Below, in pieces: positions 1 to 64,000 of a stretch of 64,000 nt of DNA. Numbering within the stretch: the first letter of the stretch is position 1; every line of letters begins with the position of its first letter. Origin of the DNA: Thermoanaerobaculia bacterium (GTDB lineage: Bacteria; Acidobacteriota; Thermoanaerobaculia; Multivoradales; Multivoraceae). The notes under the pieces were generated by a model that searched no databases, was not told where the DNA came from, and was given only the letters and a program-made list of their open reading frames with translations. A program made the position numbers and the translations under genes. The DNA is taken from NCBI GenBank assembly GCA_963666565.1, contig OY762911.1, positions 4,096,001 through 4,160,000 on the forward strand. The letters are read 5' to 3'.

Positions 1-1
1 C

Positions 2-943
2 CATTCGACCTGGGCCGCCGGACTGATCGCCGCGGTCGTCATCGCGCTGCTGATCACGGGCTCCTACAAGATCCTGGAGAACGTGATGCTGGCCCTCGTG
101 ATGACCTTCACCGCGGCCACCCTGGTGTGCGCCTTCCTGATGCAGAACACCCAGTACGCGGTCAGCGGCGCCGACCTGATGTCCGGCTTCACGTTCAGCT
201 TCCCGCCCGAGTATCTGGTGGCGGCGATCGCGGTGTACGGCTACACCGGCGTCAATGCCTCGGAGACCTCGGCCTACCAGTACTGGTGCGTCGAGAAGGG
301 GTACCCGAACTTCATCGGCAGGAGCGACGCACCGGGCTGGGAGGCCCGCGCCCGCGGCTGGATCAAGGTGCTCCAGGCCGACGTCTGGGTCACGCTGATC
401 ATCCTGACCTGCGCGACCCTGCCGTTCTACATCCTGGGCGCCGGCGTCCTGCGCGCCCGCGGCAGCGTCCCCGACGGTCTCGAGACGCTTTCCGTGCTGT
501 CCGAGATGTTCACGGAGACGCTCGGCGGGTGGTCCGTATGGCTGTTCGGCATCGGCGCCTTCTGCATCCTGTTCTCGACGATGCTCTCCTCGGTGGCCGG
601 CGCCGCCCGCTACATCCCGGACTACATCATGGAGCTGGGCTACCTGAACCGGCAGAACCTGGTCGCCCGCAGGTCCTGGATCCGCGGCTACTGCGCGACC
701 ATCCCGGTCGTCTCGTTCGCGATCTACCTGTCGATCCAGAATCCGCGGCTGCTGGTGACGATCGGCGCCCTGACCCTCGCCATGCTGCTGCCGATCCAGA
801 GCGGCGCGGTGCTCTGGTTCCAGAAGAACCGGATGGATCCGAGGATTCGCCCCGGCAGGTGGATCCGCCTGGCGATCTGGGTCATCCTGTCGATCGAACT
901 GGTGATGGCCTGGTTCGTGATCCGCTATGTCGTCTTCGGTTGA
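2..943 (+). CDS. Nramp-family divalent metal/solute transporter, 5' truncated by window edge
   Basis: Frame open from base 2 (HSTWAAGLIAAVV...). Many TM helices; GYTGVNASE, YQYWCVEKGY and FYILGAGVL motifs resemble Nramp-like permeases. Confidence 0.7.
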   Translation, partial: HSTWAAGLIAAVVIALLITGSYKILENVMLALVMTFTAATLVCAFLMQNTQYAVSGADLMSGFTFSFPPEYLVAAIAVYGYTGVNASETSAYQYWCVEKGYPNFIGRSDAPGWEARARGWIKVLQADVWVTLIILTCATLPFYILGAGVLRARGSVPDGLETLSVLSEMFTETLGGWSVWLFGIGAFCILFSTMLSSVAGAARYIPDYIMELGYLNRQNLVARRSWIRGYCATIPVVSFAIYLSIQNPRLLVTIGALTLAMLLPIQSGAVLWFQKNRMDPRIRPGRWIRLAIWVILSIELVMAWFVIRYVVFG

Positions 944-1019
944 TCTGGTTTCGCGCCAGGACGGAGGTCGACAGGATGCCCGCGATACCGGCTCAACGCC
1001 GTTGCAGAGGAGTTCGACG

Positions 1020-2672
1020 ATGAAACGACGACCCGTTCCGACGCACCGCCCGGCATGCTGGCTCCCCGCCGTTGCCCTCGTCCTGAGTGCCTGCGGTGCG
1101 CCGCCGCCGGAAGCGACGCCCGAACCCGCCGTCCACGCCATCGGCGAGAGCGCCAGCTTCCGCGGCATCAACGGCATCCTGTTCGGGCCCGACGGCGACC
1201 TCTACCTGACTTCGGTCGTGACTCCGGCCGTGGCGCGGATCGACCCGGAAAGCGGCGAGATCCTCGACAACTGGGGGCTTGACGACGGCGCCCAGTCGCC
1301 CGACGACCTGGCCTTCGGGCCGGACGGCTCGGTGTACTGGACCGACATCAGCAACGGCGACGTCAGCATGCGGACGCCGGAGGGCGAGACGCGCGTCGTC
1401 GCCTCGCCGGGCGTCGGCGTCAACCCGATCACCTTCTCGGACGACGGACGGCTGTTCGTCTCCCAGTGCTTCATGGACACGAACCTGTTCGAGCTCGACC
1501 CTGCCGGGGAGGCCGAGCCCCGCGTCATTCGAGACGATCTCGGGCCTGGCTGCGGCCTGAACGGCATGGACTGGGGGTCGGCCGACGGCCGGCTCTACGG
1601 CCCGCGCTGGTTCCGCGGCGAGGTCGTGCGCGTCGACGTGGACAGCGGCGAGATGGAGACGGTGGCCAGCGGCTTCGAGGTGCCGGCGGCCGTCAAGTTC
1701 AACGGCGAGGGCGTGCTCCACGTGCTCGACTCGCTGCGGGGCGAGGTCGTCCGCGTGGGCGAGGACGGCGGCAAGGAGGTCGTGGCCCGCGTTCAGCCCG
1801 GGCTCGACAACTTCGCCTTCGACGCGGACGACCGGCTCTTCATCTCGAGCTTCGCCGACGGCTTCATCGTCGAGGCGCTATCGCCGGACGAGAACCGGGT
1901 CGTGCTCGCGGGCGGACTGAACATGCCCGGCGGCCTGGCGCTCATCGGCGGCGACGATGGCGCCCGGTTGGTCGTCGCGGACTTCTTCGCCCTGCGGCAA
2001 CTCGACCCGGCGACCGGCGAGGAACTCGACGTGGTGCGCGACGTGATCGGCTTCTCCGACATCGGCACCTCGATGTCGGTCCACGCCGCGGACAACGGTC
2101 TCCTGGTGCTTTCGAGCTGGTTCGACAACGCCGTGCGGCTCTGGGATCCGGCGGCCGACGCGCTCGTCCAGATCTTCGGCGAACTGGCCGCCCCGATCGA
2201 CGCGATCCAGCACGAAGGCGACATCGTCGCCAGCCAGTGGGGCGCCGGCAACGTGATCGCGTTCTCTCCCGAGAATCCGGACGAGAAGCGGGTGCTGGCC
2301 GAAGGGCTGGAAGGTGCCGCCGGCCTCACCGCGGCGAACGGCGCGCTCTACGTCTCCGACAACCTGGCCGGCGCCGTGCTCCGCATTGGCGACGACGGCG
2401 CCGAGACGGTCGCCGAGGGCCTCGACCAGCCGGAAGGGCTCGCCGCGGCCAACGGCTCGATCTACGTCGTCGAAGCCGGCGCCGGCCGCGTGGTGGCCGT
2501 GGATCCGTCAAGCGGCGAGACGCGGGTCGTCGCCGAAGACCTCGACCTGCACGTCCCGCCCAGCGGCGCCTTCCCGAACACCATGCTCTTCAACGGCATC
2601 GCCACCGACGGCCTGACCGCCTGGGTCGCCGGCGACGCCGCGAACACCGTCTACGTCATCGACCTGAACTAG
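1020..2672 (+). CDS. Beta-propeller lipoprotein (SMP-30/gluconolactonase/NHL-like repeats)
   Basis: GAGGAG RBS before ATG 1020; lipobox LSAC; repeated FGPDG-LY / P-GLA propeller blades. Confidence 0.7.
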   Translation: MKRRPVPTHRPACWLPAVALVLSACGAPPPEATPEPAVHAIGESASFRGINGILFGPDGDLYLTSVVTPAVARIDPESGEILDNWGLDDGAQSPDDLAFGPDGSVYWTDISNGDVSMRTPEGETRVVASPGVGVNPITFSDDGRLFVSQCFMDTNLFELDPAGEAEPRVIRDDLGPGCGLNGMDWGSADGRLYGPRWFRGEVVRVDVDSGEMETVASGFEVPAAVKFNGEGVLHVLDSLRGEVVRVGEDGGKEVVARVQPGLDNFAFDADDRLFISSFADGFIVEALSPDENRVVLAGGLNMPGGLALIGGDDGARLVVADFFALRQLDPATGEELDVVRDVIGFSDIGTSMSVHAADNGLLVLSSWFDNAVRLWDPAADALVQIFGELAAPIDAIQHEGDIVASQWGAGNVIAFSPENPDEKRVLAEGLEGAAGLTAANGALYVSDNLAGAVLRIGDDGAETVAEGLDQPEGLAAANGSIYVVEAGAGRVVAVDPSSGETRVVAEDLDLHVPPSGAFPNTMLFNGIATDGLTAWVAGDAANTVYVIDLN

Positions 2673-2675
2673 GCC

Positions 2676-2812
2676 GGGTGCGCGGGTCTTCCGACCCGCA
2701 TCGGGCGGCGCCGCGAAGCGGCGGAGCCCGGAGACCAAGGCCGCCGGCCATGGGCCGGCGACGAAGCTGGACGCCGCCTTCGCCGGCAGCGGGTCGGAAG
2801 ACCCGCGCACCC
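2676..2812. repeat. REPIN-like element, family 1: inverted pair of GGGTGCGCGGGTCTTCYGACCCGC with internal hairpins
   Basis: 24-bp terminal inverted repeats between convergent genes; same architecture at 10294-10431 and 35397-35536. Confidence 0.85.
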
Positions 2813-2837
2813 AGTGCGCACCAGCGCCAACCGGGCC

Positions 2838-3347
2838 TCAGTCGCCCAGCCCTTGGTCGCCGTACGTCGTGGCCGGCCCGGTCCCGTCCGGCCCCAGCCG
2901 GCCGCCCTCGCCGAAGTGCCCCTTGCCCGGCACATGGTTCACCTCGACCCGGATGCCATCCGGGTCCTCCACCAGGATCGAGTAGTACCCCGGCGCGAAC
3001 CGGTCGCCCTCCTCCGGCCCATGAACCACCGTGGCGTCCAGTTCGGACACCAGGAACCCGTAGATCGCCTCCACGTCGGCGCGGCTGCGCGCCCGGAAGC
3101 AGAAGTGATGCAGCCCCGGCCGGTCCTGGTCGAACCGGCGGTCCCGCTTCTCCGGCGGCGCCGCCCGCACCAGGATGCCGGTTCGGCTGCCGATGCAGTA
3201 CAGCACGTCTTCGCCCCGGATCAGGGTTTTCATCTCCAGGAAGTTGCACAGCCGCTCCCAGAACGGCAGGCACCGTTCCGGGTCCCGGACCGTCAACTGG
3301 ATGTGCGCGATCCCGTTGACCCCGACGGTGTTGCCGACGCCGGTCAT
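2838..3347 (-). CDS. VOC/glyoxalase family protein
   Basis: GIAHIQLTV, GLHHFCFRA and EDPDGIRVEV metal-binding VOC motifs. Confidence 0.85.
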   Translation of the reverse strand: MTGVGNTVGVNGIAHIQLTVRDPERCLPFWERLCNFLEMKTLIRGEDVLYCIGSRTGILVRAAPPEKRDRRFDQDRPGLHHFCFRARSRADVEAIYGFLVSELDATVVHGPEEGDRFAPGYYSILVEDPDGIRVEVNHVPGKGHFGEGGRLGPDGTGPATTYGDQGLGD

Positions 3348-3365
3348 TCAACATCCACCGTGGCC

Positions 3366-3565
3366 GATTCCGCGACGGCGGCCTCCCACTTGTCCCCCGC
3401 CACCACCCCTCTCGTTGATTCGGAAAACGCTGTCTGCCGAATCCTCGTGGACCCAGCGATTCCGCAGACGCTGTCTGCGGAATTCGTCCGAACGCAGTTG
3501 ACGTCCCTGGGCACACCCCGCCGACGCGCCGAGCCAGAGAATTCCGCGACACCGTCGCGGATTTC
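3366..3565. repeat. Cluster of related palindromes ATTCCGC(A)GAC-N3-GTC(T)GCGGAAT
   Basis: Copies at 3417-3443, 3458-3484, 3539-3565 and a half copy at 3366-3376. Confidence 0.7.
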
Positions 3566-3576
3566 GGCGGCGCCGT

Positions 3577-4908
3577 TCACTCGCCGCCGGTCGGCGGCGA
3601 CTCCGACGCCTCTCCCGGACCGAGTTCGATCAGCTCGAAGATCCCGACCATCATCTCGTCCGTCGACTGAAAGCCGAAGCCGACGTCGCGGGTCGGGTCC
3701 GGGTTCCCGGGGTTCGCGGCCGAGTTGTCGTAGTGCGCCACGACCTCGACCACGGTCCCCGCCGGCAGCACGCTGGGCGCTTCCGGGTAGTAGAAGAGCT
3801 GCCAGTCGAAGTCGTACTCCGGCACGTCGAGAAGGACCTCGCGGCCGCCGTCCGGGTGGAGGGCGGTGAACGACATCGACGTGCCGCGCATGTGCATGTG
3901 CGGGAAGTAGGACACGATCCGCGAGTCCGCGCCGAGTTCGTGGCGGGCCACGATCCGGTGGTTCGGGGCGCCCGCCGGGATGGTGAAGTCCATCCTGCTG
4001 GCGAGGATCGCCTCCACCTCGACCTCCAGCGGGCCCTCGCCGAAGTAGAGGCCGATCCGGGTCGTGTCGGTCCGTTCCGATTCACCGTTCGGGTGGTAAT
4101 GCTGGTTGATCACCAGCATGTCGCCGGGGTTCACCCAGCGCCCGGCGCCGTCCGGGAAGACGGTGGGCGCGGCCCCCACCGCCCAGATCCCGAGGATTCT
4201 CAGACCGACGCCGCCGGCGTTCCCGCCCGGCTGGCCTCCGCCCTGCCGCTCTTGCCCGGCGCCGCCGCCCAGGCTGCCGAATCCGCCCATGAAGGCGACC
4301 TGATGATGGTTCACCGTGCGGTCGCCGGGCTGGAACTCCACCGCCCGCAGCCAGCGGCGCTCCGGGATGTCCAGGCGCACGATCGGATTGGGCGCCATGT
4401 CCGGCCCGGTCGCCGGCACGGTCACGGGGGGCAGTTCGATCACGTAGTCCGGCTCGCCCACCTGCCAGCCGTTCCTGAAGCGTGGCGGCTCGGGCATGAG
4501 CGCCGGATCGCCGGCCTCGGCGCCGCCATCGACCCAGGCGACGATCGTCTCGATCTCCTCACGGCTCAGCCGGGCGTCGTTCGCCCAGGCGCCGTGCTCG
4601 GGATTCGCGAACCACGGCGGCATCTCCCCGCTGGCGACCACGCGCCGGATCGAGCGCGCCCAGGGCCGCGCCTCCTGGTACGTGAGCAGCGACATCGGCG
4701 CGACCTCGCCCGGCCGGTGGCAGCCGACGCAGTGGCGCATGAGGATCGGCGCCACGTCGCGGCTGAAGACCGGCGCGCCGGCGTCGCCGTCTTCGGCAGC
4801 GGCGGCGGGCAGGCCGAGGCCCGCCGCGGAACAGGACACCGCCAGAGCCGTCGCCGCAATCCGGGCGACTCGGCGGCGACGCGGAACGGTCGGAAACGAG
4901 CGCATCAT
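3577..4908 (-). CDS. Secreted cytochrome c + copper type II monooxygenase-like (PHM/DBH fold) protein
   Basis: Signal peptide; CVGCH heme motif with MPPW; HH, HYH, HMH and DEMM copper-ligand motifs; GGAGGGG RBS before ATG 4908. Confidence 0.7.
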   Translation of the reverse strand: MMRSFPTVPRRRRVARIAATALAVSCSAAGLGLPAAAAEDGDAGAPVFSRDVAPILMRHCVGCHRPGEVAPMSLLTYQEARPWARSIRRVVASGEMPPWFANPEHGAWANDARLSREEIETIVAWVDGGAEAGDPALMPEPPRFRNGWQVGEPDYVIELPPVTVPATGPDMAPNPIVRLDIPERRWLRAVEFQPGDRTVNHHQVAFMGGFGSLGGGAGQERQGGGQPGGNAGGVGLRILGIWAVGAAPTVFPDGAGRWVNPGDMLVINQHYHPNGESERTDTTRIGLYFGEGPLEVEVEAILASRMDFTIPAGAPNHRIVARHELGADSRIVSYFPHMHMRGTSMSFTALHPDGGREVLLDVPEYDFDWQLFYYPEAPSVLPAGTVVEVVAHYDNSAANPGNPDPTRDVGFGFQSTDEMMVGIFELIELGPGEASESPPTGGE

Positions 4909-4957
4909 GGGAGCCCCTCCTGACCCTCCGAGACTACTCCATGCCCGACTGACCGAA

Positions 4958-5157
4958 CCCGCCCGAGCGGAGCCGGTCTGCAGGCCGGCACGCACTCCTG
5001 GCCGCCTTCGGCGGCAGCGGGTCGGAAGACCCGCGCACCGACACTCCCGCCCGGGCGGAGTCGGCCTGACGGCCGGCACGTACTCCTGGCCGCCTGCGGC
5101 GGCAGCGGGTCGGAAGACCCGCGCACCCAGCGGCGGGTCGGAGGACCCCGCACCGAC
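4958..5157. repeat. Tandem REP modules (two ~88-bp multi-hairpin units plus a degenerate REP)
   Basis: GGAGYCGGYCTG..GGCCGGCACG..GCCGCCTKCGGCGGCAGCGGGTCGGAAGACCCGCGCACC occurs twice. Confidence 0.8.
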
Positions 5158-5248
5158 AGAGCCGTTCCTGCGACAGCGCTGCGAACGCTGCTAGAGTCCG
5201 CGTTCGCGAGAGATCCAGCATTCCCAAACCTCAGGAGACCCAGCGACC

Positions 5249-5857
5249 ATGTACCGACAGACCGCCTGCCGCGTTCTCATCCTCAGTTTCTGCCTCGCCG
5301 CGATCGGCTTTGCGCCCGCCGCCGCCCAGGGCGACCGGCCCGCCAGCCCCGAAGGGTCCGCCTCGACCCAGATCGGCGACGCGTGGATCGACATCACCTA
5401 CAGCCGGCCCATCCTGCGCGGCCGGAACGGCGTCTTCGGTGCCGGCGAAGAGTACGGTCAGGCGGTTCTCGCCGGCGGCCCCGTCTGGCGCGCGGGCGCG
5501 AACGTGACGACCCGGATCAAGACCGAGGCCGACCTGGTCATCGGCGGCACGGCGGTGCCCGCGGGCGAGTACAGCTTCTTCATCGATCTGAAGGAGGGCG
5601 CCTGGACCGCCATCGTCTCCAGGCAGGGCTACATGGAGACCTTCGACCGCGAGAAGATGGCGGAAGGTCTCACCTGGGGCGCTTACGGCTACAACCCGGA
5701 GCACGACGTCGTACGGGCCGGCATGATGACCTCGACCGAGGACTTCTCGATGGACCAGATGACGATCGTGTTCAGCGACGTCTCGGACGCCGGCGGCGCG
5801 ATCGTCGTGATGTGGGACAACCAGATGGGCGTCCTGCCGTTCGGCGTCGCCCCGTAG
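5249..5857 (+). CDS. DUF2911 domain secreted protein
   Basis: AGGAG RBS, signal peptide, ASP..ITYSRP..RGR, WRAGAN, VPAGEYS motifs. Confidence 0.85.
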   Translation: MYRQTACRVLILSFCLAAIGFAPAAAQGDRPASPEGSASTQIGDAWIDITYSRPILRGRNGVFGAGEEYGQAVLAGGPVWRAGANVTTRIKTEADLVIGGTAVPAGEYSFFIDLKEGAWTAIVSRQGYMETFDREKMAEGLTWGAYGYNPEHDVVRAGMMTSTEDFSMDQMTIVFSDVSDAGGAIVVMWDNQMGVLPFGVAP

Positions 5858-5926
5858 CGCCAGCTCTCCGGCAACCTCAGTCCTCAGCGGACTGCCCGGG
5901 CCTCTTCGGCCCGGGCGCCGCGCAGC

Positions 5927-6886
5927 TCAGGCGTCGCACTCCCGGTAAGCGTCGATCACGGCCCGCTCGCCCTCCCGGCCCGGCTCCGAGTTCCCGTGCT
6001 CCATGCCGACGATGCCGTCGAAGCCCTTGCTCTTCAGGTGCCGGAAGACGTTCCGGTAGTTGATCTCGCCGGTCGTCGGCTCCTTGCGCCCCGGGTTGTC
6101 GCCGACCTGGAAGTAGGCGATCTCGTCCCAGGCCCGGTCGATGTTCGGAATCAGGTTCCCCTCGGTGATCTGCTGGTGGTAGAGGTCGTCCAGGATCTTG
6201 ACCGAGGGCGATCCGACCGCCTTGCAGATCTGGTACGCCTGCGGGATGCCGGTCAGGAACACGCCGGGGTGGTTCGTCCAGTGGTTGAGCGGCTCCAGCA
6301 CGGCGATCAGGCCGGCGGGTTCGAGGATCGCCGCGCCCCGCTTCAGGTTCTCGACGACGTTGGCGGTCTGGTACTCCCACTCGAGGCCCGGGTCGAGTTG
6401 GCCCGGGACGACGGTGCACCACGTCGCGTTCACTCTCTTCCCGATCTCGACCGCCTTCCTCATGTCGGCCTCGATCGCCTCGCGGGCCGAGGAGTCGGCG
6501 GACGCGAAACTCACGCCGCCCCAGGAGGTGTGGGCGACGAAGACGCCCATCTCCATGCCGAGCCGGTCGAGCTCGGCCGCGATCTTCTCCTGGAGCGCCG
6601 GCTCGCGGCCGCCCATGCCGTTGTCCTCGAGGGCCCGGAAGCCCTCGTCGTGCATGAAGCGGAGCTGGTCGATGTGATCGGCGCCAGCGTGGTGCCGGAA
6701 CATCCCGAAGTGGGGCGCGTACTTGAGTCCGAATGCGCCTCCGTCAGCAGGCTGGGCGGCCCGCGCCTCGGACGCCCCGGGAATCGCGCCTGCGGCAAGC
6801 GCCGTTGCCGCTGCGGCGCCTCCGGTGAGGAACTGTCGCCGCGGAATCCCGACCGCATCAGGTGAACCGACTGTTGAATCGCGCAT
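5927..6886 (-). CDS. Tat-exported hydroxypyruvate isomerase-family TIM barrel protein
   Basis: C-terminal part of the 789-aa ORF; RRQFL Tat motif; LEPLN, DLYHQQITEGN and GDNPGRKEPTTGEINY motifs. Confidence 0.85.
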   Translation of the reverse strand: MRDSTVGSPDAVGIPRRQFLTGGAAAATALAAGAIPGASEARAAQPADGGAFGLKYAPHFGMFRHHAGADHIDQLRFMHDEGFRALEDNGMGGREPALQEKIAAELDRLGMEMGVFVAHTSWGGVSFASADSSAREAIEADMRKAVEIGKRVNATWCTVVPGQLDPGLEWEYQTANVVENLKRGAAILEPAGLIAVLEPLNHWTNHPGVFLTGIPQAYQICKAVGSPSVKILDDLYHQQITEGNLIPNIDRAWDEIAYFQVGDNPGRKEPTTGEINYRNVFRHLKSKGFDGIVGMEHGNSEPGREGERAVIDAYRECDA

Positions 6887-6919
6887 CGTGGCAGAGTAGC
6901 AGCCGCGAGCACGACCGAC

Positions 6920-9900
6920 ATGAACAGAAAGAGGACCATGAACATCCTGCAAGCCCGAACCATCTGCGGTTTGGCCGCCTTCGCCGCGGCAACCGCCCTT
7001 CACGCGGTCGACGTGACCGACACACGGCTGCTGTCCCAGCCCGCCGTCAGCGCCGACCACGTGGCGTTCGCCTACGCCGGCGACCTGTGGATCGCCGGCC
7101 GCGACGGCTCGGGAGCGCGCCGCCTGACCTCGCACGAAGGGACGGAGACCGGTCCCCGCTTCTCCCCCGACGGCACTCTGGTCGCCTTCAGCGCCGAGTA
7201 CGACGGCAACGTCGACGTCTTCGTCATGCCCGCCGCGGGCGGCGAACCGAAGCGGCTCACCTGGCACCCGGGCGCCGACCTGGTTCAGGGCTTCACCGTC
7301 GACGGTTCGGCCGTGCTGTTCGCCTCCCAGCGCAGCATGTTCACGAACCGCCACTTCCAGCTCTTCACCGTGCCGCTTGACGGCGGGTTGCCCGCGAAAC
7401 TGCCGATCCCGCACGGGTTGCGCGCCAGCTACTCGCCCGACGGCAGCCGCATCGCCTACATCCCGACGCCCGAGCGCTTCGAGCAGTGGAAGAACTACCG
7501 CGGCGGCACGACCTCGCGCATCTGGATCTACGACACCGGCGATCACTCGGTGCAGACGATCCCCCAGCCCGAAGGCCGCTCCAACGACACGGACCCGACC
7601 TGGATCGGCGCCCGGGTCTTCTTCCGTTCCGACCGGGACGGCGAGTTCAACCTCTACTCCTTCGACACGGGCAGCGGCGAGATCGTCCGGCACTCGGATT
7701 TCGAGGACTTCCACGTCGAGGACCTCTCGGGATCCGCCGACACGGTGATCTACGAGCAGGCCGGCTACCTGCACGTCTACGATCCGGCCTCGGACCGCCA
7801 TGAGCGCCTGCGGATCGGCGTCGCGGCCGACCTGACCGAGACCCGGCCCCGCTGGGTCGAGGGGCCGGAGAACATCCGCGGCGCGTCCATCTCGCCGTCC
7901 GGCGCCCGGGCGGTGTTCGACTACCGCGGCGAGATCCTCACGCTGCCGGCCAAGAAGGGCGACGCCCGCAACCTGACCCGGACGCCGGGCGTTCACGAGC
8001 GCGATCCGGCCTGGTCGCCCGACGGCGGAAGCATCGCCTTCTTCTCGGACCAGGGCGGCGAGTACGGGCTCCACGTCCGCGACCAGGAGAGCGGCGACGT
8101 TCGGCGCTACGAGCTGGGCGGCGAACGCGGCGGCAACGGCTTCTACCACTCCCCCGAGTGGTCCCCCGACGGCGAGAGGATCAGCTACGTCGACAACTCG
8201 ATGACGCTGTTCGTCATCGATCTCGACAGCGGCGACGTGGCGAAGGTGGCGAGCGAGTACTACTACGGCCCCTCCTTCCCGCCCCGGCCCGGCCACTCCT
8301 GGGCGCCGGACTCGCGCTACGTCGCCTACACGTTGAACACCCGCTCCTACATGCAGCAGGTCTTCGTCTACGACGTGGAATCAGAGACATCCCACCCCGT
8401 GACCGACGGGCTGAGCGAGGTCGGCGAGCCCGTCTTCGACCGGAGCGGCGACTACCTGTACTTCCGCGCCTCGACCGACGCCGGACCGGTGAAGCACTGG
8501 TTCGCCATGTCGAACGCGGACATGGAACTGTCGAGCGCGATCTACGTCGCGGTACTGCGCCGGGACGGCGAGTCGCCGCTTGCCGCCGAGAGCGACGAGG
8601 AGGCCGTCGAGTCCGATGGCGGAGACGAGGCCGATGGAGGCGACGAGAGCGGCGAGGAAGCCGGCGGCGCCGAGGAAGCGGACGGCGGCGAGGCCGACGG
8701 CGACGGCGACGGCAGCGACGGCGACGAACCGCGAGTCGAGATCGACTTCGAGGGACTGAACCAGCGCATCCTGGCGCTACCGGTCCAGGCCGGCGGCTAC
8801 GGCAACCTGGAAGCCGGCGAAGCGGGCAAGCTCTACTACCTCCGCTCGCAGCCCGCGGGCCGGTTCGGCGGGGACGGCGGCGATCTCGTCCTCTTCAATC
8901 TGGAGGATCGCGAGGAAACGGTGCTGCTCTCCGGCGTCGGCGGATTCTCGCTGAGCGCCGACGGCAAGAAGCTGCTCTACGCCGGCCGGAACGACTTCGG
9001 CATCGCGAACGCCGGCGGCAAGATCGACCGCGGAGAGAGCGCGATCCCGGTCGACAAGCTGACCGTACGCATCGATCCGCGGGCCGAGTGGAAACAGATC
9101 TACGACGAGGTCTGGCGGATCAACCGCGACTACTTCTACGACCCCGGCATGCACGGGGCCGACTGGCCGGCGATGGCCGAGAAGTACAGCGGCTTCCTGG
9201 CCGACGTCGCCACCCGGGCCGACCTGAACAAGGTGCTGCGCTGGATGTGCAGCGAGATCGCCGTGGGCCACCACCGGGTCGGCGGCGGCGACCGGCGGGC
9301 CGACCCGGAACGCGTCGGCGGCGGGCTGCTCGGCGCCGACTTCGAGATCGCGGACGGCCGGTACCGCTTCGCCCACGTCCTGGGCGGCCTGAACTGGAAC
9401 CCGGAACTGCGGGCGCCGCTCACCGAGCCGGGCGTCTCCGTCACGGCCGGCGAGTACCTGCTCGCCGTGAACGGCGTCGACCTCGACGCCTCGGGCAACG
9501 TCTTCGAGCGCTTCGAGAACACCGCCGGCAAGATCACGGACATCACGGTCGGTCCGAACGCGGACGGTTCGGGTTCGCGCACCGTGTCCGTGGTCCCGAT
9601 CCCGAACGAGTCGGCGCTCCGCAACCGCGAGTGGGTCGAGGGCAACCTCGCCAAGGTCGACGAGGCGACCGACGGCCGGGTCGCCTACGTCTACGTGCCG
9701 AACACGACCACCCTCGGCCACACCTACTTCAAGCGCTACTTCTTCCCGCAGGTCCACAAGCAGGCCCTGATCGTCGACGAGCGCTTCAACGGCGGCGGCC
9801 AGGTCGCGGACTACTACATCGACCACCTGCGGCGCCCGTACATCAGCCACTGGGCGACCCGCTACGGCGCGGACTTCCGCACGCCGAGCGCGGCGATCCT

Positions 9901-10279
9901 TGGGCCGAAGGTCATGATCATCGACGAGACGGCCGGCTCCGGCGGCGACCTGCTGCCGTGGATGTTCCGCAAGCTGGGCCTCGGGCCGCTGGTCGGCAAG
10001 CGAACCTGGGGCGGCCTGGTCGGAACGCTCGGTTTCCCGGTGCTCATGGACGGCGGCTTCGTTACCGCCCCGAACCTCGCGATCTGGACCGAGGACGGTT
10101 TCGTCGTCGAGAACGTCGGCGTGCCGCCCGACGTGGACGTCGAGCAGTGGCCCGCCGACATCGTCGCCGGCCGCGACCCGCAGCTCGAGAAGGCGATCGA
10201 GATCGTCCTGGAGCAACTGGAAGCGAACCCGCCCGCCGAACCCGTGAAGCCGCCCTTCCCGATCCGCGTCCGCCGCTAG
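6920..10279 (+). CDS. Tricorn protease homolog (S41 peptidase with PD40 propellers and PDZ); start may be 6938
   Basis: WKNYRGGT, PD40 WSPDG repeats, DERFNGGG, catalytic GSGGD, GKRTWGG. Confidence 0.92.
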   Translation: MNRKRTMNILQARTICGLAAFAAATALHAVDVTDTRLLSQPAVSADHVAFAYAGDLWIAGRDGSGARRLTSHEGTETGPRFSPDGTLVAFSAEYDGNVDVFVMPAAGGEPKRLTWHPGADLVQGFTVDGSAVLFASQRSMFTNRHFQLFTVPLDGGLPAKLPIPHGLRASYSPDGSRIAYIPTPERFEQWKNYRGGTTSRIWIYDTGDHSVQTIPQPEGRSNDTDPTWIGARVFFRSDRDGEFNLYSFDTGSGEIVRHSDFEDFHVEDLSGSADTVIYEQAGYLHVYDPASDRHERLRIGVAADLTETRPRWVEGPENIRGASISPSGARAVFDYRGEILTLPAKKGDARNLTRTPGVHERDPAWSPDGGSIAFFSDQGGEYGLHVRDQESGDVRRYELGGERGGNGFYHSPEWSPDGERISYVDNSMTLFVIDLDSGDVAKVASEYYYGPSFPPRPGHSWAPDSRYVAYTLNTRSYMQQVFVYDVESETSHPVTDGLSEVGEPVFDRSGDYLYFRASTDAGPVKHWFAMSNADMELSSAIYVAVLRRDGESPLAAESDEEAVESDGGDEADGGDESGEEAGGAEEADGGEADGDGDGSDGDEPRVEIDFEGLNQRILALPVQAGGYGNLEAGEAGKLYYLRSQPAGRFGGDGGDLVLFNLEDREETVLLSGVGGFSLSADGKKLLYAGRNDFGIANAGGKIDRGESAIPVDKLTVRIDPRAEWKQIYDEVWRINRDYFYDPGMHGADWPAMAEKYSGFLADVATRADLNKVLRWMCSEIAVGHHRVGGGDRRADPERVGGGLLGADFEIADGRYRFAHVLGGLNWNPELRAPLTEPGVSVTAGEYLLAVNGVDLDASGNVFERFENTAGKITDITVGPNADGSGSRTVSVVPIPNESALRNREWVEGNLAKVDEATDGRVAYVYVPNTTTLGHTYFKRYFFPQVHKQALIVDERFNGGGQVADYYIDHLRRPYISHWATRYGADFRTPSAAILGPKVMIIDETAGSGGDLLPWMFRKLGLGPLVGKRTWGGLVGTLGFPVLMDGGFVTAPNLAIWTEDGFVVENVGVPPDVDVEQWPADIVAGRDPQLEKAIEIVLEQLEANPPAEPVKPPFPIRVRR

Positions 10280-10293
10280 CACCAGTTTCCACT

Positions 10294-10431
10294 GGGTGCG
10301 CGGGTCTTCTGACCCGCTGCCGCCGAAGGCGGCGGTTGGCAGCGCCGCCGGCCTTTGGCCGGCGACCTTGTTGTCCGGGCTGCGCCGCTCCGCGGCTTCG
10401 CCCGCGAGCGGGTCGGAAGACCCGCGCACCC
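10294..10431. repeat. REPIN-like element, family 1 (opposite orientation to the 2676 copy)
   Basis: Terminal inverted REPs with the same internal hairpins in reverse order. Confidence 0.85.
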
Positions 10432-10461
10432 GGCTTCGGATTGGCTAGGGTCTGCACCCGC

Positions 10462-11268
10462 ATGGACCTCTCCTTCCTGCTTCCACGCCTCCGCGCCGAG
10501 TGGCGCAAACGCACCGGCCGCGAGCTCACGGCCGCCGACATCCACCCGCGCTTCCGCAACCGGGAACGGCACTTCCGCGCGCCGCCGATGACGGCGGAGA
10601 TGGTGGCGGCGATCTCCCGCCTCTCGCCCCAGTTTCACCTCGAACCCGGCGAATCGTCGCGGGCTTTCTGGGAGCTGACCCAGAACGGCTCCTGCTGGGG
10701 CGAGTTCGACGCCGTCGAGGCGATCCTCCGCGCCATGCCCCAGCCGGCGAAGGCGCTCGACATCGGCTGCGGCCTCGGCCGCTCGACCGCCTTCTTCCGG
10801 CGCGCCCTCGGCTGGAACGACACCGAGTTCCACCTCTACGACGGCGACGGCCCGCGCATCGACTATCCGCGCAGCGGGGAACGCACCGACCGCTCCTTCT
10901 GCGGCGACCTCACGACGCTGCGCCAGGTGCTGGAGCACAACGAGGTGCCGAACTTCCGCATCCTCGACGCCCACGATCTCGACCACCGCCTGGACGCCCT
11001 GCCAGGCCCCTACGACCTCGTGTACTCCTTCTACGCGGCGGGCTTCCACTGGTCGCTGGCCGACTTCTGGAGCGAGTTCGAGGCCATCTCGCACAGCCGG
11101 ACGGTCGGCATCTTCACGATCCACCGCAACTTCGAGGAGTTCCCGGCGCTACGGAACTGGGCGTTCCGGATCGTCCCCTTCGAGCGCAGCCTGATCAAGG
11201 ACCTGCCGCACCGGCTGCTGATCGCGTCCCGCCACGAAGAGCGCCCGCGCTCCCCGGACACCGGCTGA
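10462..11268 (+). CDS. Class I SAM-dependent methyltransferase
   Basis: C-terminal part of the 1036-aa ORF from ATG 10462; LDIGCGLGRS motif I and YDLVYS motif. Confidence 0.75.
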   Translation: MDLSFLLPRLRAEWRKRTGRELTAADIHPRFRNRERHFRAPPMTAEMVAAISRLSPQFHLEPGESSRAFWELTQNGSCWGEFDAVEAILRAMPQPAKALDIGCGLGRSTAFFRRALGWNDTEFHLYDGDGPRIDYPRSGERTDRSFCGDLTTLRQVLEHNEVPNFRILDAHDLDHRLDALPGPYDLVYSFYAAGFHWSLADFWSEFEAISHSRTVGIFTIHRNFEEFPALRNWAFRIVPFERSLIKDLPHRLLIASRHEERPRSPDTG

Positions 11269-11377
11269 CCGAACCGAGCGTGCTGGTGCGTCGGCCTGCC
11301 GACCAGCCTCCGTGCCGCCCAAGGCGGCAAGGCGCTAGGCTAGGTGCACGCCACAAACAGCCAAGGGAGGGAACGCG

Positions 11378-11785
11378 ATGCTCAACTCGCTCAAGAACTG
11401 CCAGCCCCAGACGTACGCCGCCCTGCGGATCGTCGCCGGCTTCCTGTTTCTCTGGCACGGAGCGCAGAAGCTGCTCGGCTTTCCCCTCCCGACACCCGAA
11501 GTCCCGAGCTTCATCCTCTACATCGCCGGGCCGATCGAGCTGATCGGCGGCGCGCTGATCATGGTCGGTCTGTTCACGCGCCCCGTCGCCTTCCTCGCCA
11601 GCGGCCTGATGGCCTTCGCCTACTTCATCGGCCACGTGTTCCGGCCGGTCGAAGACCCCGGCATCTGGCACTACCTGCTGCCGCTGGTGAACCGCGGCGA
11701 AGCCGCCGCGCTCTTCTGCTTCATCTTCCTCTTCATCGCCGCCAAGGGCAACGGCATGTGCAGCCTCGGCGGCGACGAGGACTGA
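11378..11785 (+). CDS. DoxX family membrane protein
   Basis: LRIVAGFLFLWHGAQKLLG, GLFTRPVAFLASG, NRGEAA motifs; GGAGG RBS. Confidence 0.9.
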   Translation: MLNSLKNCQPQTYAALRIVAGFLFLWHGAQKLLGFPLPTPEVPSFILYIAGPIELIGGALIMVGLFTRPVAFLASGLMAFAYFIGHVFRPVEDPGIWHYLLPLVNRGEAAALFCFIFLFIAAKGNGMCSLGGDED

Positions 11786-11801
11786 AGCAGGCACCAGCGG
11801 T

Positions 11802-12299
11802 CTACTTCTCGCCCGCCGCCGCCAGCACCTTCGCCACGAGCGCCGGTGCCAGCCGGTAACCCGCATCGGAAAGCGCTCGCAGCAACGGACCCACCGCCTT
11901 CAACTCCTGTCGGTTCTTCGCCGCCAGGAGTACGCCGGCCACGCCCGCTACCGGCACTCCTCGGCTGCGAGCGACCCTCCGGCCCCTCGCGCCGTCGATG
12001 AGCAGAAGGCGGGACTGCCGCTGCTCGGCGAGGGCTATCGCTTCCGCTTCACCTTCACCGAGCAGCCCGAGAAGATCCTGAAGACCAGCCCCGTCGCGAG
12101 TAGCCTCGACCACGATCCAGCCGGCGTCCAACGCACCCTCCAAGGTACTCGCTCCAGGGCGGCCAGAGCCGATCGCCAGTTCGCGCTCGACTGCGGGCGG
12201 CACGGCAACCCGTCCGTACAGCCGCCGAAGCAGATCGAGCTCGCCGATCCGCGCAAGCGCGATGAGCGGACCGGTGTCCGCCACAACCGCCCCACTCAC
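11802..12299 (-). CDS. DUF3368-type PIN-domain protein (putative toxin)
   Basis: VVADTGPLIAL, PPAVERE, GEAEAIALA, G..GVLLAAK motifs; overlaps the upstream antitoxin by GTGA. Confidence 0.8.
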   Translation of the reverse strand: MSGAVVADTGPLIALARIGELDLLRRLYGRVAVPPAVERELAIGSGRPGASTLEGALDAGWIVVEATRDGAGLQDLLGLLGEGEAEAIALAEQRQSRLLLIDGARGRRVARSRGVPVAGVAGVLLAAKNRQELKAVGPLLRALSDAGYRLAPALVAKVLAAAGEK

Positions 12300-12628
12300 C
12301 CGGCTGCAGCGATCTCCTGATCCACCTCTTCGGGCGGATAGTCGACCGCGGCGATCCCCGCCTCGCCCAGTAGAGCGAGGAAGTCCTCGGTCATCATCCC
12401 GGCGACCTTGGCGGCCTGGGTGAGGGAGAGATGGCGACGCTCGAACAGATGCAACGCCAGAGCACGGTGGGCGCCGTGGTCGAGAAGACGTTCATCGAAC
12501 GGCACCGCGAGAATCGCCGGCCGCCCATGCTTGGTGACGATCGCGAGCTGGCCCTCCTCAGCGCCTCGCAGCAGTTCCCCCGAACGCTGTCGCAGATCCC
12601 GTACGCTGAAGATACCGAGTGCCGTCAT
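12296..12628 (-). CDS. Phd/YefM-UPF0175 fusion antitoxin
   Basis: N-terminal SVRDLRQRSGELL..IVTKHGRP (Phd) plus C-terminal LFERRHLSLTQAAKVAG (UPF0175 HTH). Confidence 0.8.
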   Translation of the reverse strand: MTALGIFSVRDLRQRSGELLRGAEEGQLAIVTKHGRPAILAVPFDERLLDHGAHRALALHLFERRHLSLTQAAKVAGMMTEDFLALLGEAGIAAVDYPPEEVDQEIAAAG

Positions 12629-12743
12629 TGCCAGCTCGCCGTTGTGCCCACAAACCGTAGCACAAATTGCGGAGCCGGGAACGAACGACTTCGCCAGAGC
12701 GGAGCCGGCCTGACGGCCGGCGCGTTCCCTGGCTGTCTTCGGA

Positions 12744-12937
12744 GGCGGGTCAGAAGACCCGCGAACCCAGCGGCGGGTCAGAAGACCCGCGCACCCAGTG
12801 GCGGGTCGGAAGACCCGCGCACCCAGCGGCGGGTCGGAAGACCCGCGAACCCAGCGGCGGGGCGGAAGACCCGCGAACCCAGCGGCGGGTCAGAAGACCC
12901 GCGCACCCAGCGGCGGGTCGGAAGACCCGCGCACCCA
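12744..12937. repeat. Tandem array of seven 28-bp REP units
   Basis: GGCGGGTCRGAAGACCCGCGMACCCAGC starting at 12744, 12772, 12800, 12828, 12856, 12884 and 12912, with no spacers. Confidence 0.92.
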
Positions 12938-12950
12938 AGGGACCGAGCCC

Positions 12951-13721
12951 TCAGCTCACGGCGAAGATGCCGCCGTCGACCGGGATGGCGGCGCCGGTGA
13001 CGTAGGCCGCGGCGCGGGAGGCCAGGTAGATCGAGACGCCGGCCATGTCTTCCGGCGTGCCGATGCGCTTGCGGGGGTTACGGGCGCGGATCTCGTCGCC
13101 GAACTTCCTGAGGTTGTACTCCATCATCTTGCTCTCGAACGGCCCGGGGCACACCGCGTTGACCGTGATGTCCTCGGGCGCCAGTCGCCGCGCGAGGGCC
13201 CGGGTCAGGTGGATCATGCCGGCCTTGCTGGCGCTGTAGGGATAGTGCTCCTGCGGGTTGACGTGCAGGCCGTCGATCGAGGCGACGTTGATGACCCGCG
13301 CCGGGTCGTCCTCCGTGGCGGCGGCGCGCAGTTCGGGAAGCAGCCGCACAGTGAGGTAGAACGGACCCTTCAGGTTGATGTCCATCACCTTGTCCCAGCC
13401 GGACTCGGGGAACTCCTCGAGCGGCGCTCCCCAGGCGGCGCCGGCGTTGTTGACGAGGATGTGGAGCTGCTCTTCGCGCTCCCGGAACTCGCCGCGGAAG
13501 CGCTCGACGCCCTCGATCGTCGACAGGTCGTTCGGCAGCGAGATGCACTCGCCGTACTCGCTCAGTTCCTCGGCCATCGCGTCGCAGACCGGCGCCTTGC
13601 GCGAACTGATGTAGGTGCGCACGCCGTTCTCCACGTAGCCGCGGGCGATCATCGCGCCGATGCCGCGGGAGCCCCCGGTGACCACCGCCACCTTGCCGGA
13701 CACGTCGAACAGGTTCTTCAT
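12951..13721 (-). CDS. Short-chain dehydrogenase/reductase (RhlG/FabG-like)
   Basis: TGGSRGIG, NNAG and YSASK motifs. Confidence 0.9.
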   Translation of the reverse strand: MKNLFDVSGKVAVVTGGSRGIGAMIARGYVENGVRTYISSRKAPVCDAMAEELSEYGECISLPNDLSTIEGVERFRGEFREREEQLHILVNNAGAAWGAPLEEFPESGWDKVMDINLKGPFYLTVRLLPELRAAATEDDPARVINVASIDGLHVNPQEHYPYSASKAGMIHLTRALARRLAPEDITVNAVCPGPFESKMMEYNLRKFGDEIRARNPRKRIGTPEDMAGVSIYLASRAAAYVTGAAIPVDGGIFAVS

Positions 13722-13723
13722 CG

Positions 13724-15487
13724 CTAACCCCCCACGGTCAGGGCGTCGGTCAGCACGGACCCGGACCGCGCCGCCTGATCCCATAGTCCAAGAGCGATCC
13801 GCTGCCGCCCTTCGGGCAGGCGGATTCTGATCCCCGCGCGATAGTGGCTCTCCAACGCCTCCGCCAGAGCGTCGGCGGGCACCTCGAGCGGCACCTCCAG
13901 ATGCTGCGCCGCGGTCAACTCGTCGTCGTCGTCCATCGCCACGACGACCAGCCGCGTCGCGGAGCGGTGAACGCCGTCGACCTGCACCAGCTCGACGTTG
14001 GCGATCGGAAACTCGATCCACATCTGCACGTCGTACAGGTCCGCGCCCTCGACCGGCATGATCGCGTCGACGTTGACCTCCATCCGGTGCGGGTTGTCGC
14101 TCTCGCCGACGTAGGCGGCCGCCAGCGCCCGCTCCGAGATACGCGAACGGACCCCTTTCTTGACGTAGCTCCGCCGGTAGTCGGCCGAAGCGCCCCTCAC
14201 ACCGCGGACCCGCACCTCGATCGACGTGAACTCGCCCTCGACCTTGTTCGCCGAAGAGAGCCCGAGCGAGTAGTACGACTGCATGCCGCCGACCGCCTGG
14301 GCCAGCACGCCGGTCAGACTCCCGCCGCCGGTGCGGCCGAACCCGCCGGTCCCTTCGGCCAGGTTGTGAAGCGCTTCCCGGCGGTCCGAGACCTCCAGCA
14401 ACGCGCCGCGCCCCCTGGAGCGCCTGGCGCTCGTCGCGGCGTCGCCCGGCGGCGGCTTGGCCGCGAACAGCGTGACGCCGTAGGTGTTCGCCTCGGCCAC
14501 GATCGCCTGAATCGTCCCGGTCGCCCGGTACTGCTCGACCTCCTGCTGCAGGCGGCCGACCTCCATGCTCGCGTCGCGGTCGAAGACGCCGCCCGTACCG
14601 GGCGTGCCGCCCGCCTGACCGCCGCCCGCCCTCTCGACCAGGGCGCCAGCGTCGCTGGCGCCACCGGTGAGCAGATCCTGGACGTGCTCCATCAGAGTGC
14701 CGAGGGGCCGCTCCGCCACGCCGTCCGACACGAAGACCAGCGCCTTGCGGCCCTCGAGCCAGGCGAGCGTGCGCACGAAGTTCCCGAGCGCTTCGAAGCT
14801 GGCCTCCGAATCGTTGTACACCTCGCGAGCGTAGGTCCTCATCTCGCCCAACAGGGCGTCGATCGCGAGGCCCGCGTTCTGGCGGTCGAGCCGGTCGCGG
14901 CTGCGCATCCGGTGGAAGATGTCCGTGACGGAAAGTTGAGCGCTCTGCCGGAGGCCGTCCCTCTGGTCGCCGACCGTTTCCTGACCCTTCAGACCGTTCA
15001 GGGCGGCCCGGATCGACCCCCAGTTCCGGGTGAAGCCCTGGAGCACGCGCGGCTCCTGGTCGTGCGCGGCGACCATGATCCGCACTCGGCGATCCTCGAG
15101 CACCGTCGGCAGGTCGACCTCCAGTTCCGCCAGCGCCCGGTCGCGGTTCGCGGACAGCATGTTGTGCTGATCGAAGTAGAGGACGAGCCAGATCGGCGCG
15201 TTCGCGTCCGGATCTTCCCGGACGACTTCGTAAAAGTTCACCGGTTGGACCCGTTCGTCGTTCTCAAACACCTGGAAGTTGGCGAGCTCGAGCCCGGTGA
15301 CGGGCGCGCCCTGCCGATCGGTGACGTGGACGTCGATGTTGACGACCTCGACGTCGACGGTGTCCTGGATGACCCCGGCGGCGGGCTCAGCCTGTAGCTG
15401 GGCGGCGACGGCCGGCGCCGCGACCAGTAGCGACGCCATGGACCAGAAAGCCAGGGAAAGAGAAACGAGGCTGATTCTGCATCTCAT
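13724..15487 (-). CDS. Secreted VWA-domain protein (Acidobacterial VWFA-related type)
   Basis: Signal peptide; VNIDVHVTD..G.PVTGL...FQVFEN, GRKALVFVSDG, LAEGTGG and SYYSLG motifs. Confidence 0.8.
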   Translation of the reverse strand: MRCRISLVSLSLAFWSMASLLVAAPAVAAQLQAEPAAGVIQDTVDVEVVNIDVHVTDRQGAPVTGLELANFQVFENDERVQPVNFYEVVREDPDANAPIWLVLYFDQHNMLSANRDRALAELEVDLPTVLEDRRVRIMVAAHDQEPRVLQGFTRNWGSIRAALNGLKGQETVGDQRDGLRQSAQLSVTDIFHRMRSRDRLDRQNAGLAIDALLGEMRTYAREVYNDSEASFEALGNFVRTLAWLEGRKALVFVSDGVAERPLGTLMEHVQDLLTGGASDAGALVERAGGGQAGGTPGTGGVFDRDASMEVGRLQQEVEQYRATGTIQAIVAEANTYGVTLFAAKPPPGDAATSARRSRGRGALLEVSDRREALHNLAEGTGGFGRTGGGSLTGVLAQAVGGMQSYYSLGLSSANKVEGEFTSIEVRVRGVRGASADYRRSYVKKGVRSRISERALAAAYVGESDNPHRMEVNVDAIMPVEGADLYDVQMWIEFPIANVELVQVDGVHRSATRLVVVAMDDDDELTAAQHLEVPLEVPADALAEALESHYRAGIRIRLPEGRQRIALGLWDQAARSGSVLTDALTVGG

Positions 15488-17256
15488 GACAGTTCGAACC
15501 CCTCATAGTCGTTGGCAGCGACGGCGTCGCACTTCTCCACGTAGGGAGGAAAACCCAGGTAGGGCATGAACACCCGCGGCTTGCCCGGTACGTTGGCGCC
15601 CAGGTACCAGGAGTTGCAGGTGGGATAGAGGGTCGCGCCGGCGACCTCGCCGACGTGGGCGACCCACTCGTTCTCGGCCTCCGGCGTCGCCTCGATCGCC
15701 GCGTGGCCGCGGTCGCGCATCCAGGCCACGCAGTCGGCAATCCAGTTCACGTGCTGCTCGATCGACGGCAGCATGTTCGAGAGCACGGACGGGCTGCCGG
15801 GGCCGGTGATCGTGAACAGGTTGGGGAATCCCGCGACGCCGAGACCGAGGTAGGCGCGGGGGCCGTCCTCCCACTTGGCGCGCAGGGTCCGTCCGCCGCG
15901 GCCGCGGATGTCGATGCGGGCGAGGGCGCCGGTCATCGCGTCGAAGCCGGTCGCGAAGACGATCGCGTCGAGTTCGTACTCGCGCCCGCCGGTGCGGAGC
16001 CCGGACGCCGTGATTCTCTCGATCGGCGCGGAGCTCACGTCGACCAGCGTCACGTTGGGGCGGTTGAAGGTCTCGAAGTAGCCGCTGTCCAGGCAGATCC
16101 GCTTGCAGCCGATCACGTTGGCCGGGCTCAGCAGGCCGGCGATTTCGGGATCGGCGACGATGCCGCGGATCTTCTCGCGCACGAAGTCGGCGGCGGCGTC
16201 GTTCGCCTCCTGGCTCATCAGCATGTCGGCGAAGGAGGCCATGAATGAGAAGCCGCCGTACTCCCAGCGCTCCTGGAAGCGCCGCCGCCGTTCGTCGGCC
16301 GGAACGTCCGCGAACTCGTCGTGCATCGGGTTCATGTCGGCGCCGAGGCCGGCCGGCATCCGGCTGTTGCGATCCCGGAAGGCGGGGTACTCGACCTTGA
16401 CCTCTGCCTCCCGCTCCCGGTCCATCGCGCCGTTGTGCGCGGGGATCGAATAGTTCGGCGTGCGCTGGAAGACGGTCAGGTGAGCCGCCTCGGCGGCGAT
16501 GACGGGAATCGCCTGGATGGCCGACGATCCGGTGCCGACGATGCCGACCCGGAGGCCGGTGAAGTCGACGCCCTCGTGCGGCCAGGCGCCGGTGTGGTAC
16601 TTCGCGCCCTCGAAGTCGTCGATGCCGGGGAACTCCGGCAGGTTGGCCGCCGACAGGCAGCCGGTGGCCATGACGACGAAGCGGGCGAAAACGGTCTCGT
16701 TCGCGGCGGCGGCGTTGCCGTTGCCGTGGCGGTCGACCGTCTCGTCGGCGGCGCCGTCGCCGTTGCCGTCGCTCGTACGGCTTCCGTCGTGGCCGAACCA
16801 CGCCGCGGCGCGGCGACCGGCACTGGCGTCGCGGCCGTTGCCGTCGCCGGCGCCGGCGAATGGACCGGCCGCGCCCGGCTCCGGCGGCGCGACCTCGACC
16901 CGCCAGCCGGAGTCCCGCTCGTCGAAGTGGGCCGAGACCACGCGACGGTTGAACTCGATGTCCCGCCGCAGGTCGAAGCGGTCCGCCACGTGGTTCGCGT
17001 AGCGCAAGATCTCGGGCTGGCCGGAGTAGCGCTCGCTCCACGACCACTCCTGCTGCAGCTCCTCGGAGAACTGGTACGAGTACTCGAGGCTCTCCACGTC
17101 GCAGCGGGCGCCCGGGTAGCGATTCCAGTACCAGGTGCCGCCCACTCCGCCGCCGGCCTCGAAGACGCGGACGGAGAGGCCCATGCCGCGCAGGCGGTGA
17201 ACCATGTAGAGGCCGGCGAAGCCGGCCCCGACCACGACCACGTCGAACTTCCGCAT
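15484..17256 (-). CDS. Baeyer-Villiger monooxygenase (cyclohexanone monooxygenase family)
   Basis: GAGFAG, GGTWYWNRYPGARCD, FxGxxxHTxxWP fingerprint, GTGSSA. Confidence 0.92.
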   Translation of the reverse strand: MRKFDVVVVGAGFAGLYMVHRLRGMGLSVRVFEAGGGVGGTWYWNRYPGARCDVESLEYSYQFSEELQQEWSWSERYSGQPEILRYANHVADRFDLRRDIEFNRRVVSAHFDERDSGWRVEVAPPEPGAAGPFAGAGDGNGRDASAGRRAAAWFGHDGSRTSDGNGDGAADETVDRHGNGNAAAANETVFARFVVMATGCLSAANLPEFPGIDDFEGAKYHTGAWPHEGVDFTGLRVGIVGTGSSAIQAIPVIAAEAAHLTVFQRTPNYSIPAHNGAMDREREAEVKVEYPAFRDRNSRMPAGLGADMNPMHDEFADVPADERRRRFQERWEYGGFSFMASFADMLMSQEANDAAADFVREKIRGIVADPEIAGLLSPANVIGCKRICLDSGYFETFNRPNVTLVDVSSAPIERITASGLRTGGREYELDAIVFATGFDAMTGALARIDIRGRGGRTLRAKWEDGPRAYLGLGVAGFPNLFTITGPGSPSVLSNMLPSIEQHVNWIADCVAWMRDRGHAAIEATPEAENEWVAHVGEVAGATLYPTCNSWYLGANVPGKPRVFMPYLGFPPYVEKCDAVAANDYEGFELS

Positions 17257-17348
17257 CGAGAGAGAATCGTATGCTACGAAGCGTGGGCGTCGCGGTCCGC
17301 GGCACCCGCGAACTGTCCGCGTGCCCGTCGCCGGGCGCACGGACCACT

Positions 17349-17372
17349 GGGTGCGCGGGTCTTCTGACCCGC
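17349..17372. repeat. Single family-1 REP
   Basis: GGGTGCGCGGGTCTTCTGACCCGC between divergent genes. Confidence 0.8.
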
Positions 17373-17394
17373 TGCCCGCATCCCGACCGCAGCC

Positions 17395-18573
17395 ATGCCC
17401 GCCCTCGACGGACTCCGCATCCTCGACCTGACCCGCATCCTCGCCGGGCCGACCTGCACCCAACTGCTCGGCGACCTCGGCGCGGACGTGATCAAGATCG
17501 AACGCCCCGGCCGCGGCGACGACACGCGCGGCTGGGGTCCGCCCTTCGTCAAGGACGCGAACGGCGAGGACACGAGCGAGAGCGCGTACTACCTGTGCGC
17601 GAACCGCAACAAGCGCTCGGTCGCCGTCGATCTCGCGACCGCCGAGGGCGCCGGCCTGGTGCGCCGGCTCGCCGCCCGCTCGGACGTGCTGATCGAGAAC
17701 TTCAAGGTCGGCGCGCTCGGCCGCTACGGCCTCGGCTACGACGACCTGAAGGACGAGCTGCCGGGACTCGTCTACTGCTCGATCACCGGTTTCGGCCAGA
17801 CCGGACCGAACGCGCACCGCGCCGGCTACGACCTGCTGGCGCAGGGCTACGGCGGCATCATGAGCCTGACCGGGGAGCCCGGCGGCGAGCCGATGAAAGT
17901 CGGCGTCGGCATCGCCGACATCATGTGCGGCATGTACGCGGCCACCGCGATCCTGGCCGCGCTGCGGCACCGCGACCGGACCGGCCGCGGCCAGCACATC
18001 GATGTCGCCCTGGTGGACGCCCAGATGGCCTGGCTGGTCAACGAGGGCTCGAACTACCTGACCTCCGGCGAAGTGCCGGAGCGGCGCGGCAACGAGCACC
18101 CGAACATCGTCCCCTACGGCGTCTTCGAATCCGCCGACGGCCACGTGATCGTCGCGGTCGGCAACGACGCGCAATACGAGCGCTTCTGCGACCTGCTCGG
18201 CGCGCCCGAACTGGCGGCCGACGAGCGCTACCGCACGAACGCCGGCCGGCTCGCCCACCGCGAGGAACTCGTGGCGACTCTGGCTGGCCTGCTCAGGCGG
18301 ATGCCGAGCGCCGAGATCCTCGCCGGCATGGAAGCCCGCGGCGTCCCCGGCGGCCCGATCCACGACCTCGCCGAAGCGCTGGCGTCAGATCAAGCCAAAG
18401 CCCGCGGCATGACGATCGACATGCCGCATCCGCTGGCCGGGAACGGCAACGTCCGGCTGGTGGCCAACCCGATACGGATGTCGGAGACGCCGGTGAGCTA
18501 CCGGCGGTCGCCGCCCGTGTGCGGGGCGGACACGGACGAGGTGATCGCGGAACTGCTGGGCGAAGGCGACTGA
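17395..18573 (+). CDS. CaiB/BaiF family (class III) CoA-transferase
   Basis: LDGLRILDLTRILAGP, GADVIKIE..GDDTR, NRNKRS and GYD motifs. Confidence 0.92.
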   Translation: MPALDGLRILDLTRILAGPTCTQLLGDLGADVIKIERPGRGDDTRGWGPPFVKDANGEDTSESAYYLCANRNKRSVAVDLATAEGAGLVRRLAARSDVLIENFKVGALGRYGLGYDDLKDELPGLVYCSITGFGQTGPNAHRAGYDLLAQGYGGIMSLTGEPGGEPMKVGVGIADIMCGMYAATAILAALRHRDRTGRGQHIDVALVDAQMAWLVNEGSNYLTSGEVPERRGNEHPNIVPYGVFESADGHVIVAVGNDAQYERFCDLLGAPELAADERYRTNAGRLAHREELVATLAGLLRRMPSAEILAGMEARGVPGGPIHDLAEALASDQAKARGMTIDMPHPLAGNGNVRLVANPIRMSETPVSYRRSPPVCGADTDEVIAELLGEGD

Positions 18574-18679
18574 ACGGCGGCGTTCTCTCCCGTGATCTTT
18601 GCGGCGGAGATTGGGTGCGCCGGCCCTCTGGCCAGCATCCGGCGCAAAGCGCCGGCCTGCGGAAGCACTGGCCACGCTA

Positions 18680-20659
18680 CTAGCGGCGCAACCTCCGGAC
18701 GTTCGCCAGCTCCCGAACGAATCTTGGCTCGTCCGGCAACAGGTCAACTGCCTTCGCGTAGGCCTCTTCCACGTCCCGAAGCGGCAGCCGAAGCCAGTTG
18801 AGAGTCCGTGCCAGGTCGCGCCAGGCCCAGGCGTGGCGCGTGGAAGGCGCATCGAGCTGCAGTACCCGCTCAAGCAGGGAGCGCGCCTCTGTGAGGAACC
18901 GGCGATCCGAACTGCGACGGCCTCTTCGATGCGCGGCCTGGGCCAACCGAATCTTCGTCTGTGCGAACTCGTGCAATGCGCGCGCATCACCATCGACGGC
19001 TTCGCCGGCCCGCTCGAAGTACCGATGAGCGGCCGCCGAGTCGCCGAGACGCCGCGCCAGAATGGCGGTGTCGATCGCGTCTCGTCCGGACAGCGCCGGT
19101 ATGCGCCGCTGAAGCAGGCGCCGGGCGCGGTCAGTCTCGCCGGCGTTCGCCAACACGTCGATGAGGGCGTTCGCAACGTGCGGGACCGCCGCCGCCGATC
19201 CCTCGGTCTCGAAGGTCGCCAGGACGTCCTCCGCCCGCCCGATCTCGTCACGGGCAGCGTAGGAACGGATCATCTCCGACGCGAGCACGGCCGAACCGGG
19301 ATTCGTTTGCCACGAGGTTTCGATGCGGCGAAGCGCTTCCTCGCCCTCTCCCAAGGCCCGAAGGTGCGCGGCGTCGCGCAAGGTGGACAAAGCCACGTAC
19401 TCCGGGTGGGCCGGCAGGGTAGCCTGGAAGTAGGTCCGTTGCTCGTCGAAATCGTAGCGGGGCGGCGGCGAGCCGTTGGCCTCCATCGCACGAAACACCT
19501 TTGGCAAGCCGGTGAGCCTTCCTTCGGCCAGGCCCAACTCCTTGAGAAACTCCCCGATACGGCGGTTTCGGGCCGGCGCATGCCTCAACTGAGCGCCAGC
19601 GACGAGATGCTCAGCTTCAATCCCCGGTACAGGTCCCGGGTAGCTGATCACCTCGACACGGCCCGGATAAAGATACACCTTGACCGGCTCGGGTTGATCG
19701 ACGTCGTAACCACGGTGGTACGCCGCGTTGACTAACGTCTCCCGAAGGGCCGGCGAAGGATAGCTCACCCAGCCCCGAACCCGACTTCGGTCGCGCTGCT
19801 TCTGCAGGTGCGAAACGGACAGACTCTCCAGGTAGTTCAGGCAGTTGCGAAGCTGGTCGAGAAGTCCGCCGCGGAACACACGCTCCTCCTGCACGTCGCC
19901 CCAACTGTCCGCTGCGAACTGAACGACCTCGATCGTCGCCCCGCGGAACCACCGGGTGGGATCGGCAGCAAACAAGAGCAGGCCGGCGTTCTTCGGCACT
20001 TCGTGATCGTTGGCCTTGGCAGTGATACGCATCCGCCGGTAGATCTCCCTTTCGTTGGGCTCCCGCAGCAGACCGCTGCGAACGTCTCGCAGGAACTCGC
20101 GGACCTTGACTTCGCGAATGTCTTCGACTTCCGCGCCGCGAGCCGCGCGGTCGTCCCACGGCACCCGGTTGGTCTGCTCGATGAGCGCCCGGAGCATGTC
20201 GCCTCGCTGCTCGGCGTCCACGGTCTCGGCCCCTAGCCGAATCCAGTAGCGCCCGCGGCGACTGTCGTCCGAAGGCGCTCGATGCGGTCGCATGTCACTT
20301 GCCGGCACCCATAAGACGAGGACGAGGCGCCCCTCCACCGTCTCCGGCGACATGATGGGGCGGGTGTACGGCGGATCGAGCCGACTGCAGTTGCCACGAA
20401 TCCACTTCTGCGCGGCCTCCACACGCTCGGCCGGCAAGCCCTTCGGCGGGAGGACGGCCCGGCCGTCCTGCTCCCCGACGCCGATGACGATGTAGCCGCC
20501 GTTCAGGTTGTGGAAGTCGTTCGCAAATGCGCAGATCGTCCGCAGCACCTGCGGTCCGGTGGTCTCGGAGTGCCAGGACGCCTTGAACTCCACGCGCTCG
20601 GACTCCACGCTCCGGCAATGGAGGAGGTCGTCGACATTGATAGGGAGGATGGTGCTCAC
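18680..20659 (-). CDS. Schlafen/AlbA_2 + HATPase_c_4 (RecG-C-like) protein with C-terminal TPR-like helices
   Basis: ERVEFKAS, ICAFAND..GGYIVIGV, ALRETLVNA.YHRGY and RNRRIGEFLKELGL.EG..TG motifs; helical C-terminus; GTG start 20659 inferred. Confidence 0.8.
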   Translation of the reverse strand: MSTILPINVDDLLHCRSVESERVEFKASWHSETTGPQVLRTICAFANDFHNLNGGYIVIGVGEQDGRAVLPPKGLPAERVEAAQKWIRGNCSRLDPPYTRPIMSPETVEGRLVLVLWVPASDMRPHRAPSDDSRRGRYWIRLGAETVDAEQRGDMLRALIEQTNRVPWDDRAARGAEVEDIREVKVREFLRDVRSGLLREPNEREIYRRMRITAKANDHEVPKNAGLLLFAADPTRWFRGATIEVVQFAADSWGDVQEERVFRGGLLDQLRNCLNYLESLSVSHLQKQRDRSRVRGWVSYPSPALRETLVNAAYHRGYDVDQPEPVKVYLYPGRVEVISYPGPVPGIEAEHLVAGAQLRHAPARNRRIGEFLKELGLAEGRLTGLPKVFRAMEANGSPPPRYDFDEQRTYFQATLPAHPEYVALSTLRDAAHLRALGEGEEALRRIETSWQTNPGSAVLASEMIRSYAARDEIGRAEDVLATFETEGSAAAVPHVANALIDVLANAGETDRARRLLQRRIPALSGRDAIDTAILARRLGDSAAAHRYFERAGEAVDGDARALHEFAQTKIRLAQAAHRRGRRSSDRRFLTEARSLLERVLQLDAPSTRHAWAWRDLARTLNWLRLPLRDVEEAYAKAVDLLPDEPRFVRELANVRRLRR

Positions 20660-20840
20660 AGTCTCGTCTCGCAGTCCAGGTCGTACCCGGTTGAGCAGCG
20701 CCACACCTCGGCGGCACTTCAGCCCACTTCGGTCGAGTCTAGCCGCGCTTCCCGGCCGCCCGACTTCGGGAGAAGGGACCGGGAAAGGTGGTACCGTGCG
20801 GCCAAGCCCATCTACTTCCTGCCACGAGAGGAACGCCCCT

Positions 20841-21836
20841 TTGACCGACACGACTGTTGGCATCAGCGGCTTCGGCGGCTACGTACCGGAGCACGTGATG
20901 ACGAACGAGGACTGGACGAAGTACGTCGACACGTCCGACGAGTGGATCGTCGAACGCACCGGCATTCACCGCCGCCGCGTCGCCGCCGAGAACGAATCCA
21001 CCGCCGACCTGGCAACGGCCGCCGCCAGATCGGCCCTCGAGAGCCGCGGTATCGGCCCGGAAGAGATCGACGAGATCATCGTCGCCACGGACACGCCGGA
21101 GGTCTACACCCCGGACACGGCCTCCTTCGTCCAGCGCAAGCTCGGCGCACGCGAAGTCCCCTCCTACGACCTTGGCGGCAGCGGCTGCGCCGGCTTCGTC
21201 CAGGCGATGGACGTCGCCCGCTCGCGGGTGCTGACCGGCACTCGCCGGGTGCTCGTCATCGGCGTCGAGCTGATCACGCGTCTGGTGAGCTGGAAGATCC
21301 GGGAGACGTGCGTGCTGTTCGGCGACGCCGCGGCCGGCGTGATCGTCGAGCGCGGACCGCAGAAGGCCGAGATCCTCGGCGCCAGGACCGGCACCGACGG
21401 CAGCCAGTGGAGCATTCTGACCCTGGAGATCGGCGGCACCCGCAAGCCGTTCAGCCTCGAGTACGCCCAGAAGGAAGAGCACCTGAAGCTGATCATGGAA
21501 GGCCGGGCGGTGTTCCGCCACGCCGTCCATCGCATGTCGGAGGTCGGCCTCGACGTGCTGGAAACGGTGGGCGCGAAGCTCGAAGACGTGGCCATGATCG
21601 TGCCCCACCAGGCGAACCTGCGCATCGTCCAGGCGGTCGCGAAGAACCTGTCCGTGCCGATGGAGAAGGTGTACACGAACCTCCAGGAGTACGGGAACAC
21701 GGGCTCGGCGTCGGTGCCCTTGGCGCTTTGGGAAGCGCACAGCAAGGGCCGCATCTCGCCGGGCGACCTGGTGCTGCTGACCTCCTTCGGTGCCGGCTTC
21801 CACTGGGGCGCGGCGCTGTTGCGGTTTACCGGCTGA
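20841..21836 (+). CDS. fabH: 3-oxoacyl-ACP synthase III
   Basis: TSDEWIVERTGI, catalytic GC, LFGDAA, PHQANLRI and GNTGSAS; TTG start after GAGAGG. Confidence 0.88.
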   Translation: MTDTTVGISGFGGYVPEHVMTNEDWTKYVDTSDEWIVERTGIHRRRVAAENESTADLATAAARSALESRGIGPEEIDEIIVATDTPEVYTPDTASFVQRKLGAREVPSYDLGGSGCAGFVQAMDVARSRVLTGTRRVLVIGVELITRLVSWKIRETCVLFGDAAAGVIVERGPQKAEILGARTGTDGSQWSILTLEIGGTRKPFSLEYAQKEEHLKLIMEGRAVFRHAVHRMSEVGLDVLETVGAKLEDVAMIVPHQANLRIVQAVAKNLSVPMEKVYTNLQEYGNTGSASVPLALWEAHSKGRISPGDLVLLTSFGAGFHWGAALLRFTG

Positions 21837-21875
21837 CCGTCTATCCCTCGTTCACGCCGGCCGGGAGTACGCGCC

Positions 21876-22139
21876 ATGTCCGCCATGTACGACCCGCCCC
21901 ACCCCGGTGAGCTTCTCCGGGATGCGATCGAAGCCAAGGGCTGGACCGTCTCGGACGCCGCTTCCCGGCTGGGAGTGGCCCGCAACACCCTGTCGCGCGT
22001 CCTCAACGGAAGGGCGGGCATCTCGCCCCGCTTGGCGCTCGCCCTGGAGCGCCTCGGCTGGAGCGATGCCGGGCATTGGGTGCGGATGCAAGGCTCCTAC
22101 GATCTGGCGAAAGCCCGCCAAGCCGAGTCCGCAGCGTGA
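21876..22139 (+). CDS. higA: HigA-family addiction module antidote
   Basis: PPHPGELL..HTH..ISPRLALAL..W.RMQ..YDL signature. Confidence 0.85.
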   Translation: MSAMYDPPHPGELLRDAIEAKGWTVSDAASRLGVARNTLSRVLNGRAGISPRLALALERLGWSDAGHWVRMQGSYDLAKARQAESAA

Positions 22140-22168
22140 CCGAGCACAGCCCAAGCGTCGCCGAAACC

Positions 22169-22471
22169 ATGGGCGACATCACGCCCATCGAATGGACGGA
22201 CGCCACCTGGAACCCCGGCATCTTGGTGCAACGAGCCACGGAGTCAGGTCGACCGGTGCTACTAATGTCCCGAGGTCGGGGGTTCGCCGTCCTTCAATCC
22301 CTTGCCCAGTACGAGGCAGCGCGGGCCGAACTCTCCTTCCTTCGCGCCGTGGTCAAAGGGCTGGCAAACGCCGAGGAAGGCCAGGAACTCACGCTGGCCG
22401 AAGTCAAAGCGAGATTCGGACCGAAGTCGTTACCGGCACCGCCACCTAGATCAAAACCGCCGACGCCTTAG
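22169..22471 (+). pseudogene. Chimeric remnant: DUF5131/Gp37Gp68-like N-terminus fused to an N-truncated Phd antitoxin
   Basis: TPIEWTDATWNP followed abruptly by ESGRPVLLMSRGRGFAVLQSLAQYE. Confidence 0.6.
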
Positions 22472-22508
22472 CCACCTAAGGGTCGGAGTCCTCAGAGTAC
22501 CTCTCGAC

Positions 22509-23849
22509 GGCGCTTCAGGGTTGTGTGTGGGCACGGAGTGACTCGGGCGCCATGTCGAGTCCGCCGAGATTGAAGTAGATGGCGAGCCGGAAGTGCTTTC
22601 GATTTCGATAGCCATGCGCTCTTCGCTTGATCTTCTCGATCGTCGCGTTGATCCCCTCGGCGTTGGCGCTGGAGATGCCGAACACGGCGGCGTCGATGAC
22701 GGCGTCCCAGTGGTTCCTGACCGTCCTGGCCACCTTCCTGATCGGTTCCAGCCTGCTGCGAATCGCCCAGTTGTACCAGCGCGTCCAGCGTCGCTCGGCC
22801 CACCCGCGGCGCGGGTAGCCCCACGAGTCCCGCGCCATCTCCTTGATCGTCCAGGCCCGGGCCACGCGAAGGTGACTCGCGCGAAGAGCGGCGAAGCGCC
22901 GCTGCTGCGAGCGGGTCATTTCGCCCACTCCCCATCAGCCACAGGTACCGGCTCCGCTTCAGCCCCGGATCCCCTGCTTCGAGCAACGCCCGCTGCTCGG
23001 CGCGCCGAACCAGGTCCACAGCGTGGTTCAGGTGCGCGACGATGTGGAGTCGGTCATGAACGATGTCCGCGTCCGTGCACTCCTCCACGGAAGAGATGTA
23101 GGCCGGCCACATGTCCATCGCCACTTGCTCGATGCCCGCGCAGTTCGTTTCGCCCAGCTCCTCGAAGTAGCCGTCGATGGCCGACCGGCCGCGACCGTCG
23201 GTCACATGGGTCACCACGCCGCGCTCCAGATCGTTGACCACCGTCACGTACTCGTGGCGCCTCCGAAACGACGTCTCGTCCACGCCCAGCAACCGCGGCG
23301 GCGCCAGCCGGCGCCTCGCTAGGCCACGCTCCACGGCCCGACGCTGGGATCCCCGCCGTCTCATCCCAACTCAAGCCCATGCGGCGAGCCACGGCCTGAA
23401 CGCTCGCCTCCCGCAACCACTCGATGACCTCCGCCTCGAACAGCGCCGTGAACAGCGAACCCTCGTCCGCCTAGAGCACCTTCAACTGGTGAACGCCATG
23501 CTCCGCGCAGCGCACCCAAGGCACCTCGGCGTGAACCCGGGTCTGGTGCTGCATCGTGCCCAAATGACGCCAGCGGCGATGCCCGCTGTCGTAGCCCGGA
23601 CACGCCACGCCGCACTCGGGACACCGGGTCTCCCCACGATGCTCGACGTGGATCTCCACCGTCCCGCCCACCACCGGACCGCGCCGCCGCGGATGCGGCT
23701 CGTCCATCCGAAGCACCACCTCCCGCACCCGCCAAGGCGGGTTGATCCCCAACAACCTCTCGAACGTCCTGGCACTCTTCATCCCGCCAGTCTAAGGCCG
23801 ATGGGCGACCGTCCACGCCGCTCTTGCCCCCACGACATCCTGAAGACCC
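22509..23849 (-). mobile_element. Decayed ISL3-family insertion sequence
   Basis: Imperfect terminal IRs GGCGCTTCAGG / GGGTCTTCAGG enclose transposase fragments; no target-site duplication visible. Confidence 0.8.
22515..23782 (-). pseudogene. ISL3 transposase pseudogene (one premature stop, two frameshifts)
   Basis: Zn finger CPECG..RWRH..C..HG; TAG at 23471; GVDETSF, MDMW..Y, DRLH and EGINATIEKIKRRAHGYRN lie in different frames. Confidence 0.88.
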
Positions 23850-24001
23850 CCGTATCCTCCGCAGTTCCTTCACGGCGTTGGCGCGCTGAGCGGCGCTAGG
23901 AAGGCGCAGGAACTAGGCTAGACGGCGGAAGGACCGGTAGTAGAACCGCCGCAAGCAGGATCGCGGCAGCAGCCGTGCACGGAGCTGCTACAGGCAGGTG
24001 C

Positions 24002-24457
24002 CTAGGCATTCCCAAGTCTCCACCAACCTACGACCTTCGCTCCGTCTCGCGGGTCTGATTCGTCGCGGATGACGCCGCCGACGATGGCGGCGACGTGTCC
24101 GTTGTTTCGATACTGAATCCGAACAATGCAGTCACTAGGCGGACAATCGACGGACGAACACCGCCACTCAAGACCCAACTCCCCATAGAGGCAGTCCGCA
24201 AGTTCAGAGCTGTAGCCCGGCTGCTCACGGTCGAGGCTGCGTCCGTCGCAACGGTTGTAGGCGTAGTCGTGTATCTCTCGGGAGCAGATTCGTCCGTTGA
24301 GCGCTCGCTGCCAGACAGACGACTCGCGGACCAAGGGACCGGCGTTCGACTCAGTGAAGAAAACCGCCGCTGCCAGCGCGGCACAGCTCGAGGGTTCAGG
24401 GACGTCGCAGACCTTGCGGAACTCGAGATGGGCGAACTTCGTCGGCGCGGGTTTCAA
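24002..24457 (-). CDS. Hypothetical Cys-rich protein, possible papain-like Cys-His-Asp fold
   Basis: TTG start overlapping the upstream TGA (TTGA); SSCAALA and GHVAAIVGGVIRD motifs. Confidence 0.4.
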   Translation of the reverse strand: MKPAPTKFAHLEFRKVCDVPEPSSCAALAAAVFFTESNAGPLVRESSVWQRALNGRICSREIHDYAYNRCDGRSLDREQPGYSSELADCLYGELGLEWRCSSVDCPPSDCIVRIQYRNNGHVAAIVGGVIRDESDPRDGAKVVGWWRLGNA

Positions 24458-24654
24458 TCGTCTGCCCCTACTGTCTTCGTCTTGTCCCAATCCTTCAGAC
24501 CGTACCAGAGCAAGAGGTGAAGCGGGACCGTGAGAAGCCAGCCGATACCGAAGGTGAACAGCAGCGCGAGGACGTGCAGCGAGAAGCAGCACCAGTGAAG
24601 CGCCACCATCGAGAGGCAGCCGCAACCCGAACCCGGCTCGTTGGCGTCCGTCAT
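24454..24654 (-). CDS. Small (66 aa) membrane protein
   Basis: Hydrophobic LHVLALLFTFGIGWLLTVPLHLLLW; TAGACT -10-like box 6 nt before ATG. Confidence 0.55.
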   Translation of the reverse strand: MTDANEPGSGCGCLSMVALHWCCFSLHVLALLFTFGIGWLLTVPLHLLLWYGLKDWDKTKTVGADD

Positions 24655-24740
24655 GCCGGCAGTCTAGCACGGGACCTGTTTTCGTGAAGTTGACGGCGGG
24701 AGGATCTGACGTAGCTTCAACGAGTCGTTCAACTGTCACT

Positions 24741-25616
24741 CTAGACAGCACTTTGGTAGCTGGGCGGTCCGAGGCACGCGTAGAACCAGACGGCGGTGCG
24801 CCAGTCGAATGCGCTGCCGCGCGGCGGCGCGTGCCGCGACCACAGCACCCAGGCGGAGAAGACGCCGTAGAAGAGCGCCTGCACGAGTGTCGAGTGGAAG
24901 AAACTCGTCCCCTTCTCGCCTTCGAAACGCACTCCGAGCGCTTCCTCCAGCGCGGAGCGAACGGATTGAAGCGACGGCGAATCGCCTTGCCCCTCGACCC
25001 GCGCCAGACCGTCGCGGGCGTAAGACGCCAGCAACCAGGCCAGGTCCTTCGGATCGGTCAACGCCGCTTCGTGCGACAGGGCACGGGCAAGGTACTCGCC
25101 CAGGCCCGTCCCGAGGTCCCGCGCCGATGCCCGCGGCGTCTCCAGGAGCCGGTCGAACCCCGCCTCGCTGGCGGCCAGCCGGAAGGCCTCCAGCCTCACT
25201 TCGTCGCCTGCCGAGTTCCGGCCCACGAGCTCGAACTCCCGCAGGTTGGTCGCCAGGACCAGGCGATAGCGAGACCAGTAGCGGTTCACCTGCTCATGCA
25301 CTTCACTCGTACCGAGGGCCGTCTTGGCCGACTTCACCTCCACGACCCCGCGTTCAGGAACCTGCCCCTCGCGCGGCTCGCCCTTCCGAACCTGCTTCGC
25401 CGCGTAGAGCCCCATGTCGGGATGGCCCGCGCCCTGATCCGCGAGCTCGACGACGCAGAACACCTTTCGGCTGAGCGACCCGCCGATGGCGTTCAGCAGG
25501 TTGGCGAGCGGGGCATAGCTTGAGCGCTCGCCAGTTGCACCGCCGGATGCGCGAAGACGCCGCAGGTCGGTGAAGTACGCCTCGACCGCCGCAGTCAGCT
25601 TCTTGGCCGCGATCAC
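24741..25616 (-). pseudogene. Truncated type ISP/IIG-like restriction-modification enzyme (N-terminal nuclease region only)
   Basis: ERSSYAPL.NLL, GHPDMGL..GVVEVK, Q..RY..LATNLREF, FFHSTLVQ.LFYG; ends shortly after FDWRTAVW without MTase motifs. Confidence 0.7.
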
Positions 25617-25643
25617 GCCGCAACCCTACTCGTTGTCAGCGCA

Positions 25644-25910
25644 GCACTTGCACGGAACTGGCCGCGTCGGATGCGGTGCCGGCCTTCGGCCGGCGCTTGT
25701 TTCTGGCCGCCTTCGGCGGCAGCGGACCAGAAGGTCCGCGCACCCAGAGAACGGCCTTGCCCGGTGGGAGAATCTCTACTGCAAGCCCATTGCTCGAAGT
25801 GACGCCACGTCCTCCGCATGTACAGAAGTGGCCGCACCGATACGGTTCTCTGGGTGCGCGGACCTTCTGGTCCGCTTCCGGAAGAACGGCCGCCGCGAAG
25901 CGGCGACCAC
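25644..25910. repeat. Composite family-2 REP element, internal cassette in orientation A
   Basis: GCGGACCAGAAGGTCCGCGCACCC (25722-25745) and its inverse (25852-25875) around a 106-bp spacer; flanks shared with the 33.5 kb and 63 kb copies. Confidence 0.85.
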
Positions 25911-26031
25911 ACCGAGAGAACGGACGTCGGCGTGGCGACGCACTCTACCGCAGCCTGGTTGTTCCACGCGCGACAGCGCAGCGGACCGGTGCGAACAACT
26001 CGGCGCGAGCCGAGTTCATCCCGGGACCGCG

Positions 26032-26286
26032 CTACTGGATCGCCGGCTCTCCCGAAGAGCGAGGCGGATCGGCCTCCGCCAACGATCTGACCTCGAAGTC
26101 AAGAACGGCCTTGACGCTTGGCGCCGCCACGCCCGGGAACCAGTCCAGGAACTGCTCCACCGACGCGCCGTCCCGGATGTTCTCGAACAGAGTGGCGACG
26201 GGAACGCGCGTCCCCCGAAACACCCAGGCGCCGCTGAGCTTGTCGGGATGCCGTTCTACTGCGGAACACCTGCGCCGATCCGTCAT
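26032..26286 (-). CDS. DUF433 domain protein (antitoxin-like)
   Basis: VERHPDKLSGAWVFRGTRVPV..LFE....G..V.QFL..FP motif. Confidence 0.85.
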   Translation of the reverse strand: MTDRRRCSAVERHPDKLSGAWVFRGTRVPVATLFENIRDGASVEQFLDWFPGVAAPSVKAVLDFEVRSLAEADPPRSSGEPAIQ

Positions 26287-26354
26287 TCCGTTTCCCCGCG
26301 TCTCGGCGTTACCGTGGCCGACGCGACGATACCAGCCCTTCAGAGGACATCGCC

Positions 26355-27770
26355 TCACCCGAAGATCAGGTTCCAGATCGTGAACAGCGTGAACGACACG
26401 TAAACCGCCGACGCGATCACCATCATCACGACGTTGAGCGGCTTCGGCCGGGCGGACTTCGGCAGCTTGGTCAGGTTGACGTAGAGCGTCAGCGGCACGT
26501 AGATCGCCATCGCGAAGCCGCCCAGCAACGCGGAGTTGAAGATGAAGCCGAGCGCGGAGACGCCGGAGAGTTCGAAGAACGCCGTCGAGGCGGTGCCGGC
26601 GACCATGAACATGATCGCGAAGGTCAGGTACCACTGGCTCTGGGTCCGCTTCTTGCCGAACTTGAACATGGAGCCCAGCAGATAGGACCAGGTGCGGGCG
26701 CCGCCGTCGACGGCGCCGAGCTGGGAGCTGAACAGCGCCGCCATGCCGATCAGCAGGAACACGTAGCGGCCGAAGGTGCCGAGGCTCGATTCCAGGATGA
26801 TCGACATGTCCCAGACGATCTGTCCCTCCTCGGGCACGATCCCGGCGGGCCGCAGGACGGTCAGCGCGCCGAACATGAACAGGAACATGGTGAACGTGTT
26901 GCCGAGCCAGAAGAAGACGACCTGGTCCTGGATCACGAAGCGCATCCAGCGCCGGAACCGGCTCGCGTTCTCGGGCGTCTCGCGGTAGCGGTAGCCGGTC
27001 TGGATCTCGGCCGTCCTGTTCATGCGGAGCGGGTTGGCCAGCACCGGGATGCGCCCGCCCATGCCGACGTTCTTGTCGCGCAGGTAGAAGGCGTACCAGA
27101 GGTTGCCGGCGCCGCCGATGCCCGCGAAGACGACCGCGCCGAAGAAGCGGGCGAAGGTGAACTGGTCGTCGAGTTCGATGTGGCCAATGTTGACCAGCCC
27201 CCGGCCCATCTCCTTGATCGCGTCCCAGGTGCCGACGGAGAACGCGACGTAGATCAGCCCGACCGTGATGACCAGCACCATGATCCCGATCGCCCGCTCG
27301 ACCGCCCGGTACATCTCCTTCGGCCCGAACAGGATGAGCGCGATCAGGCCGAACGTCACCGCGGTCCAGAACCACTCCGGGCCCGGTCCGTCCGGCCCGA
27401 AGAAGAGCGCCTTGAGCGCGGCGCCCGACATCCGCGCCCAGCCCGGCAGGAACAGCCCGACGAAGCCGAGCGACAGGAACGCGTAGATGACCCCCATCGA
27501 CATGCGCGCGTAGGAGGTGTACGGGTGCTCGCCGGTGACCACCGCCCAGCGGCCGATCTCGATGTTGATCCAGAGCTGGAGGAAGACGCCGAGGGCCGCG
27601 GCCCAGATCATCACCGCGCCGAACTTGGCCGTCACCCAGGGCCAGACGGCGAGCTCGCCGGCGCCGACGGCGAGGCCGATCATGATCGCGCCCGGCCCGG
27701 CGAGCTGCCAGAAAGACAGCTTGCGATCCGGGAGGTTCTCCTCGCGCAGCGGCGGAATGGGTACCGGCAT
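26355..27770 (-). CDS. Nramp-like (YcsG-type) membrane transporter
   Basis: GPGAIMIGLAVGAGEL..WP, EIGRW...TGE, AGIGGAGNLWY; many TM helices; GGAGGAG RBS. Confidence 0.75.
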   Translation of the reverse strand: MPVPIPPLREENLPDRKLSFWQLAGPGAIMIGLAVGAGELAVWPWVTAKFGAVMIWAAALGVFLQLWINIEIGRWAVVTGEHPYTSYARMSMGVIYAFLSLGFVGLFLPGWARMSGAALKALFFGPDGPGPEWFWTAVTFGLIALILFGPKEMYRAVERAIGIMVLVITVGLIYVAFSVGTWDAIKEMGRGLVNIGHIELDDQFTFARFFGAVVFAGIGGAGNLWYAFYLRDKNVGMGGRIPVLANPLRMNRTAEIQTGYRYRETPENASRFRRWMRFVIQDQVVFFWLGNTFTMFLFMFGALTVLRPAGIVPEEGQIVWDMSIILESSLGTFGRYVFLLIGMAALFSSQLGAVDGGARTWSYLLGSMFKFGKKRTQSQWYLTFAIMFMVAGTASTAFFELSGVSALGFIFNSALLGGFAMAIYVPLTLYVNLTKLPKSARPKPLNVVMMVIASAVYVSFTLFTIWNLIFG

Positions 27771-28023
27771 ATGGCGCTCTCCTCCAGCCGGCACGGGCCG
27801 AGCCGCCCGCCAGCTCTCGCGGTTCCATGGAATGACGGAGTCGCGGGCACTGTAGCAGCGCGGGACGTGGGCGCCGCGCCGCCGGGCGCCGACGCGCGGG
27901 CAACTCGCCCCGGGTCGGGCGTTCCCCGCCGCCCTACGGCCCGCAGTTGCCGGTGAGGCGCTACCATTCGGACGCTCGTCCTGTTCCAGCCCGCCTGCCG
28001 ATCGCCCTCGATAGGAGAGACCG

Positions 28024-29361
28024 ATGACCCGATATCCCCGCTTGCCCCGCCCGTCCCGTCGCCCCGCCGCGGCACTGCCTGTTGCGCTGTGCCTCGCGCT
28101 CTTCGTCGCGGCCGCCGCGGCGCCGCTGGCGGCCGCCGATCCGGAGTTCACCGTCACGAAGCCCGAGGCCGTCGGCTTCTCGGCCGAGCGCCTCGCCCGC
28201 ATCGACGCGGCGATGAACCGCTACGTCGAGGCCGGCAAGATCGCCGGGGCGACCGGCCTGGTCGCCCGCCGCGGCGAGATCGCGTACTTCAACACCTGGG
28301 GCTACCGCGACCTCGAGACGAAGGCGCCGATGCCGAAGGACGCGCTCTTCCGCATCTACTCGATGTCCAAGGCGGTGACAGGAGTCGCCGTCATGATCCT
28401 CCACGAGAACTACGGCTTCCCGCTGCGCACGCCCGCCTCGCGCTGGATTCCGGCGCTCGGCGACCTGGAAGTCACCGAATGGAGCGTCGACCCGGGGACC
28501 GGCGATCCGCGCATGGAGCTCGTTCCCGCGAACCGTGACATGACGGTCCAGGACCTGCTGACCCACAGCGCCGGCATCAGTTACGGCGGTCCGCGCAACG
28601 CGCGCGGCGGCATGTACTACGCCGAACTCGGGGTCGGCAACCGCGACCAGACCCTCGAGGAGTTCGTCGACAAGCTGGGCCAGGCGCCCCTCCACGACCA
28701 CCCCGGCACGGTGTGGCGCTACGGCTACAGCATGGACGTCCTGGGCCGCCTGGTCGAGGTGATCTCGGGCAAGACCTTCGACGTCTTCCTCGAAGAGGAG
28801 ATCTTCAAGCCGCTCGGGATGAAGGACACGGCCTTCTACGTCCGACCGGGCACCGAGGACCGGCTGGCCGTGCTCTACACGCCCAACCGCGAGGCGGGCG
28901 ACGGCACAGTCATGCGCTCCAGCGCGCCGCCGCAGGACTCCTATCTCAAGAAGCCGAAGATCTTCTACGGCGGCGCGGGCCTGGTCTCGACAACCACGGA
29001 CTACTACCGGATGGTCCAGATGCTGCTCGACGGCGGCCGCTACGACGGCGGTCAGTTGCTGAGTCCGAAGTCCGTCAAGCTCCTGTCTTCCGACCACATC
29101 GGCGACATGCCGCGGGTCGGTCAGTTGATGGGGCCGGGCGACGGGTTCGGGCTCACCTTCCGGGTCAACACGAACCCGGGCATCAACGGCGCGCTGGGTT
29201 CTCCCGGTGACTACAGTTGGGGCGGCGCCGCGGGCACCCGCTTCTGGATCGACCCCCAGGAGGAAATGGTCGCGGTGTTCATGGTCCAGATCCTCCCCCA
29301 CGCCGGCCTGACCTACGGCACGGAGTTCCGCAACCTCGCCTACCAGGCGATCATCGACTGA
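28024..29361 (+). CDS. Secreted serine hydrolase (beta-lactamase class C-like)
   Basis: Signal peptide; FRIYSMSK (SxxK), LLTHSAG, WRYG and WGGAAGT. Confidence 0.9.
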   Translation: MTRYPRLPRPSRRPAAALPVALCLALFVAAAAAPLAAADPEFTVTKPEAVGFSAERLARIDAAMNRYVEAGKIAGATGLVARRGEIAYFNTWGYRDLETKAPMPKDALFRIYSMSKAVTGVAVMILHENYGFPLRTPASRWIPALGDLEVTEWSVDPGTGDPRMELVPANRDMTVQDLLTHSAGISYGGPRNARGGMYYAELGVGNRDQTLEEFVDKLGQAPLHDHPGTVWRYGYSMDVLGRLVEVISGKTFDVFLEEEIFKPLGMKDTAFYVRPGTEDRLAVLYTPNREAGDGTVMRSSAPPQDSYLKKPKIFYGGAGLVSTTTDYYRMVQMLLDGGRYDGGQLLSPKSVKLLSSDHIGDMPRVGQLMGPGDGFGLTFRVNTNPGINGALGSPGDYSWGGAAGTRFWIDPQEEMVAVFMVQILPHAGLTYGTEFRNLAYQAIID

Positions 29362-29438
29362 CCCGCCGGGACGCGGGAGACGGCGCCGGAAGCCGCCACC
29401 CGCCAATCGCATCGACCCACCTTCGGAGAATCACACGC

Positions 29439-30455
29439 ATGGCCGAACGCAGCCAGGAAGTCCGTCTCGCCTCGCGCCCCGCCGGCGAACCCGAACCCGC
29501 CAACTTCAACCTCGTCGAAACCGACATGCCGAGCGCCGGCGACGGCCAGGCGCTGGTCCGCAACGTCTACATGTCGGTCGACCCGTACATGCGGGGCCGC
29601 ATGCGCGACATCCAGTCGTACACGCCGCCGTTCGCCATCGGCAAGGCGCTCGACGGCGGCGCGGTCGGCGTCGTAGAGGAGTCGAACACGGACGCCCTGG
29701 CGCCGGGCGACCTCGTGTCGAGCCGCTTCGGCTGGCGCAGCCACTTCGCCGCTCCGGCGGCGGAACTCCAGAAGATCGACACCCACGGCGCGCCGCTCTC
29801 CGCGTTCCTGGGCGTGCTCGGCATGCCGGGGATGACCGCCTACGTCGGCCTGCTCGACCTGGGCGAACCGAAGGAGGGCGAGACGGTGTTCGTGTCGGCC
29901 GCCGCGGGCGCGGTCGGCAGCCTGGTGGGCCAGATCGCGAAGATCAAGGGTTGCCGGGCGGTCGGCAGCGCCGGCTCGCCGGACAAGGTCGAGCACCTGA
30001 CCGCGGATCTCGGCTACGACGCCGCCTTCGACTACCACGACGATCTGAACCGTTCGCTCAGCGAGACCTGCCCGGACGGCATCGACGTCTACTTCGAGAA
30101 CGTCGGCGGGCCGATGCTGGAGGCCGTGCTGCTGCACATGAACATGTTCGGCCGCATCCCGGTCTGCGGGATGATCTCGCAGTACAACGACAAGGAACCG
30201 CGCCCCGGGCCGCGGACGCTCATCTCGATCATCCCCAAGCGCCTCAGGATGCAGGGCTTCATCGTCTCCGACCACATGGACCGCCGGGCCGACTTCGTCC
30301 GCGACGTCGCCGGCTGGATCGCCGAAGGCAAGGTCGCCTACCGCGAGACGATCGTCTCCGGCCTCGACAAGGCCCCCGAAGCGTTCATGGGGCTGTTCCG
30401 CGGCGAGAACACCGGCAAAATGGTGGTCCAGATCGGCGACGACCCGACGAAGTAG
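29439..30455 (+). CDS. NADP-dependent alkenal/prostaglandin reductase family oxidoreductase (CurA/YncB-like)
   Basis: SVDPYMRGRM, LGMPGMTAY.GL, SAAAGAVG, DVYFENVGG and GENTGK. Confidence 0.92.
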   Translation: MAERSQEVRLASRPAGEPEPANFNLVETDMPSAGDGQALVRNVYMSVDPYMRGRMRDIQSYTPPFAIGKALDGGAVGVVEESNTDALAPGDLVSSRFGWRSHFAAPAAELQKIDTHGAPLSAFLGVLGMPGMTAYVGLLDLGEPKEGETVFVSAAAGAVGSLVGQIAKIKGCRAVGSAGSPDKVEHLTADLGYDAAFDYHDDLNRSLSETCPDGIDVYFENVGGPMLEAVLLHMNMFGRIPVCGMISQYNDKEPRPGPRTLISIIPKRLRMQGFIVSDHMDRRADFVRDVAGWIAEGKVAYRETIVSGLDKAPEAFMGLFRGENTGKMVVQIGDDPTK

Positions 30456-30482
30456 CGAGGCGTAGCGGCTCGGCTTGTACCC

Positions 30483-30657
30483 GCCCGCCGGGAGTCCGGG
30501 TCGAGTGTCCCGGCGGACGCTCACCCCCTCTTGATTGGCGTCAGGCTGGGGTTCGCTGCGGTCGACTTCGCTCCGGCTCGGAGTCGGTCCAGGCAACGAT
30601 CTTGGCAGTCGCTCGTCTCCAGCCCGCTGGGACCCTCGACCCGGACTCCCGGCGGGC
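30483..30657. repeat. 175-bp MITE-like element with 35-bp terminal inverted repeats
   Basis: 30483-30517 versus reverse complement of 30623-30657: 3 mismatches in 35 bp. Confidence 0.7.
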
Positions 30658-30671
30658 TGGACGACTTCGGC

Positions 30672-31220
30672 TCAGCGCAAGCGCGTGCGGTACTCCTCGC
30701 AAGCCGCTTCAAGAGACGCCGGAGCAGGCTGACGTAGCGTCCCTTGCCGGCACATTTCCACCAGCACGTGAACGTGTCGCCGACAGTCCCTCGGTCTCTC
30801 CAACCTCGGGTAGTCCCTTCGAGTCTCGTCTACAGCCACTCCGTCCAAGTAGGCAAGCCACGTCTCGATGTTCCATGTGGGGATGAACACGGCCGCGCTG
30901 TCTTCCGCTGATCTGACCGCCACGTCCTGACGCCGGCATGCCTCGTCCAATCTGCGTAACCGCCGGGCAACGCCCACTGCATCGCCATCCGCCAGGACAA
31001 GCAGGGTCGAAGCCACGTGAGGCCAGCGGCACGCAATCAGTTCCTTTGCGTACTCGTCTTCAACAAACTTGTCAGCAGCTCCCCGCCCAGGTGGACTGCG
31101 CTCCACGCGGAGATGGTAGTTGTCCGTTACAAGTCCCGTCCTGCGGAGAAACTCGCGCGCAAACGTCTCGTGCTGCCTGTCTTCGCACAGGAGGATGAAC
31201 TGCACCCTCCGACGAGCCAT
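30672..31220 (-). CDS. TOPRIM-like (DUF4276/RloB-like) protein
   Basis: LLCED, DGD and IETW motifs; TGATG coupling to the upstream ATPase. Confidence 0.65.
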   Translation of the reverse strand: MARRRVQFILLCEDRQHETFAREFLRRTGLVTDNYHLRVERSPPGRGAADKFVEDEYAKELIACRWPHVASTLLVLADGDAVGVARRLRRLDEACRRQDVAVRSAEDSAAVFIPTWNIETWLAYLDGVAVDETRRDYPRLERPRDCRRHVHVLVEMCRQGTLRQPAPASLEAACEEYRTRLR

Positions 31221-32338
31221 CACCGCTCCCATCCTCGGGCCATGAGCTGGGAGAGCCTCAGCGACGTCTCGCGATTCGGCTGATCCAACCTGCCGCCGAG
31301 CGGCTCGGCCCTGGTCGGCCCCAAGCCATCGCGCCAGAGCAAGACGCCCTGATCGCCTCCCAGGTAGTCGATGACCTCGGGGTGGTGCGAGCACAGAACG
31401 GCCTGAGTGACTTCACTCCCGCAAGCATCCGCCAGCGTGATCAGCCAAGGCTGGATCTCCCGGAGTCCTACATAGTTCACCGGCTCATCGATAAGAAGAG
31501 CCGTCCCCTCGGCAGCGAGGAGAGTGATGGCGTAAAGGACGACCAGTGCGCGCTGTCCATCGGACAACTCGTGGAACCTGAACTTGTGGGCCTCGTCAGC
31601 CTCGCCAAACACCGCGGACAACACCCGAGTATCGACGCCGGCCTTCTCCAGGGAGAGACTGCGAAGTCCGTCAAACACCCCACGCAGAACGTCAACGTAC
31701 TCCGAGTACAGGTGCGGCCGTTCCTGCAGGAAGTGACGGTACCAATCGACGAAATTCCGTCCGTCCCTGGCCAAGGTCGGATCCTCGCCAGCCGCCTCCG
31801 ACACGAGGGCCGGCGGATTCAGCCTGCAAACCACCATGCCGCGCACGAACTCGACAAAACGGGTGAGAGCGAGGTTCTTCTCGATGGGCACGACGCGAGC
31901 AAGCGAGGACTCGCTCCAGTCGCTCTTGAAACTGGGACCCTCAGAATGGTCGTCACGGTACAGTTGCACGTCGCCCCCCGCGAAGTTGAACAGGAGGCCT
32001 CCGCTGTTCGAGAGAGTCTCGAGGACGATCCTCGCCCGTCGCTCCCAACGGTCGTGCTCCACCTCCAGGCGATACTGGAACGCGTCCCCCTCCAACTCCA
32101 CTTCCAGTCGAAAACACTGAACGTCGCGCTGCTCCCATCTCGTAAGGGACGAGGGCGGGAACACACCCCGATCAGTGACCTTGGCTGTGCCTTCGAGCAG
32201 TTTCCGCAACGCGTAAACCACATCCAACACCGCCGTCTTCCCCGCCCCGTTCTGACCGACGAGCAACGTCAATTCCTGAAGCTGCAAGTCGAAGTCGACA
32301 AGGGACTTGTAGTTGTCGACGTAGATGCTCTTCAACAC
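31220..32338 (-). CDS. ABC-type AAA ATPase (AAA_21/AAA_15-like)
   Basis: NYKSL, Walker A GQNGAGKT, signature LSDGQ, Walker B LLIDEP, H-loop SHHP; AGGAGG RBS before GTG 32338. Confidence 0.88.
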   Translation of the reverse strand: MLKSIYVDNYKSLVDFDLQLQELTLLVGQNGAGKTAVLDVVYALRKLLEGTAKVTDRGVFPPSSLTRWEQRDVQCFRLEVELEGDAFQYRLEVEHDRWERRARIVLETLSNSGGLLFNFAGGDVQLYRDDHSEGPSFKSDWSESSLARVVPIEKNLALTRFVEFVRGMVVCRLNPPALVSEAAGEDPTLARDGRNFVDWYRHFLQERPHLYSEYVDVLRGVFDGLRSLSLEKAGVDTRVLSAVFGEADEAHKFRFHELSDGQRALVVLYAITLLAAEGTALLIDEPVNYVGLREIQPWLITLADACGSEVTQAVLCSHHPEVIDYLGGDQGVLLWRDGLGPTRAEPLGGRLDQPNRETSLRLSQLMARGWER

Positions 32339-32469
32339 CGGTGGGTCCTCCTGACGCGTAGCCGCGTCGGCTTGCGAGCCTAGCGGATCGTGCCGCCGCG
32401 CCGCCCGCCGGACTCGGGCGGCAGGTTCGATATCAAGGTCAAGACATCCGTGATACCATCCGCGACGTC

Positions 32470-33045
32470 GTGCCTGTGCCGTCGAACTCGCAGCCGCCAC
32501 GGCCCACGAAGTCGGGCCGATTCCTGCTCCGGATGCCGGCAGCGCTCCACGCCGCACTCGATGGAGCGGCCCGATCCGCGGGCCTGTCGCTGAACGAGTA
32601 CTGCGTCCGCCGGCTCGCGTCGGGGGGCAGCCGCCATCCCGAGGCAGCCGTGCTCGTGACCCGGGCCGTCGCCGTCGCTGGCGACCGTCTCCGCGCGGTC
32701 GTGCTGCATGGCTCCGTGGTCCGGGGCGAGGCGACGGCGGACTCGGATCTCGATGTCCTCGTCGTCGTCGACGGCGGCGTCCGGCTGGACCGCGACCTCT
32801 ACAAGGCCTGGGAAGCCGAGTCCCCGGCACCGGCCGATCAACGACCGGTCGACGCTCACTTCGTCCATTCGCCCGGCGAAGACAGCATGAGCGGACTATG
32901 GGCGGAAGCGGCAATCGCCGGCGAAGTCCTGTTCGACGTGGACGGCGAAACGTCCGCCCACCTCGCCCGCGCGCGCCACGAGATTGCCGAAGGGCGGCTT
33001 TGCCGGCGCGTCGTCCACGGACAGCCCTACTGGACGGCCGCCTGA
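32470..33045 (+). CDS. HicB-like RHH + minimal nucleotidyltransferase (MNT) antitoxin
   Basis: SGRFLLRMP..LH..L...A...GLSLNEY followed by GS-X10-DLD motif. Confidence 0.8.
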   Translation: MPVPSNSQPPRPTKSGRFLLRMPAALHAALDGAARSAGLSLNEYCVRRLASGGSRHPEAAVLVTRAVAVAGDRLRAVVLHGSVVRGEATADSDLDVLVVVDGGVRLDRDLYKAWEAESPAPADQRPVDAHFVHSPGEDSMSGLWAEAAIAGEVLFDVDGETSAHLARARHEIAEGRLCRRVVHGQPYWTAA

Positions 33046-33461
33046 TGCGCAATCGGGCTCTGGCGGCCGACTACGTCCGCCGCGCGCGGGCCCGCCTCCC
33101 CACCCTGGACGTACTGTACGAGGCTCGGAGCTGGGCCGACGTCGTCCGCGAGTCGCAGGAAATCGTCGAACTCGGCCTCAAGGGCCTGCTTCGCTCGGTC
33201 GGCGTCGACCCGCCCCGCCTCCACGACGTCGCCGACGTGCTGGAAGCCGAACGGGCCCGGCTGCCGGCGCCGGTGCTCGAACGCCTGGACGAACTTTCGC
33301 AAGCATCCCGCAGCCTGAGGCGCGACCGGGAGCTCGCGTTCCACGGCGCGGAGGATCTGACGCCGTCGGATTTCTACCGGGAGTCCGACGCCTCGGAGGC
33401 ACGGGCGGCCGCCCGCCTCGTCGTGGAGACGGTCGTGCCGTGCGTACCGGACAGTCGGTGA
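33045..33461 (+). CDS. HEPN domain toxin
   Basis: DVVRESQE.VEL.LKG.L, PR.HDV, RELAFH; TGATG overlap with the MNT gene. Confidence 0.82.
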   Translation: MRNRALAADYVRRARARLPTLDVLYEARSWADVVRESQEIVELGLKGLLRSVGVDPPRLHDVADVLEAERARLPAPVLERLDELSQASRSLRRDRELAFHGAEDLTPSDFYRESDASEARAAARLVVETVVPCVPDSR

Positions 33462-33473
33462 AGCAAGTACCCA

Positions 33474-33669
33474 CAGCGGTCGTCCGCTGGGCTGGCGCGC
33501 AGGGAACTGGTGGTCCCACGGAAGGGGTGGCGATCCAAGTGGTCGCCGCTTCGCGGCGGCCGTGTCTTTCGGAAGCGGACCAGAAGGTCCGCTGCCGCCG
33601 AAGGCGGCCGGAAACTCGCGCCGGCCGAAGGCCGGCACCGCATCCGACGCGGCGAGTCCATGCAAGCGC
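33474..33669. repeat. Composite family-2 REP element, collapsed form lacking the internal cassette (reverse orientation)
   Basis: Single palindrome 33575-33592 joins both flanks seen in the 25.6 kb and 63 kb copies. Confidence 0.8.
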
Positions 33670-33742
33670 CGCCAACGACGACGAGGGCGGCGCGAGACGC
33701 CTTCCCGGCGGGCCGCTCTTCGGCCAGGGTTCCGCTGACCCG

Positions 33743-34891
33743 CTACGGGTACGGGTAGTCCAGATCCAGGAACGGAAAGGCGCCGAGGACGGTCGGAGGA
33801 TCGACCGGCAGGGCGCGGTGGAGGCAGGAGGCGTCGAGTTCGTCCCAGCCGGTGACGCCGAGCAGGCCGAGGCAGGTGACGATCTCGTGTTCGAGGATCT
33901 TGAGCATCCGGACGACGCCTTCGCGGCCGCCGGCGGCCATGGCGATGGCTTCGAGCCGGCCGATGCCGATGGCGTCGGCGCCGAGGACCATGGCCTTCAC
34001 GACGTCGGTGCCGCGCATGAAGCCGCCGTCGACGACGATCTCGGTGCGGCCGTCGACCTCCTTTACAACCTCCGGCAGGGTGTCGAGGGTGCCGCGGGTG
34101 TGGTCGAGTTGCCGGCCGCCGTGGTTGGAGACGTAGACGACGTCGACGCCGTGCTCGCAGGCCAGCCCCGCGTCCTCCGCCGTGGCGATGCCCTTGAGGA
34201 TGAGCGGGATGTCGAACTCGTCCTTGATCCGCTTGACCAGGTCCCAGGTCATCCGGGCCTGGTAGTTGAGCGGCGCCACGCGGGTGGTCGCCTCGCCGAC
34301 CGAGGGCGGCCGCCAGCGCTTGAGCAGATCGCGCTCGCGGCGGCTGTAGACCTGGGTGTCGACGGTGAGGCAGAAGCCGTTATAGCCGGCGGCCTGGGCG
34401 CGGCGGATCAGGCCGCGCATCCAGTCCTCGTCGTCGGCGAGGTAGAGCTGGTACACCTTGGCCGAGCCGGACGCTTCGGCGGTGCCTTCGAGCCCCGGCA
34501 AGCAAACGGAGCTGACGAAGTTCATGATCCCGAAGTCCTCGGCCGCCTTCCCGGCCGTGGCGCCGCCGCCTTCCTCGAACAGTTGGAGCGAGCCGATCGG
34601 CGCCAGGATGACGGGAATGCGGAGGTCGTGGCCGAGCAGCGAACCGCCGGCCTCGACCTTCGAGACGTCGGTCAGCACGCGCGGACGGAAGGCCACCGAG
34701 TCCAGGGCCTGGCGGTTGCGCTTGACCGACGTCTCCGTCTCGGCACCGCCGACCAGGTAGTCCCAGACGTTCCCGTCGAGGTTGCGGCGAGCGGCGACGA
34801 CGAGCTCGTGGAGAGTCAGCGCGTTCCTGGCCGCTTCTCCCGGCGCCAGCGGGTCGGCCTGCATGTTCGGGCGTCGTCTGGGGTCGGTCAC
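33743..34891 (-). CDS. FMN-dependent alpha-hydroxy acid oxidase/dehydrogenase (start may be 34864)
   Basis: FRPRVL, LTVD, LKGI, VSNHGGRQLD, DGG..RGTDV.KA. Confidence 0.92.
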   Translation of the reverse strand: MTDPRRRPNMQADPLAPGEAARNALTLHELVVAARRNLDGNVWDYLVGGAETETSVKRNRQALDSVAFRPRVLTDVSKVEAGGSLLGHDLRIPVILAPIGSLQLFEEGGGATAGKAAEDFGIMNFVSSVCLPGLEGTAEASGSAKVYQLYLADDEDWMRGLIRRAQAAGYNGFCLTVDTQVYSRRERDLLKRWRPPSVGEATTRVAPLNYQARMTWDLVKRIKDEFDIPLILKGIATAEDAGLACEHGVDVVYVSNHGGRQLDHTRGTLDTLPEVVKEVDGRTEIVVDGGFMRGTDVVKAMVLGADAIGIGRLEAIAMAAGGREGVVRMLKILEHEIVTCLGLLGVTGWDELDASCLHRALPVDPPTVLGAFPFLDLDYPYP

Positions 34892-35026
34892 GGGGGCGCT
34901 CGGTCTCGTTCGGCGGGGACCCTAGCAGCCCCTGGCAGGCTCCGGATGCCGGCGGGGGCGCCGGCGCACCCGGTGTGCGAACGCTCGGTGGACAGGAGCC
35001 GACGCCCGATGGAAGGCTTGCCGCCG

Positions 35027-35392
35027 ATGATCGAAGTCGACCTGCCGCGGTTCGAGTACCTGCTGGCGCGTGCCCTGGACACGCTGCCGCCCGCGTTCGC
35101 GGAGCTGATCGACAACGTCGCCGTCGTCGTCGAAGAGGAACCGAGCGAGGAGGATCTGCGCCTGGTCGGGCTCGACCCGGAGGAGGACGACCTGCTGGGG
35201 CTCTACCACGGCGTTCCGCTCGACGAACGGGGCAGCGGCTACAGCTCGCTGCCGGACCGGGTCGTGATCTACCGCCTGCCGATCCTCTGGATCTGCGAGA
35301 CGGAGGCGGACGTGGTGAAGGAGGTGCGGGACACGCTGGTCCACGAACTCGGTCATCACTTCGGGCTGGGCGACGAGGACATGCCGTACTGA
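35027..35392 (+). CDS. Zincin-like metallopeptidase family protein
   Basis: LLGLYHGVPL, LPDRVVIYR.PI and HELGHHFG motifs. Confidence 0.85.
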   Translation: MIEVDLPRFEYLLARALDTLPPAFAELIDNVAVVVEEEPSEEDLRLVGLDPEEDDLLGLYHGVPLDERGSGYSSLPDRVVIYRLPILWICETEADVVKEVRDTLVHELGHHFGLGDEDMPY

Positions 35393-35396
35393 GGCT

Positions 35397-35536
35397 GGGT
35401 GCGCGGGTCTTCCGACCCGCCCAGAGGCGTAGCCGCAAAGCGGCGAAGCCCGGACAGCAGGGCCGCCGGCCACAGGCCGGCGACAGTGCTGGAGGCCGCC
35501 TGCGGCGGCAAAGCGGGTCAGAAGACCCGCGCACCC
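35397..35536. repeat. REPIN-like element, family 1
   Basis: Same terminal REPs and internal hairpins as 2676-2812. Confidence 0.85.
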
Positions 35537-35562
35537 AGCGGTGCGGCTGCTAGGTTCCATTC

Positions 35563-36435
35563 ATGCCGAAGCACCTTCCCTGGCTGGGCATCGCCGGCGC
35601 GCTCGTCGCCGGCGCGCTGATGGCGGCGGCCGGCGGCAGCCGCGGCGTCGAGGTCGGCGGGCTGCCTGCGTTCGCCGTGCTGATCGCCGCCGCGTTCGCG
35701 GTGCAGTGGATCGCCTTCCTTCCGGCCTGGCTCCTCCAGACCGAGCGCTTCTTCGACCTGACCGGGAGCGTCACCTTCCTGGTCGTGACGGGATGCGCGC
35801 TCGCGATCCGCGGCGGCTTCGACCCGCGCTCGCTCGTCATCGCGGCGGCCATCGCGGTGTGGGCGCTGCGACTCGGGCCGTTCCTCTTCCTGCGCGTCCG
35901 CAAGGACGGCGAGGACCGCCGCTTCCGGCGGATCAAGCCCGACTTCCCCGTCTTTCTGATGACCTGGACCCTGCAGGGCCTCTGGGTGTCGCTGACCGCC
36001 GCCCCGGCGGTGGCCGCGCTGCTCGCGAGCGAGGCGACGCCGCCGGACTGGACCCTCGCCGCCGGGCTCGCCCTGTGGGCCGCCGGCTTCGTCATCGAGG
36101 TGACGGCCGACGCCCAGAAGACCCGCTTCCGTGCCGCGCCGGAGAACCGGGACCGGTTCATCGCGTCTGGACTCTGGGCCTGGTCGCGCCACCCGAACTA
36201 CTTCGGCGAGATCGTCCTCTGGATCGGCATCGCCGCGATGGCGGCGCCGGCGCTTGAGGGCTGGCAACTGGCCACGCTCGTCTCGCCGGTCTTCGTCTGG
36301 CTGCTGCTGACCCGGATCAGCGGCGTCCGGATGCTTGAGGCGCGGGCGAACCGCAAGTGGCGCGACGATCCCGGCTACCGGGAGTACGTCCGCCGCACGA
36401 ACACGCTGCTGCCCTTCCCGCCGCGCAAGGCTTGA
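35563..36435 (+). CDS. DUF1295 / steroid 5-alpha-reductase-like membrane protein
   Basis: ED.RF, AD.QK..F and GLWAWSRHPNYFGE motifs. Confidence 0.88.
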   Translation: MPKHLPWLGIAGALVAGALMAAAGGSRGVEVGGLPAFAVLIAAAFAVQWIAFLPAWLLQTERFFDLTGSVTFLVVTGCALAIRGGFDPRSLVIAAAIAVWALRLGPFLFLRVRKDGEDRRFRRIKPDFPVFLMTWTLQGLWVSLTAAPAVAALLASEATPPDWTLAAGLALWAAGFVIEVTADAQKTRFRAAPENRDRFIASGLWAWSRHPNYFGEIVLWIGIAAMAAPALEGWQLATLVSPVFVWLLLTRISGVRMLEARANRKWRDDPGYREYVRRTNTLLPFPPRKA

Positions 36436-37289
36436 CGGCCTGGCAGCACCTGAGGGCGGCGCTCTGCCTCGCCGGCATCACGCTGAATCTGATCTTCTGG
36501 GGGTTCGCTCTGCTCGTCCTGCTGCCCGCCAAGGCGGCGCCGCGGACCCGCCCGTGGTACCGGCGAGTCGCCGCGCGCATCTACCGCGCTGCCGTGCGGG
36601 TCGACAACGTACTGCTGCGGCGGCTCTCCCGCGCCTCCTGGCACTTCCGCGCACTGACGCTCGACCCGGAGCGGCCTCACATCGTCGTCTCGAACCACCG
36701 CTCCTGGGCCGACGTCTTCCTGGTCCAGGATCTCGTCACCGGGCGCGGCCCGATCGTCACGTTCCTGAGCAAGCGCGAACTCGTCTACGTGCCGATCTTC
36801 GGCCTGATCATCCTCGCCTTCGACTTCCCCGTGCTGCGCCGCCGCACGCCGCGGGGCGTCGATGCCGCGAGCCGCCGCGCCGACGACCGCCGGCGGGTGA
36901 CCGAAGCCGCCGCCGCCCTGCTCGACTCGCCCACCGCCATCCTCTCCTTCGCCGAAGGCACCCGCTTCACCGCGGCCAAGCGCGATGCCGGCGACCGGCC
37001 CTACCTGCATCTGTTGCCTCCCCGCGCCGGCGGCCTGCGCGCCATGATCGAGGCGCTCGCCTCGGGCGGCGGCTCGATCGTGGACGTCACGCTCGTCTAC
37101 CCGCGTTCCGCCACCTTCTGGGAGTTCCTGGGCGGCGCCGTGGGGCCGGTGCAAGTGGCATGGGAGACGATTCCGATCGCTACAGTGAAGTCCGGCGAGG
37201 TGCGGGACTGGCTGAACGACCGCTGGCGGCGCAAGGACGAACTGCTGCACCGATCTTTAGGCGAACGCACTAAGATCTGTACTACCTAA
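36432..37289 (+). CDS. PlsC/YihG-like lysophospholipid acyltransferase
   Basis: NHRSWAD (HX4D), FAEGTR and LLPPRAGG; TTG start overlapping the upstream stop. Confidence 0.85.
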   Translation: MTAWQHLRAALCLAGITLNLIFWGFALLVLLPAKAAPRTRPWYRRVAARIYRAAVRVDNVLLRRLSRASWHFRALTLDPERPHIVVSNHRSWADVFLVQDLVTGRGPIVTFLSKRELVYVPIFGLIILAFDFPVLRRRTPRGVDAASRRADDRRRVTEAAAALLDSPTAILSFAEGTRFTAAKRDAGDRPYLHLLPPRAGGLRAMIEALASGGGSIVDVTLVYPRSATFWEFLGGAVGPVQVAWETIPIATVKSGEVRDWLNDRWRRKDELLHRSLGERTKICTT

Positions 37290-37372
37290 GCGAAATGGAA
37301 TAAGATCCCGCGCCGGTCCCGTTCCGGCGGACACGAACAACCACTGCCCCGAACCGCGAGGCACCCGACCCC

Positions 37373-40147
<2,775 letters not shown>

Positions 40148-40294
40148 CCGCTGGCGCGCCGGCCGTGCCGCGGCCTCCAGGCCCGCATCCAAGGCATCGG
40201 AGCGACGCCGCAAGGCGGCGAGCCCGCTTCGCCCACCGCGGATCGCTCACCCGCACGAGGACCGGCGTCCGCCAGTCGGAACGTCGATCCCGGG

Positions 40295-40624
40295 TCAGGC
40301 GAGGACCTGGTTCAGCGCCTCTTCGTGGTAGCCCACGATCAGCGTGCGGCCCACCCGGACCACCGGCGCCCGCAGGTTGCCGGTCGGTCCGAGCATCAGG
40401 TCGGCAGCGCCCGCGTCCGCGGCCGGCACTTCCGTCTGCTTGCGCCCCTTGGCCACATAGAGGGTCTCCGCATCGGCGAGCAACGCCTCCGCGTCGGCCT
40501 TGCCCAGTTTCCGGCTGGCCGGGGTTCTGTCCGCTATCTCCGCGCCGCGTGCGTCCATCAACTTGGACGCTCTCTTGCAGCTCGTTCAGCCGTTGCGGTG
40601 GTAGTACCAATCGACTCTGCTCAT
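40295..40624 (-). CDS. ArsC-family selenoprotein (UxxC), 109 aa with in-frame TGA at codon 13
   Basis: AAGGAGG RBS; ATG 40624; MSRVDWYYHRNG-TGA-TSCKRA continues in frame to LGPTGNLRAP; hairpin downstream of the TGA. Confidence 0.85.
40551..40570 (-). promoter_or_regulatory. Candidate bacterial SECIS element
   Basis: Perfect 7-bp stem GCGTCCA/TGGACGC with G-containing loop AGTTGA, starting 15 nt after the UGA at 40586-40588. Confidence 0.65.
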
Positions 40625-40755
40625 CCTGTTCCTCCTTGAACGTGGGTTCCGGCACTCTAGCGCGACTGAAGACCGGGTGCGCCGGCGTCCCCGCCGGCAT
40701 CCGGCGCGAAGCGCCGGCTTTCGGACCTTCTGCCGCGCCAGGGGCGTTGGAACCG

Positions 40756-42231
40756 TCAGGCCGGCGGCGGGTCGACCTCCCAGTCCTCGTTCACCCGCCG
40801 GCCGTAGTACGGGTAGTAGTCCCAGGGCGCGGGAAGGCCCAGGGCCCGCGGATCGCCGGTCTCCGCGAGATGGTCCATCAGGCGACTCCGCAACTGCTCC
40901 AGAATCGGGCGCGACGACGCGTCGCTCGCCAGGTTGTTCAACTGCCCCGGATCGCTCGCGAGGTCATAGAGCTCGTGCTCGGGCCGCGTCCCGAAGGACA
41001 GTTCGGCCGGATGGTCGATTCCGGGCTCGCCCCGCGACTCCATCATCAGCGTCTTCGTCGGCGAGGAGTCGATCTCGCCATAGGGAATGCCCCGGGCGCA
41101 GTCCTTCGCGTTGGGAGAGCCCGACGGCCAACGGGTGGGCTCGAAGTTCCGGATGTAGAGGTGGCTCTCGGTCCGGATCGCCCGGCAGGGGTAGCCCTTG
41201 CCGCCGCGGCGGCAGCCGTCGTGCCGCTCCATCGCGACGAATGCGGCGTCGCGGTCCTGCTCCACACGGCCGCCGGCCGAAGACGTGAGCGTTGGGAACA
41301 GGCTGCTCGCCGTCATCTCCGCCGCCGGCTCGAGACCCGCCGCTTCGAGGAACGTCGGCGCCAGATCGCTGAGGCTGACGAAGTCGTCCACGACCCGGCC
41401 GCCGGGAACGCGGCCTCCCCAGCGAACGGCGAGCGGCACGCGGCTGCCGTAGTCGTACAGGCTCGCCTTGGCCCGCGGGAACGGCATGCCGTGATCGCTG
41501 GTGACGACGACCAGCGTGTTCTCGAGTTCCCCGGTTCGCTCGAGCAACTCGAGCGCGGCCGCGACCCTCCCGTCGAAGCGCTCCACCTCGACGTAGTAGT
41601 CGAGAATGTCGTCGCGCACGATCGGATGGTCGGGAAGATGCGGCGGGACCTCGACGTCGGCAGTGTCCTTGCCGGACTCGCGCCCCGAGCCCGCCGTGTA
41701 CGGCCGGTGCGGGTCGTAGCTGCCGAGCCAGAAGCAGAACGGCTGGCCTTCGTCCCGCGAACCGAGGAACTCCTCGAAGCTCTCGCACCTGTCGCCGGCC
41801 GGGTTCCGGGTCCGGCCGCCGGGCGGCAGGCGTCCCGGCCCCCAGCCCTTCAGCATGTGGCCGATGGCGTAGCCGGCCTGCTCCAGCATCTCCGTGTAGG
41901 TCGCGAACTTCGCCGGCAACGTGCTGTGGATGTTGCCGGCCTCTTCGAGCCGCCAGATCGGCTGGCCGGTGACGAGAGCGCTGCGCGACGGGCCACAGGT
42001 CGGCGCGTCGCAGAAGGCCTGCGGAAAGAGAACGCCCTCCCCCGCCACCCGGTCGAAGGCCGGCGTGCGGACGACCGGGTCGCCTCCCGCTCCGGTGTGC
42101 AGCCAGGACTGGTCGTCGGAGATGCAGAGGAGGATGTTCGGAGCGCCCACCTCCCGAGCCTGCCGCGCGGGCAGAGCGGCCGCGCTCAGCATCGCGGCCG
42201 AGGAGGTCAGGAAGGCGCGCCGTGTTTGCAC
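40756..42231 (-). CDS. Tat-exported sulfatase
   Basis: TRRAFL Tat motif; NILLCISDD, CGPSR, DPHRPY and SDHG; GTG 42231 chosen because of an upstream TAGAGT box (ATG 42252 is an alternative). Confidence 0.9.
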   Translation of the reverse strand: MQTRRAFLTSSAAMLSAAALPARQAREVGAPNILLCISDDQSWLHTGAGGDPVVRTPAFDRVAGEGVLFPQAFCDAPTCGPSRSALVTGQPIWRLEEAGNIHSTLPAKFATYTEMLEQAGYAIGHMLKGWGPGRLPPGGRTRNPAGDRCESFEEFLGSRDEGQPFCFWLGSYDPHRPYTAGSGRESGKDTADVEVPPHLPDHPIVRDDILDYYVEVERFDGRVAAALELLERTGELENTLVVVTSDHGMPFPRAKASLYDYGSRVPLAVRWGGRVPGGRVVDDFVSLSDLAPTFLEAAGLEPAAEMTASSLFPTLTSSAGGRVEQDRDAAFVAMERHDGCRRGGKGYPCRAIRTESHLYIRNFEPTRWPSGSPNAKDCARGIPYGEIDSSPTKTLMMESRGEPGIDHPAELSFGTRPEHELYDLASDPGQLNNLASDASSRPILEQLRSRLMDHLAETGDPRALGLPAPWDYYPYYGRRVNEDWEVDPPPA

Positions 42232-42432
42232 GGCTTCGACTCTAGCCCGCATGTTTCACCGACGTCCCGCTGCGGCCGCGGATCCGTTCGCCGTAGCGGG
42301 ACCTTCTCCCTCGCGTCGTCTCGACGTAGTGTCGGCTACGCCTGTGCCGCCGCTTCCGGCGGGTGCGCGGACCTTCCGACCCGTCCCCGGGGCGGCGCCG
42401 CCGGTTGCAGGGGAGAGCCCTATAGTAGGGCG

Positions 42433-43860
42433 GTGACTCGACGACCGCCGGCACGCGCGACCGGGTTCCTGTTCGTCGCGGCGCTCATCCTCCTGCCGGC
42501 GCTCGCCGCTTCGCCGCTGCCGGCGCAGGACCGGCCTCCGAACATCCTCTTCATCGCCGTCGACGACCTGAACGACTGGGTCGGGCACCTCGGCGGGCAC
42601 CCGCAGGCCAGGACGCCCAACATCGATCAGCTGGCCCGCCGCGGCGTCTCCTTCGCCAGGGCCTACGCGCCGGCGCCGCTGTGCAATCCGTCGCGGGTCA
42701 GTCTGCTGTCGGGCGTCCTGCCGTCGAAGTCCGGCGTCTACGGCAACGGCGAGACGTTCCGCGAGAAGCTGCCCGAGGCGGTGACCCTGATGCAGCATCT
42801 GAGGGCCAACGGCTACTCGGCGCGGGGCGGCGGCAAGATCTTCCACGGCCGAACCGCCGGCGACCCGGCTTCCTGGGACGACTACTACGCGCCCGAGCGG
42901 CCACGCGGTCCCCGCCACGTCGGCGAACGGCAGAAAGGCGTCCCGGAGTCGGCGTGGGCGCCCTGGGGTCCGCTCGACCTGGACGACTCCGAGATGTTCG
43001 ACGTGCAGGTCGTCGACTGGGCAATCGGCGAGCTGCGGAAGCCGCACGGCAAGCCCTTCTTCCTGGCGTGCGGCTTCACCAAGCCCCATCTGCCCTGGTA
43101 CGTGCCGAGGAAGTACTTCGACATGCACCCGCTGGGCGCTATCGAGTTGCCGGCAACCCTGGACGACGACCGGGACGACCTCCCCGCGTTCGGGAAGAAA
43201 CTCGCGGCGGAGGTGTACGCGGTCTCCGACTCCCGCAACTTCAGCAGGCACGGCGAGGACCACGCGATGGTGCTGAAGCACAACCAGTGGCGCCGGGCGG
43301 TGCAGAGCTACCTGGCGACGATCAGCTTCGTCGACGCCCACGTCGGCCGCCTGCTGGACGCCCTGGACGAGAGCGAGCACGCCGGCAACACGATCGTCGT
43401 GCTCTGGGGCGACCACGGCTGGCACCTCGGCCAGAAACAACACTGGCGCAAGCACGCGCTCTGGGAGGTGGCGACCCGCACGACCCTGATCGTCTCCCTG
43501 CCGGGAGAAACCCGGCGCGGCGCGACCAGTCCGCGCCCGGTCAGCCTGATCGACCTGTACCCCACCCTGGTGGAACTCGCCGGCGTGTCCGCTCGAAGCG
43601 GGCTGGACGGCCAGAGCCTCGTGCCCCTGCTGGAGAACCCGGAACTGGCGTGGCCGCGGCCGGCGCTGACCACCTACGGCCGCGGGAACCACTCCGTCCG
43701 CACGGAGCGCTGGCGCTACATCGAGTACGAGGACGGCGGCCGGGAGCTCTACGACCACGACGCGGACCCGCACGAGTGGACCAACCTGGCTTCGCGGCCC
43801 GAGTACGCCTCCGTGGTCGAGGAACTCGCCGGATTCGTCCCCAGGACGAACGCCAGATAG
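42433..43860 (+). CDS. Secreted sulfatase (iduronate-2-sulfatase/choline-sulfatase-like)
   Basis: Signal peptide; PNILFIAVDDL, CNPSR, GKIFH, KPHLP and GDHGWHLG. Confidence 0.9.
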   Translation: MTRRPPARATGFLFVAALILLPALAASPLPAQDRPPNILFIAVDDLNDWVGHLGGHPQARTPNIDQLARRGVSFARAYAPAPLCNPSRVSLLSGVLPSKSGVYGNGETFREKLPEAVTLMQHLRANGYSARGGGKIFHGRTAGDPASWDDYYAPERPRGPRHVGERQKGVPESAWAPWGPLDLDDSEMFDVQVVDWAIGELRKPHGKPFFLACGFTKPHLPWYVPRKYFDMHPLGAIELPATLDDDRDDLPAFGKKLAAEVYAVSDSRNFSRHGEDHAMVLKHNQWRRAVQSYLATISFVDAHVGRLLDALDESEHAGNTIVVLWGDHGWHLGQKQHWRKHALWEVATRTTLIVSLPGETRRGATSPRPVSLIDLYPTLVELAGVSARSGLDGQSLVPLLENPELAWPRPALTTYGRGNHSVRTERWRYIEYEDGGRELYDHDADPHEWTNLASRPEYASVVEELAGFVPRTNAR

Positions 43861-43912
43861 GGAGCGCCGCGGAACCCGACGCCCGGACACCGTGTGGCAT
43901 CATGCTCCCTTC

Positions 43913-44818
43913 ATGCCAGCAGACCGTCCTGAAGGCGTTCTCCACGAGACCGCCAAACCGGCGCAGCGCTACCTGGTTCCCGAAGGGACGAAGCGCTTCG
44001 ACCCGCGCAACTGGGCGACGGCGCCGCCGCCGGACGCACCGCGCCACAACGAACTCCGCAAGCTGCGCCGCCGGGCCGTGCGCGACATCAGCCGTCTGCA
44101 GCGGCTGCTCTACGCCGAGGACCGGCGGGCGTTGCTGCTCGTCTTCCAGGCCATGGACGCCGCCGGCAAGGACAGCACGATCAACGCCCTGCTCACCGGC
44201 GTCAACCCGGCCGGCTGCCAGGTGTTCAGCTTCAAGCAGCCGTCGAGCGAGGAGCTCGACCACGACTTCCTCTGGCGCACCGCCCGCAGCCTGCCCGAGC
44301 GCGGCCGCATCGGCGTCTTCAACCGCAGCTACTACGAGGAGGTCCTCGTCGTGCGGGTCCATCCCGAGCTGTTGGAGAAGCAGAAGCTGCCCAACCCGGA
44401 CCCCGGCGGCATCTGGCAGCAGCGGATGGAGTCGATCGTCGAACACGAGCGGCACCTGGCGCGCAACGGCACGGTCATCCTCAAGTTCTTCCTCAACATC
44501 TCCCGCGACGAGCAGAAGACCCGCTTCCTGCGCCGGCTCGACCGTCCGGACAAGCACTGGAAGTTCGCGATCAGCGACGTGCGCGAGCGCGGCTTCTGGG
44601 ACCGTTACATGAGCGCCTACGGCGAGGCGATCCGGTCCACCACGAGAACCCACGCGCCCTGGTACGCGATCCCGGCCGACAGCAAGCCGTACATGCGCTG
44701 GGCGGTCGCCGACATCGTGCGCGACGCGCTGGCCCGCCTGGACCTGAAGCACCCGGAGCCGTCGCTGGCCGATCTGGCCATGTTCGACGAGATGCGCCAG
44801 AGGCTGGAGGACGACTAG
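43913..44818 (+). CDS. ppk2: Polyphosphate kinase 2 family nucleotide phosphotransferase
   Basis: QAMDAAGKD Walker A, FKQPS.EE..HDFLWR, FNRSYYEEVL and APWY.IPAD.K. Confidence 0.9.
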   Translation: MPADRPEGVLHETAKPAQRYLVPEGTKRFDPRNWATAPPPDAPRHNELRKLRRRAVRDISRLQRLLYAEDRRALLLVFQAMDAAGKDSTINALLTGVNPAGCQVFSFKQPSSEELDHDFLWRTARSLPERGRIGVFNRSYYEEVLVVRVHPELLEKQKLPNPDPGGIWQQRMESIVEHERHLARNGTVILKFFLNISRDEQKTRFLRRLDRPDKHWKFAISDVRERGFWDRYMSAYGEAIRSTTRTHAPWYAIPADSKPYMRWAVADIVRDALARLDLKHPEPSLADLAMFDEMRQRLEDD

Positions 44819-45039
44819 GAGGCTGCGCCGCAGAACGCCGCGAAGCGAGTTCTGCGACGCGGCCTCCTGGTGAGGTGGGGGCTGGGGCCAAACACGGAGT
44901 CTGCGACGGGTTTGGCGGCGCCAGGAGACGTGCAAGCGCCTTCCTCGGCTATCATTCGCCGCCTACAGATGATCCCCAGTTCCGGCGCCGCTCGACGCGC
45001 CGAACGACACGGGTCCCCACGGGGACCGGAAAGGCCGCA

Positions 45040-45429
45040 ATGAGACTCCGCAACACCCTGCTTCTGACCCTCGCCGCCGCCCTGCTCGCCTTCGGCTGCA
45101 GCGGCTACGGCGCGCCGGCCCTGCCCGCCGCCGTCGGTTCCTGGAACATGTCCATCGAGACGCCGCTCGGCACCCAGACGCCGACCATCGACGTGACCGG
45201 CGACGCCAGCGGCCTGATGGTGTCGATGGGCTCTCCGGACGGCACGGTGGAGGCCACCGACGTCACCTTCGGCGACGACGGCGCCCTGGGCTTCACGGTC
45301 GACATCGACGCCGGCGGCCAGCAGCTCACGCTGGTGTTCACCGGCATGGTCGAGGGCGACTCGCTGAACGGCACGTTCGCCACCGACTTCGGCGACATGG
45401 AAGCGACCGCCACGCGCGCCGTCGACTAG
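45040..45429 (+). CDS. Hypothetical lipoprotein (beta-rich)
   Basis: Lipobox LAFGC; G.W...IETP.G motif. Confidence 0.7.
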   Translation: MRLRNTLLLTLAAALLAFGCSGYGAPALPAAVGSWNMSIETPLGTQTPTIDVTGDASGLMVSMGSPDGTVEATDVTFGDDGALGFTVDIDAGGQQLTLVFTGMVEGDSLNGTFATDFGDMEATATRAVD

Positions 45430-45443
45430 CGCCAGGCCATCTC

Positions 45444-45478
45444 CGCCCGTCGCCGCGCGTCATGCGGCGGCGGGCGCC
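45444..45478 (+). terminator. GC-rich hairpin after the lipoprotein gene (possible terminator)
   Basis: CGCCCGTCGCCGC...GCGGCGGCGGGCG stem; only a short T run follows. Confidence 0.4.
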
Positions 45479-45508
45479 TTGACAAACAGGACCGATTCGA
45501 TCCACTAT
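45479..45508 (+). promoter_or_regulatory. Sigma70-like promoter for the porin operon
   Basis: Consensus TTGACA (45479-45484), 18-nt spacer, CACTAT (45503-45508). Confidence 0.55.
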
Positions 45509-45639
45509 CCGCGGACTCGCCGCGGGCAGCGCCGCTGCCCCGGCGAAACCGAGGAGCGGGCGAACCGGACGGGTACTTGTCCATGCGGCTCGCCCGCCCT
45601 CGCAACCGGGGCCCGCGGGCCCCAGTGGGAGAGCACGGC

Positions 45640-47031
45640 ATGAACGCACTTGTCCGAAAGGCCGGCACCGGACCGCTGGTCCTGCTCGTGGCGCTGACGG
45701 CCCTGGCCCTGCCGGCGGCCCCGGCCGGCGCTCAGGAATCGGCCGAAGAGCGCATCGCGACGCTGGAGGAGCGCATCGAGTCGCTGCGCCAGGCCATCGA
45801 GGAACTCGCCGCCCAGGCGCCCGACGAGCGAGTGGCCGAACTCGAACGGCGGATCGACGTCCTCGCCGAGGAGATCGAGAAGCTCAGCCTCGGCCCTGCG
45901 GCGGCCGTGGGCGCCGAAGCCGGCGAGGGCCTCTACGGCCTGGGCATCGCCGCCTCCAAGGTCTACGGGGTCGAACAGGGCCTGTCGATCGGCGGCTACG
46001 GCGAGATGGTCTTCGAGAGCTACGCGAGCAAGCGCGAGGGCGGCGAGCCCGTCGGCTTCGGCGACGCGTTCGACTTTCTTCGCGCCATCGTCTACGTCGG
46101 CTACAAGTTCGACGAGCGCTGGGTGTTCAACTCGGAGATCGAGTTCGAGCACGCCTCGACGTCCAAGTCCGGCAGCGCCTCCGTCGAGTTCGCGTACGTC
46201 GACTACCTGTGGAAGCCGCAACTGAACTTCCGCACGGGGATCCTCCTGCTCCCGATGGGCTGGCTCAACGAACTGCACGAACCGACCCTCTTCCCGAGCG
46301 CCGAGCGCCCATACGTCGAGCAGGTCCTCATCCCCAGCACCTGGCGCGAGAACGGCGCCGGCATCTTCGGCGACGTGGGGCCCTTCTCCTACCGGAGCTA
46401 CGTCGTCAACGGCCTGAAGGGCGCGGGCTTCACCTCGAACGGCCTGCGCGGCGGCCGCCAGAAAGGCGCCCAGGCCTTGGCCGAGGACTTCGCCTGGACC
46501 GGACGGCTCGACTACACCGCCGTTCCCGGGCTGATCGTCGGCGTCTCGGCCTACATCGGCAACTCCGGCCAGGGTCTGCGCGACGCCGCCGGCGCCACGA
46601 TCGACGCCCGCACCGAGATCGTCGACGTCCACTTCGACTGGCGCCATCGCGGTTTCGGGCTGCGGGGCCTGTGGACCCAAGCCGACGTCGGCGACGCCGC
46701 GCGGCTGAACGGGGCGCTGGGCATCGCCGGCAGCGCCTCGATCGGCGAACGCCTGGAAGGGCACTACCTGGAGGTGTCCTGGGACGTCCTCGCCCGCCGG
46801 GGCGGACGCGCCTCCCTCTCGCCCTTCGTCCGCATCTTGTCGATCGACACCCAGGCCCGCGTGCCGGCCGGATTCGCGAAGAACCCGATCTACGACCGCG
46901 AGATTCTGACCTGGGGCGCCGCCTGGCAGCCGATCGACCAGCTCGTCTTCAAGATCGGCTACCAAGACTGGACCAACCCCGGCGGCACCGCGTTCGACGA
47001 GTGGAACCTGGCGATGGGCTACCTGTTCTAG
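45640..47031 (+). CDS. Outer-membrane porin-like beta-barrel with N-terminal coiled coil
   Basis: Signal peptide, coiled coil, IGGYGE, SEIEFEH, VEFAYVDY, HEPT.F, IPSTWRE; terminal Phe (GYLF). Confidence 0.8.
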   Translation: MNALVRKAGTGPLVLLVALTALALPAAPAGAQESAEERIATLEERIESLRQAIEELAAQAPDERVAELERRIDVLAEEIEKLSLGPAAAVGAEAGEGLYGLGIAASKVYGVEQGLSIGGYGEMVFESYASKREGGEPVGFGDAFDFLRAIVYVGYKFDERWVFNSEIEFEHASTSKSGSASVEFAYVDYLWKPQLNFRTGILLLPMGWLNELHEPTLFPSAERPYVEQVLIPSTWRENGAGIFGDVGPFSYRSYVVNGLKGAGFTSNGLRGGRQKGAQALAEDFAWTGRLDYTAVPGLIVGVSAYIGNSGQGLRDAAGATIDARTEIVDVHFDWRHRGFGLRGLWTQADVGDAARLNGALGIAGSASIGERLEGHYLEVSWDVLARRGGRASLSPFVRILSIDTQARVPAGFAKNPIYDREILTWGAAWQPIDQLVFKIGYQDWTNPGGTAFDEWNLAMGYLF

Positions 47032-47087
47032 CGTCCTGAGTCGCCGAAGGCAACGAACGAACGCGAGTCGTGGGACGCCAGGTCACC

Positions 47088-47705
47088 GTGAGGACGAAGT
47101 GCGCCGCGGTCGCGACTGGGTGCGCGGGTCTTCCGACCCGCATCCGGCTGCGGCGCATCGACACGGTCGCAGCCGCTGGCGCCCTGGCGCTGTCGCTGTG
47201 GGCGCCGCAGCCGGCCGCCGGAGGCGTCTTCCTGACCCGCGACGAAGCGCTGAAGCTCGCCTTCCCAGGCTGCGAGGTCGAGCGCGAGGCGCTCTACCTG
47301 ACCCGGGACCAGCAGCAGCGCGCCGCCGATCTGGCCGGCGCAAGAGTCGATTCGCGGCTCGTCGTGCGCTACCGGTCCGATTGCGGAGGCGCCGCCTACT
47401 TCGACGTCCACCGCGTCCGCACCCTGACCGAAACCCTGATGGTCGCAGTGGACGCCGAAGGCCGCGTGGCGCGTCTCGAGATCCTGGCCTTCCTGGAGCC
47501 CGAGGACTACATTCCCCGCCGGAGCTGGTACGAGCAGTTCCTGAGTCTGCGGCTCGACTCGGAACTGCGGCTCAAGCGGTCGATCCACGCCGTGACCGGC
47601 GCCACCCTGACCGCGCGCGCCACCACCGACGCGGTCCGGAGGGTCCTGGCGCTCGATAAGGTGCTCAGGAAGGACCCGTTCCGGGACGGCGAGCTTGTGC
47701 CGTGA
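47088..47705 (+). CDS. Extracytoplasmic FMN-binding domain protein (start uncertain)
   Basis: VFLT.DEAL...F, HRVRT, F.EP.DY and the flavinylation motif VTGATLT. Confidence 0.8.
   Translation: MRTKCAAVATGCAGLPTRIRLRRIDTVAAAGALALSLWAPQPAAGGVFLTRDEALKLAFPGCEVEREALYLTRDQQQRAADLAGARVDSRLVVRYRSDCGGAAYFDVHRVRTLTETLMVAVDAEGRVARLEILAFLEPEDYIPRRSWYEQFLSLRLDSELRLKRSIHAVTGATLTARATTDAVRRVLALDKVLRKDPFRDGELVP
47118..47141. repeat. Single family-1 REP within the 5' end of the FMN-binding gene
   Basis: GGGTGCGCGGGTCTTCCGACCCGC. Confidence 0.8.
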
Positions 47706-48145
47706 ACCGCCTGACCGCCTGGACCGTCCACGCGTCGACATTGCTGGTCGGCGGCACGGGTCTCGTCTACGCCTGGATGCGCTACTTCACCGCGCCCGCC
47801 GACGAGTTCGCGGTCGTCGGCCATCCCTGGCAGCCGCACGTTCAGCATCTCCACCTCTGGACGGCGCCCCTGCTCGTGTTCGGCATCGGCCTGATCTGGC
47901 GGGACCACGTCTGGCGGCACTACCGGCGCCGCGTCCGCGACCGCCGCCGCAGCGGGCTCTCACTGCTCGCGGGCTCCGCCCCGATGATCGCCTCCGGCTA
48001 CCTGATCCAGACCGCCGTCGGCGATCTCTGGCGACAGAGCTGGATCGCGCTCCACCTGATCGCGTCGGCGCTGTTCCTCCTGGGCTACGGCGCCCACATG
48101 GTGAAGCCGCTGCGAGCCGCGCTCGCCAGGAGAGAGCCGGCCTGA
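47702..48145 (+). CDS. His-rich membrane protein (possible b-type heme binder, DUF4405-like)
   Basis: Four hydrophobic segments carrying His residues (HLHLW, HVW, LHLI, AHM); GTGA coupling. Confidence 0.6.
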   Translation: MNRLTAWTVHASTLLVGGTGLVYAWMRYFTAPADEFAVVGHPWQPHVQHLHLWTAPLLVFGIGLIWRDHVWRHYRRRVRDRRRSGLSLLAGSAPMIASGYLIQTAVGDLWRQSWIALHLIASALFLLGYGAHMVKPLRAALARREPA

Positions 48146-48203
48146 CGGCCGGCGCGTCTTCCGGCCGCCTTCGGCGCCAGCGGGTCAGAGGACCCGCGCA
48201 CCC
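48134..48203. repeat. Three-hairpin REP module supplying the stop codon of the upstream gene
   Basis: GAGCCGGCCTGACGGCCGGC...GCGGGTCAGAGGACCCGCGCACCC; related modules at 5057 and 12701. Confidence 0.78.
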
Positions 48204-48254
48204 GGCGGACAGTCAGTCCCCGCGCGACGGCACGGCGGAACCGCCGCGAGTGCC

Positions 48255-48809
48255 TTAGCCGGCCGGTTCGCTTTCGGCGCCGGAGTCCTCGATGGAGGTG
48301 GCGTGGTCCGCGGACTCGCCGTGGCCCGCTCCGGGCGGCCCGGGGTGCGGCGTGTTCGTGGTGATCAGGACGACCGAGATCAGCATGCCCGCGATGCCGA
48401 CCCAGAGCAGCGGACTCACCTCCAGTTGGCCGCGGCCGCGGTACAGCGTGTAGAGCGCGGTGACGGTGACCGCGCCGCCGAACACGACCGGCATGACGGC
48501 GTAGGGAATCCGCGCGCCGCCGCTGAACATGCTGAGCGTCAGCGACAGTGCGCCCAGCGCGCCCAGGGTGCCGGCATAGAGACCCCAGATTCCCGAGGGT
48601 CCGGTCGGTTCGAAGCTGTCGCCCATCACCCTCATGCCGATCAGGCCGCCGACGATCGCGATGACGAGATAGGCGATGCCGATGCCGACGTAGGGCTTGA
48701 ACGGCGACATGGACTCGTCCACCAGGCGCGCCCTGCCCAGGACCGGACCGTAGAGGCCCCAGCAGAGCGCCGTGCCGAGAGCGAACACGAAGGGGAGGAA
48801 GTTCTTCAT
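48255..48809 (-). CDS. Small multi-TM membrane protein (DMT/EamA-like)
   Basis: CWGLYGP, GALGAL and MPVVFGGA; about five TM helices. Confidence 0.65.
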   Translation of the reverse strand: MKNFLPFVFALGTALCWGLYGPVLGRARLVDESMSPFKPYVGIGIAYLVIAIVGGLIGMRVMGDSFEPTGPSGIWGLYAGTLGALGALSLTLSMFSGGARIPYAVMPVVFGGAVTVTALYTLYRGRGQLEVSPLLWVGIAGMLISVVLITTNTPHPGPPGAGHGESADHATSIEDSGAESEPAG

Positions 48810-48891
48810 TCGATGATCTCCGGAGTTGCCGACGCGGCGAGCACCTGGGCTTCGCGATCGGGCGGAGTGAGCGAGGTCGGGTCGCGAGAGG

Positions 48892-50406
48892 TTACCTTCT
48901 GAGCAGGGATACGGCGGCGATCGTTCCCGGCAGGCCGGTCAGGCCGCCCCCGGGATGGCAACCGGCGCCGCCCAGCCACAGGCCCTCGACCGGGAGCGGC
49001 TCGCCCGCCCAGGCCGACGCCGTCGGCCGCAGCCACAGGCTCTGCGACGGGTTCATCTCGCCGTGGTGAAGACCGCCGGCCGTGGCGCCGTAGTCCGCCT
49101 CGAAGTCGGCGGGAAGCAGCAGCGCGTGCTCCCGGACCAGGCCGCCGATTCCTGGCGCCCACCGTTCGAGTTCGGCCGCCATCCGCTCCAGAAGCTCCGG
49201 GCCGCCCGCGTCCCAGCCGCCCTCGAGGTCGAACGGCAGGTGGTGCGCCGTCGCCAGCAGCAGGTGGCGTCCCGGCGGCGCCAGCGACGGATCGAGAGCC
49301 GTGGGAAGCGCCGCCTCGATCCACGGACGCTCCGGCAGCCGGCGGTACTTCGCGGCGTCGGCGGCACGTTCAATGAAGTCGGGGCGCTCCGCCAGGACGA
49401 TCCGCCCGGTCAGCGCCGGCCGCTCCAGCCCGGGAAACTCCGGCAGCCCGTCGAGCGACAGGGCCAGCCGCGCGGCGGCGCCGCGGTACTTCACGTTCAG
49501 CAGTCGCCGCACGAAACGCGGTTCGAGGTTCGGCGCGCCGATCAGGTCGAGGAAGGTCACGGCCGGCGTCGCGGTGGAGATGACGGCCCCGGCCTCGATC
49601 CGTTCGCCGTCGGCCAGGCGCACACCGGCGACGCGGCCCGCCTCGACGAGGATGCGGGAGACGGCGGCGCCGGTGCGGATCTCCGCTCCCGAGGCCGCGG
49701 CCGAAGCGGCCAGCGCGGCGGCGAACGCCCCGGCGCCGCCGCGCGACCGCACCACCGGCGCCAGCCGGTCCGAGCCGCTCAGGGCGCAGTGATAGAGCAG
49801 CGGCCAGCCGGTTCCGTTGGCGCGCGGGCCGAGCCCCGTCGCCGGGAGCGCGATGCCCGCGAGACCGGCGAGGAGCGACGGATTCTCGAAGCGCTCGCGC
49901 AGCATCTCGTCGAGCGGCGAACTCAGCACGCGCAGGAGCTCCGGCTCGATGAGCAGCCGCCCCATGTCGGCGAGTTCCGGCGGCCGGCAGAGGAGCGGCT
50001 CGAGCGCAGCGGCGCGCTCGGCCAGTTCGAACACGAAGCCCGGCCAGGCGGCGGCGTCCCGCCGGCTGACCCGGCCCAGGCCCTCGACGGTGCGCGCGAC
50101 CTCCGGCCACAGCACGACGGCGCTCGCGCCTTCCGTCGCCGGCACGGCGGCGACCGCCGGCGCCTCGATCGCCTCCAGCCCGTGCGCGCCAAGTTCCAGT
50201 TCCTCCATCACGGAACGGCGGAACATCCCCAGGTCGTTGCTTCCCACATCGACCCGGTGGCCGGGGATGAGCTGCCGCGTCGAGGCGAGACCGCCGAGTT
50301 CCGGGCGCGCCTCCAGCAGGACGACGTCCCGGCCCGAACGCGCCAGCAGCGCCGCCGCGACCAGTCCGTTGTGGCCGCCGCCTACGATCGCGACCCGGCC
50401 GCTCAC
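48892..50406 (-). CDS. Phytoene desaturase/PYROXD2-like FAD oxidoreductase (second copy)
   Basis: GGGHNGL, D.SLAPPG.H, G.LHHGE and GAGCHPGGG. Confidence 0.85.
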   Translation of the reverse strand: MSGRVAIVGGGHNGLVAAALLARSGRDVVLLEARPELGGLASTRQLIPGHRVDVGSNDLGMFRRSVMEELELGAHGLEAIEAPAVAAVPATEGASAVVLWPEVARTVEGLGRVSRRDAAAWPGFVFELAERAAALEPLLCRPPELADMGRLLIEPELLRVLSSPLDEMLRERFENPSLLAGLAGIALPATGLGPRANGTGWPLLYHCALSGSDRLAPVVRSRGGAGAFAAALAASAAASGAEIRTGAAVSRILVEAGRVAGVRLADGERIEAGAVISTATPAVTFLDLIGAPNLEPRFVRRLLNVKYRGAAARLALSLDGLPEFPGLERPALTGRIVLAERPDFIERAADAAKYRRLPERPWIEAALPTALDPSLAPPGRHLLLATAHHLPFDLEGGWDAGGPELLERMAAELERWAPGIGGLVREHALLLPADFEADYGATAGGLHHGEMNPSQSLWLRPTASAWAGEPLPVEGLWLGGAGCHPGGGLTGLPGTIAAVSLLRR

Positions 50407-50479
50407 GGTGCGCCCCCTTCCCCGCCGGAGGCAGGCGTCTCGGCGTTGTGGCTGCCGCCGACGATCGCGACGCGGCGGC

Positions 50480-52219
50480 TCAACGGCCTTCCCCTTCGCC
50501 TTCCCCGCCGGAGGCCGGCGTTCCGGCGCCTCTCAGATCGCTCAGCACCCGCAGCGCGGCGAGCCGGGCGGGTCCGCCCGAGATGCCGCCGCCGAACTGG
50601 GTCGACGAACCGCACAGGTAGTAGCCGGGCAGCGGCGTCCGGAACGACGCCGCGGCCGGGTCCGGCCGCAGCAGGAAGAGCTGCGAGAGCCGCAACTCGC
50701 CGTGGAAGATGTTGCCGCCCGGAATGCCCGCGATCCGTTCGATGTCGGGCGGCACGAGTACCTGCCGGTGCAGGACCTGGTTCTCGATGCCCGGCGCGTA
50801 CTCGGCGAGCGTCCGCACCACGGCGTCGCCGAACGCCTCGCGTTGCGCGTCGCTCCAGGCCCCGTCCGCCAGCTCGTAGGGCGCGTACTGCACGAAGCAG
50901 GAGAGGACGTGCTTGCCCGGCGGCGCCATGTCCGGGTCGAGGACGGACGGGACGATCATGTCGATGAAGGGCCGCTCCGAGAAGCCGCCGTACTTCGCGT
51001 CGTCGTAGGCGCGGTCGACGTAGTCGAGACCCGGGACGATCGTGATGCCGCCCGACAGGTGGGGGCCCGGTTCCGGCATGCACTCGAAGCGCGGCAGGCC
51101 GGAGATCGCCAGGTTCACCTTGCCGGCGCAGCCGCGGCTCCGCCACCGGGCCGCGCGCTCGACCAGCCCGGCGCCGCCGTCGCCCGGAACGTCGGCCGGA
51201 TCGAGAAGGCCGCCGAGGCTGATCTGCGGCGCCGCCGACGACACGACGACGCCGGCACGAAGCTCGTCGCCATTCGCGAGCGCGACGCCCGACGCCCGGC
51301 CGTCGCGGGCCAGCACCCGCGCAACCGGACAGCCGGTGCGGATCTCGGCGCCGTGGCTTCGCGCCGCCGAGGCGATCGCCGCCGCCACCGCTCCGGTGCC
51401 ACCCTTCTGAAATCCCCACTCCCGGTACACGCCGTCGACCTCGCCCATGTAGTGGTGCAGCAGCACATACGCCGAGCCCGGCGTCCGCGGCGACAGCATC
51501 GATCCGATGATGCTGGAGCTCGAGAGCGCGGCCACGAGCGCGTCCGTCTCGAACCACTGGCCGAGGAAGTCGGCCGAGCTCATCGTCAGCATCTGCACGA
51601 AGGAGCGCAGCCGGGCCGCCGGCAGGTCGAGGAAGTAGCGGGCGATGTCGGCGACCTCCGCCGACACCTCGACGTCCATGTGCTCCGACTCCAGACTCTC
51701 GCCGACCCGGTCGCCGATCGCCGCGGCCAGTTCGTCGGGCGCCGCCCGTTGCAGCCGGTACATCAGGTGGCCCATCCGGCGCATCTCCAGCTTGTACTCG
51801 AACAGGGCCTCGGCGTCGCGCCGCGAGTGGCGGGCGATGTGACGGTACGTCCGCCGCGGATCCGCCTCGCGGAACAGGCAGTCGCCGCCCGGCAGCGGGT
51901 TCAGGGTGCTCGCCGTGGGCACGAGGAACAGGCCGTGACGGACGAGGTCGAGTTCGTGGATGACCTCGGGCCGCAGCAGCGAGACGAGGTAGGAGAAGAC
52001 GCTGAACCGGAAGCCCGGGAAGGCCTCCTCGCTGCGGGTGGCGCCGCCGATGTCCGGCGAGGCCTCCAGCACGACGACGTCGAGGCCGGCGCGGGCGAGG
52101 TAGGCCGCGGCGACCAGCCCGTTGTGGCCGGCGCCGACGACGATCGCGTCGAAGCGGCCGCCGCGGCGGTCCGGCGGTCCGCTGCCGGCTGCGGCCGCCG
52201 CCGTCGCCTCGGTCGTCAT
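50480..52219 (-). CDS. Phytoene desaturase/PYROXD2-like FAD oxidoreductase (first copy)
   Basis: GAGHNGL, GFRFSVFSYLVSLLRPE, AYVLLHHYMG and GGNIFHGE. Confidence 0.88.
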   Translation of the reverse strand: MTTEATAAAAAGSGPPDRRGGRFDAIVVGAGHNGLVAAAYLARAGLDVVVLEASPDIGGATRSEEAFPGFRFSVFSYLVSLLRPEVIHELDLVRHGLFLVPTASTLNPLPGGDCLFREADPRRTYRHIARHSRRDAEALFEYKLEMRRMGHLMYRLQRAAPDELAAAIGDRVGESLESEHMDVEVSAEVADIARYFLDLPAARLRSFVQMLTMSSADFLGQWFETDALVAALSSSSIIGSMLSPRTPGSAYVLLHHYMGEVDGVYREWGFQKGGTGAVAAAIASAARSHGAEIRTGCPVARVLARDGRASGVALANGDELRAGVVVSSAAPQISLGGLLDPADVPGDGGAGLVERAARWRSRGCAGKVNLAISGLPRFECMPEPGPHLSGGITIVPGLDYVDRAYDDAKYGGFSERPFIDMIVPSVLDPDMAPPGKHVLSCFVQYAPYELADGAWSDAQREAFGDAVVRTLAEYAPGIENQVLHRQVLVPPDIERIAGIPGGNIFHGELRLSQLFLLRPDPAAASFRTPLPGYYLCGSSTQFGGGISGGPARLAALRVLSDLRGAGTPASGGEGEGEGR

Positions 52220-53838
52220 TCGCCGGCGCCCCGCGGCGCGGTCGCCGGCGCGGCCCGCCGTTCGCTCCGGCCTTCGCCCTCGGGGCGGCCTTCACGTCCG
52301 GGGCGGCCTTCACGTTCGGGACGGCCGCCCGGAACCAGGGCCGGATCGACCGCCGTCTTGCGCCGCGGCTGGAAGAACGGCCGCTTCACGACTCGCGCCC
52401 GGGCGCGGCGCCGGCCGTAGCCCACCGCGACCTCGACGTCCAGCTCGGTCCCGAGGGCGGCCGCCTCCGCCTCCACCGTGGCGAGGCCGACGTACTTCTT
52501 GAGCACGGGCGAGAAGAACCGGGTGGTGCACTGGCCGACCTGCTCTCCGCCGGCAGCGAACACCGGCGTCGGCTCGCGGCACGCCGGCTCGCCCACGACC
52601 GGCGGGCGCAGGTCGATCTCGGACCACAGCCGCTCCAGCTCGAACCAGTCGACCTCCAGGCCGACCGTCGCCCAGGCCGGTCCGCGGTGGCGTTGCCGTT
52701 CGAGCGCGCGGCGGCCCACGAAGTCGGCCCGCTTGTCGAGCTTCACGGTGAAGCCGAGGCCCGCCTCCGCCGGCGTCACCTTCAGCGCCTCGATCTCGGC
52801 GTGCGCCGCCGACACGTAGTCGACGTCGATCAGCACCAGGCCCGCTTCGGCCCTCGCCATGTCGAGCGCCAGCAGGCCGGCGGGCAGGAGCCCGTGGTCC
52901 CTGCCGGCCTCGGCGAGGGCGTCCCACAGCGCCTCCGCGTGCTCGGCCGCCGCCCAGATCTCGTAACCGAGGTCGCCGGTGTAGCCGGTCCGGGTCACCG
53001 TGACGGGAACGCCCCGACCGTCGCCAGCCAGGTCGCCGAGCTCGCCTTCAGCCAGATCGAAGTAGCGCATCGCGCCGAAGTCGATGCCGGCCACGGCGGC
53101 CTCGGCCACCGCCCGCGCCCGCGGCCCCTGGAGCGCCAGTACGCCCATCTCTTCCGAGACGTCCCGCACCTCGGCGTCCATGCCCCAACCGCAGTCCTCG
53201 AACCAGCGCAGGCAGGGCTCCGCGGCGCTCACCAGGAACCGGTCGGCTTCCAGCCGCTGCACGTTGCCGTCCTGCAGCAGGTGGCCGTCCTCGTTGCACC
53301 ACGAGGAGTACGCGACCCGGCCGACCCGGCAGGCCGTCATGTCCCGCGTCATCACGCGGTCCAGCAGCCGCTCCGCGTCGGCGCCCGCGACCTCGTACTT
53401 GAAGAGCGGCGAGACGTCGAAGAGGGCGGCCGCGTTGCGGACCGCCCAGTACTCGCGCTCGGGCGTCGGTTCGTAGGTCTCGGCGCAGGCGTAGCCCGAC
53501 CAGTCGCGCCATGCGCCGCTCTCGCAGGCCGCCGAGGCGCGCCGATGGAACGGCGTCCGCAGCGGTTCGAGCAACCGCGGACCGTTGCGGCGCGGCGGCC
53601 GCACGCCGCCGCCAAACCCGCTCTCGGGCTGCCACCGGTAGGCCCGGCCGTCCGCGCCGCGGCCGATCAGCCCCTCCGCCTCCAGCACGCCGAGCAGCCG
53701 GTGCGTCGTCGACGGATGGAGCCCGTGCGCCGCCGCCAGCTCCGACAACCGGTGCTCCGGCCGCTCCGCCGTGAACGACCGGTAGAGCGACAGCGCCCGC
53801 TGGATGGCCTGCGTTCCCTGCGGCGCCTGGCGCGACAT
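52216..53838 (-). CDS. IclR-type HTH fused to GcvT-family aminomethyltransferase
   Basis: N-terminal QAIQRAL..LSELA...GLHPSTTHRLL.VL...GLI; then TPFH, EYWAVRN..LFDVS, ALQGP, TRTGYTGDLGYE and R.EAG. Confidence 0.85.
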   Translation of the reverse strand: MSRQAPQGTQAIQRALSLYRSFTAERPEHRLSELAAAHGLHPSTTHRLLGVLEAEGLIGRGADGRAYRWQPESGFGGGVRPPRRNGPRLLEPLRTPFHRRASAACESGAWRDWSGYACAETYEPTPEREYWAVRNAAALFDVSPLFKYEVAGADAERLLDRVMTRDMTACRVGRVAYSSWCNEDGHLLQDGNVQRLEADRFLVSAAEPCLRWFEDCGWGMDAEVRDVSEEMGVLALQGPRARAVAEAAVAGIDFGAMRYFDLAEGELGDLAGDGRGVPVTVTRTGYTGDLGYEIWAAAEHAEALWDALAEAGRDHGLLPAGLLALDMARAEAGLVLIDVDYVSAAHAEIEALKVTPAEAGLGFTVKLDKRADFVGRRALERQRHRGPAWATVGLEVDWFELERLWSEIDLRPPVVGEPACREPTPVFAAGGEQVGQCTTRFFSPVLKKYVGLATVEAEAAALGTELDVEVAVGYGRRRARARVVKRPFFQPRRKTAVDPALVPGGRPEREGRPGREGRPEGEGRSERRAAPATAPRGAGE

Positions 53839-53950
53839 GGCGCGCATGATCGCACATCGTGGAAGGTCCTCGGGTGGAGAGGACCGGTCCGGCGGCGGCC
53901 CCGCCGCCGACGGCGCACGGCGCGGCGCGGCGTTCCGGGCGCCTGCCGGT

Positions 53951-56536
53951 CTACCGGCCCCAGCGATAGTGGAGGCGCGCGTAGTAGTAGCCGCCGCCCA
54001 GGCCCCAGGGCGTGAACTGGCTGTAGGGCAGGCCGAAGCGGTCGGCGAACAGGTCCATGCGGTCCGAGAACGTGTCGAAGACGTTCTGGCCTCCCAGCGC
54101 GAGCGTCGCATCGCGCACGAGCGGGATGCCGACCTCCAGGTCGAGGATGTAGCGCCCGGAGAGCACCGGCGCCTCGGCGCGCCGCACCGAGCGGGCGTCC
54201 AGGTGGTCGACCCAGGACCCGAACCAGTGCAGGCGGGCCAGAACGTCGACCGGCCCGATGCCCTGTTCGACGGCCAGGTTCCACCGCGTCTTCGGCACGC
54301 CGCGCTCCAGGGCGAGCACGTCGCCGGGGCCGAGCAGGGCCGAGTCCTTGGTCACTTCCGTCTCCGTGCGGTTGAACGCCAGACTGAACACGGTGTCGCC
54401 GCCGAGCGCCGGCGGCGCCCAGGTCGAGACGACGTCGATTCCCCGCGTGCGCGTCGAGAAGTCGTTGATGAAGAACCGGAACGAGGACAGCGTGCGCGCC
54501 GACGCGATCCCCTCCGACAGCAGCAGCGCGCGCTCGTCCTCCGCGAGCACGAAGAACTGCGAAAGGGCGAGGCGTTTGTCGACGTCGACGTGGAATGCGT
54601 CGGCGGTAAGCGTGAACGACCCCCTGTCGATCACCAGCCCCGCCGTCGCGTTCGTCGACGTCTCGGGTTCGAGCGGCTGCCCGCCGCGAAGCTGCGCGGC
54701 GAGGAAGGTCGAGGGCACGGTGGCGCTGTCGACCAGGTCGAGCGTCTCCGGGTTGATCGTCGACTGCACGTTGAACACGTTCTGCTGACCGGGCGTGGGG
54801 GCGCGGAAACCGGTGCTGACGCCGCCGCGCACGGCCACGGCGTCGGTCAGCGCGTAGCGGCCCGACAGCTTGCCGTTCGTCGTGTCGCCGAAGATGTCGA
54901 AGTGCTCGAACCGCAGGGCGCCGCCGACCGTCCAGCGGCCGTCCGGGTCCCGCAGTTCCAGGTCGCCGTAGACGGCCGCGTTGGCGCGGTTCCAGGTTCC
55001 GGCCGTGTAGTCGGGGAAGCCGGCGAATCCGTTCGACCCGGAGACGAACCCCTGCGCGGCGTAGGGACCGACCTCCCACGACGGCCGCTCGCCGGCGCGG
55101 ATGGTGAACCGCTCGTCGCGCCACTCCGCGCCGCCGGCCAGATGAAGGCGCTCGCCCACGGCGTAGGAGACGTCGAAGTTCAGGTTCAGTTCGGCCTGCC
55201 GGTAGACGCCCGGGTCGAAGTCGCGCGGCGTCGCCGGGCCGAGCGAGGCGTTGACCGTGTTGAACAGGAAGAAGTCCGCCTCGTGGCTGCCGTAGGCGGC
55301 GCTGACATCCCAGGTCAGGCCGTTCTTCATCGTCCGGCGCAGGCCCGCCACGGCGGAGGCGTCGGTGATCACGCCGCTGAACCAGGGAGTGAAGCCGCCC
55401 GGAGCGACCTCCTGGAAGGTGAAGCAGTTCGGGTCGGCGAACACTTGCGCCAGCGCGTCCTGGTCCGGCCGGTTGCCCGTGATCGTCACGGTCGGGCATC
55501 CCGCCGAGCCGTCCCGCACGCCGTCCCGCGCGTCGAGCACGTCGCCGACGAGCAGCGTGCGGCCACCGTCCAGGCTGAAGATGTTGGCGCGGGTGTTGGG
55601 ATTGCGGTAGTAGAAACCCTGCGTCGCCGTCTTCTCGGCGTAGTTGGCGTGCCCGTACACCTGTGCGCCGTTCCCAAGCAGCTTGCCGAAGTTGCCGAAC
55701 AGCTTCAGGTCGTCCTCGTACTCCGAATCGCCCCAGACCTGCGCCGGGTCGCGGACGTTCGCGTTGCCGGCGGCGATCAGCGCCGCCGCGTCGGCCCGCT
55801 GCACGCTGCGGCTCGTCGGGTCGGCGTTGCCGTACTCCATGCTCAGATGCGCGAACCCGTTCTCGCCCAGGGGCAGCCCGACGTCGCCGGCAATCGTGTA
55901 CGCCCGGCCGTCGCCCGCGCCGTAGCCGCCGCTCTTCACCTCCAGGCTGCCGCCGGAGGGCGAGTCCTTGAGCAGGAAGTTCATGACGCCGGCGATCGCG
56001 TCCGAGCCGTACTGCGCCGAGGCGCCGTCGCGCAGCACCTCGACCTGGCGCAGCGCGGTCGCGGGGATGGTCGAGAGATCGGGCCCCTGGGTGCCGTCGG
56101 TGACGCCGCCGAACCACACCAGGATCGCCGAGCGGTGGCGGCGCTTGCCGTTGACCAGCACCAGCGTGTGGTCGTGCGCCAGGTTGCGCAGGCTGGCCGG
56201 CCTCACGAGCGACGCCGCGCCGCTGATGGGATGCGTGGCGACGTTGAACGAGGGCACGAGGTTCCGCAACTGGTAGTCGAGGCTGGCGGCGCCCTGACGG
56301 GCAACGTCTTCGACCGGGATGGCGTCGATCGGGACGGACGACTCGGTCGCCGACCGGGGTCGCGCGCGGCTTCCGACCACCACGAGTTCTTCGTCGAACT
56401 CCGCGACCTCCTCTGAGACCTCCTCCGAGACCTGTTCCTCCGCGGGCGGCGCCGTCGCCTCGGCCTCCTGGGCGCGAACCGCGACGGGCGCCGCGGACGC
56501 GCCGAGCAGGACGGCGAGCAGGAAGAGACGCGACAC
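53951..56536 (-). CDS. TonB-dependent outer-membrane receptor
   Basis: Signal peptide, ELVVVGSR, LVLVNGKRRH, VEVLRDGASAQYGSDAIAGV and GFRAPT. Confidence 0.92.
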   Translation of the reverse strand: MSRLFLLAVLLGASAAPVAVRAQEAEATAPPAEEQVSEEVSEEVAEFDEELVVVGSRARPRSATESSVPIDAIPVEDVARQGAASLDYQLRNLVPSFNVATHPISGAASLVRPASLRNLAHDHTLVLVNGKRRHRSAILVWFGGVTDGTQGPDLSTIPATALRQVEVLRDGASAQYGSDAIAGVMNFLLKDSPSGGSLEVKSGGYGAGDGRAYTIAGDVGLPLGENGFAHLSMEYGNADPTSRSVQRADAAALIAAGNANVRDPAQVWGDSEYEDDLKLFGNFGKLLGNGAQVYGHANYAEKTATQGFYYRNPNTRANIFSLDGGRTLLVGDVLDARDGVRDGSAGCPTVTITGNRPDQDALAQVFADPNCFTFQEVAPGGFTPWFSGVITDASAVAGLRRTMKNGLTWDVSAAYGSHEADFFLFNTVNASLGPATPRDFDPGVYRQAELNLNFDVSYAVGERLHLAGGAEWRDERFTIRAGERPSWEVGPYAAQGFVSGSNGFAGFPDYTAGTWNRANAAVYGDLELRDPDGRWTVGGALRFEHFDIFGDTTNGKLSGRYALTDAVAVRGGVSTGFRAPTPGQQNVFNVQSTINPETLDLVDSATVPSTFLAAQLRGGQPLEPETSTNATAGLVIDRGSFTLTADAFHVDVDKRLALSQFFVLAEDERALLLSEGIASARTLSSFRFFINDFSTRTRGIDVVSTWAPPALGGDTVFSLAFNRTETEVTKDSALLGPGDVLALERGVPKTRWNLAVEQGIGPVDVLARLHWFGSWVDHLDARSVRRAEAPVLSGRYILDLEVGIPLVRDATLALGGQNVFDTFSDRMDLFADRFGLPYSQFTPWGLGGGYYYARLHYRWGR

Positions 56537-56581
56537 GGCGGGATAATGGCACACGCGGGCCGCCCCGCTAGGATTCGCCCC

Positions 56582-57766
56582 ATGGACACGCTCACGGTTC
56601 CGCGCAAGGCGCCCCGGCCCCTGGACGGCCGGCTCTACACCGACCCCGCCGTCTTCGACGAGGAGATGGAGCGCATCTTCTCGCCGATGTGGGTGTGCGG
56701 CGGGCGGATCGAGGAGCTGGACGAGCCGGGCCGGTTCGTGACCCGCGAGATCGGCGGCGAATCGATCGTCGCGGTGCGAACCGCGGCGGGGCCGGGCGGC
56801 TCGCCGGTCGACCGCGCATCCGCCGGGAACGGGCACGGCGGCCGTGACGGCGACGCCGGTGCCGCGAGCGGCGCGTCCTCCGGTCTGGCCGCGTTCTTCA
56901 ACGTCTGCCGGCACCGCGGCGCCCGGGTGGTCGACGAGTGCGCCGGGAACGCGAAGGTGTTCCAGTGCCCGTACCACGCCTGGACCTACGGGCTCGACGG
57001 CCGGCTCGTCGGCGCGCCGCACATGGACGCCGACTTCGACGCCGCGAGCGCCGGCCTGGCGCCGGTACGGATCGACGCGCTCGGCGGTTTCTTCTTCCTG
57101 TCCCTGGCGCCCGAAGGGCCGCCGCTCGCCGAGGTCGCCGCCGACCTGCCGGATCTCTCGCGGTTCACGCTCGACCGGCTCGTCCGCGGCGCGTACCGCG
57201 AGTACGAGGCGGCCGCCAACTGGAAGATCCTGTGCGAGAACTACAACGAGTGCTACCACTGCGCGGTCGTCCACCCGGAACTCAACCGGATCTCGGACTA
57301 CCGCAGCGGCGGCGACCTGGAGTTCGGGCGCTACTTCGTCGGCGGACCGATGACGCTCAACGACGGCTGCAACACGATGTCGGCGTCCGGCTACAGCGAC
57401 CGTCCCGACCTGCCGGCCATCGGCGCCGCCGACCGGACCTCGGTCCAGTACTACCACGTCTACCCCAACCTGCTGATCAGCCTGCACCGGGACTACGTGA
57501 TGACCCACATCCTGTGGCCGGTGGAGGCGAACCGGACCCGGATCGTCTGCGAGTGGCTGTTCGATCCCGAAACCGTCGCCGCGCCCGATTTCGACCCCTC
57601 CGACGCGGTCGACTTCTGGCACCTGGTCAACAGCCAGGACTGGGACGTCTGCGCCCGCACGCAACTCGGCGTCGGCTCGCGCGGCTACCGCCCCACCGCC
57701 TACGAGGGCAGCGAGGCCTGCCTCCAGGTCTTCGACGGCTGGTATCTCGATCAGATGGGCCTGTGA
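56582..57766 (+). CDS. Rieske non-heme iron oxygenase alpha subunit (GbcA/Stc2/CntA-like group)
   Basis: NVCRHRG..CPYHAW Rieske motif; NWK..ENYNECYHC..VHPE; QDW..C. Confidence 0.88.
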   Translation: MDTLTVPRKAPRPLDGRLYTDPAVFDEEMERIFSPMWVCGGRIEELDEPGRFVTREIGGESIVAVRTAAGPGGSPVDRASAGNGHGGRDGDAGAASGASSGLAAFFNVCRHRGARVVDECAGNAKVFQCPYHAWTYGLDGRLVGAPHMDADFDAASAGLAPVRIDALGGFFFLSLAPEGPPLAEVAADLPDLSRFTLDRLVRGAYREYEAAANWKILCENYNECYHCAVVHPELNRISDYRSGGDLEFGRYFVGGPMTLNDGCNTMSASGYSDRPDLPAIGAADRTSVQYYHVYPNLLISLHRDYVMTHILWPVEANRTRIVCEWLFDPETVAAPDFDPSDAVDFWHLVNSQDWDVCARTQLGVGSRGYRPTAYEGSEACLQVFDGWYLDQMGL

Positions 57767-57897
57767 CCGGCCGGCCACCGAGCCCGAGAACCCGGCGCCG
57801 CGGGTGCGCGGCGCCGGTCCGCGTGCCGGTCGGCATCCGCCCCGGCCGTGCCGCCGCGGTGCGCGGATCCCGGCGACGCGGCGGCTGAGGACTCGCC

Positions 57898-59331
57898 ATG
57901 TGGCTCCGGGAACACGCGCTGATCCTCGTCCTGTTCGCCCTCTACACGGGCGTCCTGGTCCATCACGCGCTGATCGGGCAGCGACGCACCCGCGACCTGG
58001 CCGACTTCCTGGTCGGCGGCCGCTCGCTCGGCGGCGTCATCCTGGGCGTCTCCTTCTTCGCCACCTACGCCAGCACGAACAGCTTCATCGGCTTCGCCGG
58101 CAGGGCCTACGCCTCCGGCATCGCCTGGCTGCTGATCGTCCCGACCGCGGTCGTCCTGTCGTTCGTCGCCTGGGCATGGCTGGCGCCGAGGCTCCGCGGC
58201 GTCACCGAGATCCTGGGCTCGGTGACCATCCCGGACTACATCGGCTTCCGCTTCAACAGCCAGGCGGCCCGCTTCGCCGCGGCCCTGATCGTCATCTTCT
58301 CCAGCTTCCTCTACATGACGGCCGTGTTCAAGGGCATCGGCTCGCTGCTCGTCGAGCTGCTCGACCTGAGCTACGGCCTGTCGCTGTTCGTCGTCGTCCT
58401 CATCGTCTGCCTTTACACGATGGTCGGCGGCTTCCACTCCGTGGCGCGCACCGACTTCGTCCAGGGCATGCTGATGACGCTCGCGGCCGTGCTCATGTTC
58501 TTCGCGATCACGCGCGCCGCGGGCGGCATCGGCCGGCTCGCCGACCTGGCGCAGGTCGGCGACGGCGCCCTCGCCCGCTGGGACACCGCGCAGCCGCTCG
58601 GGATGCTGATCGGCGTGGTCTTCGCCTCCACCGTCAAGCTGATCGTCGAGCCGCGGCAGCTCTCCCGCTTCTACGCCCTGGAGACCGAGGGAGCGGCGAG
58701 AAGCGGCCTCGTCGTTTCGACCTTGAGCTTCCTCGTCGTGTTCAGCCTGCTGGCGCCGCTCGGCCTTTACGCCCACTTCGTCGTCGGACAGGGCGTAGCC
58801 GACACGGACCAGGTCATCCCGATGATGCTGAGCGATCCGGCCATCTTCCACCCGGCGATCCAGGCGTTCCTGTTCCTGGCCCTCGTCTCCGCCGCCATGT
58901 CCTCGCTCGACAGCGTCCTCCTCGTGATGGCCTCGACCTTCCAGCGCGACCTGCTCGGCCTCTTCGTCCCGGCCGACGACCGCCACGCGGTCCGCAACAC
59001 CCGCGTGTGCGTCGTACTGTTCGCGGCGATCACCGCGATCCTCGCCATCGACCCGCCCGGCGGCATCGTCGAACTGACGTCGTTCTCGGGCGCCCTCTAC
59101 GCCGCCTGCTTCCTGCCCTCGCTTGCCCTGGGCCTCACCTGGCGCCGAGGCAACGGCGCGGCGGCGCTCTGGTCCTTCGCCGCCGGCGGCGCGACGCTGG
59201 GGCTGTGGATGCTGCTCGACATCCAGGGCATGCACGCGGTCTTCCCGGCGATGGCGATCTCGTTCGCCGCCTACTGCATCGCCGCCTGGCTGGCGCCCGA
59301 GGCGAAGGCGGCGAAGGGGTTGTTCGGGTAG
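57898..59331 (+). CDS. Sodium:solute symporter family protein
   Basis: DFLVGGRS, STNSFIGFAG.AY, YT..GG..SV..TD.VQ and SAAMSSLDS. Confidence 0.9.
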   Translation: MWLREHALILVLFALYTGVLVHHALIGQRRTRDLADFLVGGRSLGGVILGVSFFATYASTNSFIGFAGRAYASGIAWLLIVPTAVVLSFVAWAWLAPRLRGVTEILGSVTIPDYIGFRFNSQAARFAAALIVIFSSFLYMTAVFKGIGSLLVELLDLSYGLSLFVVVLIVCLYTMVGGFHSVARTDFVQGMLMTLAAVLMFFAITRAAGGIGRLADLAQVGDGALARWDTAQPLGMLIGVVFASTVKLIVEPRQLSRFYALETEGAARSGLVVSTLSFLVVFSLLAPLGLYAHFVVGQGVADTDQVIPMMLSDPAIFHPAIQAFLFLALVSAAMSSLDSVLLVMASTFQRDLLGLFVPADDRHAVRNTRVCVVLFAAITAILAIDPPGGIVELTSFSGALYAACFLPSLALGLTWRRGNGAAALWSFAAGGATLGLWMLLDIQGMHAVFPAMAISFAAYCIAAWLAPEAKAAKGLFG

Positions 59332-59436
59332 CGGCGGTAGCGGACTCGCTTCTCGTCTCAATCTCCGAACGAGGGACGTCCCTCGCGGTCATCGGTGTAA
59401 ACTAGTCGAACCAGTTTTCTCACTCAGGAGTTCAGC

Positions 59437-59682
59437 ATGCGGATCGTCGGCGCCTTTGAAGCCAAGACCCACCTCTCCAGCCTCCTCGATGCTGCCGAGA
59501 ACGGTGAGGTCATAACGATCACCAAGAGAGGACGGCCGGTCGCACGGCTCATGCCTCCCGCGCCCGTGGATCGAGTGAAGGCCAAACGGGCCGTGCGGAA
59601 CATCCGGGCACTGCGCCGGAAGATCGGCTGGTCCGGAACCGTCGACGAGATCCTTGCTCTTCGCGACGCCGGACGCCGATGA
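59437..59682 (+). CDS. Phd/YefM family antitoxin
   Basis: VGAFEAKTHLSSLL..AENGE.ITITKRGRPVARL. Confidence 0.9.
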   Translation: MRIVGAFEAKTHLSSLLDAAENGEVITITKRGRPVARLMPPAPVDRVKAKRAVRNIRALRRKIGWSGTVDEILALRDAGRR

Positions 59683-60083
59683 GCGCTCCGGTGCTCGACT
59701 GCTCGGTCGCCTGCGCCTGGCTACTTGGCGACGAGAGCGTGCCCGGCGCCGACCGGATCCTCGAACAGGCCGCGAACCACGGCGCATCGGCACCCGGCCT
59801 GTTCTGGGCGGAACTGCGCAACGCCCTTGTCATGGCGGAGCGCCGATGTCGACTCGCTCCCACGCAGACGACGTCAGCGCTGGCCGAGATCGAGCACCTC
59901 GACATTGAGTTGGACGGGGAGCCCGATGAGGAGACGACGCTGCGCCTGGCCCGCGAGCACCGGTTGACCGTGTACGACGCGCTGTACCTGGAACTGGCAA
60001 TCCGTCAGAAACGAGAGCTCGCCACTTTTGACACGGCACTTCAACGGGCCGCGGAGTCCGAGGGCGTCACAGTATGCCGTTGA
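59679..60083 (+). CDS. vapC: VapC-family PIN toxin
   Basis: VLDCS, E..NAL, TVYDALYLELA and LATFD; ATGA overlap with the antitoxin. Confidence 0.88.
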   Translation: MSAPVLDCSVACAWLLGDESVPGADRILEQAANHGASAPGLFWAELRNALVMAERRCRLAPTQTTSALAEIEHLDIELDGEPDEETTLRLAREHRLTVYDALYLELAIRQKRELATFDTALQRAAESEGVTVCR

Positions 60084-60211
60084 GATTGAGGCGATGAAGG
60101 ACGGCCGAGACCGTCGCAGAAGCCGGGCCACCGCGGCTCGGTTGGTGGTCATCGCCGCCGCAGCCTGATTGTCCAGTCGACCAACTTCCCCAGAAAGACC
60201 GAGAGTTCGAA

Positions 60212-61054
60212 GTGCCGGCGTCGCCCTTCCGCGTACTTCCCTCCGAACTCGTCGCGAACCTGGAAGGTGCCCCGTACCGATACGCGTCCACGATGGCGGG
60301 CATTCCCCACTACTACACGCTGCGAAAGCAGTGGAAAGACGACGAGCAGTTCCTCCGAACCGTGGCGGAGATGCGGAAGCACGAAGTCGTGCGGCCGTTC
60401 TACAAGAGGAAGCAACGCTACTTGGACGTCAACGGCTTCCAGTACTGGACGATGGATGCGAAGGTGCGCGAGACCACGCTGATCAACCGCCAGTACTGCT
60501 GGCATGGTGCCTACTGGTCCGGGTACGACGCGGCCGCGCAAGGCTACGACTCGCCGTGGGGCGGCGAGTGGGCGCTGCAGAAGGCACGTGAAACGCACTA
60601 CGAACTCGCCCAGCCCCGGGGCTGCGTGCTCGACATCGGGTGCGGCACCGGTCTTTTCGTCGACTATCGCTACCAGGACATCGATCGCGAGAAGTACGTC
60701 GGGATCGATCCGAGCTTCGGCATGCTGGCCAAGTTCAGACTGAAGCACCCGGACTACGACGCGCACGCGACACTGCTGCGCACCACCTTCGAGGACTACG
60801 AGACCACCGTGCGGTTCGACACGATCGTCGCCCTGTTCGGCGCCGGGTCCTACGTCACCGGCACGGATGTCGTGGCCAAGACGCAGCGCCTGCTCGCGCC
60901 CGGAGGCTGGGCGATCCTGACCTTCTACCGTGACGCCGCCGGCTTCTACGAAGGCTCAGGTCTCGGCAAGACGCCTGAACTGGCTTCGGTCCCCGCCGCC
61001 ACCTCGAAACACGGCGAGTTCCACGTCCTGGAACTCACCGCCGCCGCCGACTGA
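60212..61054 (+). CDS. Class I SAM methyltransferase with an uncharacterised N-terminal domain
   Basis: VLDIGCGTG, GIDPS.GML and FDTIVALFG; N-terminal TM..IPHYY..YWTM..LINR domain. Confidence 0.75.
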   Translation: MPASPFRVLPSELVANLEGAPYRYASTMAGIPHYYTLRKQWKDDEQFLRTVAEMRKHEVVRPFYKRKQRYLDVNGFQYWTMDAKVRETTLINRQYCWHGAYWSGYDAAAQGYDSPWGGEWALQKARETHYELAQPRGCVLDIGCGTGLFVDYRYQDIDREKYVGIDPSFGMLAKFRLKHPDYDAHATLLRTTFEDYETTVRFDTIVALFGAGSYVTGTDVVAKTQRLLAPGGWAILTFYRDAAGFYEGSGLGKTPELASVPAATSKHGEFHVLELTAAAD

Positions 61055-61267
61055 CTTCCGGTAATCCCCGACAGCCCCTCCAGCCCTGGGAAGCGGGGCG
61101 CGTTGCCCGCACCCGGCCACGAAGGTCGGAACTTCGGGATCGCCCTGCCCGAGCTGCTCCGTCCGGGCGACCGGGTCGCCGGGCGCCGCGGCGGTCGACG
61201 TTTCCGGGGCCGCCGGTTCGCGGGCGGCTGACACCGGCCGAGCACCCGCAGCTACACTCTACGCCGC

Positions 61268-62341
61268 ATGTCGAACGACGGGTCCTTGCTGGCCTATCTG
61301 TCTTCCCGCTTCCCGGGGAAGACAGAAGACACCGCCGTCGAGGCGCTCGGCTACATCCTGTCGACATCTGAGGCTGCCAGGGCTGGACTCCTGGGCCTCC
61401 TCCGATCGAGCGGAGCGAACGTGAAGGGGATCAGTCGAGTCGACACCCAGGTTGCCGGCGACGAGGGAGAGCGACCGGACCTTGTCGGCTGGGACAACGA
61501 GGGTGACGAACGCCTCCTGATCGAAGCCAAGTTCTGGGCTGGCCTGACGGACAACCAGCCGAACGCCTACTTGAAGCGTTTGCGTCCGGGCGGAGTTCTG
61601 CTGTTCGTGGCGCCAGAGGCGCGACTCGACGCTCTCTGGCCGGAATTGGAGCGGTTGGCGAAGCAGGGGTACGAGTGGACAGCCGACGCCGAGAGTTCGA
61701 GAACGGCGGACGTCGACGGGCGGCACCTGGTTTTGACGTCCTGGAGGACGTTGCTGGAGGCGGCGAAACACCGCGCCGTGGCCGCTGGTGACACCGCCGC
61801 GGTCGACAGCATTCGGCAGTTGAACGGGCTCTGCGAGCGAGAGGACGAATCCGCGTTCGTGCCGCTCAGGCCCGGCGAGTTGGGCCCCGACCTGCCGCGG
61901 CGCCTGATGAACCTCCAGACGATCATCGATCGGTGCTTCGCCAAGGCCGAAGCAAAGGGACTCGCTAGACCGACCGGGAAGGCCGCCAGTCCGAAACAGG
62001 ACGGCTACGGACGCTGGCTTGAACTGGGAGTCCAAGACGATGGTACCTGGGTGAATGGCAAACCTGCGGGTGCTCGTCTCTGCGTACACTACCCAGCATG
62101 GTCCCAGTACCGGGAAACGCCCATCTGGTTGGAACTGGCTGACCGTCAGCCCGATTGGGACGTGCTCCCCCTGAAGAAAGTCCGAAAACGCCTTCGGGGC
62201 GACATCGTGGTCGGTAGGGACGGAACGGACTTCGTTCCGATCCACCTATCCACCGGCGTCGAACTCGACCACGTCGTGGACTCGGTCGTCGCCCAACTCC
62301 GCGACCTCGCGCACCGGATCGCCGGCGTAGCGCCGGACTGA
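61268..62341 (+). CDS. PD-(D/E)XK nuclease-like protein
   Basis: ED.A.EAL, RPDLVG...IEAKF.AGLT..QP..Y motif. Confidence 0.65.
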   Translation: MSNDGSLLAYLSSRFPGKTEDTAVEALGYILSTSEAARAGLLGLLRSSGANVKGISRVDTQVAGDEGERPDLVGWDNEGDERLLIEAKFWAGLTDNQPNAYLKRLRPGGVLLFVAPEARLDALWPELERLAKQGYEWTADAESSRTADVDGRHLVLTSWRTLLEAAKHRAVAAGDTAAVDSIRQLNGLCEREDESAFVPLRPGELGPDLPRRLMNLQTIIDRCFAKAEAKGLARPTGKAASPKQDGYGRWLELGVQDDGTWVNGKPAGARLCVHYPAWSQYRETPIWLELADRQPDWDVLPLKKVRKRLRGDIVVGRDGTDFVPIHLSTGVELDHVVDSVVAQLRDLAHRIAGVAPD

Positions 62342-62369
62342 ATCGGCGGTGCCCGCCTCGCGAAACGGC

Positions 62370-62978
62370 TCAGTCCGGGGCTTCGGAGGGTCCGAATTTC
62401 CGTTCGACCGCCGCCCAGAGAGCGTCGATGTCCAGTTCGACGTCAGCCACTGCGGAGGACCTCCAGATTCCGCCGTCCGGCACATGGACCACAAAGTGCC
62501 CGCCGTCGTTCACCAGCAACTCGACCGTTCGCGCCGCAGGATCGACCAGCCAGTACTCCCTCACGCCCGCCTCGGCATAGCGGTTCAGCTTGAGCACGCG
62601 GTCCATGCGCGCCGTGCTCGGGGACAGCACCTCGACCACCAGATCCGGCGCGCCCTCGATCCAGTCCTGGAGAATCTCCCGCCTGTCCGGGGAGACATAG
62701 AGAACGTCGGGCTGCACGACGGTGTGATCCGCGAGATGGACGTCCATCGGGGCTACGAGGGCTTCACCACCTCGTTCCTCGGCTACGACCTGCAGCAGTT
62801 GCCAGAAGTGCGTGACCAGGAATTGATGAACTCGGCGTGGACTCGGACTCACGTAGAACCTGCCATGGAGCAACTCGCAGCGGGGATCGTCGGGAAGCGC
62901 GGCGTAGTCCGCCCGACGATAGGGGCCCGGCTCGCTTGGAACCGTCGGCGGCGGCTGATCGAACAGCGTCACGGACAT
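62370..62978 (-). CDS. Uma2 family endonuclease
   Basis: EL.HG...SPSP...HQ, VQPD, GAPDLVVEVLSPST and K...Y...GV.EYWLVDP. Confidence 0.92.
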   Translation of the reverse strand: MSVTLFDQPPPTVPSEPGPYRRADYAALPDDPRCELLHGRFYVSPSPRRVHQFLVTHFWQLLQVVAEERGGEALVAPMDVHLADHTVVQPDVLYVSPDRREILQDWIEGAPDLVVEVLSPSTARMDRVLKLNRYAEAGVREYWLVDPAARTVELLVNDGGHFVVHVPDGGIWRSSAVADVELDIDALWAAVERKFGPSEAPD

Positions 62979-63034
62979 GCACTGGAGTATACGGAGTGGC
63001 CGGAGACGCCGTCCAAGCAACCGGTTGCCCGCTG

Positions 63035-63361
63035 GCTCGCACGGGACCGGGCCGTCGGGGCGGTCCCGGCCTTCGGCCGGCACGAGTTTCCGGCCGCCTT
63101 CGGCGGCAGCGGACCAGAAGGTCCGCGCACCCGGAGAGCCACCCCGGCGGGAGCGCGACTCTGTTCTGCAACCGCCACGGCGTCACTGCGAGCGACGTGC
63201 TTGCGAGCAGAGACTCCCCCTCCGGGCAAGCGCGTGCTCCGGGTGCGCGGACCTTCTGGTCCGCTTCCGGGAAACACCGCGCCGCGAAGCGGCGACCGCC
63301 TGGATCGGCGCCCCTGTACGGAAACGCAGTTCCCTGAGCGACAGCCGCGCGGACGACGCTG
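63035..63361. repeat. Composite family-2 REP element, internal cassette in orientation B (inverted)
   Basis: REPs at 63109-63132 and 63241-63264 around a 108-bp spacer that is homologous to the reverse complement of the 25746-25851 spacer. Confidence 0.85.
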
Positions 63362-63379
63362 GCGCGTTGACCGGCCGAT

Positions 63380-64000
63380 CTACCGGCGCCGGTTCTTCTT
63401 CGCCTGCTGGACCGACTTGTAGAACGCGCCCAACTTCCGCTCCGCGGCGCGGCGGGAGGCTTCGTCGCGGCGCTGTTCCAACCGGCGCTGTTCTTCGCGG
63501 AGATCGTCGTAGTTGCGCAGGCGCGCCGGGTCGAGCGAGCCGTTCCGGATCGCCGCCCGAACGGCGCAGCCGGGCTCGCTGCCGTGGCCGCAGTCGCGGA
63601 AGCGGCATTCGCGCGCCAGATCCTCGATGTCGTCGAAGGTCTCTTCCAGGCTGCCCTCGTCGTCGGCCCAGAGCTGGAGCTCGCGGATTCCGGGGTTGTC
63701 GATCAGGAGACCGCCGCCCGGCAACTGAACCAGTCGCCGATGGGTCGTCGTGTGGCGGCCGCGGTCGTCGCTTTCCCTCACCGGGGCGGTACGCATCACG
63801 ATCTCGCCGCAGAGCGCGTTGAGCAGGGTCGACTTGCCCGCGCCCGACGAGCCGATCATGGCCACGGTCCTGCCGGCCGCCAAGTGAGCCGCCAGCGGCG
63901 CCAGGTTCCCGAGCGGCGTAGCCGGTGTCGAGCCGGACCTCGTCTTCTCGCCCGCCAGGGCGTTGATGGCAACGACCGTCGTTCCCGGCGCCGCGTGCTC
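63380..64000 (-). CDS. rsgA: Ribosome small subunit-dependent GTPase A, 5' truncated by window edge
   Basis: GSSGAGKST, GRHTTT, DNPGIRE and zinc finger CRFRDC.H..EPGC. Confidence 0.93.
   Translation of the reverse strand, partial: EHAAPGTTVVAINALAGEKTRSGSTPATPLGNLAPLAAHLAAGRTVAMIGSSGAGKSTLLNALCGEIVMRTAPVRESDDRGRHTTTHRRLVQLPGGGLLIDNPGIRELQLWADDEGSLEETFDDIEDLARECRFRDCGHGSEPGCAVRAAIRNGSLDPARLRNYDDLREEQRRLEQRRDEASRRAAERKLGAFYKSVQQAKKNRRR

Follow-up and report, generated by a model that had tools for sequence, protein, structure and literature searches.

What do two phytoene desaturase-like flavoproteins do beside a GcvT-like folate protein, a Rieske oxygenase and two transporters, and do these genes belong to one system? 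We addressed this question for a locus in a 64,000-nucleotide stretch of DNA from a soil acidobacterium (the window) by computing its gene content, the conservation of its genes, the kinship of one flavoprotein, FlavB, with PYROXD2, and a model of FlavB bound to the GcvT-like protein. A preliminary description, made from the sequence alone, had recognized six genes and proposed that they form one demethylation system for methylated amines. All six genes are present with the expected Pfam domains, and the locus extends as first described from the FlavA stop codon (position 48892) to the SSS symporter stop codon (position 59331) (Table 1). The GcvT and FlavB reading frames overlap by 4 nt, and 73 nt separate FlavB from FlavA. 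The divergent starts of the receptor and Rieske genes lie 11–47 bp apart, depending on the choice of start codon, a range that includes the 45 bp originally given.

Table 1. Features of the six-gene locus, with positions in the window and Pfam matches (E-values in brackets).
Feature	Position	Strand	Details
FlavA	48892-50406	minus	504 aa; Amino_oxidase (1.8e-19), NAD_binding_8
FlavB	50480-52219	minus	579 aa; Amino_oxidase (1.8e-17)
HTH-GcvT	52216-53838	minus	HTH_IclR (3.3e-10, residues 16-63), GCV_T (2.3e-57), GCV_T_C (1.4e-13)
Conserved CACGATGTGnGATCAT-like motif	53845..53862	minus	just 5' of the HTH-GcvT start
TonB-dependent receptor	53951-56534	minus	Plug (1.8e-16), barrel (1.2e-28)
Rieske oxygenase, alpha subunit	56546-57766	plus	Rieske (5.6e-13), Ring_hydroxyl_A (1.2e-47)
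SSS symporter	57898-59331	plus	SSF (1.2e-52)

Conservation of the trio and its neighbours

We surveyed the best 80 FlavB loci of 601 confirmed relatives, in species-representative genomes from six phyla. Among these best 80 of 601, a second flavoprotein gene lies immediately 3' of FlavB in 75 loci, GcvT is present in 70 loci and all three genes occur together in 67 loci. Six of the 10 loci that lack GcvT end at a contig edge; L084, L091, L111 and L114 have no GcvT nearby despite 10 kb of upstream DNA. Within the genus, 23 of the 24 further genomes carry the trio, and of 16 further genomes of the order, 5 do. The gene arrangement is not due to chance, since further families, orders and phyla share the GcvT-FlavB-FlavA core. 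Natural FlavB::FlavA fusion proteins also exist (n=5, 1037–1064 aa). The conserved unit is this trio of a GcvT-like folate protein, FlavB and its divergent paralogue FlavA. The grouping of the flavoprotein pair with GcvT in the preliminary description is borne out by these counts, within a unit smaller than the six genes it combined. Literature searches found no published description of the trio.

Neighbouring genes in the best 80 of 601 loci encode an APC amino-acid permease (36 loci), a Rieske oxygenase (23 loci), PurU (21 loci) and a threonine-aldolase-like lyase (6 loci). On plasmids of Rhizobium, Shinella and Parasedimentitalea, the trio is accompanied by Rieske genes, aminotransferases and ABC importers. 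Judged by their sequence families, these neighbours point to C1-folate and amino-compound catabolism, and PurU is likewise a feature of known C1-releasing amine pathways.

The SSS symporter occurs in 1 and the TonB receptor in none of the best 80 of 601 loci. The window, L039, L040 and L041 carry the TonB receptor gene, placed between HTH-GcvT and the Rieske gene; the other 4 of the 8 genus loci under comparison (L036, L037, L038 and L042) lack it. Only some members of the genus have this accessory gene. The SSS symporter is PutP/PanF-like, with PutP and PanF model scores below their cut-offs, and each of the 7 further genus loci compared keeps it adjacent to the Rieske gene. It is probably the importer in this genus; 36 of the 80 wider loci have the APC permease instead. 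Both transporters, initially counted as parts of the system, are therefore additions within the genus.

The six genes do not form a universally conserved system, because no Rieske gene lies within 10 kb of the trio in 57 of the best 80 of 601 loci and the SSS and TonB genes are essentially genus-specific. Across the surveyed loci, the synteny expected from the preliminary description holds for the trio but not for the receptor and the symporter; the Rieske gene, which it had also made a member, accompanies the trio in 23 loci. These same counts, together with the receptor's absence from half of the genus loci, could mean that the trio is independent and that the Rieske, SSS and TonB genes came to be adjacent through genome history in the genus. 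We consider this unlikely on three grounds. First, Acidobacteriota, Gemmatimonadota, Eisenbacteria and Alphaproteobacteria all have loci with a Rieske gene next to the trio, in varied orders and orientations. Second, the Rieske-SSS pair is divergent from HTH-GcvT in 8 of 8 genus loci, whether the receptor is present or absent. Finally, the receptor stop codon abuts the GcvT start in L040 and L041, which implies co-transcription.

FlavB, FlavA and their relatives

FlavB is 37–40% identical to PYROXD2 of oyster, mayfly, flatworm and choanoflagellate over its full length (residues 13–568; 336–372 bits), and the oyster PYROXD2 cluster ranks 11th among FlavB matches in 1.84 billion representatives. 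A resemblance to PYROXD2 had been noted in the preliminary description for a short segment, which corresponds to FlavB residues 69–97; its motif aligns with PYROXD2. In our tree, 25 FlavB, 4 PYROXD2 and 11 bacterial representative sequences (40 rows) form a clade with 100% SH-aLRT support that leaves out all 25 FlavA-type rows and true CrtI. FlavB has 129 invariant columns, 96 of them retained in at least 3 of the 4 PYROXD2 sequences. Animal PYROXD2, an orphan mitochondrial flavoprotein, differs from FlavB in its position within the clade, where it falls next to the FlavB clade, together with other bacterial representatives, and not inside it.

FlavA is 28–32% identical to PYROXD2, keeps 37 of the 129 FlavB-invariant columns and retains the GxGxxG FAD motif. 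The resemblance to PYROXD2 noted at first therefore stands for FlavB and fails for FlavA, and the phylogeny places neither flavoprotein with CrtI. FlavA is a fast-evolving paralogue of FlavB, an FAD protein of the CrtI-like/amine-oxidase fold. It could be either a partner of FlavB, possibly in a heterodimer, or a second demethylase.

The structural matches closest to the FlavB model (pLDDT 80.5) are CrtI-type desaturases and flavin amine oxidases, all at 19% identity or less. The top match is the gamma-carotenoid desaturase 4rep, and 3ka7 and 4dgk are among the other top matches. The modelled fold is as common to carotenoid desaturases as to amine oxidases and does not specify the substrate class.

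Going by database names ('phytoene desaturase family', CrtO-like), FlavA and FlavB would act on carotenoids or isoprenoids as desaturases or ketolases, and both their top structural matches and their best NCBIfam models (CrtO and crtI_fam) agree with these names. The model scores are far lower than the cut-offs, however: 167 bits for FlavA and 241 bits for FlavB against 1000 for CrtO (NF045689), and 121 and 102 bits against 238 for crtI_fam (TIGR02734). Two acidobacterial CrtI sequences that score above the cut-off, the only rows of the true CrtI outgroup in this quick tree search, are set apart from the remaining 67 rows, with 100% support, on a long branch (0.89). Nothing in the genome scores above the crtI_fam cut-off, and its single SQS_PSY match lies at 1.83 Mb, 2.3 Mb from the window (4.10–4.16 Mb). 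A scan of the 34 other open reading frames of the window found a carotenoid-gene domain in none, consistent with the initial observation that carotenoid genes are missing nearby. The conserved neighbours are instead GcvT, PurU and permeases. The sub-cut-off scores, the tree split and the lack of a carotenoid-gene neighbourhood rule out an assignment to CrtI or CrtO, in agreement with the preliminary description, and leave a carotenoid or isoprenoid function extremely improbable. FlavB is, on sequence grounds, likely a catalytic amine dehydrogenase or oxidase.

In humans, the PYROXD2 locus shows associations with N6-methyllysine and N6,N6-dimethyllysine (PMC9730628, PMC7878905, PMC13352909) and also with trimethylamine and dimethylamine (PMC3169529), and PYROXD2 is described as an orphan with no known biochemical function (PMC8777681). 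The bacterial trio, from a soil bacterium, gives a testable idea of that function.

The GcvT-like protein and its predicted complex with FlavB

The best matches of HTH-GcvT are to the folate-binding C-terminal part of the TMAO demethylase Tdm (NCBIfam, 272 bits; PDB 9q5a, 197 bits). The NCBIfam match covers positions 388–760 of the 763 in the model, so that the N-terminal half of Tdm is absent, and its 272 bits fall far short of the cut-off of 1100. HTH-GcvT is also near the folate domains of T-protein, SoxA (1vrq, 2gag), DMGDH (5l46, 4pab) and DMGO (1pj5). These similarities suggest a role in C1 capture on tetrahydrofolate, possibly combined with autoregulation.

A complex of the flavoproteins with GcvT had been proposed in the preliminary description, and we modelled it for the FlavB-GcvT pair. 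The complex scored 0.75 (runs 0.75, 0.80 and 0.71), a value that expresses the model's own confidence and is not a measurement, and the best of three controls scored 0.00. In the calibration of the method, 58 of 80 solved complexes and 2 of 110 mismatched pairs scored this high, counts that hold only roughly for this pair because custom alignments were used. At least 80% of contacts are common to the runs, and the partner's pLDDT is 91 or higher. The predicted interface contains family-invariant residues of both proteins (FlavB 261–264; GcvT 403 and 447–452). The complex model supports binding of GcvT to FlavB.

A flavin enzyme is combined with a GcvT-fold folate-binding module in DMGDH, DMGO, SARDH and heterotetrameric sarcosine oxidase as well. 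The trio differs from these enzymes in having its folate module on a separate polypeptide and two paralogous flavoproteins, both of the CrtI/PYROXD2 branch of the amine-oxidase fold (PF01593) instead of the DAO family. Over their full length the flavoproteins match Amino_oxidase and CrtI-like models; among the DAO (PF01266) matches listed, the best-scoring are limited to the N-terminal dinucleotide-binding region (residues 4–78 and 24–63). In the trio, the association with GcvT is a prediction.

Could the trio be folate-linked and yet not an N-demethylase? It might oxidize other C-N, C-S or C-O bonds with C1 or aminomethyl transfer by GcvT, or the GcvT-like protein might have a YgfZ-like accessory role. 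The GcvT family does include such activities: T-protein of the glycine cleavage system transfers an aminomethyl group, DmdA acts on S-methyl and LigM and DesA on O-methyl groups, and YgfZ has a folate-dependent accessory role. The window protein weakly matches the DmdA, DesA and LigM models (114, 64 and 63 bits), and the flavoprotein fold leaves the substrate class unspecified. To our knowledge, however, the members of this family that demethylate S- or O-methyl groups work without a flavoprotein, and all GcvT-fold and flavoprotein pairs that we know of (DMGDH, SARDH, DMGO and sarcosine oxidase) act on N-methyl groups. The neighbours of the trio include amino-acid permeases, aminotransferases and N-demethylase-type Rieske enzymes, and the PYROXD2 associations cited above are all with N-methyl compounds. 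We regard an activity other than N-demethylation as improbable. The two flavoproteins and their folate-binding methyl catcher probably strip methyl groups off nitrogen compounds.

The genome also encodes two DAO-GcvT fusions of the DMGDH/SARDH type, one DmdA-like protein and one SoxA-like protein. A GbcA-like enzyme would most obviously yield dimethylglycine and sarcosine, and these two compounds may have enzymes of their own.

The Rieske oxygenase and the proposed route

The Rieske protein had been described as of the GbcA/Stc2/CntA type, and our searches agree. It shares the Rieske and catalytic domains of these enzymes, its CxH...CxxH and HxxxxH motifs are seen in the translation, its best NCBIfam model is GbcA and its nearest solved relatives are 3n0q, Stc2 (3vca, 133 bits), 4qup and CntA (6y8j, 114 bits). 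It differs from GbcA, Stc2 and CntA in a GbcA score of 186 bits, which is far under the equivalog cut-off of 670, in a low-complexity insert in the Rieske domain and in having no partner reductase found. As first noted, no FNR-type reductase is encoded among the open reading frames of the window. A GbcB/CntB-type reductase was found neither in the window nor in the genome, whose two PF00175 matches are an NqrF-like protein (followed by ApbE) and a PyrK-like protein.

This gap, in a genome whose sole Ring_hydroxyl_A gene is the Rieske gene of the window, raises the alternative that the flavoproteins act mainly as the missing reductase, or electron-transfer partner, of the Rieske oxygenase. Such a role is very unlikely, since most trio loci in the survey have no Rieske gene within 10 kb, PYROXD2 exists in animals, and it is GcvT, not the Rieske protein, that is tightly conserved as a partner and predicted to bind.

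We consider it reasonably likely that the trio is a split flavoprotein N-demethylase, coupled to tetrahydrofolate, whose step follows that of a GbcA/Stc2/CntA-type Rieske oxygenase where one is present. The chemistry, substrate, electron acceptor and regulatory role of the trio are what we infer here. As substrate we envisage an N-methylated amine or amino acid, for example methyl-lysines or a betaine. Flavin amine oxidases cannot attack quaternary ammonium compounds because the nitrogen has no lone pair, and the Rieske oxygenase probably takes the first methyl group from such a substrate. FlavB, as a PYROXD2-type FAD enzyme, would oxidize the N-methyl C-N bond of a secondary or tertiary amine. 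The GcvT-like protein, docked on FlavB, would catch the C1 unit as 5,10-methylene-tetrahydrofolate with no release of formaldehyde. FlavA would be either an obligate partner of FlavB or the enzyme of the next demethylation step. In members of the genus, the SSS symporter, and in some also the TonB-dependent receptor, would import the compound.

A bolder reading, which we hold to be rather doubtful as a whole, joins these proposals: the FlavB/PYROXD2 family would consist of tetrahydrofolate-coupled demethylases of free N-methyl amines (for example N6-methyl- and N6,N6-dimethyl-lysine). An 'N6-methyl-lysine oxidase' activity is said never to have been cloned, and the operon may reveal human PYROXD2 as possibly that enzyme. 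All three methyl groups of a trimethylammonium compound would be removed, the first by the Rieske oxygenase and the second and third by FlavB and FlavA, with one GcvT collecting the C1 units. Electrons from the flavoproteins might feed the reductase-less Rieske enzyme, and in this genus the GcvT subunit would double as the DNA-binding regulator of the operon. If this reading is true, a bacterial operon discloses the biochemical role of a human protein.

Only in this lineage is GcvT fused to an IclR-type HTH (29 clusters, whose HTH parts are all at least 58% identical); GcvT relatives in other phyla have about 395–400 aa and no HTH. PutA combines enzyme and repressor functions in one protein. 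HTH-GcvT resembles PutA-type fusions and IclR regulators in carrying an N-terminal IclR-type HTH on an enzyme-like body beside a divergent promoter region. It differs from the IclR family in that Pfam reports GCV_T and GCV_T_C in place of the usual IclR effector domain, and DNA binding is putative. Having acquired this DNA-binding head, the protein may regulate the divergent promoter region. The CACGATGTGnGATCAT-like motif, which could be an operator or promoter element, is present in the window and in L036, L037, L038, L039 and L042, and absent from L040 and L041, the two loci in which the receptor and GcvT genes abut.

Gene content and conservation of the locus

The six genes that the preliminary description had placed here, as a methylated-amine demethylation system with two transporters, are all present when checked against Pfam and NCBIfam (coordinates in the table). 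They include two paralogous FAD flavoproteins, FlavB and FlavA, and a GcvT-like folate protein fused to an IclR-type HTH. Reading frames were chosen by third-position G+C and then checked against the two databases, as ORF calling is heuristic at high G+C (~70-76% in this region). The GcvT and FlavB genes overlap by 4 nt, and the distance between the divergent starts is 11-47 bp, according to which start codons are taken. A carotenoid-pathway or FNR-type reductase domain occurs in none of the 34 other window ORFs scanned, in agreement with the earlier statements that no carotenoid genes are nearby and that no Rieske reductase is encoded here. A scan of 48000-60000, ~72% G+C DNA that is poorly suited to it, gave no promoter-like sites and one terminator-like site inside the SSS symporter gene (3.1 expected).

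Features of the locus and minor observations in the window
Feature	Coordinates	Strand	Length	Basis or remark
FlavA	48892-50406	minus	504 aa	third-position G+C frame choice, Pfam/NCBIfam
FlavB	50480-52219	minus	579 aa	third-position G+C frame choice, Pfam/NCBIfam
IclR-HTH::GcvT fusion	52216-53838	minus		start at the ATG common to orthologues
TonB-dependent receptor	53951-56534	minus		Pfam/NCBIfam check
Rieske oxygenase	56546-57766	plus		divergent from minus-strand run
SSS symporter	57898-59331	plus		divergent from minus-strand run
CACGATGTGnGATCAT-like motif	53845-53862	minus		candidate element
Low-complexity tail of HTH-GcvT	52216-52330	minus	~35 residues	C-terminus
Insert in Rieske domain	56780-56880	plus	~30 residues	Rieske residues ~80-112
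ORF directly downstream of FlavA	48255-48809	minus	184 aa	no Pfam or NCBIfam match
ISL3-family transposase fragment	22518-22934	minus	139 aa	Pfam match confined to the model's C-terminal half

FlavB belongs to a very large protein family. At least 8000 candidates were scored in the family search, all at E <= 0.001, and 19,535 matches reach this threshold among 1.84 billion cluster representatives. At E <= 1e-50, FlavB matches occur in 29 of 41 related genomes (the window's own counted), and a tandem second flavoprotein accompanies FlavB in 23 of the 24 further genomes from the genus and 5 of the 16 further ones from the order. Comparison of 20-kb stretches shows that other families of the order keep the GcvT-FlavB-FlavA arrangement; a divergent Rieske gene lies beside it in two of the four informative loci (L031 and L032).

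We confirmed at least 601 FlavB relatives in species-representative genomes. The counts that follow use the best 80 of these, which are FlavB's closest relatives and not a random sample, and related genomes are not mutually independent. These loci are drawn from Acidobacteriota, Gemmatimonadota, Chloroflexota, Pseudomonadota (Burkholderiales), Ca. Eisenbacteria and Ca. Dormiibacterota (one locus each for the last two), and the nearest relative among them is from a Vicinamibacteraceae MAG (90% identity), the acidobacterial family to which the window probably belongs. A second flavoprotein lies directly downstream of FlavB in 75 of the 80 loci, GcvT is present in 70, and 67 have both. Two of the five loci that lack an adjacent second flavoprotein have one 2-4 kb away and two end at a contig edge; in six of the ten loci without GcvT, FlavB is no more than 600 nt from where the locus begins. 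Other neighbors are an APC amino-acid permease (36 loci), a Rieske oxygenase (23 loci), PurU (21 loci), a threonine-aldolase-like lyase (6 loci) and an SSS symporter (1 locus). None of the 80 loci has a TonB-dependent receptor. The permease, PurU and lyase were identified by de novo ORF clustering, with cluster representatives scanned against Pfam and NCBIfam.

Within the genus, the TonB receptor is found in four of the eight loci compared (the window and L039-L041, not L036-L038 or L042), and the Rieske-SSS pair is kept in all eight, receptor or not. The order FlavB-FlavA-GcvT also occurs on annotated plasmids of Rhizobium sp. SL42, Shinella zoogloeoides and Parasedimentitalea marina. The plasmid frames overlap in Rhizobium and Shinella; in Parasedimentitalea FlavA and GcvT abut, and the remaining frames are 11 nt apart. 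Neighboring plasmid genes encode TetR regulators, ABC importers, aminotransferases and Rieske-type oxygenases. The best 80 loci, the genus comparison and the plasmids thus identify the trio as the conserved unit, with the Rieske gene as a recurrent companion and the SSS symporter and receptor as local additions. Of the synteny originally proposed for all six genes, the flavoprotein pair with GcvT holds up, the Rieske gene does so in part and the two transporters do not.

Several minor observations concern genes around the trio. The 184-aa ORF downstream of FlavA has hydrophobic stretches by eye and the look of a multi-pass membrane protein; it is 86-98% identical among genus members and adjoins FlavA in 7 of 7 compared, inverted in L036. 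In 19 Terriglobia loci (within L049-L121), a frame of ~514 aa follows PurU (for example, L079:14170-15711), and a 289-aa frame also adjoins the trio in Terriglobia loci. Neither has a match in Pfam or NCBIfam, and they may be real genes or ORF-calling artefacts of high-G+C DNA. A Sphingobium plasmid (AP027331.1, 6840-9632; L139) carries a lone FlavB-like gene (40% identity) directly after a 396-aa '(2Fe-2S) ferredoxin' gene; neither GcvT nor a second flavoprotein lies nearby. Here another branch of the FlavB family sits in a different context.

Kinship of the two flavoproteins

The best NCBIfam models for FlavA and FlavB are CrtO and crtI_fam, with scores far under the curated cut-offs. No crtI_fam match in the genome exceeds its cut-off, and the genome's one SQS_PSY gene is 2.3 Mb from the trio. 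Clusters named PYROXD2 by NCBI or UniRef, from oyster, mayfly and flatworm, are among FlavB's top matches, as is a choanoflagellate sequence. By BLASTP, FlavB is 37-40% identical to these animal and choanoflagellate sequences over its full length (336-372 bits), whereas FlavA is 28-32% identical (157-194 bits). The segment first noted as PYROXD2-like corresponds to FlavB residues 69-97 and aligns with GFKFSR.SYV.SLLRP of animal PYROXD2 proteins.

We inferred a 69-row flavoprotein tree under LG+G4 with a quick IQ-TREE search; the outgroup that roots it has just two rows, both acidobacterial CrtI proteins with above-cut-off scores. A single clade, supported at 100%, unites all 25 first-position FlavB proteins with the four PYROXD2 sequences and 11 bacterial representatives. 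The 25 second-position, FlavA-type proteins all fall outside this clade as a long-branched grade, and true CrtI is set apart by a 100%-supported branch. The 25 FlavB proteins share 129 invariant columns. Of these, 96 are retained in at least three of the four PYROXD2 sequences; 37 are retained in 90% or more of the FlavA-type proteins, in which the FAD dinucleotide motif is present. By full-length kinship and clade placement, these sequence comparisons assign FlavB to the PYROXD2 family and leave FlavA outside it. The PYROXD2 resemblance first proposed for the pair is thereby narrowed to FlavB, and neither protein is CrtI or CrtO.

The closest structural neighbors of the FlavB model (mean pLDDT 80.5, pTM 0.83) are a gamma-carotenoid desaturase (4rep), 3ka7 and CrtI (4dgk); many flavin amine oxidases come next, among them nicotine oxidoreductase, putrescine oxidase and MAO. 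None of these matches exceeds 19% identity, and no close relative of known structure was found.

GcvT, its HTH fusion and predicted subunit association

The closest match of the GcvT body is to the C-terminal, folate-binding part of TMAO demethylase (272 bits in NCBIfam; 197 bits to PDB 9q5a); T-proteins and the folate domains found in sarcosine oxidase alpha, DMGDH and DMGO rank next. In other lineages the GcvT of the trio has ~395-400 aa and begins at the GcvT domain (rows L033, L050 and L060 were left out of the underlying alignment for a stop codon). The IclR-type HTH before GcvT is limited to this lineage: PF09339 and PF01571 occur together in 29 protein clusters, all of which share 58% identity or more over the HTH. 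Such a union of an IclR-type DNA-binding domain with an enzyme subunit is unusual.

A conserved CACGATGTGnGATCAT-like motif lies ~10-25 nt upstream of the HTH-GcvT start in six of the eight genus loci (the window, L036-L039 and L042). It is missing from L040 and L041, where the TonB receptor stop codon abuts the HTH-GcvT start. The motif may be an operator or promoter element. By analogy with PutA, it is a reasonable idea that HTH-GcvT is an enzyme subunit that regulates its own divergent promoter region. The low-complexity tail of the window's HTH-GcvT, rich in Pro, Gly, Arg and Glu, extends into the overlap with the FlavB start and is missing from most orthologues (503-505 aa).

Complex prediction, put forward in the preliminary description as a check, favored the FlavB-GcvT pair. 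FlavB residues 20-568 modeled with GcvT residues 95-505 scored 0.75 (runs 0.75, 0.80 and 0.71), against 0.00 for the best of three controls. In calibration, 58 of 80 solved complexes scored this high, as did 2 of 110 mismatched pairs; these counts hold only roughly here, since custom alignments were supplied. The runs share at least 80% of contacts, partner pLDDT is at least 91, and the predicted interface takes in residues that are invariant across phyla (FlavB 261-264; GcvT W403 and 447-452). We know of no solved complex of a FlavB-family and a GcvT-family protein, so recall of a known structure seems unlikely. The model supports binding of FlavB to GcvT.

Evidence that FlavA associates with FlavB is indirect: their tandem arrangement in 75 of the 80 loci, the overlapping Rhizobium and Shinella frames, and five natural FlavB::FlavA fusion proteins (1037-1064 aa). 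Such fusions are seldom seen, and gene calling may have produced some of them artificially. Alternatively, the two paralogues would perform successive demethylations.

Proposed reaction and its companions

The pairing of a GcvT-fold protein and a flavoprotein marks oxidative N-demethylation in which tetrahydrofolate captures the C1 unit; DMGDH, SARDH, DMGO and sarcosine oxidase are examples. By analogy, the trio probably catalyzes flavin-dependent N-demethylation and captures the C1 unit on tetrahydrofolate. The proposed working resembles that of DMGDH and sarcosine oxidase in pairing a flavoprotein with a GcvT-fold folate module. The trio differs in that its flavoprotein comes from another branch of the flavin amine-oxidase/CrtI fold and its folate module is a separate chain. 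Quaternary amines are not attackable by flavin oxidases; the Rieske oxygenase, where present, would take the first methyl group from such a substrate. The neighboring PurU, amino-acid permeases, aminotransferases and threonine-aldolase-like lyase fit a catabolic route in which an N-methylated amino compound would be stripped to a primary amine and its C1 units passed to the folate pool.

The genome has seven GcvT-domain loci, including those at ~1.855 Mb, 3.306-3.310 Mb and 4.780 Mb of its contig G000:C1 (L122-L124). Among the seven are two DAO-GcvT fusions of DMGDH/SARDH type (838 and 856 aa), a DmdA-like protein beside one of the fusions, and a 1027-aa SoxA-like protein that adjoins a PutP-like symporter. 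This folate-linked demethylase repertoire is large for an acidobacterium. The two fusions and the SoxA-like protein argue mildly against dimethylglycine or sarcosine as the trio's substrate, and we rate both as less likely.

PYROXD2 has had orphan status since at least 2011, with no reaction assigned; its links to methyl-lysines, trimethylamine and dimethylamine are some of the strongest metabolite associations reported for its locus, and a severe infantile mitochondrial disorder is caused by biallelic variants (PMC3169529, PMC9730628, PMC8777681). Associated metabolites in these and further sources are trimethylamine and dimethylamine (PMC3169529), N6-methyllysine and N6,N6-dimethyllysine (PMC9730628, PMC7878905), and N2-acetyl,N6,N6-dimethyllysine (PMC13352909). 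We found no published description of the bacterial FlavB/FlavA/GcvT module in literature searches screened at the level of title or abstract, outside subscription journals and bioRxiv supplements. The bacterial operon with GcvT suggests a bench-testable hypothesis for PYROXD2, flavin-dependent N-demethylation onto tetrahydrofolate, and the value of the finding is that it makes the PYROXD2 question directly testable. If the hypothesis is true, the trio would be a widespread route of methylated-amine turnover mis-annotated as "phytoene desaturase".

The window's Rieske oxygenase is the sole Ring_hydroxyl_A gene of the genome. Its best model is GbcA (186 bits; cut-off 670) and its best solved relatives are 3n0q, Stc2 (3vca), 4qup and CntA (6y8j), which bears out the kinship to GbcA, Stc2 and CntA suggested at the outset. 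Among the 23 Rieske proteins beside the trio in the best 80 loci, 10 are at least 35% identical to it. We found no GbcB-type reductase in the genome, which has just two PF00175 matches. One is an NqrF-like protein (Fer2, FAD_binding_6 and NAD_binding_1, followed by ApbE) and the other is PyrK-like; both were set aside as dedicated Rieske partners. A Gly/Ala/Ser/Asp-rich insert interrupts the Rieske domain and breaks the family match into several stretches.
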